Assembly: GCA_964247055.1 (NCBI GenBank)
Contig: OZ176053.1
Coordinates: 8,060,001-8,124,000 of the forward strand
From: Paragordius varius
Lineage: Eukaryota; Animalia; Nematomorpha
Direction of reading: 5' to 3'
DNA: 64,000 bases
Within the stretch, counting starts at the first letter, position 1, and each line of letters opens with the position of its first letter. Made by a program: the position numbers and the translations under genes. The notes under the pieces are model-generated. The model saw nothing but the letters and a program-made list of their open reading frames with translations. It made no database searches and had not been told where the DNA came from. Below, in pieces: positions 1-64,000 of this stretch.

Positions 1-1112
1 CCGATGTTTTAGGAGATGGGGATAATAGCGTTACAAAATATGTTTATCATTGCAATGCTCAGTACCCTTCGTAATTTTTCATTTTTAAGCGCTTACCTAT
101 AACTTTATTTTTGGCTAGAATGTCGGTTTACTAAATAAATGAGCGTCAATATAAAAAAAAAACTTATCTTCATAATAATAAATGCTAAATTTTGGATCTA
201 GGCATTCAATTATTTATTCATGTATTCAGTCGTCTATAAAAAATTTAATAATGGTTTACATTTAACTGTTAAAAATTTAGGATATCAAATAATTTGGGGA
301 TATTAATCTCATTTTGTAAATTAATATATTATGAAAAATAACATTATTTGGAATTTAAGTTTTTTAATTAAATAAAATTCCTGTTGCACAAAAGAATACC
401 CTTCATATTTTCAAAAATTAATATATTTTTTCTCAATATAATAAAAGTAATTAAAAGAATATTTTATTTTGTATCATACTAAAAAGGGGGGAAACTGCAT
501 TCACCTCAATGACCATACCCTATGGATGGGCCAAAAGACCCATGATAACTCGCATTGGGAAATTAAAGGCCACCATACCCATAACATTTATTTATGGATC
601 TCGAAGTTGGGTCGATAGCAACGTCGGTTTTCAGGTTAAATACCTCCGACCTGAATCTTATGTTGGTGTCAAGGTTTAATATATCCGAATAATTCTTGAT
701 ATTTTGATCACAAATTAGAAAAATATATAAATTTTTTTCAAAATTTTCATTTAAAATGATATATTTTACGTTCCATTAAATCAACAATATATGTCTTTAT
801 GTGATGTAGATTATAACGGGTGCTGGACACCATGTTTACGCCGACCGACCGAAAGAATTTAATCACATTGTTAACAGTATTTGTCAAAGGGTAGATGAAG
901 CTTTCAATAAACCACCGCCGCCTCCGCCAAATGACAAAAATGAAGGCATAAAATCACCCAATATATCTATTCCCCCTTCAAACAACACTATAAAACCCGA
1001 ATCTCAAATGGACGAGAATGTTACAGAAGGTAAGACTATTATACCAGCGCCTGAAACAAAACCTACTGACCCCTTACCAGATGAACAGTTTTTACCACCG
1101 TTTGTTGAATGA
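1..1112 (+). CDS. ABHD4/5: Alpha/beta hydrolase of the ABHD4/ABHD5 (CGI-58) family, last three exons (~1-71, 487-673, ~811-1112); 5' end lies outside the window
   Basis: Spliced translation ...[31 protein letters not shown]...[12 protein letters not shown]...[18 protein letters not shown] matches the family C-terminus ([18 protein letters not shown]). GT-AG junctions are in phase; a Pro-rich tail ends at TGA 1110-1112. ABHD4 vs ABHD5 cannot be resolved. Confidence 0.92.
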
Positions 1113-2339
1113 AAAAATAATATATATCATTAAATTTATTATAATTTATTGTAGAGAAAATAATAATATATATGCAATATGTTAGATTACAATATATTTA
1201 TCCGTTAAATGATATGAAATAAATTGTATAATTTATTAATTTTGACTGCTTACTATACTTGTTCATGGCCATTTTCACGTATTGGCTCTGAGTCAAAAAA
1301 TAATACCAATTTACGAAATTGTTGATGTAACAAGCCTGAAACCTAAGATATATAATGATATGATAAAAAGTATTTTATTGATTTTTACCTGACTAATGTG
1401 GTACCGTAAAAAGTATATTGCCAAAAAAATTTAAGTACATCATAGGTATTTTCAATGTATTAATACCTAATTATCCTTAAACTTATTAAAATTATAAAAT
1501 TTGAAAATTTATTAATTTTATGAATTTGCAGATGAAAAATGCAAAAGTCATATAATTTTGTTTTAGGTAACAATTAAACTAGCAGAAAAAATATAAAATG
1601 GGTAATACTGGTTACTATTATGATAGCTTTTAAAAACAATGTTTACCAAATGTAAATGGCCAATATCCTAAATACTTTTTAAGATATTCGAGTGGCTTTG
1701 GGATACAATAGCCACAAAAGCTAATGAAGTGTTAAACCAAAAGTTTTAAAATATAAATATATTAGTTTTATAACATATTTTATGAACCTTCTATAACGTG
1801 ATTAAGTATAGAAGCACAGATCAAAAATCGGAAAATTGTAGTATATCCTCATATCAAATTTTCGCCATTTTTTATTTGGAGTTTAATCGCTAATATATTT
1901 TATTAATATTTAATGATTTAAAAATCCGAAGGCCTGATGGTATAGTATGTAAAGCACCAGACCTTTACACATGGGCGGAGAGTTTCAGAATTAAACCCTG
2001 AAATTCCGCAATTTTTTTTATCATTGCTAACCCTCGGCAGGCGAGTGACGTAGCTTACGAGTCATGATACAATATAATTCCCCACCCTTTAATTTTAATA
2101 TTAAAAAGGAAAAAGAGACTTTAAACTATATTTATATCCTATATTAAAATCATCTGTTTCATAAATTGGATTATGAAGATATGTAATTTTGGAATCTATA
2201 AGTTAAAAGTAAAAAATATTAATTTTTTTATAAGGAGAACAATGTTTGCCAAAAATATTTAACCAAAACAACTTTGAAAACTCTGTGAAACAAAGCCCCC
2301 CAAATTTTAATCGTCTATACACAAAATGAAATAAGGATG

Positions 2340-2505
2340 TGTTAACTAAAAATATATTAGATATTATTATATAAATTTATTATAATATAATATTTCGATT
2401 ACTACAAGTCTTTGTCAAACGTAAAAATAAAATATAAACTAAAATTTAAACTATATAAATATTATATTATAATAAATTTATATAATTTTTGCTGAATTAA
2501 TCCAT
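2340..2505. mobile_element. Short internally deleted relative of the inverted-repeat element at 16781-17334
   Basis: Shares tctttgtcaaacgtaaaaataaaat (2408-2432) with the left arm and ttgctgaatt (~2489) with the right arm of that element; lacks the rRNA-like core. Confidence 0.5.
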
Positions 2506-3246
2506 ATATAATAATACAATCACACTTCAGCGTAAACAATATCCAATATTAGATAATATTTCCCAGCGTGATTTAAAATTTAAATTTTAATAGTAATTAA
2601 ATTTATTCGACCAAATTTAAAAATATGCATTAGTTTTTTAAACGCATGTAATAATTTTTTTTAAATAATACAAGCGATTAAGGTATTATATGATTAGAAA
2701 AGCTAAATTATTTAGTATAGATAGCTTTTAGATTATTTCTTGCTATTAAATGAGGTAATATTGATATTAAAGTCACCTGTTTTTTACAATCGGGTTTAAA
2801 AATCCTTATTTTAAACATTATAAGATTTTTTATCTGATACTGGTGAACAGGGTTTGATGATTAAATGTTAACTAAAACAACTTTTTTAAAAAATTAGTAT
2901 ATTAACAATAGCTCTGGGATATAAAATTACCCCAAAATGTAATTAGCGACAAAAAAATGAAAAAGTAATGGAGTGTTAAAAAATATTTTTTTAAGTTTTT
3001 AACTGTTTAATAATCTCTTACTGAGTCTTGGAGTTTTTTGTTGACATTAAATTGCATAAATAGTAAAGTGTCAGACAAAGCGTTGGTTAGCCACAATTAT
3101 ACCACTAATTATATAAAATATGGCTAAAACACTAAACGAATAAGGAAATCAAATTAAATTTAGTATAAAGGTACTATACATGGTTAATTAAATCTTAAAT
3201 CCAGCGGATACGCTATTTTTTTTAAAAAAATAGTAATTAAATATAA

Positions 3247-3440
3247 CAGGGCCTCAAACCGAAACGTAACCATATAAAACCGGAGGCTTCTGAGTTTGGA
3301 ACCAACCCTGTTCCGGGCCTACTTCTTTAGGAATCATCCCGGTTCCTTTTCCAAAAAATCAGCACTAATGTTTAATTTTTAAAATTCTTATGAACCAGCC
3401 CGATTCCAACCGTCCAGTTCCACCTCCAAAATAAGTGTTT
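3247..3440. mobile_element. Degenerate relative of the GGAACC-rich hAT-type MITE at 9608-10516
   Basis: Starts cagggcctcaaacc (cf. cagggcttggaacc) and contains ggaacc/ggttcc motifs and aggaatcatcccggttcc similar to the complete copy. Confidence 0.5.
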
Positions 3441-3813
3441 TCCATATGCTCTTATTTTTTAAAAAATAAAATATTTTGTTTAGATTTATTATTTAAATTT
3501 AATTATATGATAACATATTTTCTGGTTCCCATCAAAATAAAATGACCATCATAATTTTATTTATTATTTAAAATCCATTTGTTTTATGAAAAGGATTATA
3601 TGATGACATTGTAATTACCATGTTGACAATTTTTAAATATTTAGTTTTAAGTCTTAAAAAGTATCACCTTAATAATTTACATATAAACTTTTTTTGTATC
3701 ATGTGCCTTAAAGGCTAAAAAACGAATTTTAAACTCCATAAAAATATTTTTAAAATATTTGAATTCTAAATGGACCTGGGTAAAAAAATACGAGAAATGT
3801 CATGAGGTGTTAA

Positions 3814-3817
<4 letters not shown>

Positions 3818-3878
<61 letters not shown>

Positions 3879-3882
3879 AATA
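3818..3882. repeat. (TA)n microsatellite; further arrays at ~5063-5102, ~6316-6350, ~32535-32568, ~50592-50617, ~52196-52220 and ~57178-57206
   Basis: Visible directly in the sequence. Confidence 0.95.
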
Positions 3883-3884
3883 TA

Positions 3885-5060
3885 CTGTGTGCAAATTTTT
3901 TTTTTAATTTTTAAATTTTTTTTTCATGACATAGCTTATGACCAGCGTAATCAGTTTCCGTAAAATTTTAATTTGTTTACGACCTAGTTTTTAAAATTTG
4001 AGAGAAAATCGAAATCGGGCAAAAAGTGAAATAATGATAAAAGTTAAGATATTATGGTTGATTATCATTTTAGGAGCTATTTATATATAAATTAAAAAGT
4101 TATAAATAGGTTTTCTATAAAATTCTCAGTCTAAAAGATGGCGTTTTTCATTTAACTTAAAAGCCATAAGGAGTTTTATGAAACTATATTAAAAGGATTT
4201 GTTTTAATTATTTACTAGCGATACTCACTTTAAATTATTAACAATCATATGTTATTCAGTAAAAAACTCTATATCAATACTAAAAAATATTGTTTTTTAT
4301 TTTTTAATTTTTTTGTCATCTGGTTTATGACGGTATTAAAATTTTACTGTTTATTTTTGAATCTTTGAGCTGGAATTATAAAGTATATATATATAGTTTA
4401 AGACAAAATAAAAACAAGTAGTGGAATATCAACCAATAATCCGCACGATTCCCAAAAAATATTAATTTGTCTTAAAACAAACCCTTTACAGGAATTTATA
4501 CATATTGTTGGTTGATATTCCACTAATTTTTCATATAATATATCCTTATAATTTCCGCTCATGTAATAATACCAAATAAAACAGTAAATTTTCTTACACT
4601 CATAAACCAGATGACAAAAAAATGAAAAAATAAAAAACAATATTTTTTTAGTTTTAATTTGATATATAAGTTTATTTACTGAATGAAATCCGAATATTAG
4701 GTTTTAATAGTGAGTTTAGCTATTAAATAAAAAAATTATTTTAATATAGTTTCATAAAAATTTTTTGTCTTTTATGTGCGTTAATAGAAAAACGCGATTT
4801 GATCTAAATTTTCATAAAAACCACCTATATGATTTTAAGCTATTTATAAATTGTTGATATCTGCAATAATGATAATAAACGATAATATCACAAGTTTAAT
4901 CATTTATTTAAAATTATCCTTAATTTTCACTTTTTGTCCAATTTCGATTTTCTCTCAATATTTCAAAAACTAAGTCGCCAACAAATAAAATTTTTACGGC
5001 AAATGAATTCCTGGTTATAAGCTATCTCATAAAATTTTTTTTCGTACATGTTATTTATAC
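3885..5060. mobile_element. Foldback-like / long-TIR non-autonomous element with ~500-bp imperfect inverted arms and a ~150-bp spacer, between (TA)n arrays
   Basis: Arm matches: gagagaaaatcgaaatcgggcaaaaagtgaaa vs tttcactttttgtccaatttcgattttctctc; ttttatgaaactatattaaaa vs ttttaatatagtttcataaaaa; gtcatctggtttatga vs tcataaaccagatgac. Confidence 0.8.
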
Positions 5061-5100
<40 letters not shown>

Positions 5101-5103
<3 letters not shown>

Positions 5104-6292
5104 TGCGTTCAAAATCAGGGGACATATAAAAATAACCTGTAGTTATATATACTTTGTTTTTTGAGATATATTATGACCAGCGAATTTTTTTGTCGTAAAA
5201 TTTTTTATTTTTTGACCACCAAGTTTTTGAAATATTAAAAGAAAATCAAAATTGGGCAGATGTGCAAAAAGATAATTAAAAAATTAAAAAAAAATTCGAG
5301 ATGGCAAGGCATATTATAATTTTATTAATATACTATTTATAAATAGCCTAAAATCAAACATAAAGCTTATTTCTTTAACATACTTAACACTTCGATTCAA
5401 ATTGGGGTATCTAAATACCCCAGACTAAATTTAAATTAATATTTTTTAAAAAACTACTGAAGGAAACGGTCTTAATATAAATTTATTCCTCTATCCTGAT
5501 AAATATTATATAAATATGCCAAAACATCGTGATAAAATTTTGTTTTGAAAAAAAAGCTCTATCTCAAACTACTTCGACGCCATTTTTATTATACAAAATT
5601 TTTGCAAAATATCGTCTTTATTTAATTTTAAGGGTAAAACTAAAGCTAAATTTTAATATAAATTACATCTAACATTCTTAGAAATAGAAAAAGCGGTTTA
5701 TTTTGTATTATTTTTTAATTTTACCATTTGACACATATCACGTTGTCCAAATTTTTACCTTTCGGTTTTAGCTTAAAATAAATAGCAAATATTTTGAATA
5801 GATTCTTTTATATATTTAGGGTTATTAATGTTATATAAGTGCAAAATTATGCCATGGCTTTGATTCCTTCCATACTTTTTATAATAATTTTAAACAGGCC
5901 TGGGATATCCAACTACCCCAATTTGAATCGAAGGACTAAAATGAGTGTGTTGTATCCAAGTGTTAATACACAAAATTCTTTTATTAAACTATATTAAAAT
6001 AATTTTTTCTTAATTACTAGCTAATTACATATTAAAATCTTGTATCTAAATAAAATTAAAAAATTGGTTTTTTTCCATTTCCGGGATTTACAAAGTACAT
6101 GTATTAATCATAGGAATATAGACATTACTATATCAAGTTTTAACATTAATTTTTTAATTATCCTTAAGTTTTACTTTTTAATTTCGATTTTTTCTTAATA
6201 TTCATATGCTAAGTCGTCAGCAAATAAAATTTTTACGGCAAATGTATTCGCAAGGTTATAAGCTATCTCATACCCTCTTTGCACACAGTGTA
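5101..6292. mobile_element. Second, diverged copy of the same TIR family, adjacent to the first and carrying a nested element
   Basis: Left arm (tatgaccagcgaa...gtaaaatttttt) and right arm (aaatttttacggcaaatg...ggttataagctatctcata) match the arms of 3885-5060. Terminal tttgcacacagtgta (6279-6292) is the reverse complement of the left terminus tatactgtgtgcaaa (~3881). Confidence 0.7.
5384..5938. mobile_element. Nested MITE, possibly piggyBac-like; second partial copy at 55611-55860
   Basis: TIRs ttaa-cacttcgattcaaattggggta / taccccaatttgaatcgaagg. The TTAA-flanked left end suggests piggyBac (inference; right end degenerate). Confidence 0.6.
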
Positions 6293-6316
6293 CACAAAAA
6301 ATATCACGAGAAATAC

Positions 6317-6350
<34 letters not shown>

Positions 6351-6577
6351 TCCGATAGAAAATTGTATCAAAAATGGGATCCAGCTTTTGGTTTTGGTCT
6401 TAACGAGTAATATAAAAGAGTTTTTTACGCTTTTGTGCTAAGTGTCCCACAGAAAAAGCATTTTACCACTATTTTAATACATTTTTTTGATGGAAGCTAA
6501 ATGCTTCATTTTAAAAAATATCACTATATGATAAACTACTTATAAGCTAAAAATATTTTTATATTTATTAAATTTTA

Positions 6578-7128
6578 AGATGTGGACTTCAAAAGTCCCA
6601 ATTTTCTTTGCTCTTCTAGATTAGTTCTTTTAAAATTTTTTGAATATATGCCAAATTTAGCATAAAAAAATATTTTTCAAAAAATGTATACTTTTTTAAA
6701 AAAGCTAATTATTTGCAAAATCCTCTTTGGGCGTACATCATCCTTTTTAGGCATATGGAAATAATAAAAACGCGTTTAACTTATTCTAAATATTATTCTG
6801 AGAATTTCTAACACCTCATTGATTATTTATTTGTTTTCAAATTTATGTCAAATATTAATTGTTATATCACCGAAATTTGAAAGAAATTATAATTAAAATT
6901 TTGAACTAGAAATGTTCAGCATCATCAAATTATATAGATGGTTTTACTTGTGTAAAAGCTGTTTTATACTGTTTCGATTATGCCTAAAAATAGTAGGAAG
7001 TGCACTTTTGCTAAGTGCATTTAAAAAAATTTTTTGATGTCACATATATTTAAGAATTTTATTGCGAAATTCCGGGAGCCCCCGTTTTAGAAAAGCCAAT
7101 AAATTTGGGATTTTCGGAGCCCACATCT
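6578..7128. mobile_element. MITE family with AGATGTGG...CCACATCT termini; second copy at 33979-34596
   Basis: TIRs include tttgctcttctag / ttagaaaagcc-aaatttggga. Internal blocks (tatgccaaatttagcataaaaaa; catcatcaaattata...atgcctaaaaa) recur at ~34070 and ~34355-34430. Confidence 0.7.
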
Positions 7129-7466
7129 AAAAAATAAAATAATATAAAAATATTATTTTGCTTTTTATAAGTAGTTTATGATAATTTTACCGATATTTTT
7201 TTGAATAAAGCACTAAGATTTCACCAAAAAAAATATATATTAAAATATGTGCCCAAATTCTGCCATTTCTGATATGAACCATTTACCACAAAAGTGTAAA
7301 TTACTTTTATATATAACTCGTAAAGACCAAAATCAAAAAGACCGTGATAATCCTGATACATTTTTCGCTCAGAATATATGCGTTTTCACATGTTATTTAT
7401 TTGTGGACACTGTGCCATAGATAAAGTTAAATTTTTTATATATGTATATGTGAATGAATTATAAAA

Positions 7467-10400
7467 ATGCATTCAAGCGAGGCTCAACTTTTACCACAAG
7501 TTTAAATAAAATATATTTTTTAGTTTCTTAGAAAAATTAAATTTTTAAGAGAAGACAGTCCAAAGTTGTATAATTTGGTTACCAAATACTTTACGTCAAT
7601 AACCTCTGAAGATATTTTAAAATATAATCTTACACAAAATTTATCTAATCTAATTAAATTAATCGATGAAAAGGATAAAAATAGTCTGTATCGTACACTT
7701 TTATTCCTTATAAACAAATTGAATAGCTCAAAAGTATTTTTTTTTATCTATAAAAGAATGTTATTGAGAAAACTATAAATTTCCAAAAGCGAACTAAACG
7801 TTTAAAATTTTTGGAGCATCGTTTTAAGGTTTATTTGTTTTTATATAAATATAGATTCTGCAGCGAGAAATAAATATAGTTCGGACTAGAGAAATGGATA
7901 TGACTGATCTTGAAAATGAAAACTCTGCTTATCTGCAAGAGGACAAACTCCAAAGAAAGGCTTTGGCAGTTTGGCGTCGAATTCGTAGGCTCCAAGGTCG
8001 TTCTTTTAGTTGTGGTAGAATTATTGGAGAAAAAATAGTTTTTAAAGGTATATTTTATTAGTTTCTAAATATGTTCTGGCATTAATAAAAAAGCATATAA
8101 CGATAATTATAATAGAGTCAGAATATCCAGAAATCAATGCAGCAATCGAACGATACATCAATTCAAGATCCGATTATTTTCCAGATTATATGGACATTTA
8201 CGAACTTGTGGTAAAAGTCAATTTAAAGAAAGACCTAAAAATTGCTGAAAGCAGCTACCCCGTTGTGGCTAAATCTATTTTTCAGTATTTTTTTAACGTT
8301 ATTAACATTTGATAAGTGATAATTTATTTTAATTAACAAACTCCTTTTTTAATTATAATCATACTTGCAAATGTTTTTTTATATGCAAATATGATATTTT
8401 CATTTAGATCATTGGGTAAAATATTGAAAGATAGGCGTTCCAGAGATTTTAATGCCGATTTTCTTGCTAACGTACCGAGTACCAGCAAAGATGCTATATT
8501 ATCAGATCTACCCGAAGGTGACAAAAATTCTTTGTTCAAATTAGAACCTGAATTGGAACGAAATTTTGTCAATGCTCAAGAAAAATTCAAATATGTAAAT
8601 TTTTACATATTTAGTAATTTATATACTGAAGGTTTAAAATTATTTGATTAAATTTTAAAAATTCTGTAATTTTTAATAGGAATATTTAACCGTATATAGA
8701 GCGTTTTGTTATAGTTTTTGCATAAAATTTTATGATTTACTCATAATAACCATTTGTTTGGACCAAAATCGTGTATTCACACTTTTCCTTTTATTAAAAT
8801 ACGGTGAAATCATTGTGAGTTATAAAATTAAAGAAATTAGTTAACATTTATTTAAATATGCCACATTTTCACCTGTTTTTTTTCAGATTTTAGATGACTT
8901 TGTAAGACGTGAAAACGATATAAAATCCGGATCTATTATAATCCAGTGTGAAGATTCCAGCGATGAATATCCCGATGCTTCCAGGTATATATTGTAATTT
9001 GTCATGTAATTTATAATTATTTTTTTTTTGAAAAAACCACCATGGTATCCCAACTACAGGTAACGTTTTAATATATAGCCATTAATTACCTTTTATGACT
9101 TAATAATATTTCTATTGACTCGATCAAAATTTAGTGGTGAACACCAAATTGACATTGTGGATATTAGTTGTGATAATTCAGATGCAAATATAACTCAAAG
9201 TATGTCCAAATCCAATTGTTTGGCCAAAACAAATCTAGCTACGACGGATTTAGTAAGTCAAAGGGATATAACAAAGATATTCCCTTATTATAACGATAAG
9301 AAAAGAGTGAACAATTCACTCAAAGGTTGTGTAACCGCGTGCAATAAACTTGCTTTGGAATTAATAAACACCTTACGTTCATCAAATTCAATGACACATT
9401 TTGTACAAACTATCAGTGACGAGAATGCGAACTCCATTCAATCTATACCACACGAAGTAGAATCGAAATTGGCCCATGATACTAACACTAATGTTTCCGG
9501 TAAAATTTTTAGTTTAATTTTTTAAAAGTTAAAAAGGGATGTGTTAGCTTTAGTATTTATTTATACATAAACTTAGCAATTATAAAGTTTTTGTGAATTA
9601 TATAAATCAGGGCTTGGAACCAGTTCAAAAAAAGTGGAACAGGAACCGCGTTGGTTCTTAAGAATTCAAAAATAGAACCGAGCGGTTACTGATATTTTTA
9701 AATCGGGGTAGTTCCTGAACAAATGGAACCGGAACCGCGCTGGTTTCTTAAAAATTTAGCGGTTCCGGAACCGGTTCCATTTTCGGTTCCCGACTTTTGA
9801 TTAAAGATTTACAAAATCATTATAATAATACAACCAAAATTAAATTAAACAATTCATTATAAATTGCCAAATGTATAGTGAAAGAAATATATAGTGTTTA
9901 ATAAATAAAACAAATTTTAAAAATATATTAGGAAAATGTATAAGTACAAAGGTATAAAATTAGAGTTAAATAAAGTATGGCATCTAAAAAAAATTTATTT
10001 AACTTTAAAAAATTATTGCACCAAGCAATTCGCTGGTCAAACTGCTTCTCAGGTCCGAAAATAAAATTAAGGTGAAAAACTCTTTTCTACGGAGACCCAT
10101 ATATACGAACATATGTATTATAAATAAACTTGAGTTATGACTATAAGTTTTTTTAAAACAGAAAAATCGCCCAAAATTCATAGAGTATGGCTAATATTAT
10201 ATTAGGCGCTTAGTTTTAGGTTTAAAGTTTGAAGTATGTAATATGTGGTGGTGCAATTAAATTTAAAATAAAAGAAAATTTTTATAATAAAAATCATATG
10301 GGAACCAGTAATTAAATGGGTGGAATCGGAACCGGGTTGGTTCTTAAAAATTCATAAATAGAACCGGGGTGATTCCTGAAATTTTGGAATCGGTACCGGG

Positions 10401-12163
10401 GTAGTTCCCGGAGAAGTGGAACCGGAACCGCGTTGGTTCCATCCCAGTGGAATCGGTTCTTGTTAAAATCCTGGGAACCGGGTTCCGGTTCCATGTGGTT
10501 CCGGTTCCAAGCCCGGATATAAATGTATCTTCTTTGTTTTGTTTTAAATGTCGAGCTTTTGTGTTTTTATGTCCTATCTAATTGTTATTCCGGGTGTACG
10601 TCGCGTTCTTTGCGTTTGCAGAAGTTAAGATATTTTCAATTGTTTGGAGTGGGTCGGGTTGTTTTCGCTCTGTGTGTCCCAATTATTGAGTCTCTTCTTT
10701 TGTATAAAGTTTTTGACCGTTTAATTTTTGTGACTTGTAACATTGAGATAAGTATTTATTTATCATTGTGGCAAGCTTTGTTTTGTTTAAGAGCCACGTT
10801 TCGATGTCTTAAGTGGAAACTGGCCCACCTGCCATCTATATAAGCTATTTATTGTAAGATACATTATTATTCACGCTTGTTCAATACGATTCAATATCTT
10901 TGATATGACCATTTGAATCTAGATATGCCACTTTTCTACTATATTCTTCGATCGTCACATTTTTTGAGCGTTCCTGATCATTATTTTTACATCTCTTAGA
11001 TTAAAGTCTAGTTGTTCGATTAGTTTAATAATATTTTTGGAGCATTGTTTGTGGACACTAAAATTGTATTTACTTCATTTTTTTAAATTTGTCTTTATTT
11101 TTGGGTGTTTAGATATCATTATAGCTCTTTGGACAGTTTTTTTTCAATCAAGGGTCTGTCTTTAGTCCATTAGTATTCATGTAATATTAAACTGTCTTAG
11201 ATAAAATGCATTTCTTTTACCTACCCTAAAAATCATTTTTTGCATATAACATGTTTTTAAATTCAAACCTCGCTAGAAAATATGACAAATTATTTAGAAC
11301 TTCTTTACCTTAAGAACTATCGATATAAAAAATAATTGAGCCTTAAATATATAACAGTATTTTTATTTCTCAACCTCTCTAAAATTTGTTTTGTTTTATA
11401 GAAAAAGAAAAGAATGATGAGCCCAAACAACCCATAATTGAATGCGTTTATGATGAATCTAGGGAAGCAGTTTTACGCAAGCTTAACCCATCAGAATATT
11501 CTCAAAAATCTGCCCAAAATATCCATAAAAGATTTAAATCATCGGAACACGAATTAATAAATTTGTTTGATAATAACGAAGAATCTGAAACATCCGAAGC
11601 AAATATTCAACAACCCTTGGTTGAAAGTAATATTATACCCAATACTGAATGTCTTGAAACCTCTAACAACTCCGAATCTAACACCCTAGCACAAATCGAC
11701 TCACAACAACCTTTTAAAGATCCCATAGATATCACCACTGAAAATGGTCAAATGCCCCCAACAGAAAGAATGTTACCAAATGGGCGTGATTGCCTCGTTT
11801 CGGATGAAGGTTTTAATTTTATTACTATTATATGAATACATTCTTTTTATTATGATATAACTGGTTAATTTACATGGCTCTGTTTTTACATCAATATGGC
11901 CTTTTATTTACGTATAAAATTTTATGATTGGATATTTTGATAATTGATTTAATCGCTTTTATTATTAACTTACACAATTATATTTATACTGAAAATCTTG
12001 CTTTTTATCAAGCATTTATTAAAATTTGGTTATTATTTTTTGTTCTTAGATATATTTAATAATTAATATAGAATTGTCCGAATCCTTATCGGAATCTTCC
12101 AATGAGGAAAGTGAGAGCGAAAGTGATGATAGCACCCCAGAAGTCATAACATTGAGTGATTAA
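7467..12163 (+). CDS. DAXX: Death domain-associated protein 6 (histone H3.3 chaperone), about 9 exons
   Basis: Helical bundle (FLRKIKFLREDSPKL...SLYRTLLFLINKL), histone-binding domain (ENSAYLQEDKLQRK...GRIIGEKIVFK.SEYPEIN...YFPDYMDI...LGKILKDRRSRDF), acidic tail and C-terminal SIM-like PEVITLSD*. All introns traced as GT-AG in phase (24, 23, 26 nt and longer). Confidence 0.92.
9608..10516. mobile_element. Non-autonomous hAT-type DNA transposon (909 bp) in a DAXX intron, with GGAACC/GGTTCC subterminal repeats
   Basis: 14-bp TIRs CAGGGCTTGGAACC / GGTTCCAAGCCCGG (1 mismatch) and a perfect 8-bp TSD ATATAAAT at 9600-9607 and 10517-10524. An 8-bp TSD is the hAT hallmark. Confidence 0.9.
10525..11130 (-). 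mobile_element. Decayed Penelope-like element 3' end (C-terminal half of GIY-YIG plus pseudo-LTR) in a DAXX intron
   Basis: Minus-strand translation with stops SVHKQC...LDFNLRDVKIM...KNIVEKWHI...ILNR resembles the PLE endonuclease tail (H..F.F.NVKIL...R..LE..HI...LNR). It is followed by agatg...catcgaaacgt at ~10797-10845. Similarity judged by eye. Confidence 0.5.
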
Positions 12164-12317
12164 AATTTATTATTATGCATCAAATTTACTATGTTGTACA
12201 TAAATATATATTATGTAATAAATATTGGAGGTTATGTTATATGCATTATTTACAAATATATTTTATGACATGGTTAATAATTGGTTTGCCTTTGTAAGTT
12301 GTTATATTGACTATTTT

Positions 12318-14660
12318 TTAATGGTAATTAACTATACGATATGCATTAATAGGGTTATAAGGGTCGAAAACGACATAGTAAAACAACGAAGCCATAGCCG
12401 AGCCAAAGAATGGTCCAACCCAATAAATCTAATTAAAATAAAAAATGTTTTTTTTGTAAGTTGTTTGATTATTGCGTAAAATATACATTAGAGAGTTCTC
12501 CAACACAAATGGCTTCGCGGGCCGCATTTTTGGTTTTAAAAATCCGACGGGCCGCATTCAAAAAAATATATTATTAAATATTTTATTAGATTTCAAAACA
12601 TAAGACTGTAAAATACCATGAAATATTTTTTTTCCTATTTCGTTGCCAATTATATAGACCTATTTAGAAAATGTATTCAAGAAATTTTCTTAAGACTTTG
12701 TGAACATATTTTTGCATATCATGGATTTTCGAATTTGCATTAGAGCATGGTTTTCCAAAACAAATGGCTTCGTGGGCTACATTGATTAAGCCTTCATTTT
12801 CAATCATTTCAATAAAAAAATTATTTTAAATTATAAATAAGCCCCCCAATTTTTAATTTTTTAAAAATATATTGGAAAACTTTTGCAGGCCAAAAATGAT
12901 TATGAGCCGCGTGATCCATATTCTTTACAAGTCGATATAATTATATAAATATGATACTTACCCAATGATGGTCCCAAACAAAAATAACAAGGGCTGGACC
13001 TAATGATCTTGCTGGATTGAAGCTAGCGCCCGAAAAAGACAGCTAAAAGGATAAAAAACATTTGATAATACCGATAATTTTATATAAATTTATTCATTTA
13101 AAAACCATGTATGATTTAACACGAGATAAAATTTATACTCCAGCGAAATGCAAGGCTGAATAAGTTAATCCGATGGAAATTGATTTACATCCTGGAATTT
13201 CTAACTTTGAATCTATGGTAGATAGCGCCATAAACACCAAAATGAAAGTTAACATGGCTTCGAATCCGTAGCCGTGTTTTGGTAAAAGATTTGGATTCAT
13301 TAGGTTAACTCCCAAATTGCTTCTTAGTTCATAAGGAACACATCTAAAAATAGTACATATTGAAAATTCTTGGGCCTTTAACAAGTGTTATCATACATAT
13401 AAAAATTTAAACAATCCTTTATGAAACATAATTGTATAATAAATATCCACACTTTGAGAAAGATGGATTTATAAATATACACACGGAACCGAATTCAATA
13501 CTAGTGGACTAAAGAATTGGCTTCTTTTAAAACACGAAAAATGGAATTAACCAACTTTTTTTGATTTCGATAGGCCCATAATCTTACACCAATCATTAAT
13601 TTACTAATTTAAACTGTTAAACACAAATTTCATAATTCGCTTTATTTTAATTGAAAAAATATTTTTATCAAAAGCTTACGCGTATAACAACAAAGCTCCA
13701 CAGGTAGATCCTGTGCACTGGGCAACAACATACATCAAAGCTATAATATAAGTATAAAATCCCAAATTTTACCACGAAATAGCGTTATTTTGCGAGTTAT
13801 TAAAAAACTAAATGATAAAATCGGATTTAAGTGTCCTCCACTGATTGGTCCAAATGAGTATATTAGAGCTGTATAAATGAACCCGGCTGCAAGTGATATC
13901 TATTAGAATTGTTTTATTAAAAATGTATTATCTTCCATTATTATACATTTCAACGATCATCTACTGAGTTGATCATTAGTTAATTAAATGGGTGATAAAA
14001 GCAAGAATATATATTTCGAATTTACTGATAAATTTGGGTTTAGTAATGCAAGAATACTATCTAACTTTTATTATAATATATTTTAACAATCTTCTATTAA
14101 AAGGTGTGTGATCCAACCTAATTAAAAGATTACAAAACCCAGAAATGTAGCCTAGTATTAAATGAAATATTTTGTGAAATCGATTTTTTGGTAAGCCATT
14201 GGTCGGCTTTAACAATAATAATATGGACATTGAAAAATTAAAAAATAGTTAAAACTAGAAAACTTTATATAAAATCATATTTTTTGTACTATGCATATAA
14301 TAATCATTTGTTATTTTTTTTGAAGCGGTCACAGCCTTGGTTAATACATTTAATATTCCATCCTGATCATTGCCTTTTAAGAACTTTATCAATATTACGC
14401 ATCAAATTAATTACCTTAATGATTTTGGAATGAATTGATTCCTGACTTATCCATACGGCACAAATAACGAATGTTAACATCATAGAACCAACGCACTCAC
14501 CCAAAGTACCACGCCAAAACCCAGGATTACAAAGTTCTGTTTTAAAGGATGGCAATATAAAAATTTTCTTTTTTTGATGTTGTGCTCCATGACCATTCTC
14601 CATTAAATCTGCGCCTTTAGCATTTCCATTTATGTATTTTGTCGCTTTAGACGCATCCAT
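12318..14660 (-). CDS. Aquaporin (MIP family, AQP1/AQP4-like fold), 6 exons; last exon 12429-12318
   Basis: FWRGTLGECVGS...ISLAAGF...ISGGHLNPILSF...YVVAQCTGS...GFEAMLTFILV...IGL...HFAG.SFSGASFNPARSLGPA...WDHHW/IYWVGP. Confidence 0.95.
12491..12910. mobile_element. Degenerate Charlie/hAT-type MITE in the last aquaporin intron
   Basis: ccaacacaaatggcttcgcgggccgcatt and attttattagatttcaaaacataag...ctatttcgttgccaatta are shared with the copies at 31387 and 54569. Confidence 0.7.
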
Positions 14661-15724
14661 TTGTGTGATATAATTTTCAATTAAAAGATTATTTTAATTG
14701 CTGGGAATATTTTAATAAATTTTGCTGACTAAATCCAATATGTTTTTAATATAATATAAATTAAAATGATTTTTTGTGGCTACAGGTTAGGTTTGTAAAC
14801 AATTACATCCTTTGATCGTAAATAAAATAAATTAGAATAGTTAACTATCATGTATGTGTTTTATGTTAATTTGCAGGTAGGTCATATTCATACCATTGAC
14901 TGTCATTTTTAACATTTATATTTTATTATTTATGTATGCTCTTTCGAATAGTTTACAGCCGTTATAACATGAGTTCCTTCAATTTTAAACTATAAATAAA
15001 TAGATTAAAGTTCAATAAGTGTTATTATCGCTAACAATCTTAAGTGCAATGAAAACGCGGGTATTTATTAATATATAAACGTCTTGAATTTACCGCATTT
15101 TTAAGAGAAGTTAAATTGTTTTTTTAATTTTTGGATGCTAACCATATTTTTAAAATTAAAGTAACGAGTGCTTTTATTGGCCATTTCTGTATTTTAATTG
15201 GCCAAAATGGGTTTTATCTGCTATTAAATTTTTTATTTTTATTGGTTGCGGTAAAGTTGTAGCTAACATGCTCATAGCGACCAGGCACCATATTTTTTCT
15301 TCTTAAACAAATATGTAATTAATAAAATAATTCTCATCGCCAACACTTATATAAAATAAATACCGAAGGCCAATAATAGCCCTCATTTCTCTATTAAAAA
15401 AAATAGTATATATTTTTGCAGTGTTATATTTTTAAGCTTTTCGCATTGTAAAATTAGTCTGTTGGTATTTTAAAAATATAGAGCCAAAATCCTAACGATT
15501 TAAACAAAAAATAATGGGATCAACACCATAATTTAGCTAAATTACTGGGAATCGGAATTAGAGTCAAAATATTGGTTTTTAACCGCAGACAAAAATGATT
15601 ATGATCGAATGCCTAAAAAGGGCCTTTAAAAGGGGATAACAATTAACACATGATAACTATAAGTTTTTATTATTTACATAATAAGAATAGACATAACAAT
15701 ATTAAATATATCTATTATAAGGTT

Positions 15725-18700
15725 TCATGAGATCAATGGTTCAGGATTATTTAAATTAAAAGAAAAATCTCTAGCTAGCCCAAGTTTTAAATTAGCAATT
15801 ATCCCGGGATTTTTGGTCCGTTGACTGAAAGTTATGATATTCTTTTCGCTTTCTTCAACCCTAAATATAAGTTCAGGAATTATTTTGTGCATTTGACGGG
15901 CAAATAATAACGTGTGAAAAGATTTTGTTGTAGGTTTATGCTTTTTTCTTTTGCCTTGTGTTTTCTCCTCAATTTCATCGTCACTGCTTTTATCGCTACT
16001 CATATCAGATGAGTTGTCAATATGTGAAGTTTGTTCATTTGAATCCGTAGTATCTTCATTAATAATATCCGTGGCAAGTGTTCCATTCGGAATCTGGTTT
16101 GGTAAAATTGTTTTTAGACGTTTTTTGCCTTTATTTACTTTATTATCAACTTTTTTAGTTTTAAGCTGATTAGCATCCATTGATGTAGTTTTGGGTATAT
16201 TGTTTTGCGTATTCTGATTGTCCTTTACAGTTATATCATGGATGTGATTGAGAAATTCATATATCTGATGCGTTAACAATTCATTGACAAGTTTCATGAG
16301 TTTTTCAAACCTATGATAAAAATATAGAAAAATAATATAATTTACACAACCTGGACCCTCTCTATATTTATTGCAATTTTATTTTAAAGTCTGTTGTACA
16401 GAAACATAGAACAATAAAAACGCTAACTAACCTAGCCATAGAATCTGTACGAGCCATTTGCATTTCATTTATGAAGCCCTCAAGTTCATCAGTTTCTATA
16501 ACTTCTTGCGTGTATATCTATACAAAAATTAATTTTATAACTAAAATTAAAAAGATAGATTTTTTTTAAATTTGGAAAGTATATATTGCAAAAAACCATA
16601 CTTGAGATTTTTCAGGCATTTGTGAGTTATCGTTGGCATCTTCCAATTTTTTGTGTGAATTGATAAAACGAGCAAGGGAAATGTATGGAAAATTTAAATA
16701 ATAGGGAAGTATGTTGACACAAGTGTGAGTGTAATGTTCAATCCAATGCGATAACAACTAAGAATAATGTTATTGTATATATTGGGATCATAATTCAGCA
16801 ATAATTAAATGAATATATTAAAGTAAATTTCGTATTTACAATTAATCTTTGTCAAACGTAAAAATAAAATCAATCGCCAAACAAACAAAAAAATAAACTA
16901 AAAATATTAAATGAGAAATAAAACTAAAAAAACATGTTTGTAATATTTTTAATAAAAAAAAATTATGAGCTACCAGCTAAAGGGGGGTTACTCCCGTTAC
17001 CCGAGATTCACCTACGAGCTTTTTAACTTGTAAAAATTTTAATTAACGCTTTTTGAGCTGGAATTGCCGCGGCTGCTGGCACCAGTCTTGCCCTCCAATA
17101 GATCCTCGTTAAAAGATTTATTATCTCCTCCCAATAACTGGTTCTCGTAAGAGACCTTGTTATCAAATTTTTTTCTGAATAATATACAAACGTGTTTTTT
17201 ATTTTAATTTCTCATTTAATATTTATAGTTTATATTTAATTTTTAAATTTAATTTTATTTGTACGTTTGACAAGAAGTAATAATTAGAAATTCACTTAAA
17301 TAAATTTATTTTATTGCTGAATTATAATCCCAAATAAAATTCACCTTGTTACAAAAACCGTTATAAAAATATGTTTATAGATAATTTGGGAATCGTTTAA
17401 TAGAGCTAATTTATTATTTGATTAAATTCATTTCTAAGTTGTCTTGGCTTTAATAAATCTGGGTAAAAGAAATATTTTTGAGTAATGAAACGTAAGGATG
17501 GGAGAAACATGGTAAATTAACAGATTTTGTTGTAGTTTTGATAACTCATGGGGTTAACTTCATGCAAAATTAATATAGGTAAACATCAGGGTTGCGTCAT
17601 CGAATTTTTAAATTTATATTCTAAATAATATTCTGATTGCACAAAACAAGGCAGGCATTCATAAGCGAACCTTTATTAGTTATGTGTAAGATACGATTGT
17701 ATTTCTAAAATTAATATGTTTTATCGCGAAAAAAAAAGGATATTCTAAATTAACCCAAAACATAATATCACAAACCCTATTTTATAGTAAAATTACAGAC
17801 CTACAGACAGATAGAAAAGTATGCTTTTGAGTTAAATGTAAAATTGCTAAAGCCTAGGAAACAATCATTATTAAATTTAACATGGCATCCGTTTAAGATC
17901 AAAAATCCTACTAATCAAAGCAACCATATTTCTATGATAAGGAATAAACTTTAAAACTATTGAATAAATACTCAATATATTCTTTTGCTTTTGGCATTAA
18001 AATTTTTAAAATAGTGGCTTGTCAAAACTCAAAACACGATCCCGAACAAAATTCATCCTATAAAATCTTTGATCGTGGCAGCTTGTCTGCACAAATATCT
18101 TACCACTGTGCAACAGAGCTAAATTTAATTGTGTTAGAGGTTTGCAGTTGACTTAAAAGGGAACGCCAAAGAAATTGTCTTATCAAAATTAATTAAATGC
18201 AATATATGAAATATTTTAGCAAGATCCATACAATCATTAAGCATTTAAAACAGACATAAAGTGGTCAAAGAAAGAAATTATTTTTTATGAAAATGTAATA
18301 TTAATTAACTACAGGTTACTGTTTTTTGAGTATTTTATATACTGCATACAATTAATTTATCCCAGATTTAAGTAAAAAAACTTTTATTACCTTGTAAAAC
18401 AAGATACATTCTTTTAACAAATTTATAGTCATGGTGACTCTCAATGCAATATTCGTATCCGTGTAATAGGATTTTTCATTATTATTAATGTTATTATTTT
18501 CAAAATCGTAGGTAAAAAATTCACACAGTATAACAGCCACGTTTCCCAACAAGGAAGAAACTAATTTTTCCCGTTTAGATAGGGCTTTAATCACGGAAAA
18601 TACACATTGATTATTAGCTAATTGTGTCGAATTTTTGTTGTCATTAGATGAGAATTGATGATTACAAAAATTAAAATTATTATTATTATTTTGTGTATCG

Positions 18701-21700
18701 TTTTCAGATGATGCTAAAATGTTGCGTTGTGGAAAAGGGAGATTGTCCGATAATGTTTTGGTCTATAAATAACAAAAATTATTAATGCGATGCATATATA
18801 TAAGTTTAATACAGTTAAAGTTAAGTTAGCCGGTTAAAAATATTAAAGGGTTAGACAGCGTATTTAAAACATTATTTAATTGTTTTATCAGAGAAATATA
18901 ACTTTTACCAGTTATAAATATTATTGTAAAAAAACAAATTATTGTATAAACACATTTCCTTATATTATTTGACTTTAAATATACAATATTTTCATAGTTA
19001 TTTTCAAAGTGCCCAAAACTACGGTAAAATGCCAGTTATATATATAATTAGATTTTCCTTATAGTTTTTTTTACCACGAACGTAGTTTCCAAAACAATCA
19101 TATATTCCGTTCGTATTGAGTTGATAAGAAATTCCAAATTCTTTTGGAAATTAATTACGCACATTTGTAAGAGTGTGTTCAGAGAATTTAGGAATGTTTT
19201 ATCATGTATCACGTTGCCGTAATCACCAATCGGAGTTTTAGCTAATATGGTGGATACCATTGTACCATTCGAGGCATTTTCTGGCTACAATTTTAACATA
19301 ATTATATTCGCGCATAAAATTATTTAGTTATAAATATTCCATAACTTTGTGGCATATATAATATTAGACAAAGTGTTTTATTACCGTACATTTAGCAACG
19401 TTAAAATTAGAAAAAAGTATTGGAAAAAACAGATACCTTAAGCTTTGTAAATATTAAATAATATAGCAAAGTAAAATGAAACCAAGTTTTTCAAGATTAC
19501 ACATGCAGTATGCATTTTAATGGTTGCCTATTTTGCTCTATAGCAGGGTAGTAACACAGGAGTGTATGGAAAAAATTGTTTATTTAACATTTTGTTGTCT
19601 TTTCCATACACTACTGTGTTGCATATGGCCCAGCTATAGTGTAAAATAAGCAGCCATTAAAATGCATACTGTAAGTCATGGTATATAAATCAAAAAACCT
19701 GGATTTTAAAATTCATTTTTATAAATTCAAGATATTACAACACCTTTTTTATGCGTGGTATAAAGGTTCCAATGTTCTTTAATACCCTTTTAGCCGTATC
19801 AAATAGATTGGACGTATGTTTATAACAAGCCAAATATAGGGTTAACAAGAGTCGAGATATGTTAGGGGTATGTTTTACCATATAAAACCATGCATCATTT
19901 ACATTCCATTTCATATTAGTTTGCGATGGTTCTCCCGAAAGTGTTGATTTTCCCATTAATGGTGTTATACAATCCAACACCTATAAAAAGAATTCATTTT
20001 TAATATAATATTGATATATGGGTCATTTTATGGGAAATCAAGACACAATTTAACTTAATTACATGTAAAACAAAACAATATTATCATGTACACCCAGGTT
20101 AGATTTTTGAGTCAGTCGTTTAAAATAATAGGTTCGTAGCTTTTAAAAGTAAAAATACTGCAAAACTTATACCGCAATAGATTGTAATAAAATTTAATCG
20201 AACTAAATTGATAGTGAACAATATTAATTATTACAAAAATTATTTGATTTTTTTACGCTAAATATTTTTAAAGGCGGCCAAACTCTCGATCATGTTTGAA
20301 TTAATAGGTCAAACCCAACCATGCATTATTTATGTCCCCGTATTATTATAAATGATTAATACTTTAAGATGTATGTTTGGTAGAGATTGGTTAGCCTTAA
20401 TTCCATCAAAAACATTGTAACGTAATAAAGGACATTCTTCAATAACACGTATAACGTGAGTCAAAATGATAGTATATGATCTAAAATGTTCGCAAACAAA
20501 TTTTTATATGTTAAAATTATTGGAAATTTGAAATGTAATAAAAAATTAATTACCTTTTTATGGTGGCATTTAGTGAGGAATTTTTGCCACAAAACCCATT
20601 TATGTTCCAACCCGAATTCACAACATAAGTCAATAGATTATGATGTAGGCAACCTTCTAATACTGTGACATAAATATTTCCTATGCATTCCACTATAAAT
20701 AGTACATAATTTTTATTAGTAAATATATTAAATATGGTTTTGCATAAAATTATAGATTAATAATGTTTTGAGTAGATAGAAAAGTGGTCTGAAATGGTAG
20801 AATACTAAATATTATAATTTCTCAGCATCTTAAGGTAAAAATGCGAATATTCGATAAAGTTCTTAAATATAAAAGCATTTTATTGTATTCATAATAATCT
20901 TAAACAAGATGCAGTTATTATGAACTGTTTAAAGTAAAATTATATGAAAATTACTTAATTTGGATAAGGAATGAATCTTAGAGTTCAAATTTGATGGTTG
21001 ACTTAATCTGACCGATTCTTCCAATTGAGTTATTAGAGGATGGGCCGTCTGCGTTTTATGAATGTCAGTCGTTACTAAAAATAAGTGTAAGAAAGTTTTT
21101 TATCCAAAATTTAATTAATTTTGATAATTATCGGTTTAATATGCACTAATATGATTTTTTTATAATTTAATTATATAGTATATATTAATAATTACTTTTA
21201 AACGCTTTAATATAGATTCTATTAAAATATGTTTGCATTTTTTGTTTAAATATAATTGATTATATAATAAGGACTAGATATAACGGACCCTGCCTATTCT
21301 CATAAACATCAACATTTCCTTCCAAATTAAATATCTAATAAAAAAATCTGTATCAAAATTATATTATCAAAAATACAATAAATATTCTGCATAAATTATC
21401 CAATATAAACAAACCTTCTAAACAACGCTCAAAAATAGAGACAAGTTTCGAAACAACTTTATCTTCACTATAATCGGCGGAAACTTTTATATGTGAAGAC
21501 CGTTCTACCATTTTTAACAGACTTGGATAGGCGTGGATTAAATAATATTCCATTAATTTTACCCATATTTCAAGGAGAGATAGGTACAAAGATGGGGAGC
21601 TATTTTCCCTATTTTCATAAAGTATAACTGACATAATGTTGGTTGTATCAGTATTATTTTCAACACTTTTTGTGTCTTTATGGCGAGAATGTTGAAAACA

Positions 21701-24700
21701 TAATTTGAAACAAGCTATAAATATATCTTGTAAAGCTATCATCCATTTATCATCGATAATATGAGAAGGATTTAGAACGTTAATTAATGATTCCGTAAAT
21801 TGATGTAAAATAACTGTCAACAATTCAGTACTATTTACAAGGGTAGATAATGGATTTAAGTCCGAAACTAAGGTTTCATTCTCAGATAACTTATTTGGTT
21901 TTAACCTAAAATATATGTATATATTAACTTATCAAACGACTTTATAAAAGAAAATAATATAATATAAAAGAAAAAAATTTCCAATTATACAAAACAAGTT
22001 CTAAACCTATAAATAAAATTTAACTTACTCAAGTATATCTTCGAGTAAATTGATGCAAAAAGAATGTTCATAATGTAATATAATTAGTGGATTATTTTGA
22101 TTATTATTAGTTAGGGTATTGTTTTGGCAAATCGCTTGATATTTTGAGCACAATTTCAAAAGTATTTGGCACCAATGTGACTTATCAAACGATGTATTAG
22201 GACTATGATTATAAAAAAATAAGTTAATAATATACAATATATTCAAAAAAATTTACTTTTTTGGATAATACGTGATATAAATATTAAATATTTTATCTAA
22301 AATTTTTATTATCTATGCGTGTCTTTTAGAAAGTTGTTGCTAAACCCTTTGTGGCATTCTCATAAATTAATGTTTCTCATTTCAGATCTTGCGCAAAACA
22401 AATTATTTAAGGAAAAATGAGTTATTGACATATTTAAGCATTAGCCACCTGGTTTTTTACTTTCAATAAGATTTTGCTCCACCTGATCGGATTTTAACAC
22501 TGACTTATATAATTTAATTAATTGTTAATAATCGAATTTAGCTAATATTGAAATTGAGATGTGTAGAATCACGATTTACGGAAGATTTATAGGTCAATTA
22601 ACAAAATATAACTCTGATTCAGATTTATATTTAGCGACAGGATAATCAATTGCTTTTATAATTTGTTTCGTTCATTTTCTAAACCAATTCTTTTGAAGAA
22701 TATTATCCCTGGGTTGATCGGGGGACCCAGAAAAGAGGCCGCCCAAAAGTCGATAGCTCGATATCCTCAAAACAATTACAAACCTTAGACTTCCTCCAAT
22801 GATAGGGATGGCATGATTGTCCTAAATAGAAAACACTAATAGAGACGCTATGCTATATAATGCACTCACGATAACTTAAAATTCCAAATTTAGTTTGTTC
22901 AAAGTGGACATAAAACGAAAGACGTGCATAGTATAAGATTCCGAGCTACCATCTAGCACCGGTAGAACCTAGAATATTGCAGTGATTGGTAGATTCATCA
23001 AGGATTGAGGTATTTAAAATCATTGTTTGGATTTAAATTGCTTTGCTCCCATTATATTTATGCTTCGTTGAAAGATTTCTATAGCAATTAACTCGTATAA
23101 AGCGTCTTTCATAAGAACAGTATTGAAATTGCTGCATTTAAACACAATTTATCCCATTGAGTGTTTTCTTATTATCCACAAGGATGTTTAACAAACATTT
23201 TATGTATTTATCCACCTTATAAACTTAATTCAAAATAGTTTTCCAGCGACCTATAAGTATTGATATGCTGACAACACTCTTCTCTGAAGAAAATCATTTT
23301 ATAACACTACCATTTAAAAATAACTTAATAGTATGCAATAGAAAACATTTTTCTAGCAAATTTTTTTATTTGAAGATATATTACTTTGATTTACTATTCA
23401 TGAAGGTGTATTCTGAGCGGGCAAGATGTAGAGAAAAGCGAATTGCCTCAATATAGGTCAATGCAACAATGTTAGCACGGACATTTTGTTGATGACTGTT
23501 TTCTCCTAAATAAAGAAAAAATTAATTTATGTTAACAAATTATTTAACAATCTATACATAGTTTTATAATTATGTAAAAAAACTATTGATCAAAAACGTT
23601 TTAATAAAAAAAATTTTATATTGCAATAAACAAAAGCTAACATTAAAAAGTTTTTATATGTTTTAAGGTTATCTTGCGAAAAATAAGAGAAAATTTTGAT
23701 ATCATATGTATGAAAGCATATTTACTAATATCGAAGATGTGAATTAAAGTGGTAGGAGAAAAATGTTTTTTTCTAAATTTATTAAAAAATAATATTTTTA
23801 CGCGATTCATTATAAATTATTTTTAAAGTGCATGGCAAGTTTCAAATTAATAAAATATTAATATGGCGCTTAGTTCTAAAAACTCCATTTTATCAATTAA
23901 AAATTATAGTTGTGTTTATTATGTAAATTTATAGATTTATTCAACACCTTGATCCATTAAAACAATTTTTTTACTAAAAAAATTCGTTATGCAATATATA
24001 ACTTAATCAATTAAGGATATTTTAAACGAGTTTATTAAATAAATATTAGACAAAATAAAAACTTTTGTTTAATTCTTCGTGGTCATTATTTTGTGAAGGA
24101 GATTTGCCATTTGTTGGTCCATCTAGAAAAATAAATAAAAATGTACTTGATATATTTGCCAATTATAATTTTTTATAAATGACATATCAAAAGGCAATAG
24201 TTTATATAAATAATAATCGGGTTTAAAAAAGTACGGTTTTCTTTATGATAAAAATAGTCTTTAGTATAATCGTTCAATTTTTACTGTAAAATAAAATTAC
24301 TATAAGGTATAGGAGTCGTGGTGTCCAAACCACGAAAGTAATCAATATTGCGTTCGATGATAGAAAAATCTTCTAAATCACATTCGACCAATTTATTACA
24401 GGCCATCGCACATTTCTGGCTTAAAGAATCGATCAAATTGAGCAGAGATTGAGTCAAAACATTCTACAGATATAATAAAAAGATAGAATTACCAATTTTT
24501 TACAGCTTTTATATGAGGTTTTTATACGTTTTCCTGGTATTATAGACTATTGTCTGGAAGAAACTGATTAAAATAATAATCGCATACAAAATCAACAATA
24601 TTCATAAAATATATATATGTAAATTTTTATGCATCATATAATTTATGTGTTTACCGGTACTTTCTCAAGTTTTGACACTATAGATTGGGCATATAATAGC

Positions 24701-27700
24701 AAAGATATTACACTATTCATTAGAAGGTAGGGATAATCAGTTACTAAATGTAAAAATTGATATTACTAGAAAAAACAAAAACTATATTATAATATGGCAT
24801 TTTCGGTCTGTAAAATCAATTTTAAAATGCCCATTGAAAAAAATATAAATTTAAATGTAACCTATAATAGATATGGTTGTTGTTTGAATGATCAGATCCC
24901 ATTTAAATACCGCATTAAGACTAGATTGTGAAACTTTTTCCCAAAGGTCAAAAAGACATTCAAGTGCCGAACGCAAAAGAATAGGATTGGATTTAACAAT
25001 TCCATACACTTGCTTGTAAAATATGGCTTTAAGAATTGCTCCTAAATATCATTGTATAAATTCAATTGTTTTGACAAATTATGATGGTTTACGGAACAGT
25101 TAATGTTTGTTTTGTACAAAATTTCGGAGTTGTATGTTAAAATATAATAACATTAAACTAAAAATATAAAGCGATATTGCACCCTATGTCAGGAGTAATC
25201 GCAAACTTATGATTTAAGCATATATCAGTAACACATAAATATTTATCAGGTATACCATATTTTATATTCACACTTTTATTAATATTTTATTTAATTAAAT
25301 GAGTTTAATCACTGAATACAGGTAAAGGACAAAGGTAAAATCATATTATACCTTCCTGACCGATAGATACTAAAAGCGTTCGTTTCACGACTCTCATAAT
25401 TTCCAAACATACATCAGTGTAATCTATCGATACATTGTTGGCATTACAATATGGTCTATCCATACTATCTTGTTGAGATTGTGACCATATTTGACTAGCT
25501 GCACTCGTTGAAGTTATAGGGAGATTATTATCAACATTATTATTTGTAGGATTTTTTATGGTCGTTTGAGATATTTGCTCAGACAAATTATCTATGGGTA
25601 TACGTAGGTGTTTTAACAACTCTGTGAATCCAAATAGTCCCAGCATTTTAACCATAACCTTACGTGAGAATATACATCGCCTAAGATGTACTAATAATGA
25701 TTCACGAATACCACAAACCGTGCCATGTAAAAACGGATCAATACAATGTATCATGGATAAAACATAGTGTTTTAAGAATGCCAATGAGGTATTTATATCA
25801 TTGACGTGTTGCGTAGCACTAGGCGATATCGGTGAGTTGTGTTTAACAGAAGGGTGTAAATTGGTGTATAAATTACCCATATCCATATTTTTCCATTTAT
25901 GTTCATGATGATTAAATGGATCCAACAAAATGGTTAGATGAGATTTAAGGGTGCATAAAAAATGACTGAATTCTCTCCTTTCCTCAAACGCCTTCCCTGT
26001 AATGATAACAAAATATTTTATGAAAACTGAGAAATTTTCAATTTTTTATATAATAAATGGTATATAAATCTAAAATCAATTCTTTAAGATGAAAATGTTA
26101 AAATGTATTTTTTTGGTAGTAGGCGTAAATTCAAAACTTATATTAAAATTTCAAATAAAAAACGAATTTAGGTAATACCTTCGGTGCTTGTGGCATCATC
26201 ATACAATGGAAGGGATTTTAATTGTGATATCTGGCTAACGGATGCATGCAAAGGGATATCCCCAATATGTCTTAAAATTCTTTCATAATGCTGACAAATG
26301 ATTTGGAAAACCTCTATGGGAAAAATATTTTATCATTAAAACAAAAAATAAATGAATAAACAAATTTATATTTGATAAATTTAATATTACCCATATACAC
26401 GGTTAGCGAGGATAAATTTTGCAGCTTTGAACATTGTAAAATAACTTCCAAGATTTTTTGTACAAACTTTATCTTGATTGAGTAATGAATTTTATTTTGG
26501 GGACCGAATATTCTCTATACAGAATGTAAAATATACAGTTGTCAAAAACTAAGTTATATAAAAGTACACATTAACTAATTAGTCTTTATATCATTGAACT
26601 GATTATTCAAAGTACAAGTTTTAGGATATTAAAAATTAAATTATTTAAAACGCCGATATTAAAAAAATTGATAGTATGGTTTGTGCAACTTACTTCAAAT
26701 ATACTGCTATAAAAAATTAAAAATTTATAAATCTAGGACAAGATGTATTTACTATGCAATCCTAATCATTAATTATAGCAAAAATTCTAAATGTATATAC
26801 CAATGTTAAATTCCTTAATATGGTGTAACCTATAGTTACCAATTTCGGTGCTTGAAATGTTGTCGTTAGCCATAAATTTTTTAAATGTTTGAGAGAGGAA
26901 ACATTCGTATTAATATTTGTAGTATGATTTGCATTTTTCATGCCACCATGCTCATCAATAAGATGACATGCAAATGCTGTGACATTGTTAATAATGTCGT
27001 ATTTGGTTAGGTCCAACCTATTAATAAATTATAGTGTGAGTATTTTTTATTAATATTTTTAAATAGCTTTTGCAGTACACAGTAACATCACATATTAATT
27101 AAGTATAAGAGTTTATACTGTAAAAACTATCAATAATTAAAAAAATGGTATTGAAACCGGTTTATAATTGTACCTCATAACCAGTAGCGTTTTTAAAACA
27201 AAGTGCGGTCCGTTTTTATACGAATGATACGCGCTTAATTAAATTTCAAATGTTTTTTTCCATTTTGATTATATAAAAAAATTGCAATTTTTATCACTAA
27301 AATATTTAAAAAGAAGCCGTTCACCTCCAACGTGAGCTAGGGTTTCAGCAAAAATAATTACCTTTTTATCAACGATTCAGTGTATGTTAGCATAGAGTAC
27401 GGGTCTAAAGAAAGCGGTGTGGGAAACATTTTAAGGGCAAATAGCTTGTAATATTCTGCCATCATTGTATATTTGTCCAAGAATTTGGTCAAAGAACTAA
27501 CTAACGTTTTAGAATGCTAATGGACAAAATGATATATTTTAAAATCGCAATGCAAATATATGATTAGTTGGGTATACCGAATCTGTTGTATCCAAAATGC
27601 ATAAATCAATTAAATACTGCCGTATGCAAATAGGAAAATATAATGCGGACAATTCCTAGAAATTACTAAATGGTAATACTTTATTAAATTTAACAAAGGA

Positions 27701-28368
27701 ATCGGAATCTATTATATTTACCAATGTCTTATAAACATTATAATAATCATCATTGACACTTAAAAAAAACATCCATTTATAAAGGGTCGTATAAAGATTC
27801 TTTTTTTGAACATAATGTTTTAATAACTGATTTGCATTTTCGATTTTATCTGCTACTGAGTGGTTGGAATTCAGTATTTTTAGTAAAATCTGATTTACAT
27901 CTAATTGCAATATTTCATTTTTAGCCATGTTAATTAGCAGGTGACTGTTAGCCCAACTTTTATTACATATATAACTATACTTAACAGTCAAATACAAATA
28001 ATTTATATCTTTACATAGATTGCTTCCATTTTTGTATTTATGCTCCTTGTATAATATAATTTTTTTAATCTTTAGGATCATTATACAAATCGAATTTAAA
28101 ATAAAAATTGCTGTAGAATTCGTAGTATCAGGCGTCCATATTATTTTATCCAATATATCCTCAATTAAATCAGCATAATACAATGAATTTAGATTGATTA
28201 ACTAAAAAATCAAAATATATTAAACCTGATTAAACAAATTTTGTAAATTATCGGAATTACAATTATCAGATTTATTTATGAGCTGAGAGATATAAGTTCT
28301 TAAATTAATAGATAATGTTTCAGAATCTATAATTAACCCATAAAATAACTAGTTGGGTCACAATCCAT
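15725..28368 (-). CDS. FANCI: Fanconi anemia complementation group I protein; many exons, ATG at 28368
   Basis: C-terminus HKIIPELIFRVEESEKNII...LKLGLARDF matches FANCI IPNLIFAIEQYEKFLI...KLSTSRDF. The middle IRESLLVHLRRCIFS...GFTELLK is followed by an SQ-rich cluster. 5' exons MDCDPT/NSETL...SDNLQNLFNQ/L are joined by 23- and 24-nt introns. Not every internal exon was traced. Confidence 0.9.
16781..17334. mobile_element. Inverted-repeat element (~90-bp TIRs) in a FANCI intron, carrying an 18S rRNA-derived core
   Basis: Left ttgggatcataattcagcaataa...tctttgtcaaacgtaaaaataaaat; right attttatttgtacgtttgacaagaag...ttattgctgaattataatcccaa. No convincing TSD. Confidence 0.75.
17006..17165 (-). 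pseudogene. Diverged fragment of cytosolic 18S rRNA (helices 17-18 / 530 loop to the start of V4)
   Basis: Minus strand reads TTTAACGAGGATCTATTGGAGGGCAAGACTGGTGCCAGCAGCCGCGGCAATTCCAGCTC...GTTAAAAAGCTCGTAG. It differs from the universal eukaryotic consensus at invariant positions (GCGGCAA for GCGGTAA; CAAGACTGG for CAAGTCTGG). No flanking rDNA. Confidence 0.93.
19506..19671. mobile_element. 166-bp near-palindromic MITE, Tc1/mariner-like (CAGT...ACTG, TA flank), in a FANCI intron
   Basis: cagtatgcattttaatggttgcctatttt...ctatagc...aacacaggagtgtatggaaa pairs with tttccatacactactgtgtt...gctatag...aaaataagcagccattaaaatgcatactg. Right flank is TA, left flank TG. Confidence 0.75.
22670..22860 (+). 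mobile_element. Short relic of an RTE-type LINE 3' end in a FANCI intron
   Basis: GC-enriched; frameshifted translation FSKPILLKNIIPG / RGTQKRGRPK / SR*LDIL resembles the RTE post-RT motif K.IL.G...G.R.RGRPK.RW.D.I. Confidence 0.5.
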
Positions 28369-28425
28369 TTCCAATAAATTTAAATTCCCCGGCTGTATGT
28401 TGCGCTACATTCATACAATCATCTT

Positions 28426-29463
28426 ATGACTTGGTTTAAATCCAATTTTGAATTGAGTTTGCCACAAAGGATTGGGTTATCGCTGTTAAAATTGGGACCG
28501 ATTCCGAAACATATAGCATTTATTATGGATGGTAATAGACGTTACGCGAGAATTAAAAATCTTTCTCGGCATTTGGGTCACGAGAAGGGCTTTGATGCGT
28601 TAACCAATGTAAATATTTCCATTATTTATGTGTTATAGATTTTACAGTGTTGCTTATACATGAATATAAAAGAAGTTACAGTGTATGCTTTTAGTCTTGA
28701 AAATCTCAAAAGAACCGATTCAGAAGTTAATGAACTCTTAAAGCTGGCTAAAGAAAAATTTTTCAAATTATTAGCGGAGAAGTATGCTTTTAAAAATTTA
28801 TATTAGGGACACGTTGCAAAAATATCAAATAAAAATTAACATTTGGGGAAATTTAAAATATGCCGATGATGAACTCTTACAAATTTTAAAAGAAATTGAA
28901 CAAGTCACAATATCACATAAAAGGTTCTAATTGTTATTATATTTTAGTGCAATACTAAATATATGTTTATTTTATACATCAACGGATGAATCTGTTCATG
29001 CTATTAATGGTATAATAGAAGATTTGAAAACCGGTGTTTTAGAGACAAGGTATTTAAATTTTTAACAAAAATAGTGATATCACGGAAAACATCATCGATA
29101 AGTATCTTTACAGTAAAAATTCTCATTCCATTGATCTCTTGATAAGAACTTCGGGCGAAACTCGCCTTAGCGATTTTTTATCATGGCAGGTTTATAATCA
29201 AATTTATTTAAAAATTTTATTGACGATTAAATTTAATATGTATAATTTTATTTTCAGATCACGTATTCTTGCATCTATTTTGTTAAAATTTTATGGCCAG
29301 AATTCTGTATTTGGCAATTATTTCAAGCTATCCTGTATTACCAATATAATTTTATAGCGATGAAAGTACATTTTTTGATGTTTACATAAATATTTAGAAG
29401 CTAAGAAAAATTACGAATGCGAATTTATCAATTAAACCTGATATAGTGAGCCCTCTGACATAA
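28426..29463 (+). CDS. DHDDS: Dehydrodolichyl diphosphate synthase catalytic subunit (cis-prenyltransferase), 7 exons
   Basis: [18 protein letters not shown]...GHEKGF...[12 protein letters not shown]...LNICLFYTS...[19 protein letters not shown]...LWPEF. Introns of 30, 25, 24, 25, ~70 and 32 nt, all in phase. Confidence 0.96.
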
Positions 29464-29863
29464 TGAAAAATTTATATTACTGCATAATCGTGATTAGCAA
29501 TATTTTATCATGCAAATATAAATTATTTTAATTATATAAATTGTTGTAAGAATATAGTAGATATGAAAAAAAATTTATCAAATATATATTTTACAATAAT
29601 ATATCATATACATATTGAATCAAAAAACATTAAACTCAAGAATTTTTGGGAAAACGTTTGTTAACTGGGGAAATGTTATTAATAATTGTATAAAATCAGT
29701 AAAATATTCTATATCTATAATAGCGCAACGATCACCTGAAAATTTTATGCAACAAATTATTAATATTATAATTTATTTATTTTAAATGCATCATTGATTG
29801 ATTAAAATATATATATATAATGATTGAATTGTGCCTTGGGTAAATTTTTTCTATCACAAATAT

Positions 29864-30689
29864 TTATTTATTATTGCCCCCTGGAATTTTTGGTATTTTG
29901 ACATTGTAATCGGATAAAAATTCTTTTACATCATCGGAAATAATATCTAAAAATTCATTTTTAGGCAAATCATCTATTATAGCGTTTTCTTTGCCTTTTA
30001 CATTAATTGCTGAGATGGCTAGAGAATTAAGTTTGTTTAAAAATTTGGATTGAGAAGCTTTTTTATTAGGATCATTCGGCATAATAAATTCATATAGTTT
30101 ATAATAATCTAAAATTTCTTTTAAAGTTTCGATTTCTAAATCATATTTCCTTGCTAAATATTTAAAGAAATAATCATCGCCTTCAAATATATATTTAACA
30201 TTTTCCGATATATGAATGTTGCTCATGATATCTTTTTTAGCTCGATTATATTCGGAATATGTGGTCAAAACTTTTAAAAGTTGTGTGATGGTTAAATTAC
30301 CGGGTGTTACATATTTTGGTTCAGTATAACCGTATTGTGACATTACAGATTCCCCATATTTTTGAGGTAAACGCTTAATAGATTGTGAAGCTATTTCTTT
30401 CGTTTTATTTTTATCCTATAATATATATGAAGGTTACAAAAAAAGGCGTATCTTTAATTTCAATTGTATTTACAGCATCAACTACATTTTGGTGCTTACT
30501 TTTAATATCATCAATTATTTTCTCATCTAATATTATTAAATTTAAACCTTGCTCATGTGAGTATTGTGGATCTTTGAAATGTGGAGATATATGATATTTC
30601 ACATCGCTTTTGTTAATAAACTTTAAGGCGCGCTCTGAAATGTTATAATATTGTTTGGGTCTTGATAAAAATGAATAAAGGGCCCCCAT
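29864..30689 (-). CDS. NDUFAF4: Complex I assembly factor 4 (UPF0240), 2 exons joined by a 22-nt intron (30416-30437); start could be 30698
   Basis: MGALYS...YNISERA.K.I...SP...RLPQ...PGNLTITQLLKVL...KYDLEIETLKEILDYY parallels MGA...FNLENRAEREI...PKGKISIVEALTLL...EYQLE..DV..LLKYF. Confidence 0.85.
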
Positions 30690-31386
30690 TCCATTCATTC
30701 ATTTATACATTATTTAAAGAGTAAGGATATTTAAAAATTTAAATATTCTCATATTTATTCTATAACAATTTGCAAGTATGTATAAAAATTTATTTTAGTT
30801 AATTTTTAGCTTATTTTGAATTTATTAAAATAATGGGGTTAGCATAAAACCTTAAAATCCTTTTAGATTTATACTAAAATTATTTTTTTATAAGAACACA
30901 CGATTTATAGCAAATATTATTTTTCATCCATCATCAATCTAATGTTATGTTAATATATTTTTAGCTTAGATTGATTATTTCTATATGTTAAAATAATATA
31001 TTATGTTGTAGATATGTATATATTATTGTAAGAAGGCGACATCATACTTTTAAGTTAATATCAAAACTGAATTAGTTCCCATCTAATTCTCCATAAGTTT
31101 ATTATCAAATTGTCCAAAAATACTTTATTTTTATTTAGTTTATATTAGTTTCGGAATGATAACCTATAGGACCTTTAAATAAATACCATAAAACAGTGGT
31201 ACTCACCAAAATATTTATGGGGCCAATTAAAATATTTTTTCGTATCGCACAAGCCTTATACTGACAAATATTGCGTAACTCTTTGAAATATTAGTAAAAA
31301 AATAAAATATTAAGGTTATAAAAAGCACTTCTAGATAATATCTATACTTTCCCGTATGCCTTTGTTCCCTTTTGTGATGATTAGAC

Positions 31387-31687
31387 CAGGGGTGTCCAAC
31401 ATAAATGGTTTTGCAGGTCGCATATTAATTCTAAACATCCGGCAGGCCGCATTTGAAAAATATATGGGCACAAAAATTTTTTTATAATTCAAACATAAGA
31501 TTATAAAAAATTATGAAAGATACTATTAATCTCATCAATTTTCGCATTGCACTACTTTGGGAAGACTCATTTAGAAAATTTATTTAAAAAAGTCATGGGG
31601 TTTATCAAAACTAATTTTCCAATTTTTTTGCGGGCTTCACAAAATATTTCGGATCGCCGCCCGCAAGTCGCCTGTTAGACACCCGTG
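31387..31687. mobile_element. Charlie/hAT-type MITE between NDUFAF4 and URI1
   Basis: TIRs CAGGGGTGTCCAAC / GTTAGACACCCGTG; 8-bp TSD gattagac / gattatac (7 of 8). Confidence 0.85.
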
Positions 31688-31812
31688 GATTATACGTTCG
31701 CTTTATTATTTTATGTTTAATCGTGAACTTTAACAAAAGTGGTATATATTTTTGTAGAGAGTCATTATAAACCAACGATACATAGTAGTCAAGATTAAAT
31801 CTTCTTGTTTAC

Positions 31813-32534
31813 ATGGAATTACTAAATGGTTATCGAGAGAAACTAAAAAATGTATGCCACAGATTCATAAAAGTTAGGCCATATCAGATTGTGAAAAATC
31901 GTTATGTGACGCAGACAATCTTTTTAAAACATATGAATCCCTGAAGGAATTTATCTTAACTACCCACCAAAGTTTGAAAATAAATGCAATGATCCCCATT
32001 AGCAATGTCTGTTTTATGCCGGGAAGTCTTACCAAAACGAATGAAATTACCATTTTGCTTGGTGACAATTATTTTGCTAAGGTCTCGACATTCGATGCCC
32101 AAAAAATAATTGACCATAGATTTGAAAGTTTTTATAATTTACTTAATGTGTTGTTAGTATTGCAAAAGCAGATTTCAGAGCTGACAAAGAAAAAAGAAAA
32201 TTACACTAAAAAATTGGAAAACTTTAATCAACTCTTTCCTTCTGATTATGTTGAAATACATGAACCCTACGATGAAGAACAGGATAAACAATGGAGACGT
32301 AAATGACCTTTCCAATATATATTTAGTTAAACATAAACAAAATATAAAAAATGCCATTGTTGAACAAAAAAATGTTAAAAGTCATAATGTATCGAAGGCT
32401 AACAAACAAGTCAAATGGAATATCGATGAGATAGAGACGTCGATGGACATTGTTGATACTTCACTCAATGTAGAATCACTTAGTTTGAATAAATCCGATA
32501 ATGTAGTAAATTTATTTTGTACTCTTGATTTTAT

Positions 32535-32571
<37 letters not shown>

Positions 32572-33241
32572 TTTCATAGTTATACAATTCAAATTGTATT
32601 AATAATTATAACTATAGCATAAAATCGGAATTTTAGCCAAATAATTATTATGGCCTTTCCTCAAAATAAAGAGATAACAAAGTTTATACTTTTTCTTTAT
32701 TGTGAAAGATATATATTGAAGCCATAAAAGCTTTAACGTTTCGCTGTGGGGCTTGGAGTTATTTGGCGAAATTTAACTGTTTCAGGATTAGAATTTTTAC
32801 ATACATAATTAAGAACATACATGAAATCTAACACGCCTTGGTCTTTTAAAAATTGGTTTTAGGTAAAATATTATATTTATAAATAATGTCTTTATAAACA
32901 TATTTTCTCCACCGTGAAAAATGTAATATGTGAAACCAAATTTTTTATAAATCTATACGGTAATTTTTGTAAATTAGGAATTTGAAATAACAAAAAAGCC
33001 CGAACCTTCAAAATCTATACTTAAAAAGACCAATATCAGTCAACTTGATCCAAATTCTACCATAATTCCGAAAGCTAAGGTACAATTCTCATTTAATATC
33101 AAGAAAGCCGAAATTGCCAAAATCGAAAATGTTATTGGAGACATTAAATTAAACGCTGCAACAAATACTCAAGATACCATTCCTACCAAAATGTCAAAGT
33201 TTAAAAGAGAAAGGGAAGAAAAACGTAATCGCAAAATATGA
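31813..33241 (+). CDS. URI1: Unconventional prefoldin RPB5 interactor, 5 exons
   Basis: MIPISNVCFMPGSLTKTNEITILLGDNYFAKVS..AQKIIDHR...EIHEPYDEE...KSILK...MSKFK matches URI (MVPFG..AFMPGKLVHTNEVTVLLGDNWFAK...SRFK). Introns of 26, 30, 28 nt and one long intron. Confidence 0.92.
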
Positions 33242-33332
33242 TATAACTTGTGTAATAAATATATGCAACATTATTTGTTAATTAAAATGAGAATTACTTT
33301 TCGAATGCGACAGAACGTATTTTTACTTATAA

Positions 33333-33620
33333 ATATGTATCGTGAGGTCGGAACAATTTCGTTTGTTAAAAATGAATTTTTGTTTAGACGCTCTTTTTTT
33401 AGATTGGTGCAGCTTGGTAGCCTTTAAAATAAAAAATATTAACAGTTTGCAAATCTCGTTCTTGAAAATTTGATTCGTGCTTTTTCATACACATATAATC
33501 TTTTAAAAGGGTTAATGATTATTGCTTCTTTATAGGTTATTAGATATTCACTTATGTGCCAATAGCAGTCTATCTGGTACTATTTCGTTGCCTACATTTC
33601 TATTTAACTGCAAATACAGG
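33333..33620. other. Unassigned cluster of candidate micro-exons; strand and identity uncertain
   Basis: On + an open frame is kept across 29-nt and 25-nt GT-AG gaps (TLFFLDWCSL/FANLVLENLIRAFSYTYNLLKG/LLDIHLCANSS...). An alternative minus-strand splicing is also possible. No family recognised. Confidence 0.3.
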
Positions 33621-33978
33621 GTTTTTAGACTACATATTAAACTGAATATGTTATTTTTATATTGATTCGTTTTAGCTTTTCCCTTGAGATATGTTAAATT
33701 AAACAATGTCAACAATAAAACAGATGAAATATATATATTTTGATAATATGTACCAAAATTTTAAGGTGCATTTTCATTTGGCAAATTAAGAGGGATTTGA
33801 GAAAGTTATTTACACTTTTGTGATAACTATTAGATATCAAAAAATGACAAAATTTGCGCATATTTTGTTATGTAAATTTTGAAGAAATTTAAATGCTTTA
33901 TTCTATATAATATTCCCAAAATATATCCTAAACTATATGTAAAAAGTAAAAGAATATTTTTATAATATTTTAATTTTT

Positions 33979-34596
33979 AGATGTGTACGAAACCAAATTT
34001 TTTGCTCTTCTAAACCGTGCCAGTTAACCGCAAAAACGCCACAATTTCACAATAAAATTTTTAAATATATGCTCAATTTTTACATAAAAAATGTTTTTAA
34101 AATGGATACTTTTGAAAATTCGATTTCTAACAAAATTTTGTTATAGCGTACTTCCTAATAATTTTAGGCATACAAACGGATAAAAACGCTATATGTTGTA
34201 AAACATTTTTCTATATACTTTAATTATTCTGAACATTTTTATCGCTTCATTAATTCAAAGGTGTGTTTACTTTTAAATTTTGGTGAATATTTATGTTTGA
34301 CAATTTGAAGAAAACAACTATTTAATCAAAATTCTGAGGTGCTAGATATGTTCGGCATCATTAAATTATAGAAAAGTGTTTTTATAAATCTAACTAATTT
34401 CATCGTTTTCATCATGCCTAAAAAAGAATGAAGTACGCTTTAACAAAATTTAAAATTTAATATTTGTAAAAGTCAAAAAATTTTGGATGTCAAAATTTAG
34501 CGTACAAAAATTTTACGCGCATCCCTGATTTTTACGTTAATTTAAAAGAACTAGCCCGTTTTAGAAGAGCAAAAAAATTTGGGATCGGGCCCATTT
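33979..34596. mobile_element. Second copy of the MITE family at 6578-7128
   Basis: TIRs agatgtg...aaattttttgctcttctaaac / gttttagaagagcaaaaaaatttggg; internal blocks shared with 6578-7128. Confidence 0.7.
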
Positions 34597-35679
34597 AAAA
34601 AGGAATTTTTTTGGAAATATTGTTTTGCTTTTTATAAATTGTTATTAATATATTTTACTGACATTTTTTGAAATGAAATTTGGTTTAATAAAAAAAATAT
34701 ATTACAAATGTGCTCACCAAGTGTATTCTTATATCACTCGTAAGCCCCAAAAGTGGGAACAATGTCTGATACTAACATTTTAAATAAAATATCTTTCAAA
34801 ACTGTAGGTTATTTAAAAAATTGAGCTCTAGGATACAACCTATTCCAAACATAAAATTGAAATGGTGATTATGTGTTAGGCCGAATTTTAAAATATGCTT
34901 TCTTTAGTCTTTTAGGCGCATGATACAAAAAATTCCTTTTAAAAAAAATTAAAATTTTTAAATAAATCACATCTCTAACTTTTGCCAATTTTTAAAGCAC
35001 TAAAGCTCATTCTACCAGCAAAAAGATATATTTCATTTTCTTATCTGTTGTTTGTTTCAATCGTGTTTTGTATGTCCCAATTTTAGTCTGGAAGTCACAA
35101 AACTTAAAATGTTTAAGCTTTATATACAGGAAAAAATGTTTTAATTAAATTTTAACTAAAATATTTTTCAAAACAGTATTTTATGGTGGAATTCTGGGAT
35201 ATAAAACCACCCCAATATGTCAGCGCGGACAAAAAACTGAACCGGTCATGAAGTATTATTAAGGTGTATCAAGAAAGGGGTGAAGCAGACCCACTGTCCA
35301 TGTCCCTTGCTGTCCTTCCATACACCAAATGGTGATTCAGTGACCGCCGTCTAGTTGCGCTGAGGGTGGGATTACGTCTAAGGATATAATTACTTTACGG
35401 ATATAGAGATGAATAAATGATGTTTACATTTTTTTTAAAGTATAAAAGTATACATATGTGATAAAAAATAAATGATTAGGTTGCCTAGCTATCTTAGGCT
35501 TGCAACTTAACCCAATACAAGAAATAACCTATTTGTGATTTAATATTAAACTTTGCCTTATGCAAGAGATAATAAGATTAAGTTTTATATTCTATATGTA
35601 ACCCTAAGCGCATATTAATATCTGTAAAGATAGCATAGTTGTTCAAGCGGTAAATAATGTCATTAGTGTGTTGATCATC

Positions 35680-38395
35680 CAGATATTATCATCATCATGG
35701 TTGCAGGTGTGTCTTTGCTTGTAGGCATATCCTTAGGATCGGTGTCTGGGGCTATAGATGATTGTCGGGAATCCCTGTTGGCAGCCTTTCTTCTGGCCTC
35801 GCATCTTCGCGCTCTAGCTCAATCCAGGCGCCGCTTTGTCTTTATATAACACGATTTCTTCTTCGATAAGTTCATTCTACCGCTCAGGGGTTTCCAGGTC
35901 CCATCCACCACTGCATCAATAATTCTATCATCGGATAATCCCACGCGGTTCATGAATAGGGCAATTCTTCCATACTATGAGCGTTTGTATTACCAATGCG
36001 CATTAGCTAACTTCCATTTCAATGCGTCCCGGAGAGGGATCCAGCCGAATTTAGTGGGCCATTATGTTCAGACCAGCTAAATGGATGGCCAGTCGTATGG
36101 GGGGCATTATTGTTTTTTTTTTCTGGATATAGCAGGGTAGTTGCGAATTTTTTGACGGCGTGTATGTGTCGCCAGTAATACGCCGGAAGCATTTTATAAA
36201 ACCTGTATTTTTCGATGTGTTTGGGTGGTGCGCCATATTGAAAAACCATATGTTGTGCGGGGAATAACAAGGCATTTAAGATTTTTAGTTTCAGCCCTAC
36301 AATTTTCGATTGCCACAAGCCTCCAAGTCCGTTAAAGATCAGGTTCGCCATGCTTAATCTATTGGACAATATTCCACGATACAGCCCTGATTATCTATTA
36401 TGCCCTGGTAACGGAACCTACTAACAACATCGATGTTACCATCGTCCAGGGGTAGTGAGAGCCTGTTGTTTTCTCCCTTCACCATTGCTTTGATTTTGGA
36501 GAGTTTATTGATAAATTGTGTAGTTCGTGCCGTAAGCTGTTAAGGAATGATTATATCAGATCCTTTGAGTTAATGGTGCAAAGGTCATCCGCATAACATA
36601 AGATGTGGAAGAATGTTGAATAGTGCGTATATTTTAAGGATGATATTATTCATTGCTAAGTTAAACAGTTTAGGGGAGAGTGGGCATCCGTGTTTAAAAC
36701 CTCTTATGGGGTGAATGTGGTTCGACCTAGCGTTGTCAGGCTGACTCGACACCTTTTCCGTGTAATAGGATATACAATAAAATTTTTCAAATTTTCATCC
36801 ATATTTAAGGTATCAAGCAAGCTGACAATATGATCTCTGTCTATCAGATCGAATGCCTTTTTGATGTTAACAAAACTAATGTTGAGCGGGTGGTGTAGTC
36901 TTATATATATAATGAGTGCACTAAATAAATCCGTTGTGCCACGTCCCTGTCAAAAACCACATATCATATAGCATGGTGAAGCGTATCCTCAACTTCCTCT
37001 AGTCGAGCAAAGAGCGATATTAGCAAACACCAGACTGTGTTTATAAGAGCGATGCCCCGGTAGCCATCTACTGTGTCGGCACCCTCATTTTTTCCTATAT
37101 TTATTATGTCAAAATCTAGTTCACTTAGTAGTATGCCATTTTCAAGCAGATTATTCATCACTGGTATTATGTTTTCCTTGCAATACTTTATCTCGTCAGC
37201 CCACATGTTTGTAAGACATCTGTCCGGTCCAGGTTTTTTATGTCCTTTTAGAATGCTATCTATTCGGAGAATGTCGAATCATTAAGCTTAACGGAGAAAA
37301 GATATTTTTAAATAGGATTTTGGCTATTTTCTGGGTCGTCTCCAAGCAGCTGGGTGTAATGTTTAGGTAATTCGTTTGAGTTAGCCTTATTATTATTATT
37401 TAAAGTGCCATCCATGCATAAGGCTGTCGATATTTTAGGTTGCCTTATAGGAATTGTATCATTGAGTATTGTACACGGAGGTCCTTGGCGTTTGAGGCTA
37501 ACGAGAAGAAGAATTTACTGACAAAAGCGGTGCGGTCCTTCTGTTTTATTTTATCCATCTTGCATCGTATCCATGCCCTCCTGCGACTCAGCATTCGAAT
37601 AACAATAAGGCACCTTTTGGTAGCGTCAGACATCCAATCTTCAGCAAGTCTCGGTTGTCGCCTTTCGCGTGCGATGAGTTCACGTTGGACAGATTTCCAT
37701 TCGTTCCTGGGGCCTATAAATTTCCTTATTGGTTTCAAATTAGCTTTAATCTCGGCACCTGGCAAGTGGTCGCTTAGTAATTGATAGTAATCAAAGCAAA
37801 ATATCCTTCCAACTTTTCTTATATTTTTGTTCAAGATGAAGTCGATTTGGGAGGAGCATACGCCTCTGGCCATGCGTGTGTACGGGCCCGTACCATTATT
37901 ATTAAAGTGGATGTTTCCGATGAGAAGATGACAACTTTCTTAAAAGCCTACCAATAATTTTCCGTGTGATGAGGATGCTTTTAGGGCGTTTTTGCTGATA
38001 CTTAATGAAATTAAATTTCTTCCAACGCGACAGTCAAGGTCTCCACATATCAGCAGCGTACAGGAACGCGAGATTTCGGTTTAAATTTGGGGCCTACAAA
38101 CACCTATCCTCTCATAACGTCGTTGGTTTATGGTAATGAGTAATCCGCTAGTCGATTAGAGTCTGAGATAAAATCGGTTACTCTGCGTAAAATATTGCGT
38201 TTCGCGAGAAATCCGAATCTTCCCGATCTGCCGCTGGCCTTCCTGAATAGTGCGAAATTTTGACCGAATCTCTCTCTACCATTGTTGACGCACCGCGTTT
38301 CTTGACCAAAAAATATTTTATTATCAGGCAATTTTAATAACATTGCTGTAAGTAATATGGTATTACATACCCGGACATTACCGTATGATAAACAT
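35680..38395 (-). mobile_element. Decayed single-ORF non-LTR retrotransposon, RTE clade (APE endonuclease + RT), near full length with stops and frameshifts
   Basis: APE motifs YGNVR, GQETR, GRFGFL, GKLLVGF...GNIHF, SQIDFIL, SDHLP. RT motifs YRGIALIN, FVNIKKAFD, RGFKHGCPLSPKLFN, YADDL (36584-36595). (TGA)n-like 3' tail near 35685-35698; higher GC than the flanks; no TSD found. Confidence 0.9.
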
Positions 38396-38485
38396 GCTTA
38401 AAAAAGATTTGATTTTGCTTTTTAAAAATTGGAAAAAAACGCAATTATCTAATAAAAAATATTGTATATTTATATTATAATATAG

Positions 38486-41400
38486 GTGTTTTCTATTGTA
38501 ATACTATTGTATTGGTATTTATATTGATAACTACCCTTCTTATCATACCAATAAAAGAAAATGTTATATTTGTTTTGTTTTTATTAATATTATGTGGTTC
38601 TAATATTGTAATAGATATATATGAAATAAAAATAAGTAAAGTTGAAATAATTTCCAAACTTGGGACTCTATGTGAAAAGCAAGATTGTAATAGTGCACAT
38701 AATTTAATTGGAAACACCTTAGTTTTGAAAAATAAAATATTCAAACATATCTCTAATATTAAACTTGTTAAAAATGATATAATTGCTTTGAAATTCGGCG
38801 ATGTTGTTCCCGCAAATTGCTATTTAGTTTTAATTAAATGATAATTTATTTGTTAGGGGATCCTAAAATATCTTTGAAATTTGGAAACATTTATAACGTG
38901 CATATATTGGATCGTTTAAGCGAAAAATTTGAAAATCTGAAGCCTTATTGGTTATTTGTTTGCTCAGACACTCCATGTCTAATGAAATATATCAAGTTAA
39001 CCTAATTTATAATATATTTTTAGAATAATACAGAATATAAACAGCCAGTATCCATTGTCATACATGGAACGTAATAAAGATCTATATATGAAAACTTTTA
39101 TTTTCGTAATCTTTCCATTGCATTTACTCTTTGCCACCATATTCTTCCTAGTTAGATATAATTTTATCGAACCAAATACTTTACAAAAATCAAGCAATTT
39201 ATATCATGTGTCACTTTCAATTGTCAGCATAGTGATTGCAACTTTTCCTTGCTTGCTTTTACCGCTCGGTGTTTTTTGGAAATTTGCAAATTTGATCGGA
39301 AATTCTTATCTTTATGGTTTTTATTGAATTTTTTGCTATATTTTTCTGACAATTTTGTATTTGTTTGAAAGAGGGTTGCGAACCAGGCCATTAAAATTGG
39401 AACCGCAACTAGGTTGTTCAAACTCATCCCGTTTAAGTGTATTCGCCCTGATTAGAAATCTTTTCAGCTTTATAGTCTATATTTATATTATGTCGCTTAG
39501 TCGATAAGGCAAATTAAATTTTTTAAAGATTTTTCTAAAGGTTTGTAATCAAAAAGAAATATAATATAATATAATACAAAAGCGCACAGTAGTTTTTAAT
39601 CTAGATGATTTATCAACTATTATCTTGAAAAAAGGCTTCAATAAAATAAAAAAATCCCTTTTTTTATTAAACGACTTTAATGTGGCTCTGTGTAAATGCG
39701 CTTAATAGAATTGTTTAATATAAACATAAAATACGGTCTATGCATTAAATAAAGTAAATTTTGTTAATGATTTAAATAAATACGTTTGACAACTTTTTTT
39801 TCATTAAGAATCTCGTGTGGAATTTCAAAAATCATAACATTAGTAAAATCGACGGTTTATGTATGGCTCATGATGTAGGATATTTTATCTTTATATCTTA
39901 AAGCAAAAAAAAACTATTTAAAATTGATACCATATCGTTATGACTTATTTAACAGCGGGTTTGTTTTTCTTAGTATTTACCCAAAATGCAAAATTACGCA
40001 AATCGAATGTTGAAGTAGAGGCCTTTGAAAAAGATTCCGAGTTAGTCGACGATGATGATGAGGATGAAACTACAAGTAGCAGTTCGTCTGACACCTCAGT
40101 CGATGAGAGTACAGATGCCGAAATTAACACTAACGGTCAAAACCTTAAAACAAACGAGCCTGATCAGTATGAATTAAATTTTATCCATGACAAAAAGGAA
40201 AATTACTCGCAAACAAATAAGAGGTATTTTTCCTTACCAATTTTACTAATATGTTTTTTTAATACCATCTTTAATTTAATTTTGTATATTTTTACATTTG
40301 AGGCAATCGAAAATTTGATTCGTCTTTTTCTAATGGCTAGCCATATTTTTAAATAAAATTGATTATTACTAAAATTATATAATTCTAATTACTATCTTTT
40401 ATCAATTAAACCTTGAAATTAGACATTTTTTACCACATATAATTTGTGTGAAATATTTTTCTTAAAATACAAAATGTATCGTGTGTTTCACACTCAAATA
40501 TTTATTTAGAAAAGGTGTAAATACATTTATTGGCGGATCCAAATACTCATCAACTTTGAACGCTTCTTCTTTGACCTCAAACTCTAAGCTTACTAACCGT
40601 TTGATTAATCGAACGTTCAAAAGGAAAAAGGGTATGCTATTATCATTATCCGGCTAATTCTAACTACCGTTACAGAAAAACTAAATGCCAATTTAAATTA
40701 TATAATGCTTTTATTCATAATTACTATTATTTAGGAACAAACATTAAATTTCATAAATACGTCGTGAATAAGCAAATAATAATACTTTTATTATAAAATC
40801 TTAATTATTCCCACTTATGCGTCGTCAGGTGTTTTTTAAAAATCAAAGAAATTAAGTAGGGCGGAATAAAATAATTAAATTTTGTGAACTATATTATTTT
40901 AAATTTATGGTGACAAGGGAAAATCGAAAAAACCGCTACTTTTGATTACTGCACATGTGATAATATATATTTAATAAAAAATATATGTAATAATTAAAAT
41001 TTATTATATGGATAAGAATGTTTCTAATTATGATTTTTTGCGTGAATATCCAGTTTTTCCGTCTGTTTAGTAGGCCGAGCATTGAATGAATAGAGCTTCT
41101 TTGGTTAATTTGGACTTAAGTCTTTTTTCAACAACTAAATTGTCTATCGAATTTGAGCATTGGGTATCTTTAACCATACAATGTTAAAAAATTGCTTAAT
41201 TTTTCCCATTCATGCTATACAAATGTAACTTTTATATCTCTTTTGTAACTCTCCAATGCACTTTGACTGACAATTTTGCTAATCTATTATACTGCATTTT
41301 TTAATTCAATGTCGCGAGTTCTCAACATTGTAAGAACGTTGGGGTTTTAATATTTCTAAGCTATGTGAAACGATCTCAAATATAAAATACATCATTGTCA

Positions 41401-44400
41401 ATCGATTCGGACGATACCGCGAATATTGAAGGTTACTATCAGACACAGGTAATACTAATAAGTAACAATCATCTACTAAGTCGCCAATCCTAATTATTTG
41501 TAAAAATATAAGTTTATCCCACAACGGAATTTTTCACTGTCAAAATTTTAACGAATTACCGTTGAAGCATATTACAATATATCACTAAAAACAGTTTATA
41601 GATTGAACTACAATAAGTTATAAACAAAGTATAGAGAGTCAAATAGATATATACTATGATTTGAAAGGCGAAATTTTACATGCATATTTAAGCTTAAATG
41701 CGGTAGATTTGAATCGTTAAACAAGTCCTTATTACCCAAGAAGCATTAATTATTCCTTGCTTAGGATATTTCCTATTAAACAGTCGATGAAGAACGGAAT
41801 ACCCACGCACAAATAAGAATCTTTATACGAACAATATCATTTTTATTTCAAACTCATCAATTATTAAACGTTTGAATTATATATTTTCTTTATATATGTA
41901 TATATAGTTGCGCCACATGTCAATATAAAAGTAATTTGCGATGCTTTCCATTATTTTTACCATTAATATAAATATTATAGATGACTTTTTATTTTATATT
42001 TTTAAATAACTCCTGAGGATGACTTTGGAGATTTAAAGTTTTTTCTTATATTCTTTCCTTATCCACGACGTATTTATATCTTAATTCACCTTTATCCTTA
42101 TTCACACAATTTAATCAATTTATAAAAACAATATTTTTTGCAATTCATTTTAAATACCCATAATAATATCAATTAATACATACTAATATAATCAAAATTT
42201 AATATACTCAGGGCGGAACACTAAACAATCAGCGTCAATTACTGACCAAAGTGTACGCAATTCTATAAAACATCATTACTCTTTTTTTGATCATCGTTTC
42301 AATTGTGAAAAATATGCGCATTTGACAGCTTTATTTCGCGCATTTATCTCAGCTGTGATCGGTAATAAAATTCTTCTAGTGTAGTTTTATCTATTTTTTA
42401 TACAAATTTAATTAACTATATCATTAAGTTTGTATCTAATTTAATTTAAGACAGTCAATATTATCTAATAACCAATCACAATAAATATTATAAATGCATA
42501 TATGAATTATTCAATTGGAAAATAGATGGAATTATGTTATTTTTAGTACAAGCAATTTTATCCTAGAATTTTTTTGATTTTAGGTAAATGTCCTTCCCTC
42601 CCACACAACCGTAATCCATTAGCCGTATTTAGTTCAGTGACTAACATTTGTGCCATTGATAAAGAAGGCGTTTTATCATGGTCAAATGCGTATCCACATA
42701 AAGTTTTGGTTATAGATTCCATAGAAAAATCTTTGCATCAACCAGCATCTAGTATCCCGAGCCCATTGTCTAAGAATGATGGAAATGATCAACAAGGTCA
42801 AATCCTCAAAGAAACACTTAAAAATAATTTAAATGCCCTTGGTATCGATTGGCAAACCGAATCAAATACTCCTCGTTTGACCATAGTAAACGACACTGTA
42901 TCGAAAGCCAAAATGTCGGCCAAGAAAGAGTCGCCATATAAACTAAAGGAAACATACATACATTTTTCGACAAAAGAGTTACCGCCGCACCCTTCTGAAA
43001 TCTATGAACAAGAGTAAAATATTGGATCTCTTCTTATTGAGTTATATTTATATTAGGGTTGTAAAAAAGATTTGTCGTTTAAAATGGCCGCTATATTTTG
43101 TATTAATTATAAAAGAGTCAAACTAACACGGCACTTATAAAATATTTGTTTAATTTTTAAAATTTATCTATTATTAATTGGCATAATGCAAAAAACATAT
43201 TATAATAATGGCTTGATTTTAAAAGCATGTTTAACATTGTCGTTTATAAAACAGTTTTATGCGCCTTTATGCAGTAAAATCATCTAAAAGGTCATCTCCC
43301 CAATGAAAAAGGGTAAGAATCGATCAAATCACAAAAATATTGACACAAGCTTAACTTTATTACAAACTTTTAAAAATTTTAATGATTAACTTTATTACAA
43401 ACTTTCAAAAATTTTAATGATTTATCTTACAGTCATATTAATTGGATTGAGTCATTTGTTGTCCCGGGCAGTCCTGGCCGTAGCCTGTCTCCAGAATCAA
43501 AGCGTCGACTCCTTAAACAGATGGGCATTTCAAAAACCGAAAATTCCAATCAAAACGGTGTTAGCAAGCAAACACCAGCGAAATTACGCATACCCTCCAC
43601 ATCAGGTTTGTTTTTAGATTACAGTATTTCAAATCATAAAAACAAAGTTCCAAAACTAAAAGATCAATAATTTTATATATAGAGCACTCCATAAATTATA
43701 TAATTACAATTTTTGGATATAATTTAGTGTACCAATTCACAAATCTATATTCCTTACTTTGTGTCAAACTATAAGTTGGGAAAACTATGGTTTTAAATGA
43801 ATAGTTTTTACTTATTTCTAGGCTTAATTTTTAGTAAATATACGATTTTATCTTTTATACGGGTATTTATTATATTTATCCTTTTATTTTTAAGGACACT
43901 CAGCTATAGAATTTTTGAACGAATTGATTTGCTATCCTTTATCGATAAGTCATGAACCGAATCATCCTGAAAAAATGACGTTTGAAGATACCCAATGGGC
44001 CACATTTATACCTAACATAAAAACTATGGTAATTAAATTTTTATGTTACAAACTTTGCAATATCTTATTATTTTATATGTCGGCTTGGTTAATATAACAG
44101 TAAAGGGACTGTATTTAACATTTATTTTATCCAAATATAAAATAAATTATAAAGTATGAAAATTATATGGTTTATCTAAATAAAGTATATCATTTTTAAA
44201 CCCTTTAAAACGGGTATAAAAGTATTTATTAATTCAAATGAACCAAATTTAATCAAAATTACAATATAAATATAAAATCTATTTACTTTAATATATTTAT
44301 AGGTTTACTCTTCATTAACAACTATTTGTAGCAACATATATAAACGTGAAATTACCGAATTTTTCAGTTTTCTTTCGCACACCCATAATTTCCAAATCAA

Positions 44401-47400
44401 TCCTCCCGAGTAAATTTTTTTATCAATAATTTGTAAAATTTTGAATAGTGTAATGTGAGAATACAAAAAATATTTTTTATCCCAATTAGTTGTCTATGTG
44501 ATTTAAATGATATAATTGCTCATCGATCCGCACACCATAGAACGACCTTAAATAAAAATGGTTCAATAAATAACCAGCATATTATGCAGCAAAATATCGG
44601 TAATAAGCCAAGTTCAAAACATAAAGGGGACAAATTATTTATAGGAATCTACAATGATGGTCAATTTTATTGTCCTCAAAATCAGAATCAGAGTGCTACT
44701 CATCACCCTTCATTTCTGTTTAGCGTTTTGATTCGAATCGAATCTCCCAAACATATTAACTCTAAAAATTTACGTCTCAAGCCTAATAAAAGTGAAGAAT
44801 ATCCTAAAGATGTCATCCACCACAAAAAGTATTATATGTTTAGTTGTGGGAGCCCTGATTTGTTACTAGATTATAGCTTTGATGCATGGGACGGAGAAGA
44901 TATAAAAGTTATATATGATGCGGGTAAAAAAAATTTAAGTTCTATTTAGTAGTGAAATGAAATTATTATTGAATGGATTTGTCATTTTTATTAAATGTGT
45001 TTCATGGAAGTCCTAACTTTAAGATACAGCTGTCTAAATTTTGAATCCATTATAACGTGGAACAATCAGAATATTAATATTAAATCATTTTTTTTAAAAA
45101 ATATCTTTAGAGTGGTATATATATTACCGAACGAAATTATAGAAAATAAAGGTAATTTTTAAAAAGGTTATAATGCGGATATTGAGCCATGAGATCTTTT
45201 TCTATGAGGATCAACTGTAATGCTTCTGTTTTTGCCAATATTATCAAATTTTCTTATAATGATAATATGAAAATGGACTTGAATCAACGTAGCTTTCCAC
45301 AGAGCAATGTAAATATCGTAATTTATGGCGGGATTTACTTCGTGGACACAAAACTCCGAATATGGAGTCCTAATATTATCCATCCATATTAGGGTTGTTT
45401 AAAATTTTTGGTGCTGAAAAAGTATAATCATATAGCTTTATATATAATGTAACATTATGAAAAACAATATTTCGATAGAGAACGCCAAACATAAAACTCA
45501 GCCTCGTTCTGATACATTTCAACACAAATGGTTGGAGAATTGTAAAAGGGAGCTCCTCACAACCGATGACTCAAATTGTATTGCTTTTGGATTTAAACCT
45601 GTATTGGCTCATGAAATTAAGCAAATACGTTCCTTTATATCATTATGGTTGAAGGAAAAAAATAAGCTAAATAAGGTTTTTTATGCTTGTATTAATTGTT
45701 ACGTTTGCATTTGTTTTATAAATATTAAATGATAAAACTTAGCCATAAATAGTACATATAAAGAGTTATATTTTATCAAAAATGTTATAACTCATATTGG
45801 TTATAATGGTAAATTAAATATTTCTTAAATGCTATCACAAAAAAGGTTAGGGTTCTTACGCATATAATATTTATTATTTTTATATGGTCAAACACTATTT
45901 GAATAAATATTAAGTAAAATGTTAAATACAAATAATTTTCATATCAAATAGACAATGTTATGAAAAAATAAACCAAACATTTGTAACCTATATTTATATC
46001 TTTTAAAAATATTATTTTATATTTAGTACGTTGTTAAAGTCTTTTCAGAATGTTTTTTGTTAATTTTTTATTAATATTATAAGATTTTTCATTTGATCAT
46101 AAATAGAAAATAAAGGTACTTTTTGCGGATCAAGATAGCCACCTGAAATTTCAAAGCCTTATGAATTTAAATTCTCTCAACCCAAATATATGCATCCCAA
46201 TATCAAAAGTATCTAATTTTTGTATTCAAATAAAAAAAATATATACTAACACTATTCTGTTTTGGTGCAATAGAATATTATTTTTCCAAAATATTTACTT
46301 TGTAAATGGCGGCTATCCCCTTATTAAATTATTTTATCTTTTAAAATTTTAGTTGGAATATAAATTTAATACATTTTTGGAATTTAAGAATGGTATGGCC
46401 TCTCAGATTTGAGTTTTTTTTATTAAATTTTATACCCGTTATGTTTATCATATTTTATTTTTATTTTTGATATTGGAAAATATTTTAAGATAATTTAGAT
46501 TAATATATAAATGACTGAAAATCTTTTTTTGCATATTGGCAACTTACATCCTTAATAAAAATATTTAAAAAATCATATATTCTATAGTGCTGCAAGCATT
46601 TTTTCGGTAATATCTTTACATAATCACGGTTATATCATTTGAAAAAAGGTATTAAATATTAATCAATTCATTTATAGCTTAGTAACAACAAAATCGAAAA
46701 TTTGAAAAAAATACATAATAAATTATGCTCAACCCTATTTCACCATCAATTATCACACACAAAACCACAACCTGCACGTCGAGACATTGATAAGACTGAA
46801 AAAGCGAAACAATCAAATTTGTTATTTACCCCTTTGAAAAACGATTGCATTTCCAACTCAAATAAAACTGCGGTTTGTGAGACTCCGATTGATTTACCAA
46901 CCTGTTCAATAAATCATGCAAATGATCATTTGATTGATTCCCCTAAATGTGAATCGGTTCAAGCCTTTTTCGCCCCAAATTCTTACGCAACATCCATTCA
47001 AGCATCATCGGATCATTCCTCAATCTCCAATTCTTCATACGCTTCTCTACCTGCCTATTTTGACACGCTCCCGATGGAATCAACTTTGAATGTGCAAAAT
47101 ATTGATAACGATACCGACAACAACATTATAACTTCATCAAGTGATCGGCCTATTGACAATTCACAAAATATGGTCTATAATGCGATCAATGATGATGAAA
47201 AAATTAGCGGATTGCATTTTCCCAATAAGCATCGGCTCAATAGAAATGTACAAAAATGTCTTTCCCTTATTGATGTAAATTACTTGCCGAAAAAAACCTA
47301 CCCAACAAAGGACAACCCCATTGCAAACAAATATAATAGCGATATGTATTTGCATGAGATACAAAAGATAAAAGAAACATCTTCTGTCTCTACGACCACT

Positions 47401-50081
47401 TCTTTAACTGACATGAAAGTGCGCACAGGTTGGTTGCATTTTAAATTTTTAACGTAAAATCTATGGATTATTATACATTATAATATGTTCTACCTTATTT
47501 TATATACTATGTAGAAAAAGATTGTCTCGATATCCAAAAAATATTGTCACATCAAGTATTGTTAGGATCCGTAACTTCTCAACACCCACCCAAAATTGAA
47601 TATTTTCAAATAATAGATAATTTGGAAAGTGCTTTTATTCGTTTTGTCTATTTTTCACGGCAGAATGAAAGTAGGAGCAGAGTGTTTGCAGAACGTATTG
47701 GATTAGATATTGGATGGAATTGTAGTATTTCATTAGCTCCTAGAAATCATCTAGGTATCCAAATATTTTTAACCCACAAACTGGATTTTACGGTTTTATT
47801 TATTGTTTAATGATCGATCGTTTTTTTTAAAATTTTTGTAAACTAACTCGCATTTCAACTTAAAAAAACTGATTTTATGGACGTTTTTGTTAAACATTTC
47901 GGGTTAACGATATACTCAACCTGTCTTATGGTATGTTTGAATTTTTTTCACCTAACTAAATCTGAATATTTATAAACGCTAATTTTTGTGATTTGGATTT
48001 TAAACAAACAATTTATAATTGAATTAATCCGGTTATTTATTACACATGATTAATCTATCATTTCTAAATATCTCAGCTCCTACAAATAAAACTACCATTT
48101 TTATTATAAAAAACGAAAATTGTTGTTAAATTTACTCATCAAATAAATAGTATCATTTAAAATAGATGAAAATACAAATAATCTCCCTGCTACCAATGTA
48201 TTACCACAAGGGATTGCAGAAATACGGACTCATATATCGAGTATTGACAATGTACCATTGTTGGTTCCTTTGTTTACCGATTGCTCCTATAAATTTTTTG
48301 AGAAATCTTATCCTGTCAATAATATCAACTTAAATAAAACTCCAACTCAATTGCCTAAAAAAGGCTTTATCAATAGAGGATTTAGTATGTTTTCTTCGAA
48401 TCGGGAAAAATTAGTTCAATATACGCCTCCTTCAGATGATAATTTGGTATTAGAGGATACAGTTCTTGGTAATTTCATATTATTGTATTCGCAATATATT
48501 TTAATATACAATATATAATTTACATAAAAATTATTTATGAAAAATGTGATAGATATGATAAAAATTATGCAAGAAAACCACGAAGTTGTCATTTGCATAG
48601 GGAATGGGGACAATATCGAAAATTTTGGTCGTTTTACGGCAGCCGATCTTTCTGTTGCCGTAAAAGCTTTACCGCCTAAACATTGTATGCATAATCAAGG
48701 TCAGCCAAATTATCAAAACCAATTATTACCGTATCATAATAACTCTAGAAACAAGTTGGGTAACACAAAGCAAACATATCCAAAGACAATTAATACAGCA
48801 CCGTTAAGCTCCGCTCACGATTGTGATCATTTATGCATGGGGCTAAATACTCTTTTTTGCTCATATACGTTTGATAGCTGTGATAATTTGTGCCTAACAC
48901 GTATCATTAAAAAAGTATATGTATATTGTTATGTGTATAAATTCTTTTTATAGTCCAGTCGATATAAACTTTAACGTTACCAATTTTTATAACTTACGAT
49001 TTTATATTTGAAGGCTCGTCAAATATCGTCAAACCTTATATCCAGTTGCATGTTTATGGCATATTTCAGTATGTATTTTGCTACAACGTACCTCATAGCA
49101 TACATCATTTATATCCCAACCCTTTATAATGCGTATGATACAGTGTGGTTATTTTCTGTCCTCTGTCCATCACTTATGATTTCGCTATTGGCTAATCCTG
49201 CCAAACTTAAGGTTATGGATATGGCTACACCCAAAAACATTGTTGTTTCCAAACAAAAAATTATGTCTCAAATTTGTTTTTTTCTTGGCAAGTATACTTG
49301 TCACCTCATAACGACATTACTAGTTCAAGGACTAATTTTATCATCGCTCATGGGCGCTTTTGATATTGGTCCAAATGGTGTTTTTACGTATCCCTAGTAA
49401 CTATTTCTTTATCGACTTTAAAATAATTGTTAATTAACTTGAAAAAGTATCAGAGTAATTTATATTTTTTTATTTTTAAAACTTTTTGGGATGTAATGTG
49501 TTTTAACAAAATATCACGATCATTTCGTAATCTTTTTATTATTCTACAGTTTAAACACTAAATCCACCGCCGAGGATAAATTGCAAAAGAAGACACAATT
49601 TATTGGATATATTTCTAGGCCAACATATCACATCCTAATCCGTTTAAGTCAAAATTTGATGGCATTTCATTTTTGTTTCAACATACTCATTATGTCATGT
49701 TCATTCGTGTACCGATTTAACCATGTCCTAAAACGTAATCCATTACGCAATCCGGTTTGGAGATTTGTGGTCCCAAGTTTGTTATGTGTTCAACTCATTT
49801 ATACAACTCTAACTCTATGTCATTATGCTTCAAATTTTTTAGCTGAAAACGATATTAAACTTATCCCTAATCAACACGTTAAATGGAAATCCATGATTGT
49901 TTTAATGAGTGTATTAAGATTAATACCATACTATGTATGGATCCTATATTTCGCAACGCCCTTCATCAATAACTTATGCTTTGAACTGATCAAACGCCGG
50001 GAAACAAAAATATGGGCCAAAGAACAAAAACGAATAAAATTGAATTTTGGCACAAAATTGGGCATGCATTCGCCATTTTAA
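38486..50081 (+). CDS. TMEM94: Transmembrane protein 94 (KIAA0195; degenerate P-type ATPase-like), ~18 exons seen; first exon(s) and ATG not identified
   Basis: IALKFGDVVP; SVTNICAIDKEGVLSW; FEDTQW; AWDGEDI; CIAFGFKP; FIRFVYFS...SRVFAERIGLDIGWNCSISL; LPQGIAEIR.HI..IDNVPLLVPLFTDC; MIKIMQE..EVV.CIG; C-terminus KLNFGTKLGMHSPF* (TMEM94 KLQFETKLGMNSPF). The 38486 exon starts after a tatag acceptor with no in-frame ATG upstream. Confidence 0.93.
40800..41330 (-). mobile_element. Penelope-like element relic (GIY-YIG plus downstream pseudo-LTR) in a TMEM94 intron
   Basis: Minus-strand translation NCQSKCIGELQKR...CSNSIDNLVVEKRLKSKLTKEALFIQ resembles C..C...YIGET.R...C..SIDNF.IL....L.IKEALFI. A CTGACGA-c-GCA-taag-TG-ggaa hammerhead-like core lies at 40807-40829. 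Confidence 0.6.
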
Positions 50082-50257
50082 TTGAAAACCAAAATCTTAT
50101 TTTTGTGGGCACAACAGTGGAAACTAAAATATAAACGGATATAGTTTAAGATGCATTTTGTATATAACCAAAATATTTTAATAATATTTGTGTTGTGTAA
50201 ATATTTATTAAATAAATATTCTATGGTATTGCTTCATTGAATGATAAATCCATTGCT

Positions 50258-51545
50258 TCATTGAATGATAAATCCACCCCCTGCATATTCGGAAGGCTAA
50301 GAATAACAATATAATGTAGCAAATTTTTTATACGATTTATCGTGTGAATAAGATTTAATATAGCAAAAAATTAAAATTATAAACACAAGACATATAAAGT
50401 AAAAGAAAAACGGTTTTTTGATAAAAAAAATTATATTTTTGAACCTTGGTATTTTCTTAACTGGTTTCAAGGTTTAGAGAATATGGTTTTCTTTGTATAA
50501 ATATATTTATAAATGTTTTACCTAATGTTTTGTTTTTAAAATTTGAAAAAGAAATCACAAAATTAAAATCATAGTTAAAAAAATAATAAGATATATATAT
50601 ATATATATATATATATACCGGAGGAACTTGAATAAAAGATAACCAATCCGACGGATGAGTAGGGAGTAAGCCCATAGCAGCACATTTATAAAGCGCTAAG
50701 AGAATATTACCGATATTTCCAAGGAAATATACAAATTTCTGTATTCCAGCTTGATCGCCTTCAATCAACTTGAATGCTATTTTGTAGATATTAAAAATTT
50801 AATAATATTATTTAAAAATAATAAATATATCATTCAAGTCGTTTTTAACCATTTTATTAATCATTACTCATAAATGAAGCTTGTGTGAGTTTGACATATA
50901 ATATGTTTTAAGGTCATAATTATTTAACAAATAAAATAATAATCCGTGTATGGTTGAATATTATATTAAAAATTGACAATATTTGTTTTTATTATATTCT
51001 TTGTATTTATATTTCCATAAAATTATATGTAAAAATCTTAAAAAAACCGAAACGTTATAAAAATATATTTATGCCAACTTTACCTCGAAATTTAGCATTT
51101 TATAAAAATCAAATATAATCAAAAAAATAATCTTTTCAAAAGTAAAACTTGATTTTATGGTTAAGATGGATTTGATTGGTCCAATCAAAAGCATACCAAC
51201 AACCATAATGGGGAAAAGACTTATAGAGTTACCAGACATGTACATGATAACCATATTCATAGGTATCTTTTTGGCAGATCCCAAAGCAATTTCCCATGAT
51301 CTCTATCATATTAAAATATTTATTTTACTTTTACAATCAAAGCTGGATCAATGTCCTTACTAGCAGCATCTTGTGAAAAGTTTTGTAAAGAAGTATAGCC
51401 AGGCGGATTTATATCCAAAATGTTAGGATTTGCAACTTGTTTATTGCTATCTTTAAAGGATCTAAAAATTTATAATGACAATTAACTTTGTATCGATGAA
51501 CCATTTATGCCTTTTGAGAGTTTTGGGATTTAGCGAGGTCGTCAT
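50258..51545 (-). CDS. EMC4: ER membrane protein complex subunit 4 (TMEM85), 5 exons
   Basis: MTTSLNPKTLKRHKWFID...PPGY...DPALIVK/RSWEIALGSAKKIPMNMVIMYMSGNSISLFPIM...FVYFLGNI...LALYKCAAMGLLPTHPSDWLSF.QVPP/PSEYAGGG. Introns of 25 nt (51462-51486) and 26 nt (51303-51328). Confidence 0.96.
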
Positions 51546-51573
51546 ATGTTAACAAGCGTGTAATATAAAAGGC

Positions 51574-54500
51574 ATGGACCAAGATACATTGGAAGAATGC
51601 TTAACAAAATTTGGTACTCGGGGACTTTTCGCGATTCGGTCGAAATCGTCTGCCTTTTGGATATTAGAAGAACACACCAGAACCATCAAATACATATTAT
51701 ATATTTATACTTTAGGGATATGGATGATTCCTTATTTGTAAAGAGTGCAATCCAAAGAGGCTTATTACCCTGATGAAGTTTTTCGATACTCGGAAATGAA
51801 TTTTTTTATAATAAAAGTTGAGTCACTGGTAAAACTTCAGTTGTTTAGGGGAACAGTACCTATGCCACAGGAAAATCAAAGATAAGTACTTTTTTCTACT
51901 AAATTATATTTTTAATAATCTTTTAATCATATATTCTTATAAATTTTATTTGGGTTATCGTCTGCTCGGTTAAATCATAATTGTTTTTTGTCGTTAACGT
52001 TTCATTTAATTAAAAAAATTGTCACTTATCAACAACTCTATTAATATCAAACCTCTGTTCCAAAAATCAAACAATAATGTCCTTTCCAAAGCGCAGGTTA
52101 TGTACGGTATTATTTTTTTTTTAATTCCTTTTTATTTCTAATATAATAATTTAATAACACTAACCTACAGTAAAAAACTTATCATTATAGTATTTTAATA
52201 TATATATATATATATATATAAACATTTGCAATCATAAAAATTTATTAGAAAAAGTTTTAAAAGGTTATTTCCAAATACTTATATAGCTCACGGTACTCTG
52301 ACAATTGGTTCACCAATTGTACAAAGGGGTGCACCCCGTGTTATTGTCATTGTCATTGTCAAAATTTGGTACTCGGGATTTTATTATGGAAAATGATGTG
52401 ATAACAACGCTGAAAAAGTTTTCTGAAATAGGTGGAGATTTGAATCAAGCTTTTGATCTATTAAGTGATAACTACACCGGTATCGCACAAATGTGTAATT
52501 TATTAATGGACCTTTTAATTTGTACAGGTGTAGAAAATTTGTAAATATAAAGGGATGGCCGAGGAAAACGTTACGTTATTAGTCGAAAATCATTTCATTG
52601 AATTAATGATGAAAAGATTCGACCCTGGCGTAGCCGATAAAAGTTTTATGAACGATGAAATAAATATACTTTCCTGGTTACCCGAAATGATAACTCATCA
52701 ATCATGGCGTAACCTTGTATATAGACTCTCTGAGCAATACCATGATTGTGTCTTTTTGAATTTTGCTATTAAAGTAATAAACAGGTTTTTCATTTAAAAA
52801 ACCATTTTTAATTTATTCAAACGTTTTTCGTCATTAATTTTTTATTTGGAATTTGAAAACCGTTTTGATTGATTGAGAAAGCGTTTTTTATCATATTGTA
52901 AAAATGTATTTCATATTTAGCTAATATCCGACGCTGGTTATCAACATGAGATAACAAGCATATCCACAGCGTCTCAACAAATAGAAATATTTTCTAAAGT
53001 CATAAACACTCTTCTTTTGTCAATATTGGAAATGGATAACGAAAATGAAATTGTCAACAAGTTGGTGGAAATTAAAGTATTTTATAGTTATTAAAACAAA
53101 AAATTTAAAATTAGAGATATATTAAGGAAATTTAGTATTCGGTAAGGAACGAACCCGAATTTATCATAAACAATTTTTAAAATAATAATTTTATAAGGCA
53201 TAAGATAGAACATAAAAGGAGTATAAGGAAGGGGAATACCACATCATTGGTTTTTTAAATAATTGAAATAAATTTAATGTTATTTAAATTACTGTAGAAG
53301 CTTATTTGCCACAATGAACAAACATACACCTATACACTGAGTTTATTACAAAATTTATATGAAAAATTTCCGCAAAATCTCTTATTGAAACGAATTGCCC
53401 AAGTTATTTTTAACATACACATTATAACTTTTTTATATTTAGGGAAACACATTATTTATATATATTTCTTTATTGGCTCTTAATATTAATAACAGCCATA
53501 TAATTTTTAAATATTAAGGAATCTCAAGTTTATGCCAATTCACTAAATTTGGATTCGGCTTATATCGATTCCGCAATACAAAAATTTAATTTGCCCGAAA
53601 TTCAAATCGCCATAACTTCTATGCTAACCAAAAAATCTTTAAACCCAGCCGATGTTACCTTGGTAATTTTTGTTGCTTTAATTTAAATTTTCATAATAAC
53701 TTTATGAAAATAATTGTACCTATTTCATTTCATTAGATTTATAAAAATATAACGAAACCGGACCCTGTCCCAATCGAGATTGTTAGAAATCCCATTTTAC
53801 TAGGTATAAATTTTATGTAATATAATTTTTTAAAATTATGATGTTTAAAATAAAAAAATCGATACTAAGACACCTTCATTTGCATCTTTAAGGGAATGAT
53901 ACGTTTAATTTGGATTTAGTTGATAGAGAACTTATGATAAAATCGCAAATTTATAAAAAGAAAGTCAATACTGAATGTTATTATTGTATTGCTAATTTTT
54001 ATCGAAAAATTGACTATTAAAACCTATTTGAAAAAATATATATTTATATTTCCATGTTATATAAAAATATTAGCTAAATTTTGTTATTTGATTCATTTTT
54101 TATCATTTTTAGCGATAAGAACACTGTTTTTGGTAATTTTAAAATTAATATTAGCTTTTGTTGCTGAATTTTAGATATGTTAGTAGAAGCCTTGTTTAAA
54201 CCACAATCTATTTTGAATCCTGATCACAAACACAAATATATCTATGTTTTAGCATATGGTTGTAGTGTTTTTGAGGTAAATAATTCTCACATATATTTTT
54301 ATACTCTATTCAATAGGCTTTTTTACATATTGGTAATTTTCTAACAACTTTTTATCACGTCATATTATTTCAATAATATATATACAAAAGCCCTACTTAT
54401 AAAGGCCATGATTCTTCTAAAATATGCGAGATTTTGAAAAAATATATATATATGCAAGCTTTTTTGCTAAAAAACATAATTTATATTTAATTTTCTTGAT

Positions 54501-57247
54501 TGAAAATATACCCAATGTTATTTTAATAAAAGGTAAAAATTGTTTTTGGTTTATTATATTTACTAGAACAGGGGTGTTCAACACAAATGTCCCGGGCCAC
54601 ATTTTTGACTCTAAAAACTCCGACCGGGGCCGCATTTATTTTATGGGCAGTAATAAATATTTTATTAGATTTCAAACATAAGATTGCAAAATGTAAAATT
54701 AATATAACATTTTTTTTCTATTTCGTTGCCAATTAGATAGACTTATTTGGAAACTTGTTAAATAAATATTAATTTTTGAGTATTTTTGCGCGGACCGCGT
54801 CTTGGACACTACTGTACTAGAGGGTCATTTATAATAGCGGTTAATTAAATTAAAACTAGATTGGTTAATTTACTGAAAAGTGCAGCATAATCAGCCTGTT
54901 TAAAAAAGTTTATATAATGATTTATATAACATCTGACACATCTTTATATCAGCAGTTAATATGTATAAAAGGTTTTTTGAAAACTTAATTTCAAAAAACT
55001 TTTTAATTTATGCAGATTTATTAAATATTTTGATGATAGATTATGGATTCTTCTCAAACTGTTAAAGTGTACAAAGATGAATTAAAAACTTTGGTTCAAG
55101 CGATCGAAAAAGCTCATAACATTTGTGCTAGTTGTACCAGTTCCTCTGACATCATATTTGAACTTTCATCGCTTTTTTTCTTGCTCAGGTTTGTTTTACC
55201 TAATATAATTATCTCTTTTTATAACAAAAATTTCAAAACCTTATCCATCAATTATTAGTGATATATGATGTAAATAAGGCCAACAAAATCCTATTGCCAT
55301 TTCCCCGCGGTGTTGACTGGGCCATGAAAATGCGCTAACGGCAAAGTCCAGTTTTGTAAAATCATTAGTTGTACACAAGGGCATGTTTTACGTAAAAATT
55401 CTTGTCAGATTACTACGAAATATAAATATTAGGAATATGCATTACTTCGTGGTACGAAAACTCGGAATCCGGTGTCCACCCTTGATGACTAATAAAACAT
55501 GAGTAATCAATGATGATATATTATATTTTTAAAATTCTTGATATCGATAATTTTTGGGTAACTTTTAAAATGAATATATACTTTAATTTGAACATTTTAA
55601 TTTCAGTCTGTCGATTCGAATTGGGGTAGTTGGATACCCCAAAGCCTGTTTAAAATTAAATACTTCAAAAAATATGGAATGAAAAGAAACCACGGCAAAG
55701 GTTTGCACTTATATAACATTAATGAATCGGAATAAAAAATCTCAAAAATACTTGATATTAATTATTTTAAAGTATAACCCAAAGGTAAAAATTTAGTCAA
55801 CATGACATGTGTTCAATAAATAATTCGAAATAAACCACTTTTTTAATTTCTATCAATAGACGTGATTCACTAATGCAAATAAAATATTTTTAAAAATTTA
55901 ATTTGGTCAAGTAAAATAACATGAAAGGTTTTTTGATATATTTTAACCAAAAAGGTATCCAATTATTTCGCTGGGTGTATTTATCTGGGTTAAACACATG
56001 TTACAAGAACCAAACTATTTTAATCAAACTGATCATTGGAACGGTTTTCATTTAACGTTGATTGATGAGATTGCAACGTGTCACCCCTCACTCCATGACA
56101 GAATTTTGCAATTGTTAATTCAACTCATACAAAAACCGTATGGAGATTTGGATGTTTTGGTTCAGGTATGGTAAATAGAGTAATTACACTTGACAACAAT
56201 TTTGTAAGTCGATCTATAATGTATGAACATTCATTTTTCTAAATGACTTTTAATTTCGGTTTATAAAGGAAAATCGGTCATAAACTGAAAGTTGATCGCT
56301 TTTCCAAAGATAATGAATGAACAATCAAATCTTTTCAGGCGTAATGATGATATTTTTATTTATTACATTATAAATATTTTTTAAATCTCTGTTTTTTCTT
56401 AATAAAAGGCATTATACATTCAGCATTTTTACAATTATAGAACGGCTAAAAAACAAGATTTATGATATATAAATGTTAAAAGGAATTTATCTCAATATTT
56501 TTTTATTAAATAGTGCTAGCCTTGTATAATTTATTTTTTTAAAAATCTCTCTTAATAAAATTTTTTCTCAAAACACACAATGAAGACCAATTTTGAGAAC
56601 TATTAAAGATTTTTATTAAATATTAGTTGGAGTTAAAAAAATGCTTATTTGAACGCATGGTCCATCTATTTTCCCGTGGATATGTCATGCCAATATTGGA
56701 TTACGTCAAGAAATGCTGGAAAAGACAGGATACCGATGTTTCTCTAATCCGACATTTTGTATTGGAAGTATTAAATTTTGTTTAGTATTTTTAATATATT
56801 GTTATGAATTTATGATGTCAAATTTCCGTTTACTATCAAGGAAGCTTATTTTTTTGGTATCTTATAATGCAAGGTATTTTATAGCAAAAGAATTCATTTA
56901 CCCCAAAAATATTACAATAAATCATTTTCCAAATTGTTTAAAATGACTAATATTATTTACATTAGGCAAAGTTAAAATATTGGTATATATATTAATGTTA
57001 AAAAAAAGATATTAGATATGATCTCACCTCCCTATCATCCAGAATTCGTTGATGCATTTTTATCCATCATTAAAAACAAGGAAATCACTGGTTCAATCAC
57101 TAATGAAGATCGCTCCGATTTAGTTTCCCATTTTTTAGGTTTTTTTGCAATGATAATAAAATTTTTTGATGGTAGGTTTATATATATATATATATTTTAT
57201 ATATATTAGATTATTGTGAAAAGGAGCATGTTGGAGGTGAATCTTAA
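51574..57247 (+). CDS. NELFCD: Negative elongation factor C/D; first coding exon interrupted by an insertion
   Basis: [16 protein letters not shown] (51574) plus [15 protein letters not shown]...[16 protein letters not shown]; FDPGVAD; [43 protein letters not shown]; LNPADV; [11 protein letters not shown]; YPIISLG; [10 protein letters not shown]; [20 protein letters not shown]; [12 protein letters not shown]; ISPPY. All downstream introns traced in phase. Confidence 0.95.
51605..52377 (+). mobile_element. 737-bp insertion (51623-52359) between perfect 18-bp direct repeats, probably a retro-type insertion
   Basis: CAAAATTTGGTACTCGGG at 51605-51622 and 52360-52377. The 3' end has two hairpins (ACAATTGG-ttca-CCAATTGT; GGGGTGCACCCC) and an (ATTGTC)3 tail. 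Confidence 0.85.
54569..54814. mobile_element. Charlie/hAT-type MITE (246 bp) in a NELFCD intron
   Basis: TIRs CAGGGGTGTTCAAC / CTTGGACACTACTG; 8-bp TSD tactagaa / tactagag with the CTAG core typical of Charlie. Confidence 0.85.
55611..55860. mobile_element. Partial copy of the MITE at 5384-5938 in a NELFCD intron
   Basis: tcgattcgaattggggtagttggatacccc...gcctgtttaaaatt...tttgcacttatataacattaat...aaaggtaaaaattt...aaataaaccacttttt aligns to the reverse complement of ~5695-5930. Confidence 0.8.
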
Positions 57248-59265
57248 TATCTATTTAATATAATTAAATAAATTATTTATTATACCAATATATAATTTGG
57301 GATTTTTTCGTTTATAACTGACACATAAAGTTTTAAAATTATCCGACTAACAAATTTTGAATATATAGCACTTAAAAATCACTCTTTAAAAATTATTAAA
57401 TTTAGGTTAGCTAAGCGTCTCAAAAAAATAATGCACACCTCAATCTTAAATTTGTTAAAAAGTTTATCGATTATTTAATAAAGCATAACATTATGTGTGC
57501 GCTTTCTATATTAATTTTTTGAAGAACTTTTTGGATATACAACTCATTATATATATTAAATTTTGAAAGTTGCGCAGTTATCAAACGGAGTTAAATCTTA
57601 AACACTTTAAAAAAATAAATGATTCATGCGCATTTGACACAGTTTATGACAAGTTTCCCAGATCATTAAATGGCTACAGTTCCTTTTATACATAAAGTTT
57701 TTTTAGCTAAAAATGTAACAAAAATATATCAGAGTTGTTGATTAAATTACGAAATATAAATGCTGTTTTAGTATACAAAATAAATTTTAAAAAATGGTAC
57801 ACCTAGCTTATTTATTTTTTCATCGTACGGAATGTTTTGGAAAAATTATAATCATTTTTTTTCTCAATGGAAAACGGTTAATGGTGTGATCAATTCCTCA
57901 ATATAAATTTAGAAATGTACGTTTGTATATAGAGAGGAACCAGCTTAATCGACATTGATGGACTTGTATCGAGCATCTTAATATGATTTATTTAAACTAA
58001 AGTTATTTTTACCGGTTAAGAAATAATTTCCGGTTCAATAACTCAAGAATGCAAACAGTGGTCGCAACAGCTATTATTACTGCAATAAAATATATTTTAT
58101 AACCAAGTCAAACAAAATATCTTGGTTTTAATAGTTTCACATTTGATAAAATTTTAAAACAAATCATCAATATATGTTTTAATATTTTTGGATATTTTCC
58201 TAATCCGAGAATCAATTACATTTTATCAGTTGTTTGAACCGTGTTTTTTAGAAAAAAACGGTCAAGTGTGATAAAACACATGGCAAAAAGAGTTAATATT
58301 ACGATAACCGATACGTTGCTAAGTTGGTAAAAAATACTAGAGTATGATGACCCCCTCCCTCTAGCTGAAGAAATTTTTTGATCACCGCTATGAATATAAA
58401 ATAAAATTTAACGATTTAAATTCAAAGTCATTAGGTCAAGAGATCCATTTTTAAAGAGCTATTCTATAGCTAGCTGACGATGAGTTAAAGCTGAAACAAT
58501 TTTTGCCCAAAATCTAATATTTATCTTCATCTATCATTATCTTCTTAAATTTCCTAAATGGGAACCAAAATACATATCTTTATAATAATATATAATAGGC
58601 TTAAATTCAACATTTTAAAGCTCTTAGAAACCTGTTGATTCTGTTAAAGGATTCCTATACAGAATTAAATACGATTAAAAAATTAAATCTATCTGCTTCT
58701 GGAATAAAAACTGTTTTAATATTGATAATTATTGTTATTTTAAAAATTTTCAAATATCTGGATTTTCGGTCTCTATAATAATTGATTAATACCCAATAAT
58801 AACACTTGTAAAACGATATATAACCTTTTATAAATGCTTACACGTATAGAGCTCAAACAATCTTAATAAAGCCATTTGTTCGGTTGCCTTAAATAGAGAG
58901 ATTAGATTGTGTTATAACCTAAAAATCAATCCTCATACGATGCGGTTGCAAGTCGACTATTTTAAAAAATATTTAACAATCGAATCTAATTGGCCACCTA
59001 GGGTCTAGCCCAAAGGACTCACCAAAAAAATTTTAAAGGGCTGCAAAAATATTTATCTTGTCTCGCGCCAAAAAGGCACTTACAGAGGGCGGATTGAGTA
59101 CCACTGGTTTATCCTGTGATATTGTTATCATCAATTAAAAGCTAGACTTGTTTAATTAATTAATATCTTTGAATATGTTTGCCGAAAGTGATTTCAATTA
59201 TAAAGAGTTAATTGAAAAACACATACTAGTCCAAATAATAATATTATATATAAATATTATTAAAG

Positions 59266-59540
59266 CAGTGGTTCCTAAAAGGGGGCAACACCCTAGGGGG
59301 GGCGCAAATTCGGAGAAATAACAAAAACAAATTGAAGATTAGTTAGGATCTCAGGTCTAAATTATCACGATTCGTCCCCGATAAAGAAAAAATATTCCAA
59401 CAATTGCAGATACAAGGATCTCATTGATTATAATTATAATATTATGATAAAAATTTTGATTTTAATCTTTGTTTTTTGGGGAGAAAGGTAAATTTTTTTT
59501 CAATTTAGTGGGACGTGAACAAAAAAGTTAATGTGCGCTT
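59266..59540. mobile_element. Degenerate hAT-type MITE relic
   Basis: Starts CAGTGGTTCCTAAA-GGGGGC...CCCTAGGGGGGGCGC; a gtgggacgtgaacaaaaaagtt end-like motif lies near 59505-59530. No TSD. Confidence 0.4.
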
Positions 59541-60702
59541 AACATAATTTAATTTATTCTAAAAAATGAACGACACTTCCAAAATATGCTTCATATGTCA
59601 CCATTATTATACCTATGATTTTGATATACCAATAGGTATTTAAATTAAATATAGAAAAACAGCACTGATCTAAAATACGATTTACTCACAAAGCTTATTT
59701 ATATAACAAGATTATGTTCAAAACAATGCAAAAATTCTAAATTTTAAATTTATCGTTGGGCATTTATTTATCTATAAAATCGTTGTCCAGACTTCTTCTT
59801 CGAAAACCATACCATATGCCCATCCAAGCAAAACAGAAATAAAAAATTCGCATAAAGCAGCAGTTAAATTTTGTGAGTTAAAAAAGATAAACAATTTTAT
59901 ATTAGTACTAATTTATTGAACGTACAAAAAAATTGCATTCTTTAAGTTATAATTCAATCCATAAAATATATTCTCCCCCACCCCCCTTCCTCATACTCCA
60001 CGTAAGTATAAAATCGATCGATACCGGGTGAATCATAAAATAGCATGCATACCTAATGAAATACATACGCACATAATTACACAAAATCTCGTATATTTAT
60101 ATGTTTTATAAACCAATATTTAAATTAAAATACGTATATTTACTCATGAAAATTAAATAAAAAATGTATTGTTTATCCACCAATTCGGTTTAATGAATGG
60201 AACAATTGAGCAGCTATATTATACATAATTTTGAAATTCCATATATTATTTTAATTTCTACACCACAACTGTGCACTGAGAATTTTGCTTTTATAAGCTT
60301 GTTTAGATAATATGTATTATGATTCAATATACATACATATATATAGTTTTAAAAATTTGTTATATTTTAATGTGCAAAAATACATACATATATAAGTTAG
60401 TATAAAATCTAATCTATCAATCAATAAAAAACGAACAAATAATAAAAATTGTATTTTTTATTCCTAAACCGATATATAATTCCAATTTTTAATCTTTGTT
60501 TTATCAAGCAAGACCCAACAAAAACACCTATTATTTATAGCTTTTCACGCCGGATATTTTCTCAAAAAATATTCGAAGAAAGTATTTTTTTCCAAAATAT
60601 TAATTAAATTAATTTAAATAATTTTTTTATATACCACCCTCATCCTTTTTTTATTTTATATCATTCATAATAGCACAACTATAATATTGAAAATCCCAAA
60701 TC

Positions 60703-63130
60703 ATGAATAAAGGACCGTCTTATGGATTAAGTGCTGCAGTAGCGGCCAAAGTAATATATTTATGCATTTCATTTTTGGTTTTTCGTGATTTTTTAAAGCA
60801 TATTAAAAATAATATTTAGGAATTAATTTTTAATTCATATAAATCTATATATATAAATATTGGTTTGCTAAAAAATTAAAAAATATGATTTTTGATTGCA
60901 AAAACATCAGTTGTTCTCCTCTAATTTAATTTTTCTTCATTACAAAAAAAACCTTGAAAATTTTTGAAAAATATGTATGTGAGATATATAAATATCCAAT
61001 AAGATAGTTGAACAAAGGTCAGTTTTTAAATTGCAATTTATTAATCAAAACATCAAATCATGATGCAGATTTTATAGCTTGTTTCCGTTCAATCTTGTAC
61101 ATTTACAATAAATAATACTTAAATTTTTTTGGCTGTTGAATTATTTATTCAATCATTTGATAGATAATTATAATATAAACAGATTCCCCTTAAATTAAAC
61201 AGATAATTAAATTTATTATATCAATCAAGCAATTCTTATTTTTGTTTTGTCCTCTCTGTCTTAAACTTATTTTTTTCTCCCAAATATTAACATTTAACTT
61301 ATCAACAATTATCATGAATTCTGGTCCAGCTTATGGTTTAAGTGCTGCTGTAGCCCAAAAGGTATTACATATCGGCCATGTTCTTTATTCAGAATTACTT
61401 AAAATTTACTTTAACTTTAATTGCAAATAATTGGTTATTTTTTGAAATTCCGATTTGGGCAGATATTATTATTTTTTGCGCGTAAATGTCTAAATTTATT
61501 TACTATATAATTTTATTAAACCGTGTAATAAATATAATTATGTAAGATTTTTAGTTAGTTTTTTACGGTTTTTATGGATACATAATAATTTGATATAAAA
61601 TCGAAATCTCCACGCAATAAAAACATGGCGACGAGCCACCTCTAATTCCCAATAATTTATTGGTTACTTATCTTCTATCCCACAATTTTTTGTTTTCTTT
61701 TATTGAAAAGAGTTATATAAGTTAGGGGTGTCAATAAAATTATCGGTTTTTTTCACATTCAACCAATTTTCCACACCAAGGTCACAATGCGAAAATCAAT
61801 CGATTTGAGAGAACAAATGTTTCTATCTTATTATATTTTTTTGCAACTTAATAACTATTTAACACAATCAAAATCGTAATATTAACAGTATAATTGCTAT
61901 TTCACAAATCGATATAATTATTTTTCCCTTTGTCACATGTAAAATTGGGCTAGACTATATATATATTATGTGTTGGTTGGTATCATTAGAATAAAAACTA
62001 GTTAATTAAATATCTATCCATAATTTATCTGTATGACTCATTTTTTATGTATGACTCATTTTTCATATATGACTCATTTCGACAAATTTGGCGATATAAT
62101 GGGAATAAATAAGTGGCTTTAGGTTAAAAAATATATAATTCAAAAATTAACAGTTTTTGACTAAGATTAGGCCTGGTTTTTTATTTACACTTTTAGCATT
62201 AAAGTAATTTATATTAATTATAGTTGGCTTCAAAACGTGATCCCGAACAAGAAGAACAAGTTAAACAATGGATTTCTACCATACTGAAAGACGAGGGCTT
62301 TCAATGGGGATCATCCTATGAGGATACCTTAAGAGATGGAAAAGTTTTATGCAGGTAAAAATTTCTTTTTGCTTTTTTACTTACTTAAATCTCTTGGTTA
62401 ATAAATATTGGCAGTGCATGAATATAATATCTATTTCCCGGTTGACTTTTATGATTACGATACTAGAGTGATGAATAAATTACAGCCCGGTATCATCAAA
62501 AAGATAAATGACAAGGGAGGCGACTTCAAAATGATGGAGAATATTACAAATTTCCAAAGAGCTGCAAAAGAATATGGTGTCCCAGACCTTGACGTTTTCC
62601 AAACTGTGGATCTATGGGACAAACGTAACATTTCACAAGTTACACAATGTCTTTTCGCCATTGGTCGTGTGGTAAGCTTCACTAATTTATATCGGTTTTT
62701 ATATAAGCGATTACAGCGAATTTTAGCAGATAAATTCTACCCATGTTTAATACTTATATATATATAGGCTCAAAACAAACCCGGATACAATTTCCCCATT
62801 CTAGGTCCCAAACTTTCGGAAGAAAATAAACGCAATTTTTCAGAGGAAACACTGCGTGCTGGTACATGAATCTAACTAATTCAACAATAATTTGTTTTAA
62901 AAAAAAGTTTTTTACTGATGTGCATAGTAAAAATGTCATTAAAGAATATATGTATCATTAACTAAAAAATACTTGCTTTCTTAAAACCAAATTTTATTTT
63001 AATATTATTTCCCTTGCTTACCATATTTTTTAATATCTTTTTAGGTGAGGGTATAATAAATCTTCAAATGGGTTCCAATAAAGGTGCCACTCAAAAGGGT
63101 ATGAATTTCGGAAACACAAGACACATATAA
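60703..63130 (+). CDS. Calponin-family actin-binding protein (transgelin / Mp20 / myophilin type; CH domain plus one calponin repeat) with two alternative first exons
   Basis: Exon 1a 60703-60750 or 1b 61314-61361 (GP.YGLSAAV..K), then 62224-62354, 62467-62671, 62768-62861, 63045-63130: KRDPEQEEQVKQWI...LRDGKVLCRVMNKLQPG...FKMMENITNF...YGVPDLDVFQTVDLWDKRNISQVTQCLFAIGR...LGPK...I.LQMGSNKGATQKGMNFGNTRHI*. Confidence 0.95.
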
Positions 63131-64000
63131 ATGCGAAAGTCAAAAATGTATAATCTTCTTCGTTTGCTAACTTATTTCGTTTTCGATCAATATTACTTGT
63201 TTCATATAATTTTATATTTAAACTTTGGTGGTTAAAAATTCGTAAATATTTTTTTCAATCCTTTCTTATATATTATGCAAACCTTGTGATTTTTAACATA
63301 ATTAACCTTTGTTCCTACTATTTTGGCCCTTACCTAATTTGAAGTTCCACACTGTATCAATTGTAACGATTGGTCGATTTTTTTCGTTAATGTAAATTAT
63401 AATTTTTCAAAAAACCTTATTTCAACATATAATTAGTATTAATATTATTATTATGACTTATGTACTTATGAATAGCTTTTGTCCAAAAACTAACAATAAA
63501 CAATAAAAATGCAAATATATATCGAGTTTGTCTTAATATAAGTTAGATCGCTCGCTATGAATTCAGATGATAATCAAATTAAAAATTTTGGATTAAACAA
63601 AATGTGTAATATATATATACTATTCTGTACCACAACATTAAGGTTTACATTATGATATACATTTTATAGTGTGTCAAATGAGCTCATTTTTACTTTTTAA
63701 CAGACCAAAAATTAAATAGGAAGGATATGTGGGTTGTTAAAAATGCTTATATAAAAGAAAAGGTGCAACAGTTGATATGTATTTCGCTAATATAAATTGT
63801 AAAACGATTTAAATTGACCATATATTTAAAATAAGGGCGTAAATGGCCTAAATCCAATATAGCTCCAACAATATATGATTTTTTAGCCAAAAAGCGTTTC
63901 TGAAGGTTTTTTAAATTTTTTACATGTTAAAATACCGAAAACGCTTTGATCAAAATTCTAATTATAGTTTAAGTATGCTAGAACTTCCGCAAATAATTTA

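Follow-up and report, generated by a model that had tools for sequence, protein, structure and literature searches.

Transposable elements that insert into exons can be removed in part by cryptic splicing, as known for Ds in maize genes, 412 in the vermilion gene of Drosophila and Tc1 in C. elegans. The locus described here, in the first coding exon of the NELFCD gene of the hairworm Paragordius varius, resembles these cases in that imprecise removal of an exonic element, through sites in or near its ends, might leave the allele leaky and the protein a few residues longer. It differs from them in that splicing of Ds, 412 and Tc1 was shown in RNA, whereas for NELFCD it is an arithmetic possibility read from the DNA. 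The inserted element is also comparable with the SINE-like retroposons mobilized by LINEs, with which its family shares defined ends, target-site duplications (TSDs) of 8–18 bp, a stem-loop followed by a simple-repeat tail, 5′ truncations and the lack of coding capacity. Unlike these retroposons, the family has no detected tRNA, 5S or 7SL head, HDV-like ribozyme or partner LINE; in contrast to SINEs, the element is long (737 bp) and present in few copies (tens).

A third comparison is with introners. Documented transposon-derived introns include some that take one splice site from the target duplication, and among these are introns that arose from non-LTR retrotransposons (PMC12130899, PMC11282704). 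As in introners, the insert in NELFCD lies in a coding exon, with one candidate splice site in the TSD and the other in the element (PMC12130899, PMC11282704). Introner families, however, are known by many copies acting as introns in unrelated genes, whereas the family studied here has no such case among 29 other copies and offers poor splice sites. As to the host gene, the hairworm protein resembles other members of the NELF-C/D family (TH1, PF04858), with coverage of TH1 positions 41–571 and an N-terminus that aligns to human residues 48–107. It is unlike them in its first exon, interrupted by a retroposon, and in its first intron of just 25 nt.

The assembly comprises 110.6 Mb in 44 contigs. 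The window, the whole stretch of 64,000 nucleotides analysed here, lies on contig C4, and its G+C content ranges from 23 to 40% and is mostly ∼27%, in a genome that is very AT-rich. Genome-wide, eight matches to PF04858 were found, all above the cut-off and all at the NELFCD locus, with E-values down to 3e-19; in comparisons made exon by exon, single NELFCD exons reach 5.5e-16 and 4.1e-20 against the TH1 profile. The left flank of the insertion is unique in the assembly, where neither an empty allele nor a second haplotype copy of it was found. Thus, NELFCD is a single-copy gene, represented in the assembly by the interrupted allele. It consists of eleven exons, curated singly and with phases checked arithmetically, and of ten GT–AG introns of 25, 147, 221, 116, 74, 371, 764, 766, 461 and 241 nt. 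The features of the locus are collected in Table 1.

Table 1. Features of the NELFCD locus (positions in the window) and family members with exact target-site duplications
Feature	Position	Strand	Remarks
EMC4, divergent to NELFCD	51072..51545	-	Pfam EMC4, E 1.9e-15 for 51072-51284
NELFCD exon 1, 5′ piece	51574..51622	+	ATG, 16 codons in all, then base 1 of codon 17
Left TSD copy	51605..51622	+	holds GT 51614-51615, candidate splice donor
Retroposon copy, non-autonomous, non-LTR, 737 bp	51623..52359	+	gene-sense orientation, young subfamily
TAA closing the unspliced frame from ATG 51574 after 55 codons	51739..51741	+	
3′ inverted repeats of the element	52301..52337	+	motif kept in 38 genomic copies
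Hairpin, 8-bp stem	52301-52320	+	
Candidate acceptor AG	52325-52326	+	amid the 3′ inverted repeats of the element
Palindrome GGGGTGCACCCC	52326-52337	+	
(ATTGTC)3 simple-repeat tail of the element	52342..52359	+	
Right TSD copy	52360..52377	+	
NELFCD exon 1, 3′ piece (DFIMENDV...LICT)	52378..52527	+	TH1 profile positions 41-100, E 5.5e-16
NELFCD intron 1, 25 nt, GT-AG	52528..52552	+	
NELFCD exons 2-11 plus nine GT-AG introns	52553..57140	+	phases consistent, internal stops none
Family copies with exact 12-18 bp TSD			L001, L002, L003, L005, L008, L012, L014, L017, L020/L021, L023

The insert is directly bordered on both sides by the 18-mer CAAAATTTGGTACTCGGG, whose two copies are identical at 18/18 positions. 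The right copy begins with a C that may equally belong to the third ATTGTC unit as its final base, and the duplication therefore measures 17–18 bp. Both insert ends match the ends of >25 other genomic copies, an agreement that is therefore far beyond chance. From the ATG at 51574, the left repeat is read in frame as ...LTKFGTR, and the right repeat as KFGTR, in frame with downstream NELFCD, so that codon 17 is split by the insert. Since the 3′ piece of the exon aligns with human NELF-C/D (E 5e-13, with six PDB sequences), the insertion point falls between the equivalents of human R54 and D55. The initial annotation, made from the sequence of the window, had described an 18-bp TSD around an insert splitting NELFCD exon 1 and a frame colinear with NELF-C/D once the insert is removed. 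Both descriptions hold: the repeat is exact and stands at the canonical ends of the family, and the right repeat together with the 3′ piece matches the human protein. The two inverted repeats and the (ATTGTC)3 tail that it placed at the 3′ end of the insert are likewise present, and target-primed reverse transcription, with which it had called them consistent, is supported by the family. The fold of the 3′ inverted repeats is no more stable than that of shuffled sequence (z = −0.6). Its unspliced stop, by contrast, had to be moved. It had been given as a TGA near 51771, but the TGA at 51771–51773 closes another frame, opened by an ATG at 51597, and translation from ATG 51574 runs to the TAA listed in Table 1. 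The 16-residue N-terminal piece is too short to be assigned alone, and the 55-aa read-through ORF that contains it was unmatched in Pfam and PDB searches.

The element belongs to a dispersed family of ∼735 bp without coding capacity (longest ORF ≤58 aa), with at least 38–46 copies in the 110-Mb genome. A search of the genome with the insert gave 46 matches from 146 candidates, among them 26 copies of 83–97% identity that are near full length, i.e. lacking at most 30 nt at the 5′ end and 12 nt at the 3′ end. The 31-nt palindrome plus tail motif occurs 38 times in the genome, versus no occurrence of a reversed-pattern control, and the copies terminate in (ATTGTC)n. Exact TSDs of 12–18 bp, unrelated to each other in sequence, flank at least nine of 30 copies (Table 1). 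Across the family, TSD lengths vary from 8 to 18 bp, with 1–2 nt of homology between tail and target, and 5′-truncated copies occur (including L018, L027 and L041). Collectively, the dispersed copies, the tail, the variable TSDs and the 5′ truncations indicate that the family is non-autonomous and copied by a LINE-type reverse transcriptase. Rfam (E ≤ 1) and ARAGORN searches of positions 51500–52500 detected no tRNA, 5S, 7SL or ribozyme head. No partner LINE was found in a genome search with the 98-nt tail and the 31-nt motif, in which three tail-only or split-match loci were inspected. The tail-only loci, considered as candidates for this LINE, turned out to be truncated or interrupted copies without an adjacent reverse-transcriptase ORF and were rejected. 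Because neither a Pol III-type head nor a partner LINE was found, the family is called ‘SINE-like’ rather than SINE. Placement of the element in NELFCD exon 1 by target-primed reverse transcription is supported by its termini and by its relatives. Both the insertion and the way it arose can be taken as established, and the event is of an ordinary and well-documented kind, namely a gene-breaking insertion.

Two copies of the family (L020 and L021, at C4:2478678 and C4:2453491) have identical flanks and form a direct duplication, 25 kb apart. Two others (L011 and L015, at C1:13327255 and C1:13312880) also have identical flanks and form an inverted duplication, 14 kb apart, L015 carrying an extra insert of ∼340 bp. 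About ten loci match element positions 21–437 only (e.g. C1:9927165–9927557 and C2:6673790–6674197); these loci with the 5′ module alone may belong to a family related to it or derive from the element by deletion.

For 29 other copies, empty sites were rebuilt and an ORF was sought across the junction; none of the 29 splits a host coding exon. The only copy inside an ORF (L022, C3:12341765–12342457) lies in the integrase of an LTR retrotransposon, with 145 + 109 codons across the rebuilt empty site. The initial annotation had pointed to a genome search for other copies, for their TSDs and for signs of their splicing. Copies and TSDs were indeed recovered, whereas interrupted host exons were absent from the 29. 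As no other copy interrupts a host exon, the family falls outside the definition of introners. Selection against exonic insertions predicts the same absence of exonic copies.

The copy in NELFCD looks young from its perfect TSD, its membership of the youngest subfamily and its few private changes. It is 96–98% identical to seven other members of this subfamily and differs at 10 positions from their consensus. Four of these differences are ancestral, being found in older copies too, one occurs in a single other copy and five are private; a private deletion of 1 nt comes in addition to these five substitutions. Four of the private variants were searched genome-wide and occur nowhere else. If the private variants post-date the insertion, the age of the allele corresponds to ∼0.7% neutral divergence. 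However, no other member of the source lineage of this copy is among those sampled, and the variants may instead have come from a source outside the sample. The same variants bear on a technical explanation, in which a repeat copy was misplaced into the exon during assembly. A precise 18-bp TSD exactly at the canonical ends of the element, in a copy with private variants of its own, is the signature of a true insertion and not of a collapsed or chimeric join, and such an artefact is very improbable.

We favour the interpretation, with a probability of roughly 0.45, that the insertion is a fairly young and possibly segregating disruptive allele, from which the proposed splice does not remove the element efficiently. 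A non-coding retroposon of ∼735 bp, mobilized by a LINE-type reverse transcriptase, entered codon 17 of the sole NELFCD gene in gene-sense orientation and duplicated 18 bp of its target; this much is shown. Splicing from GT 51614 to AG 52326 would fail to remove it efficiently, leaving a null or hypomorphic allele, and the remainder of the gene would be intact mainly because the time for decay has been too short. NELF-C/D is essential in flies and mammals. A homozygous null should therefore be lethal, so that the allele would be heterozygous or tolerated. Further observations weigh against this interpretation. First, if the private variants arose after insertion, ∼0.7% divergence is long for a lethal allele. 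Second, the ten introns and 1577 coding nt downstream of the insertion are all intact, which at this divergence has a probability of ∼0.07–0.17 under neutrality. This probability rises to 0.3–0.5 at the lower age bound. With so small a private divergence, intactness at P ∼0.07–0.5 in the absence of selection makes a weak argument for maintenance of the gene, and the earlier statement that NELFCD appears to be maintained, drawn from its intact downstream exons, is likewise weak.

The competing idea of a splice rescue is that the element leaves the transcript as a new 713-nt intron, giving a full-length protein with 14 additional residues, and that an intron gain is in progress. Its arithmetic, as first put forward, is correct. 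Joining 51613 to 52327 takes 713 nt out and leaves 42 nt in, with the frame kept and free of stops. Equally correct is the accompanying remark that exact excision requires TG as acceptor at 52367–52368. The open stretch 52302–52377 has AG 52326 as its sole AG, and ahead of the stop the sole GT in the right phase is GT 51614. Thus, no other GT–AG pair preserves all residues; two further pairs in frame remove 21 or 23 conserved residues. The idea also draws on the acceptors of NELFCD, AAG in four of its ten introns, on the weakly defined donors of the genome, on a length of 713 nt that fits the range of the gene's own introns and on the documented introns that borrowed a splice site from a TSD (PMC12130899, PMC11282704).

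The sites themselves argue in the opposite direction. Their scores come from a weight matrix based on 11 curated introns of the same genome, for which the real sites were scored leave-one-out. The donor GT 51614 obtains −6.8 bits, versus +2.3 to +9.0 for real donors, and ranks in the 8th percentile of the 2791 GTs of the window. The acceptor AG 52326 obtains −6.7 bits, versus −2.3 to +8.8 for real acceptors, and ranks in the 22nd percentile of 2475 AGs. Neither site thus reaches the score of any curated one, and most GT or AG dinucleotides taken at random score higher. The putative intron is also unusually rich in G+C at its two ends (57% in the first 30 nt and 37% in the last 30 nt, versus 7–30% and 13–23%, respectively, in real introns). 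Better-scoring sites inside the element (e.g. acceptors 51715 and 51817, donor 52097) would compete. Moreover, no other copy of the family acts as an intron in a host exon, and the 14 added residues would land in a conserved N-terminal segment. As the matrix is small, with its 11 introns, the low scores reduce the odds of the splice model without excluding it. Rescues by two introns, with a part of the element retained between them as an exon, were also considered. Among 324 in-frame and stop-free combinations, those with all four sites above −2 bits all use acceptor 52431, which deletes conserved residues; these rescues were rejected.

Splice rescue is therefore possible but unsupported, and its two sites are candidates read from sequence; the initial proposal of a possible intron gain in progress finds no support in sites scoring below all 11 curated introns or in a family of which no other sampled copy splits a host exon. 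It is accordingly improbable that a non-LTR retroposon is becoming a spliceosomal intron in an animal gene that is essential and single-copy, within its first coding exon, and the reading in which the element leaves as an intron is itself unlikely. If the splice were true, transposon-driven intron gain would be ongoing in a metazoan, in a genome that also has introns of 25 and 32 nt. A real 51613/52327 junction would make the locus a dated, single-locus birth of a retroposon intron in an animal, with the ancestral sequence readable from the TSD. If the junction is not used, the essential gene NELFCD carries an ordinary insertion allele that is probably segregating, of interest mainly as a caution for annotation, as automatic models will truncate or mis-start the gene here.

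The allele might instead be tolerated because of a downstream start. A cryptic promoter in or near the element would give RNAs that begin within its final ∼285 nt; these would be translated from ATG 52386, and their product would lose only the first 20 residues. A downstream ATG had been noted earlier, and it does exist in frame, at 52386–52388 and not from 52388 as written. It has an A at −3 and a G at +4 and is the first ATG past 52100. No plus-strand ATG occurs in positions 52103–52385 (283 nt), where ∼5 are expected from base composition, so that ATG 52386 is the one that RNAs with a 5′ end in the final third of the element would use. The product would keep TH1 positions from ∼50 on and all other exons, and the intact gene and the private variants are compatible with a tolerated allele. 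However, a promoter in or near the element is hypothetical, and the ATG-free stretch is common to the whole family instead of being specific to this locus. RNAs made from the ancestral promoter would have nine ATGs upstream of this one, and the residues lost (ECLxKFxTRD) include ones identical to human NELF-C/D. Tolerance through a downstream start is thus rather doubtful, though somewhat less so than removal of the element as an intron. Regarding a bypass by a spliced leader, a nematode SL1 model, which covers SL1 with other leaders being possible, gave no match.

A further possibility is that the hairworm lineage is losing NELFCD, the insertion being the first lesion of a new pseudogene. Nematodes, the sister phylum of hairworms, are not known to possess NELF. 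The candidate for NELF-B in the hairworm genome is, in addition, extremely divergent. It is an intronless ORF of 603 aa (L042:235–2046, minus strand, i.e. C3:4682317–4684128) that matches Pfam COBRA1 with an E-value of 6.6e-4 and 19.2 bits, below the cut-off of 22. Its six best PDB matches are all NELF-B (E ∼0.03), in two colinear stretches. Against loss of the gene, the NELFCD exons match TH1 strongly and carry no other lesion, and the reading frame of the NELF-B candidate is open over its 603 aa. Incipient loss of NELFCD is quite unlikely. As this candidate is open, though divergent, the NELF complex is probably still in use, a point that weighs against a disruptive allele of NELFCD as well.

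The claim that all other exons of NELFCD are intact stands if the 25-nt intron 1 is accepted, and falls otherwise. An intron of this size is unusual for an animal, but it is bounded by GT and AG and its removal restores exact colinearity with the TH1 profile. The 25-nt gap was also considered as a frameshift lesion, an interpretation rejected on the GT–AG bounds, the restored colinearity and the existence of a comparable intron elsewhere in the genome. This other intron, also GT–AG and 32 nt long, lies in a myosin-head gene (L043, C5:4359900–4360700, minus strand, reverse-complement positions 392–423), where excising it likewise makes the protein exactly colinear with its Pfam profile or conserved motifs.

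Finally, NELFCD has a close neighbour. The putative ATG of EMC4 (51543–51545), read from the nucleotide sequence alone, is 28 bp from the ATG of NELFCD, the two genes being arranged head to head. Given this spacing of the starts, the retroposon lies ∼80 bp from the presumed shared EMC4/NELFCD promoter region, and it might affect both genes.
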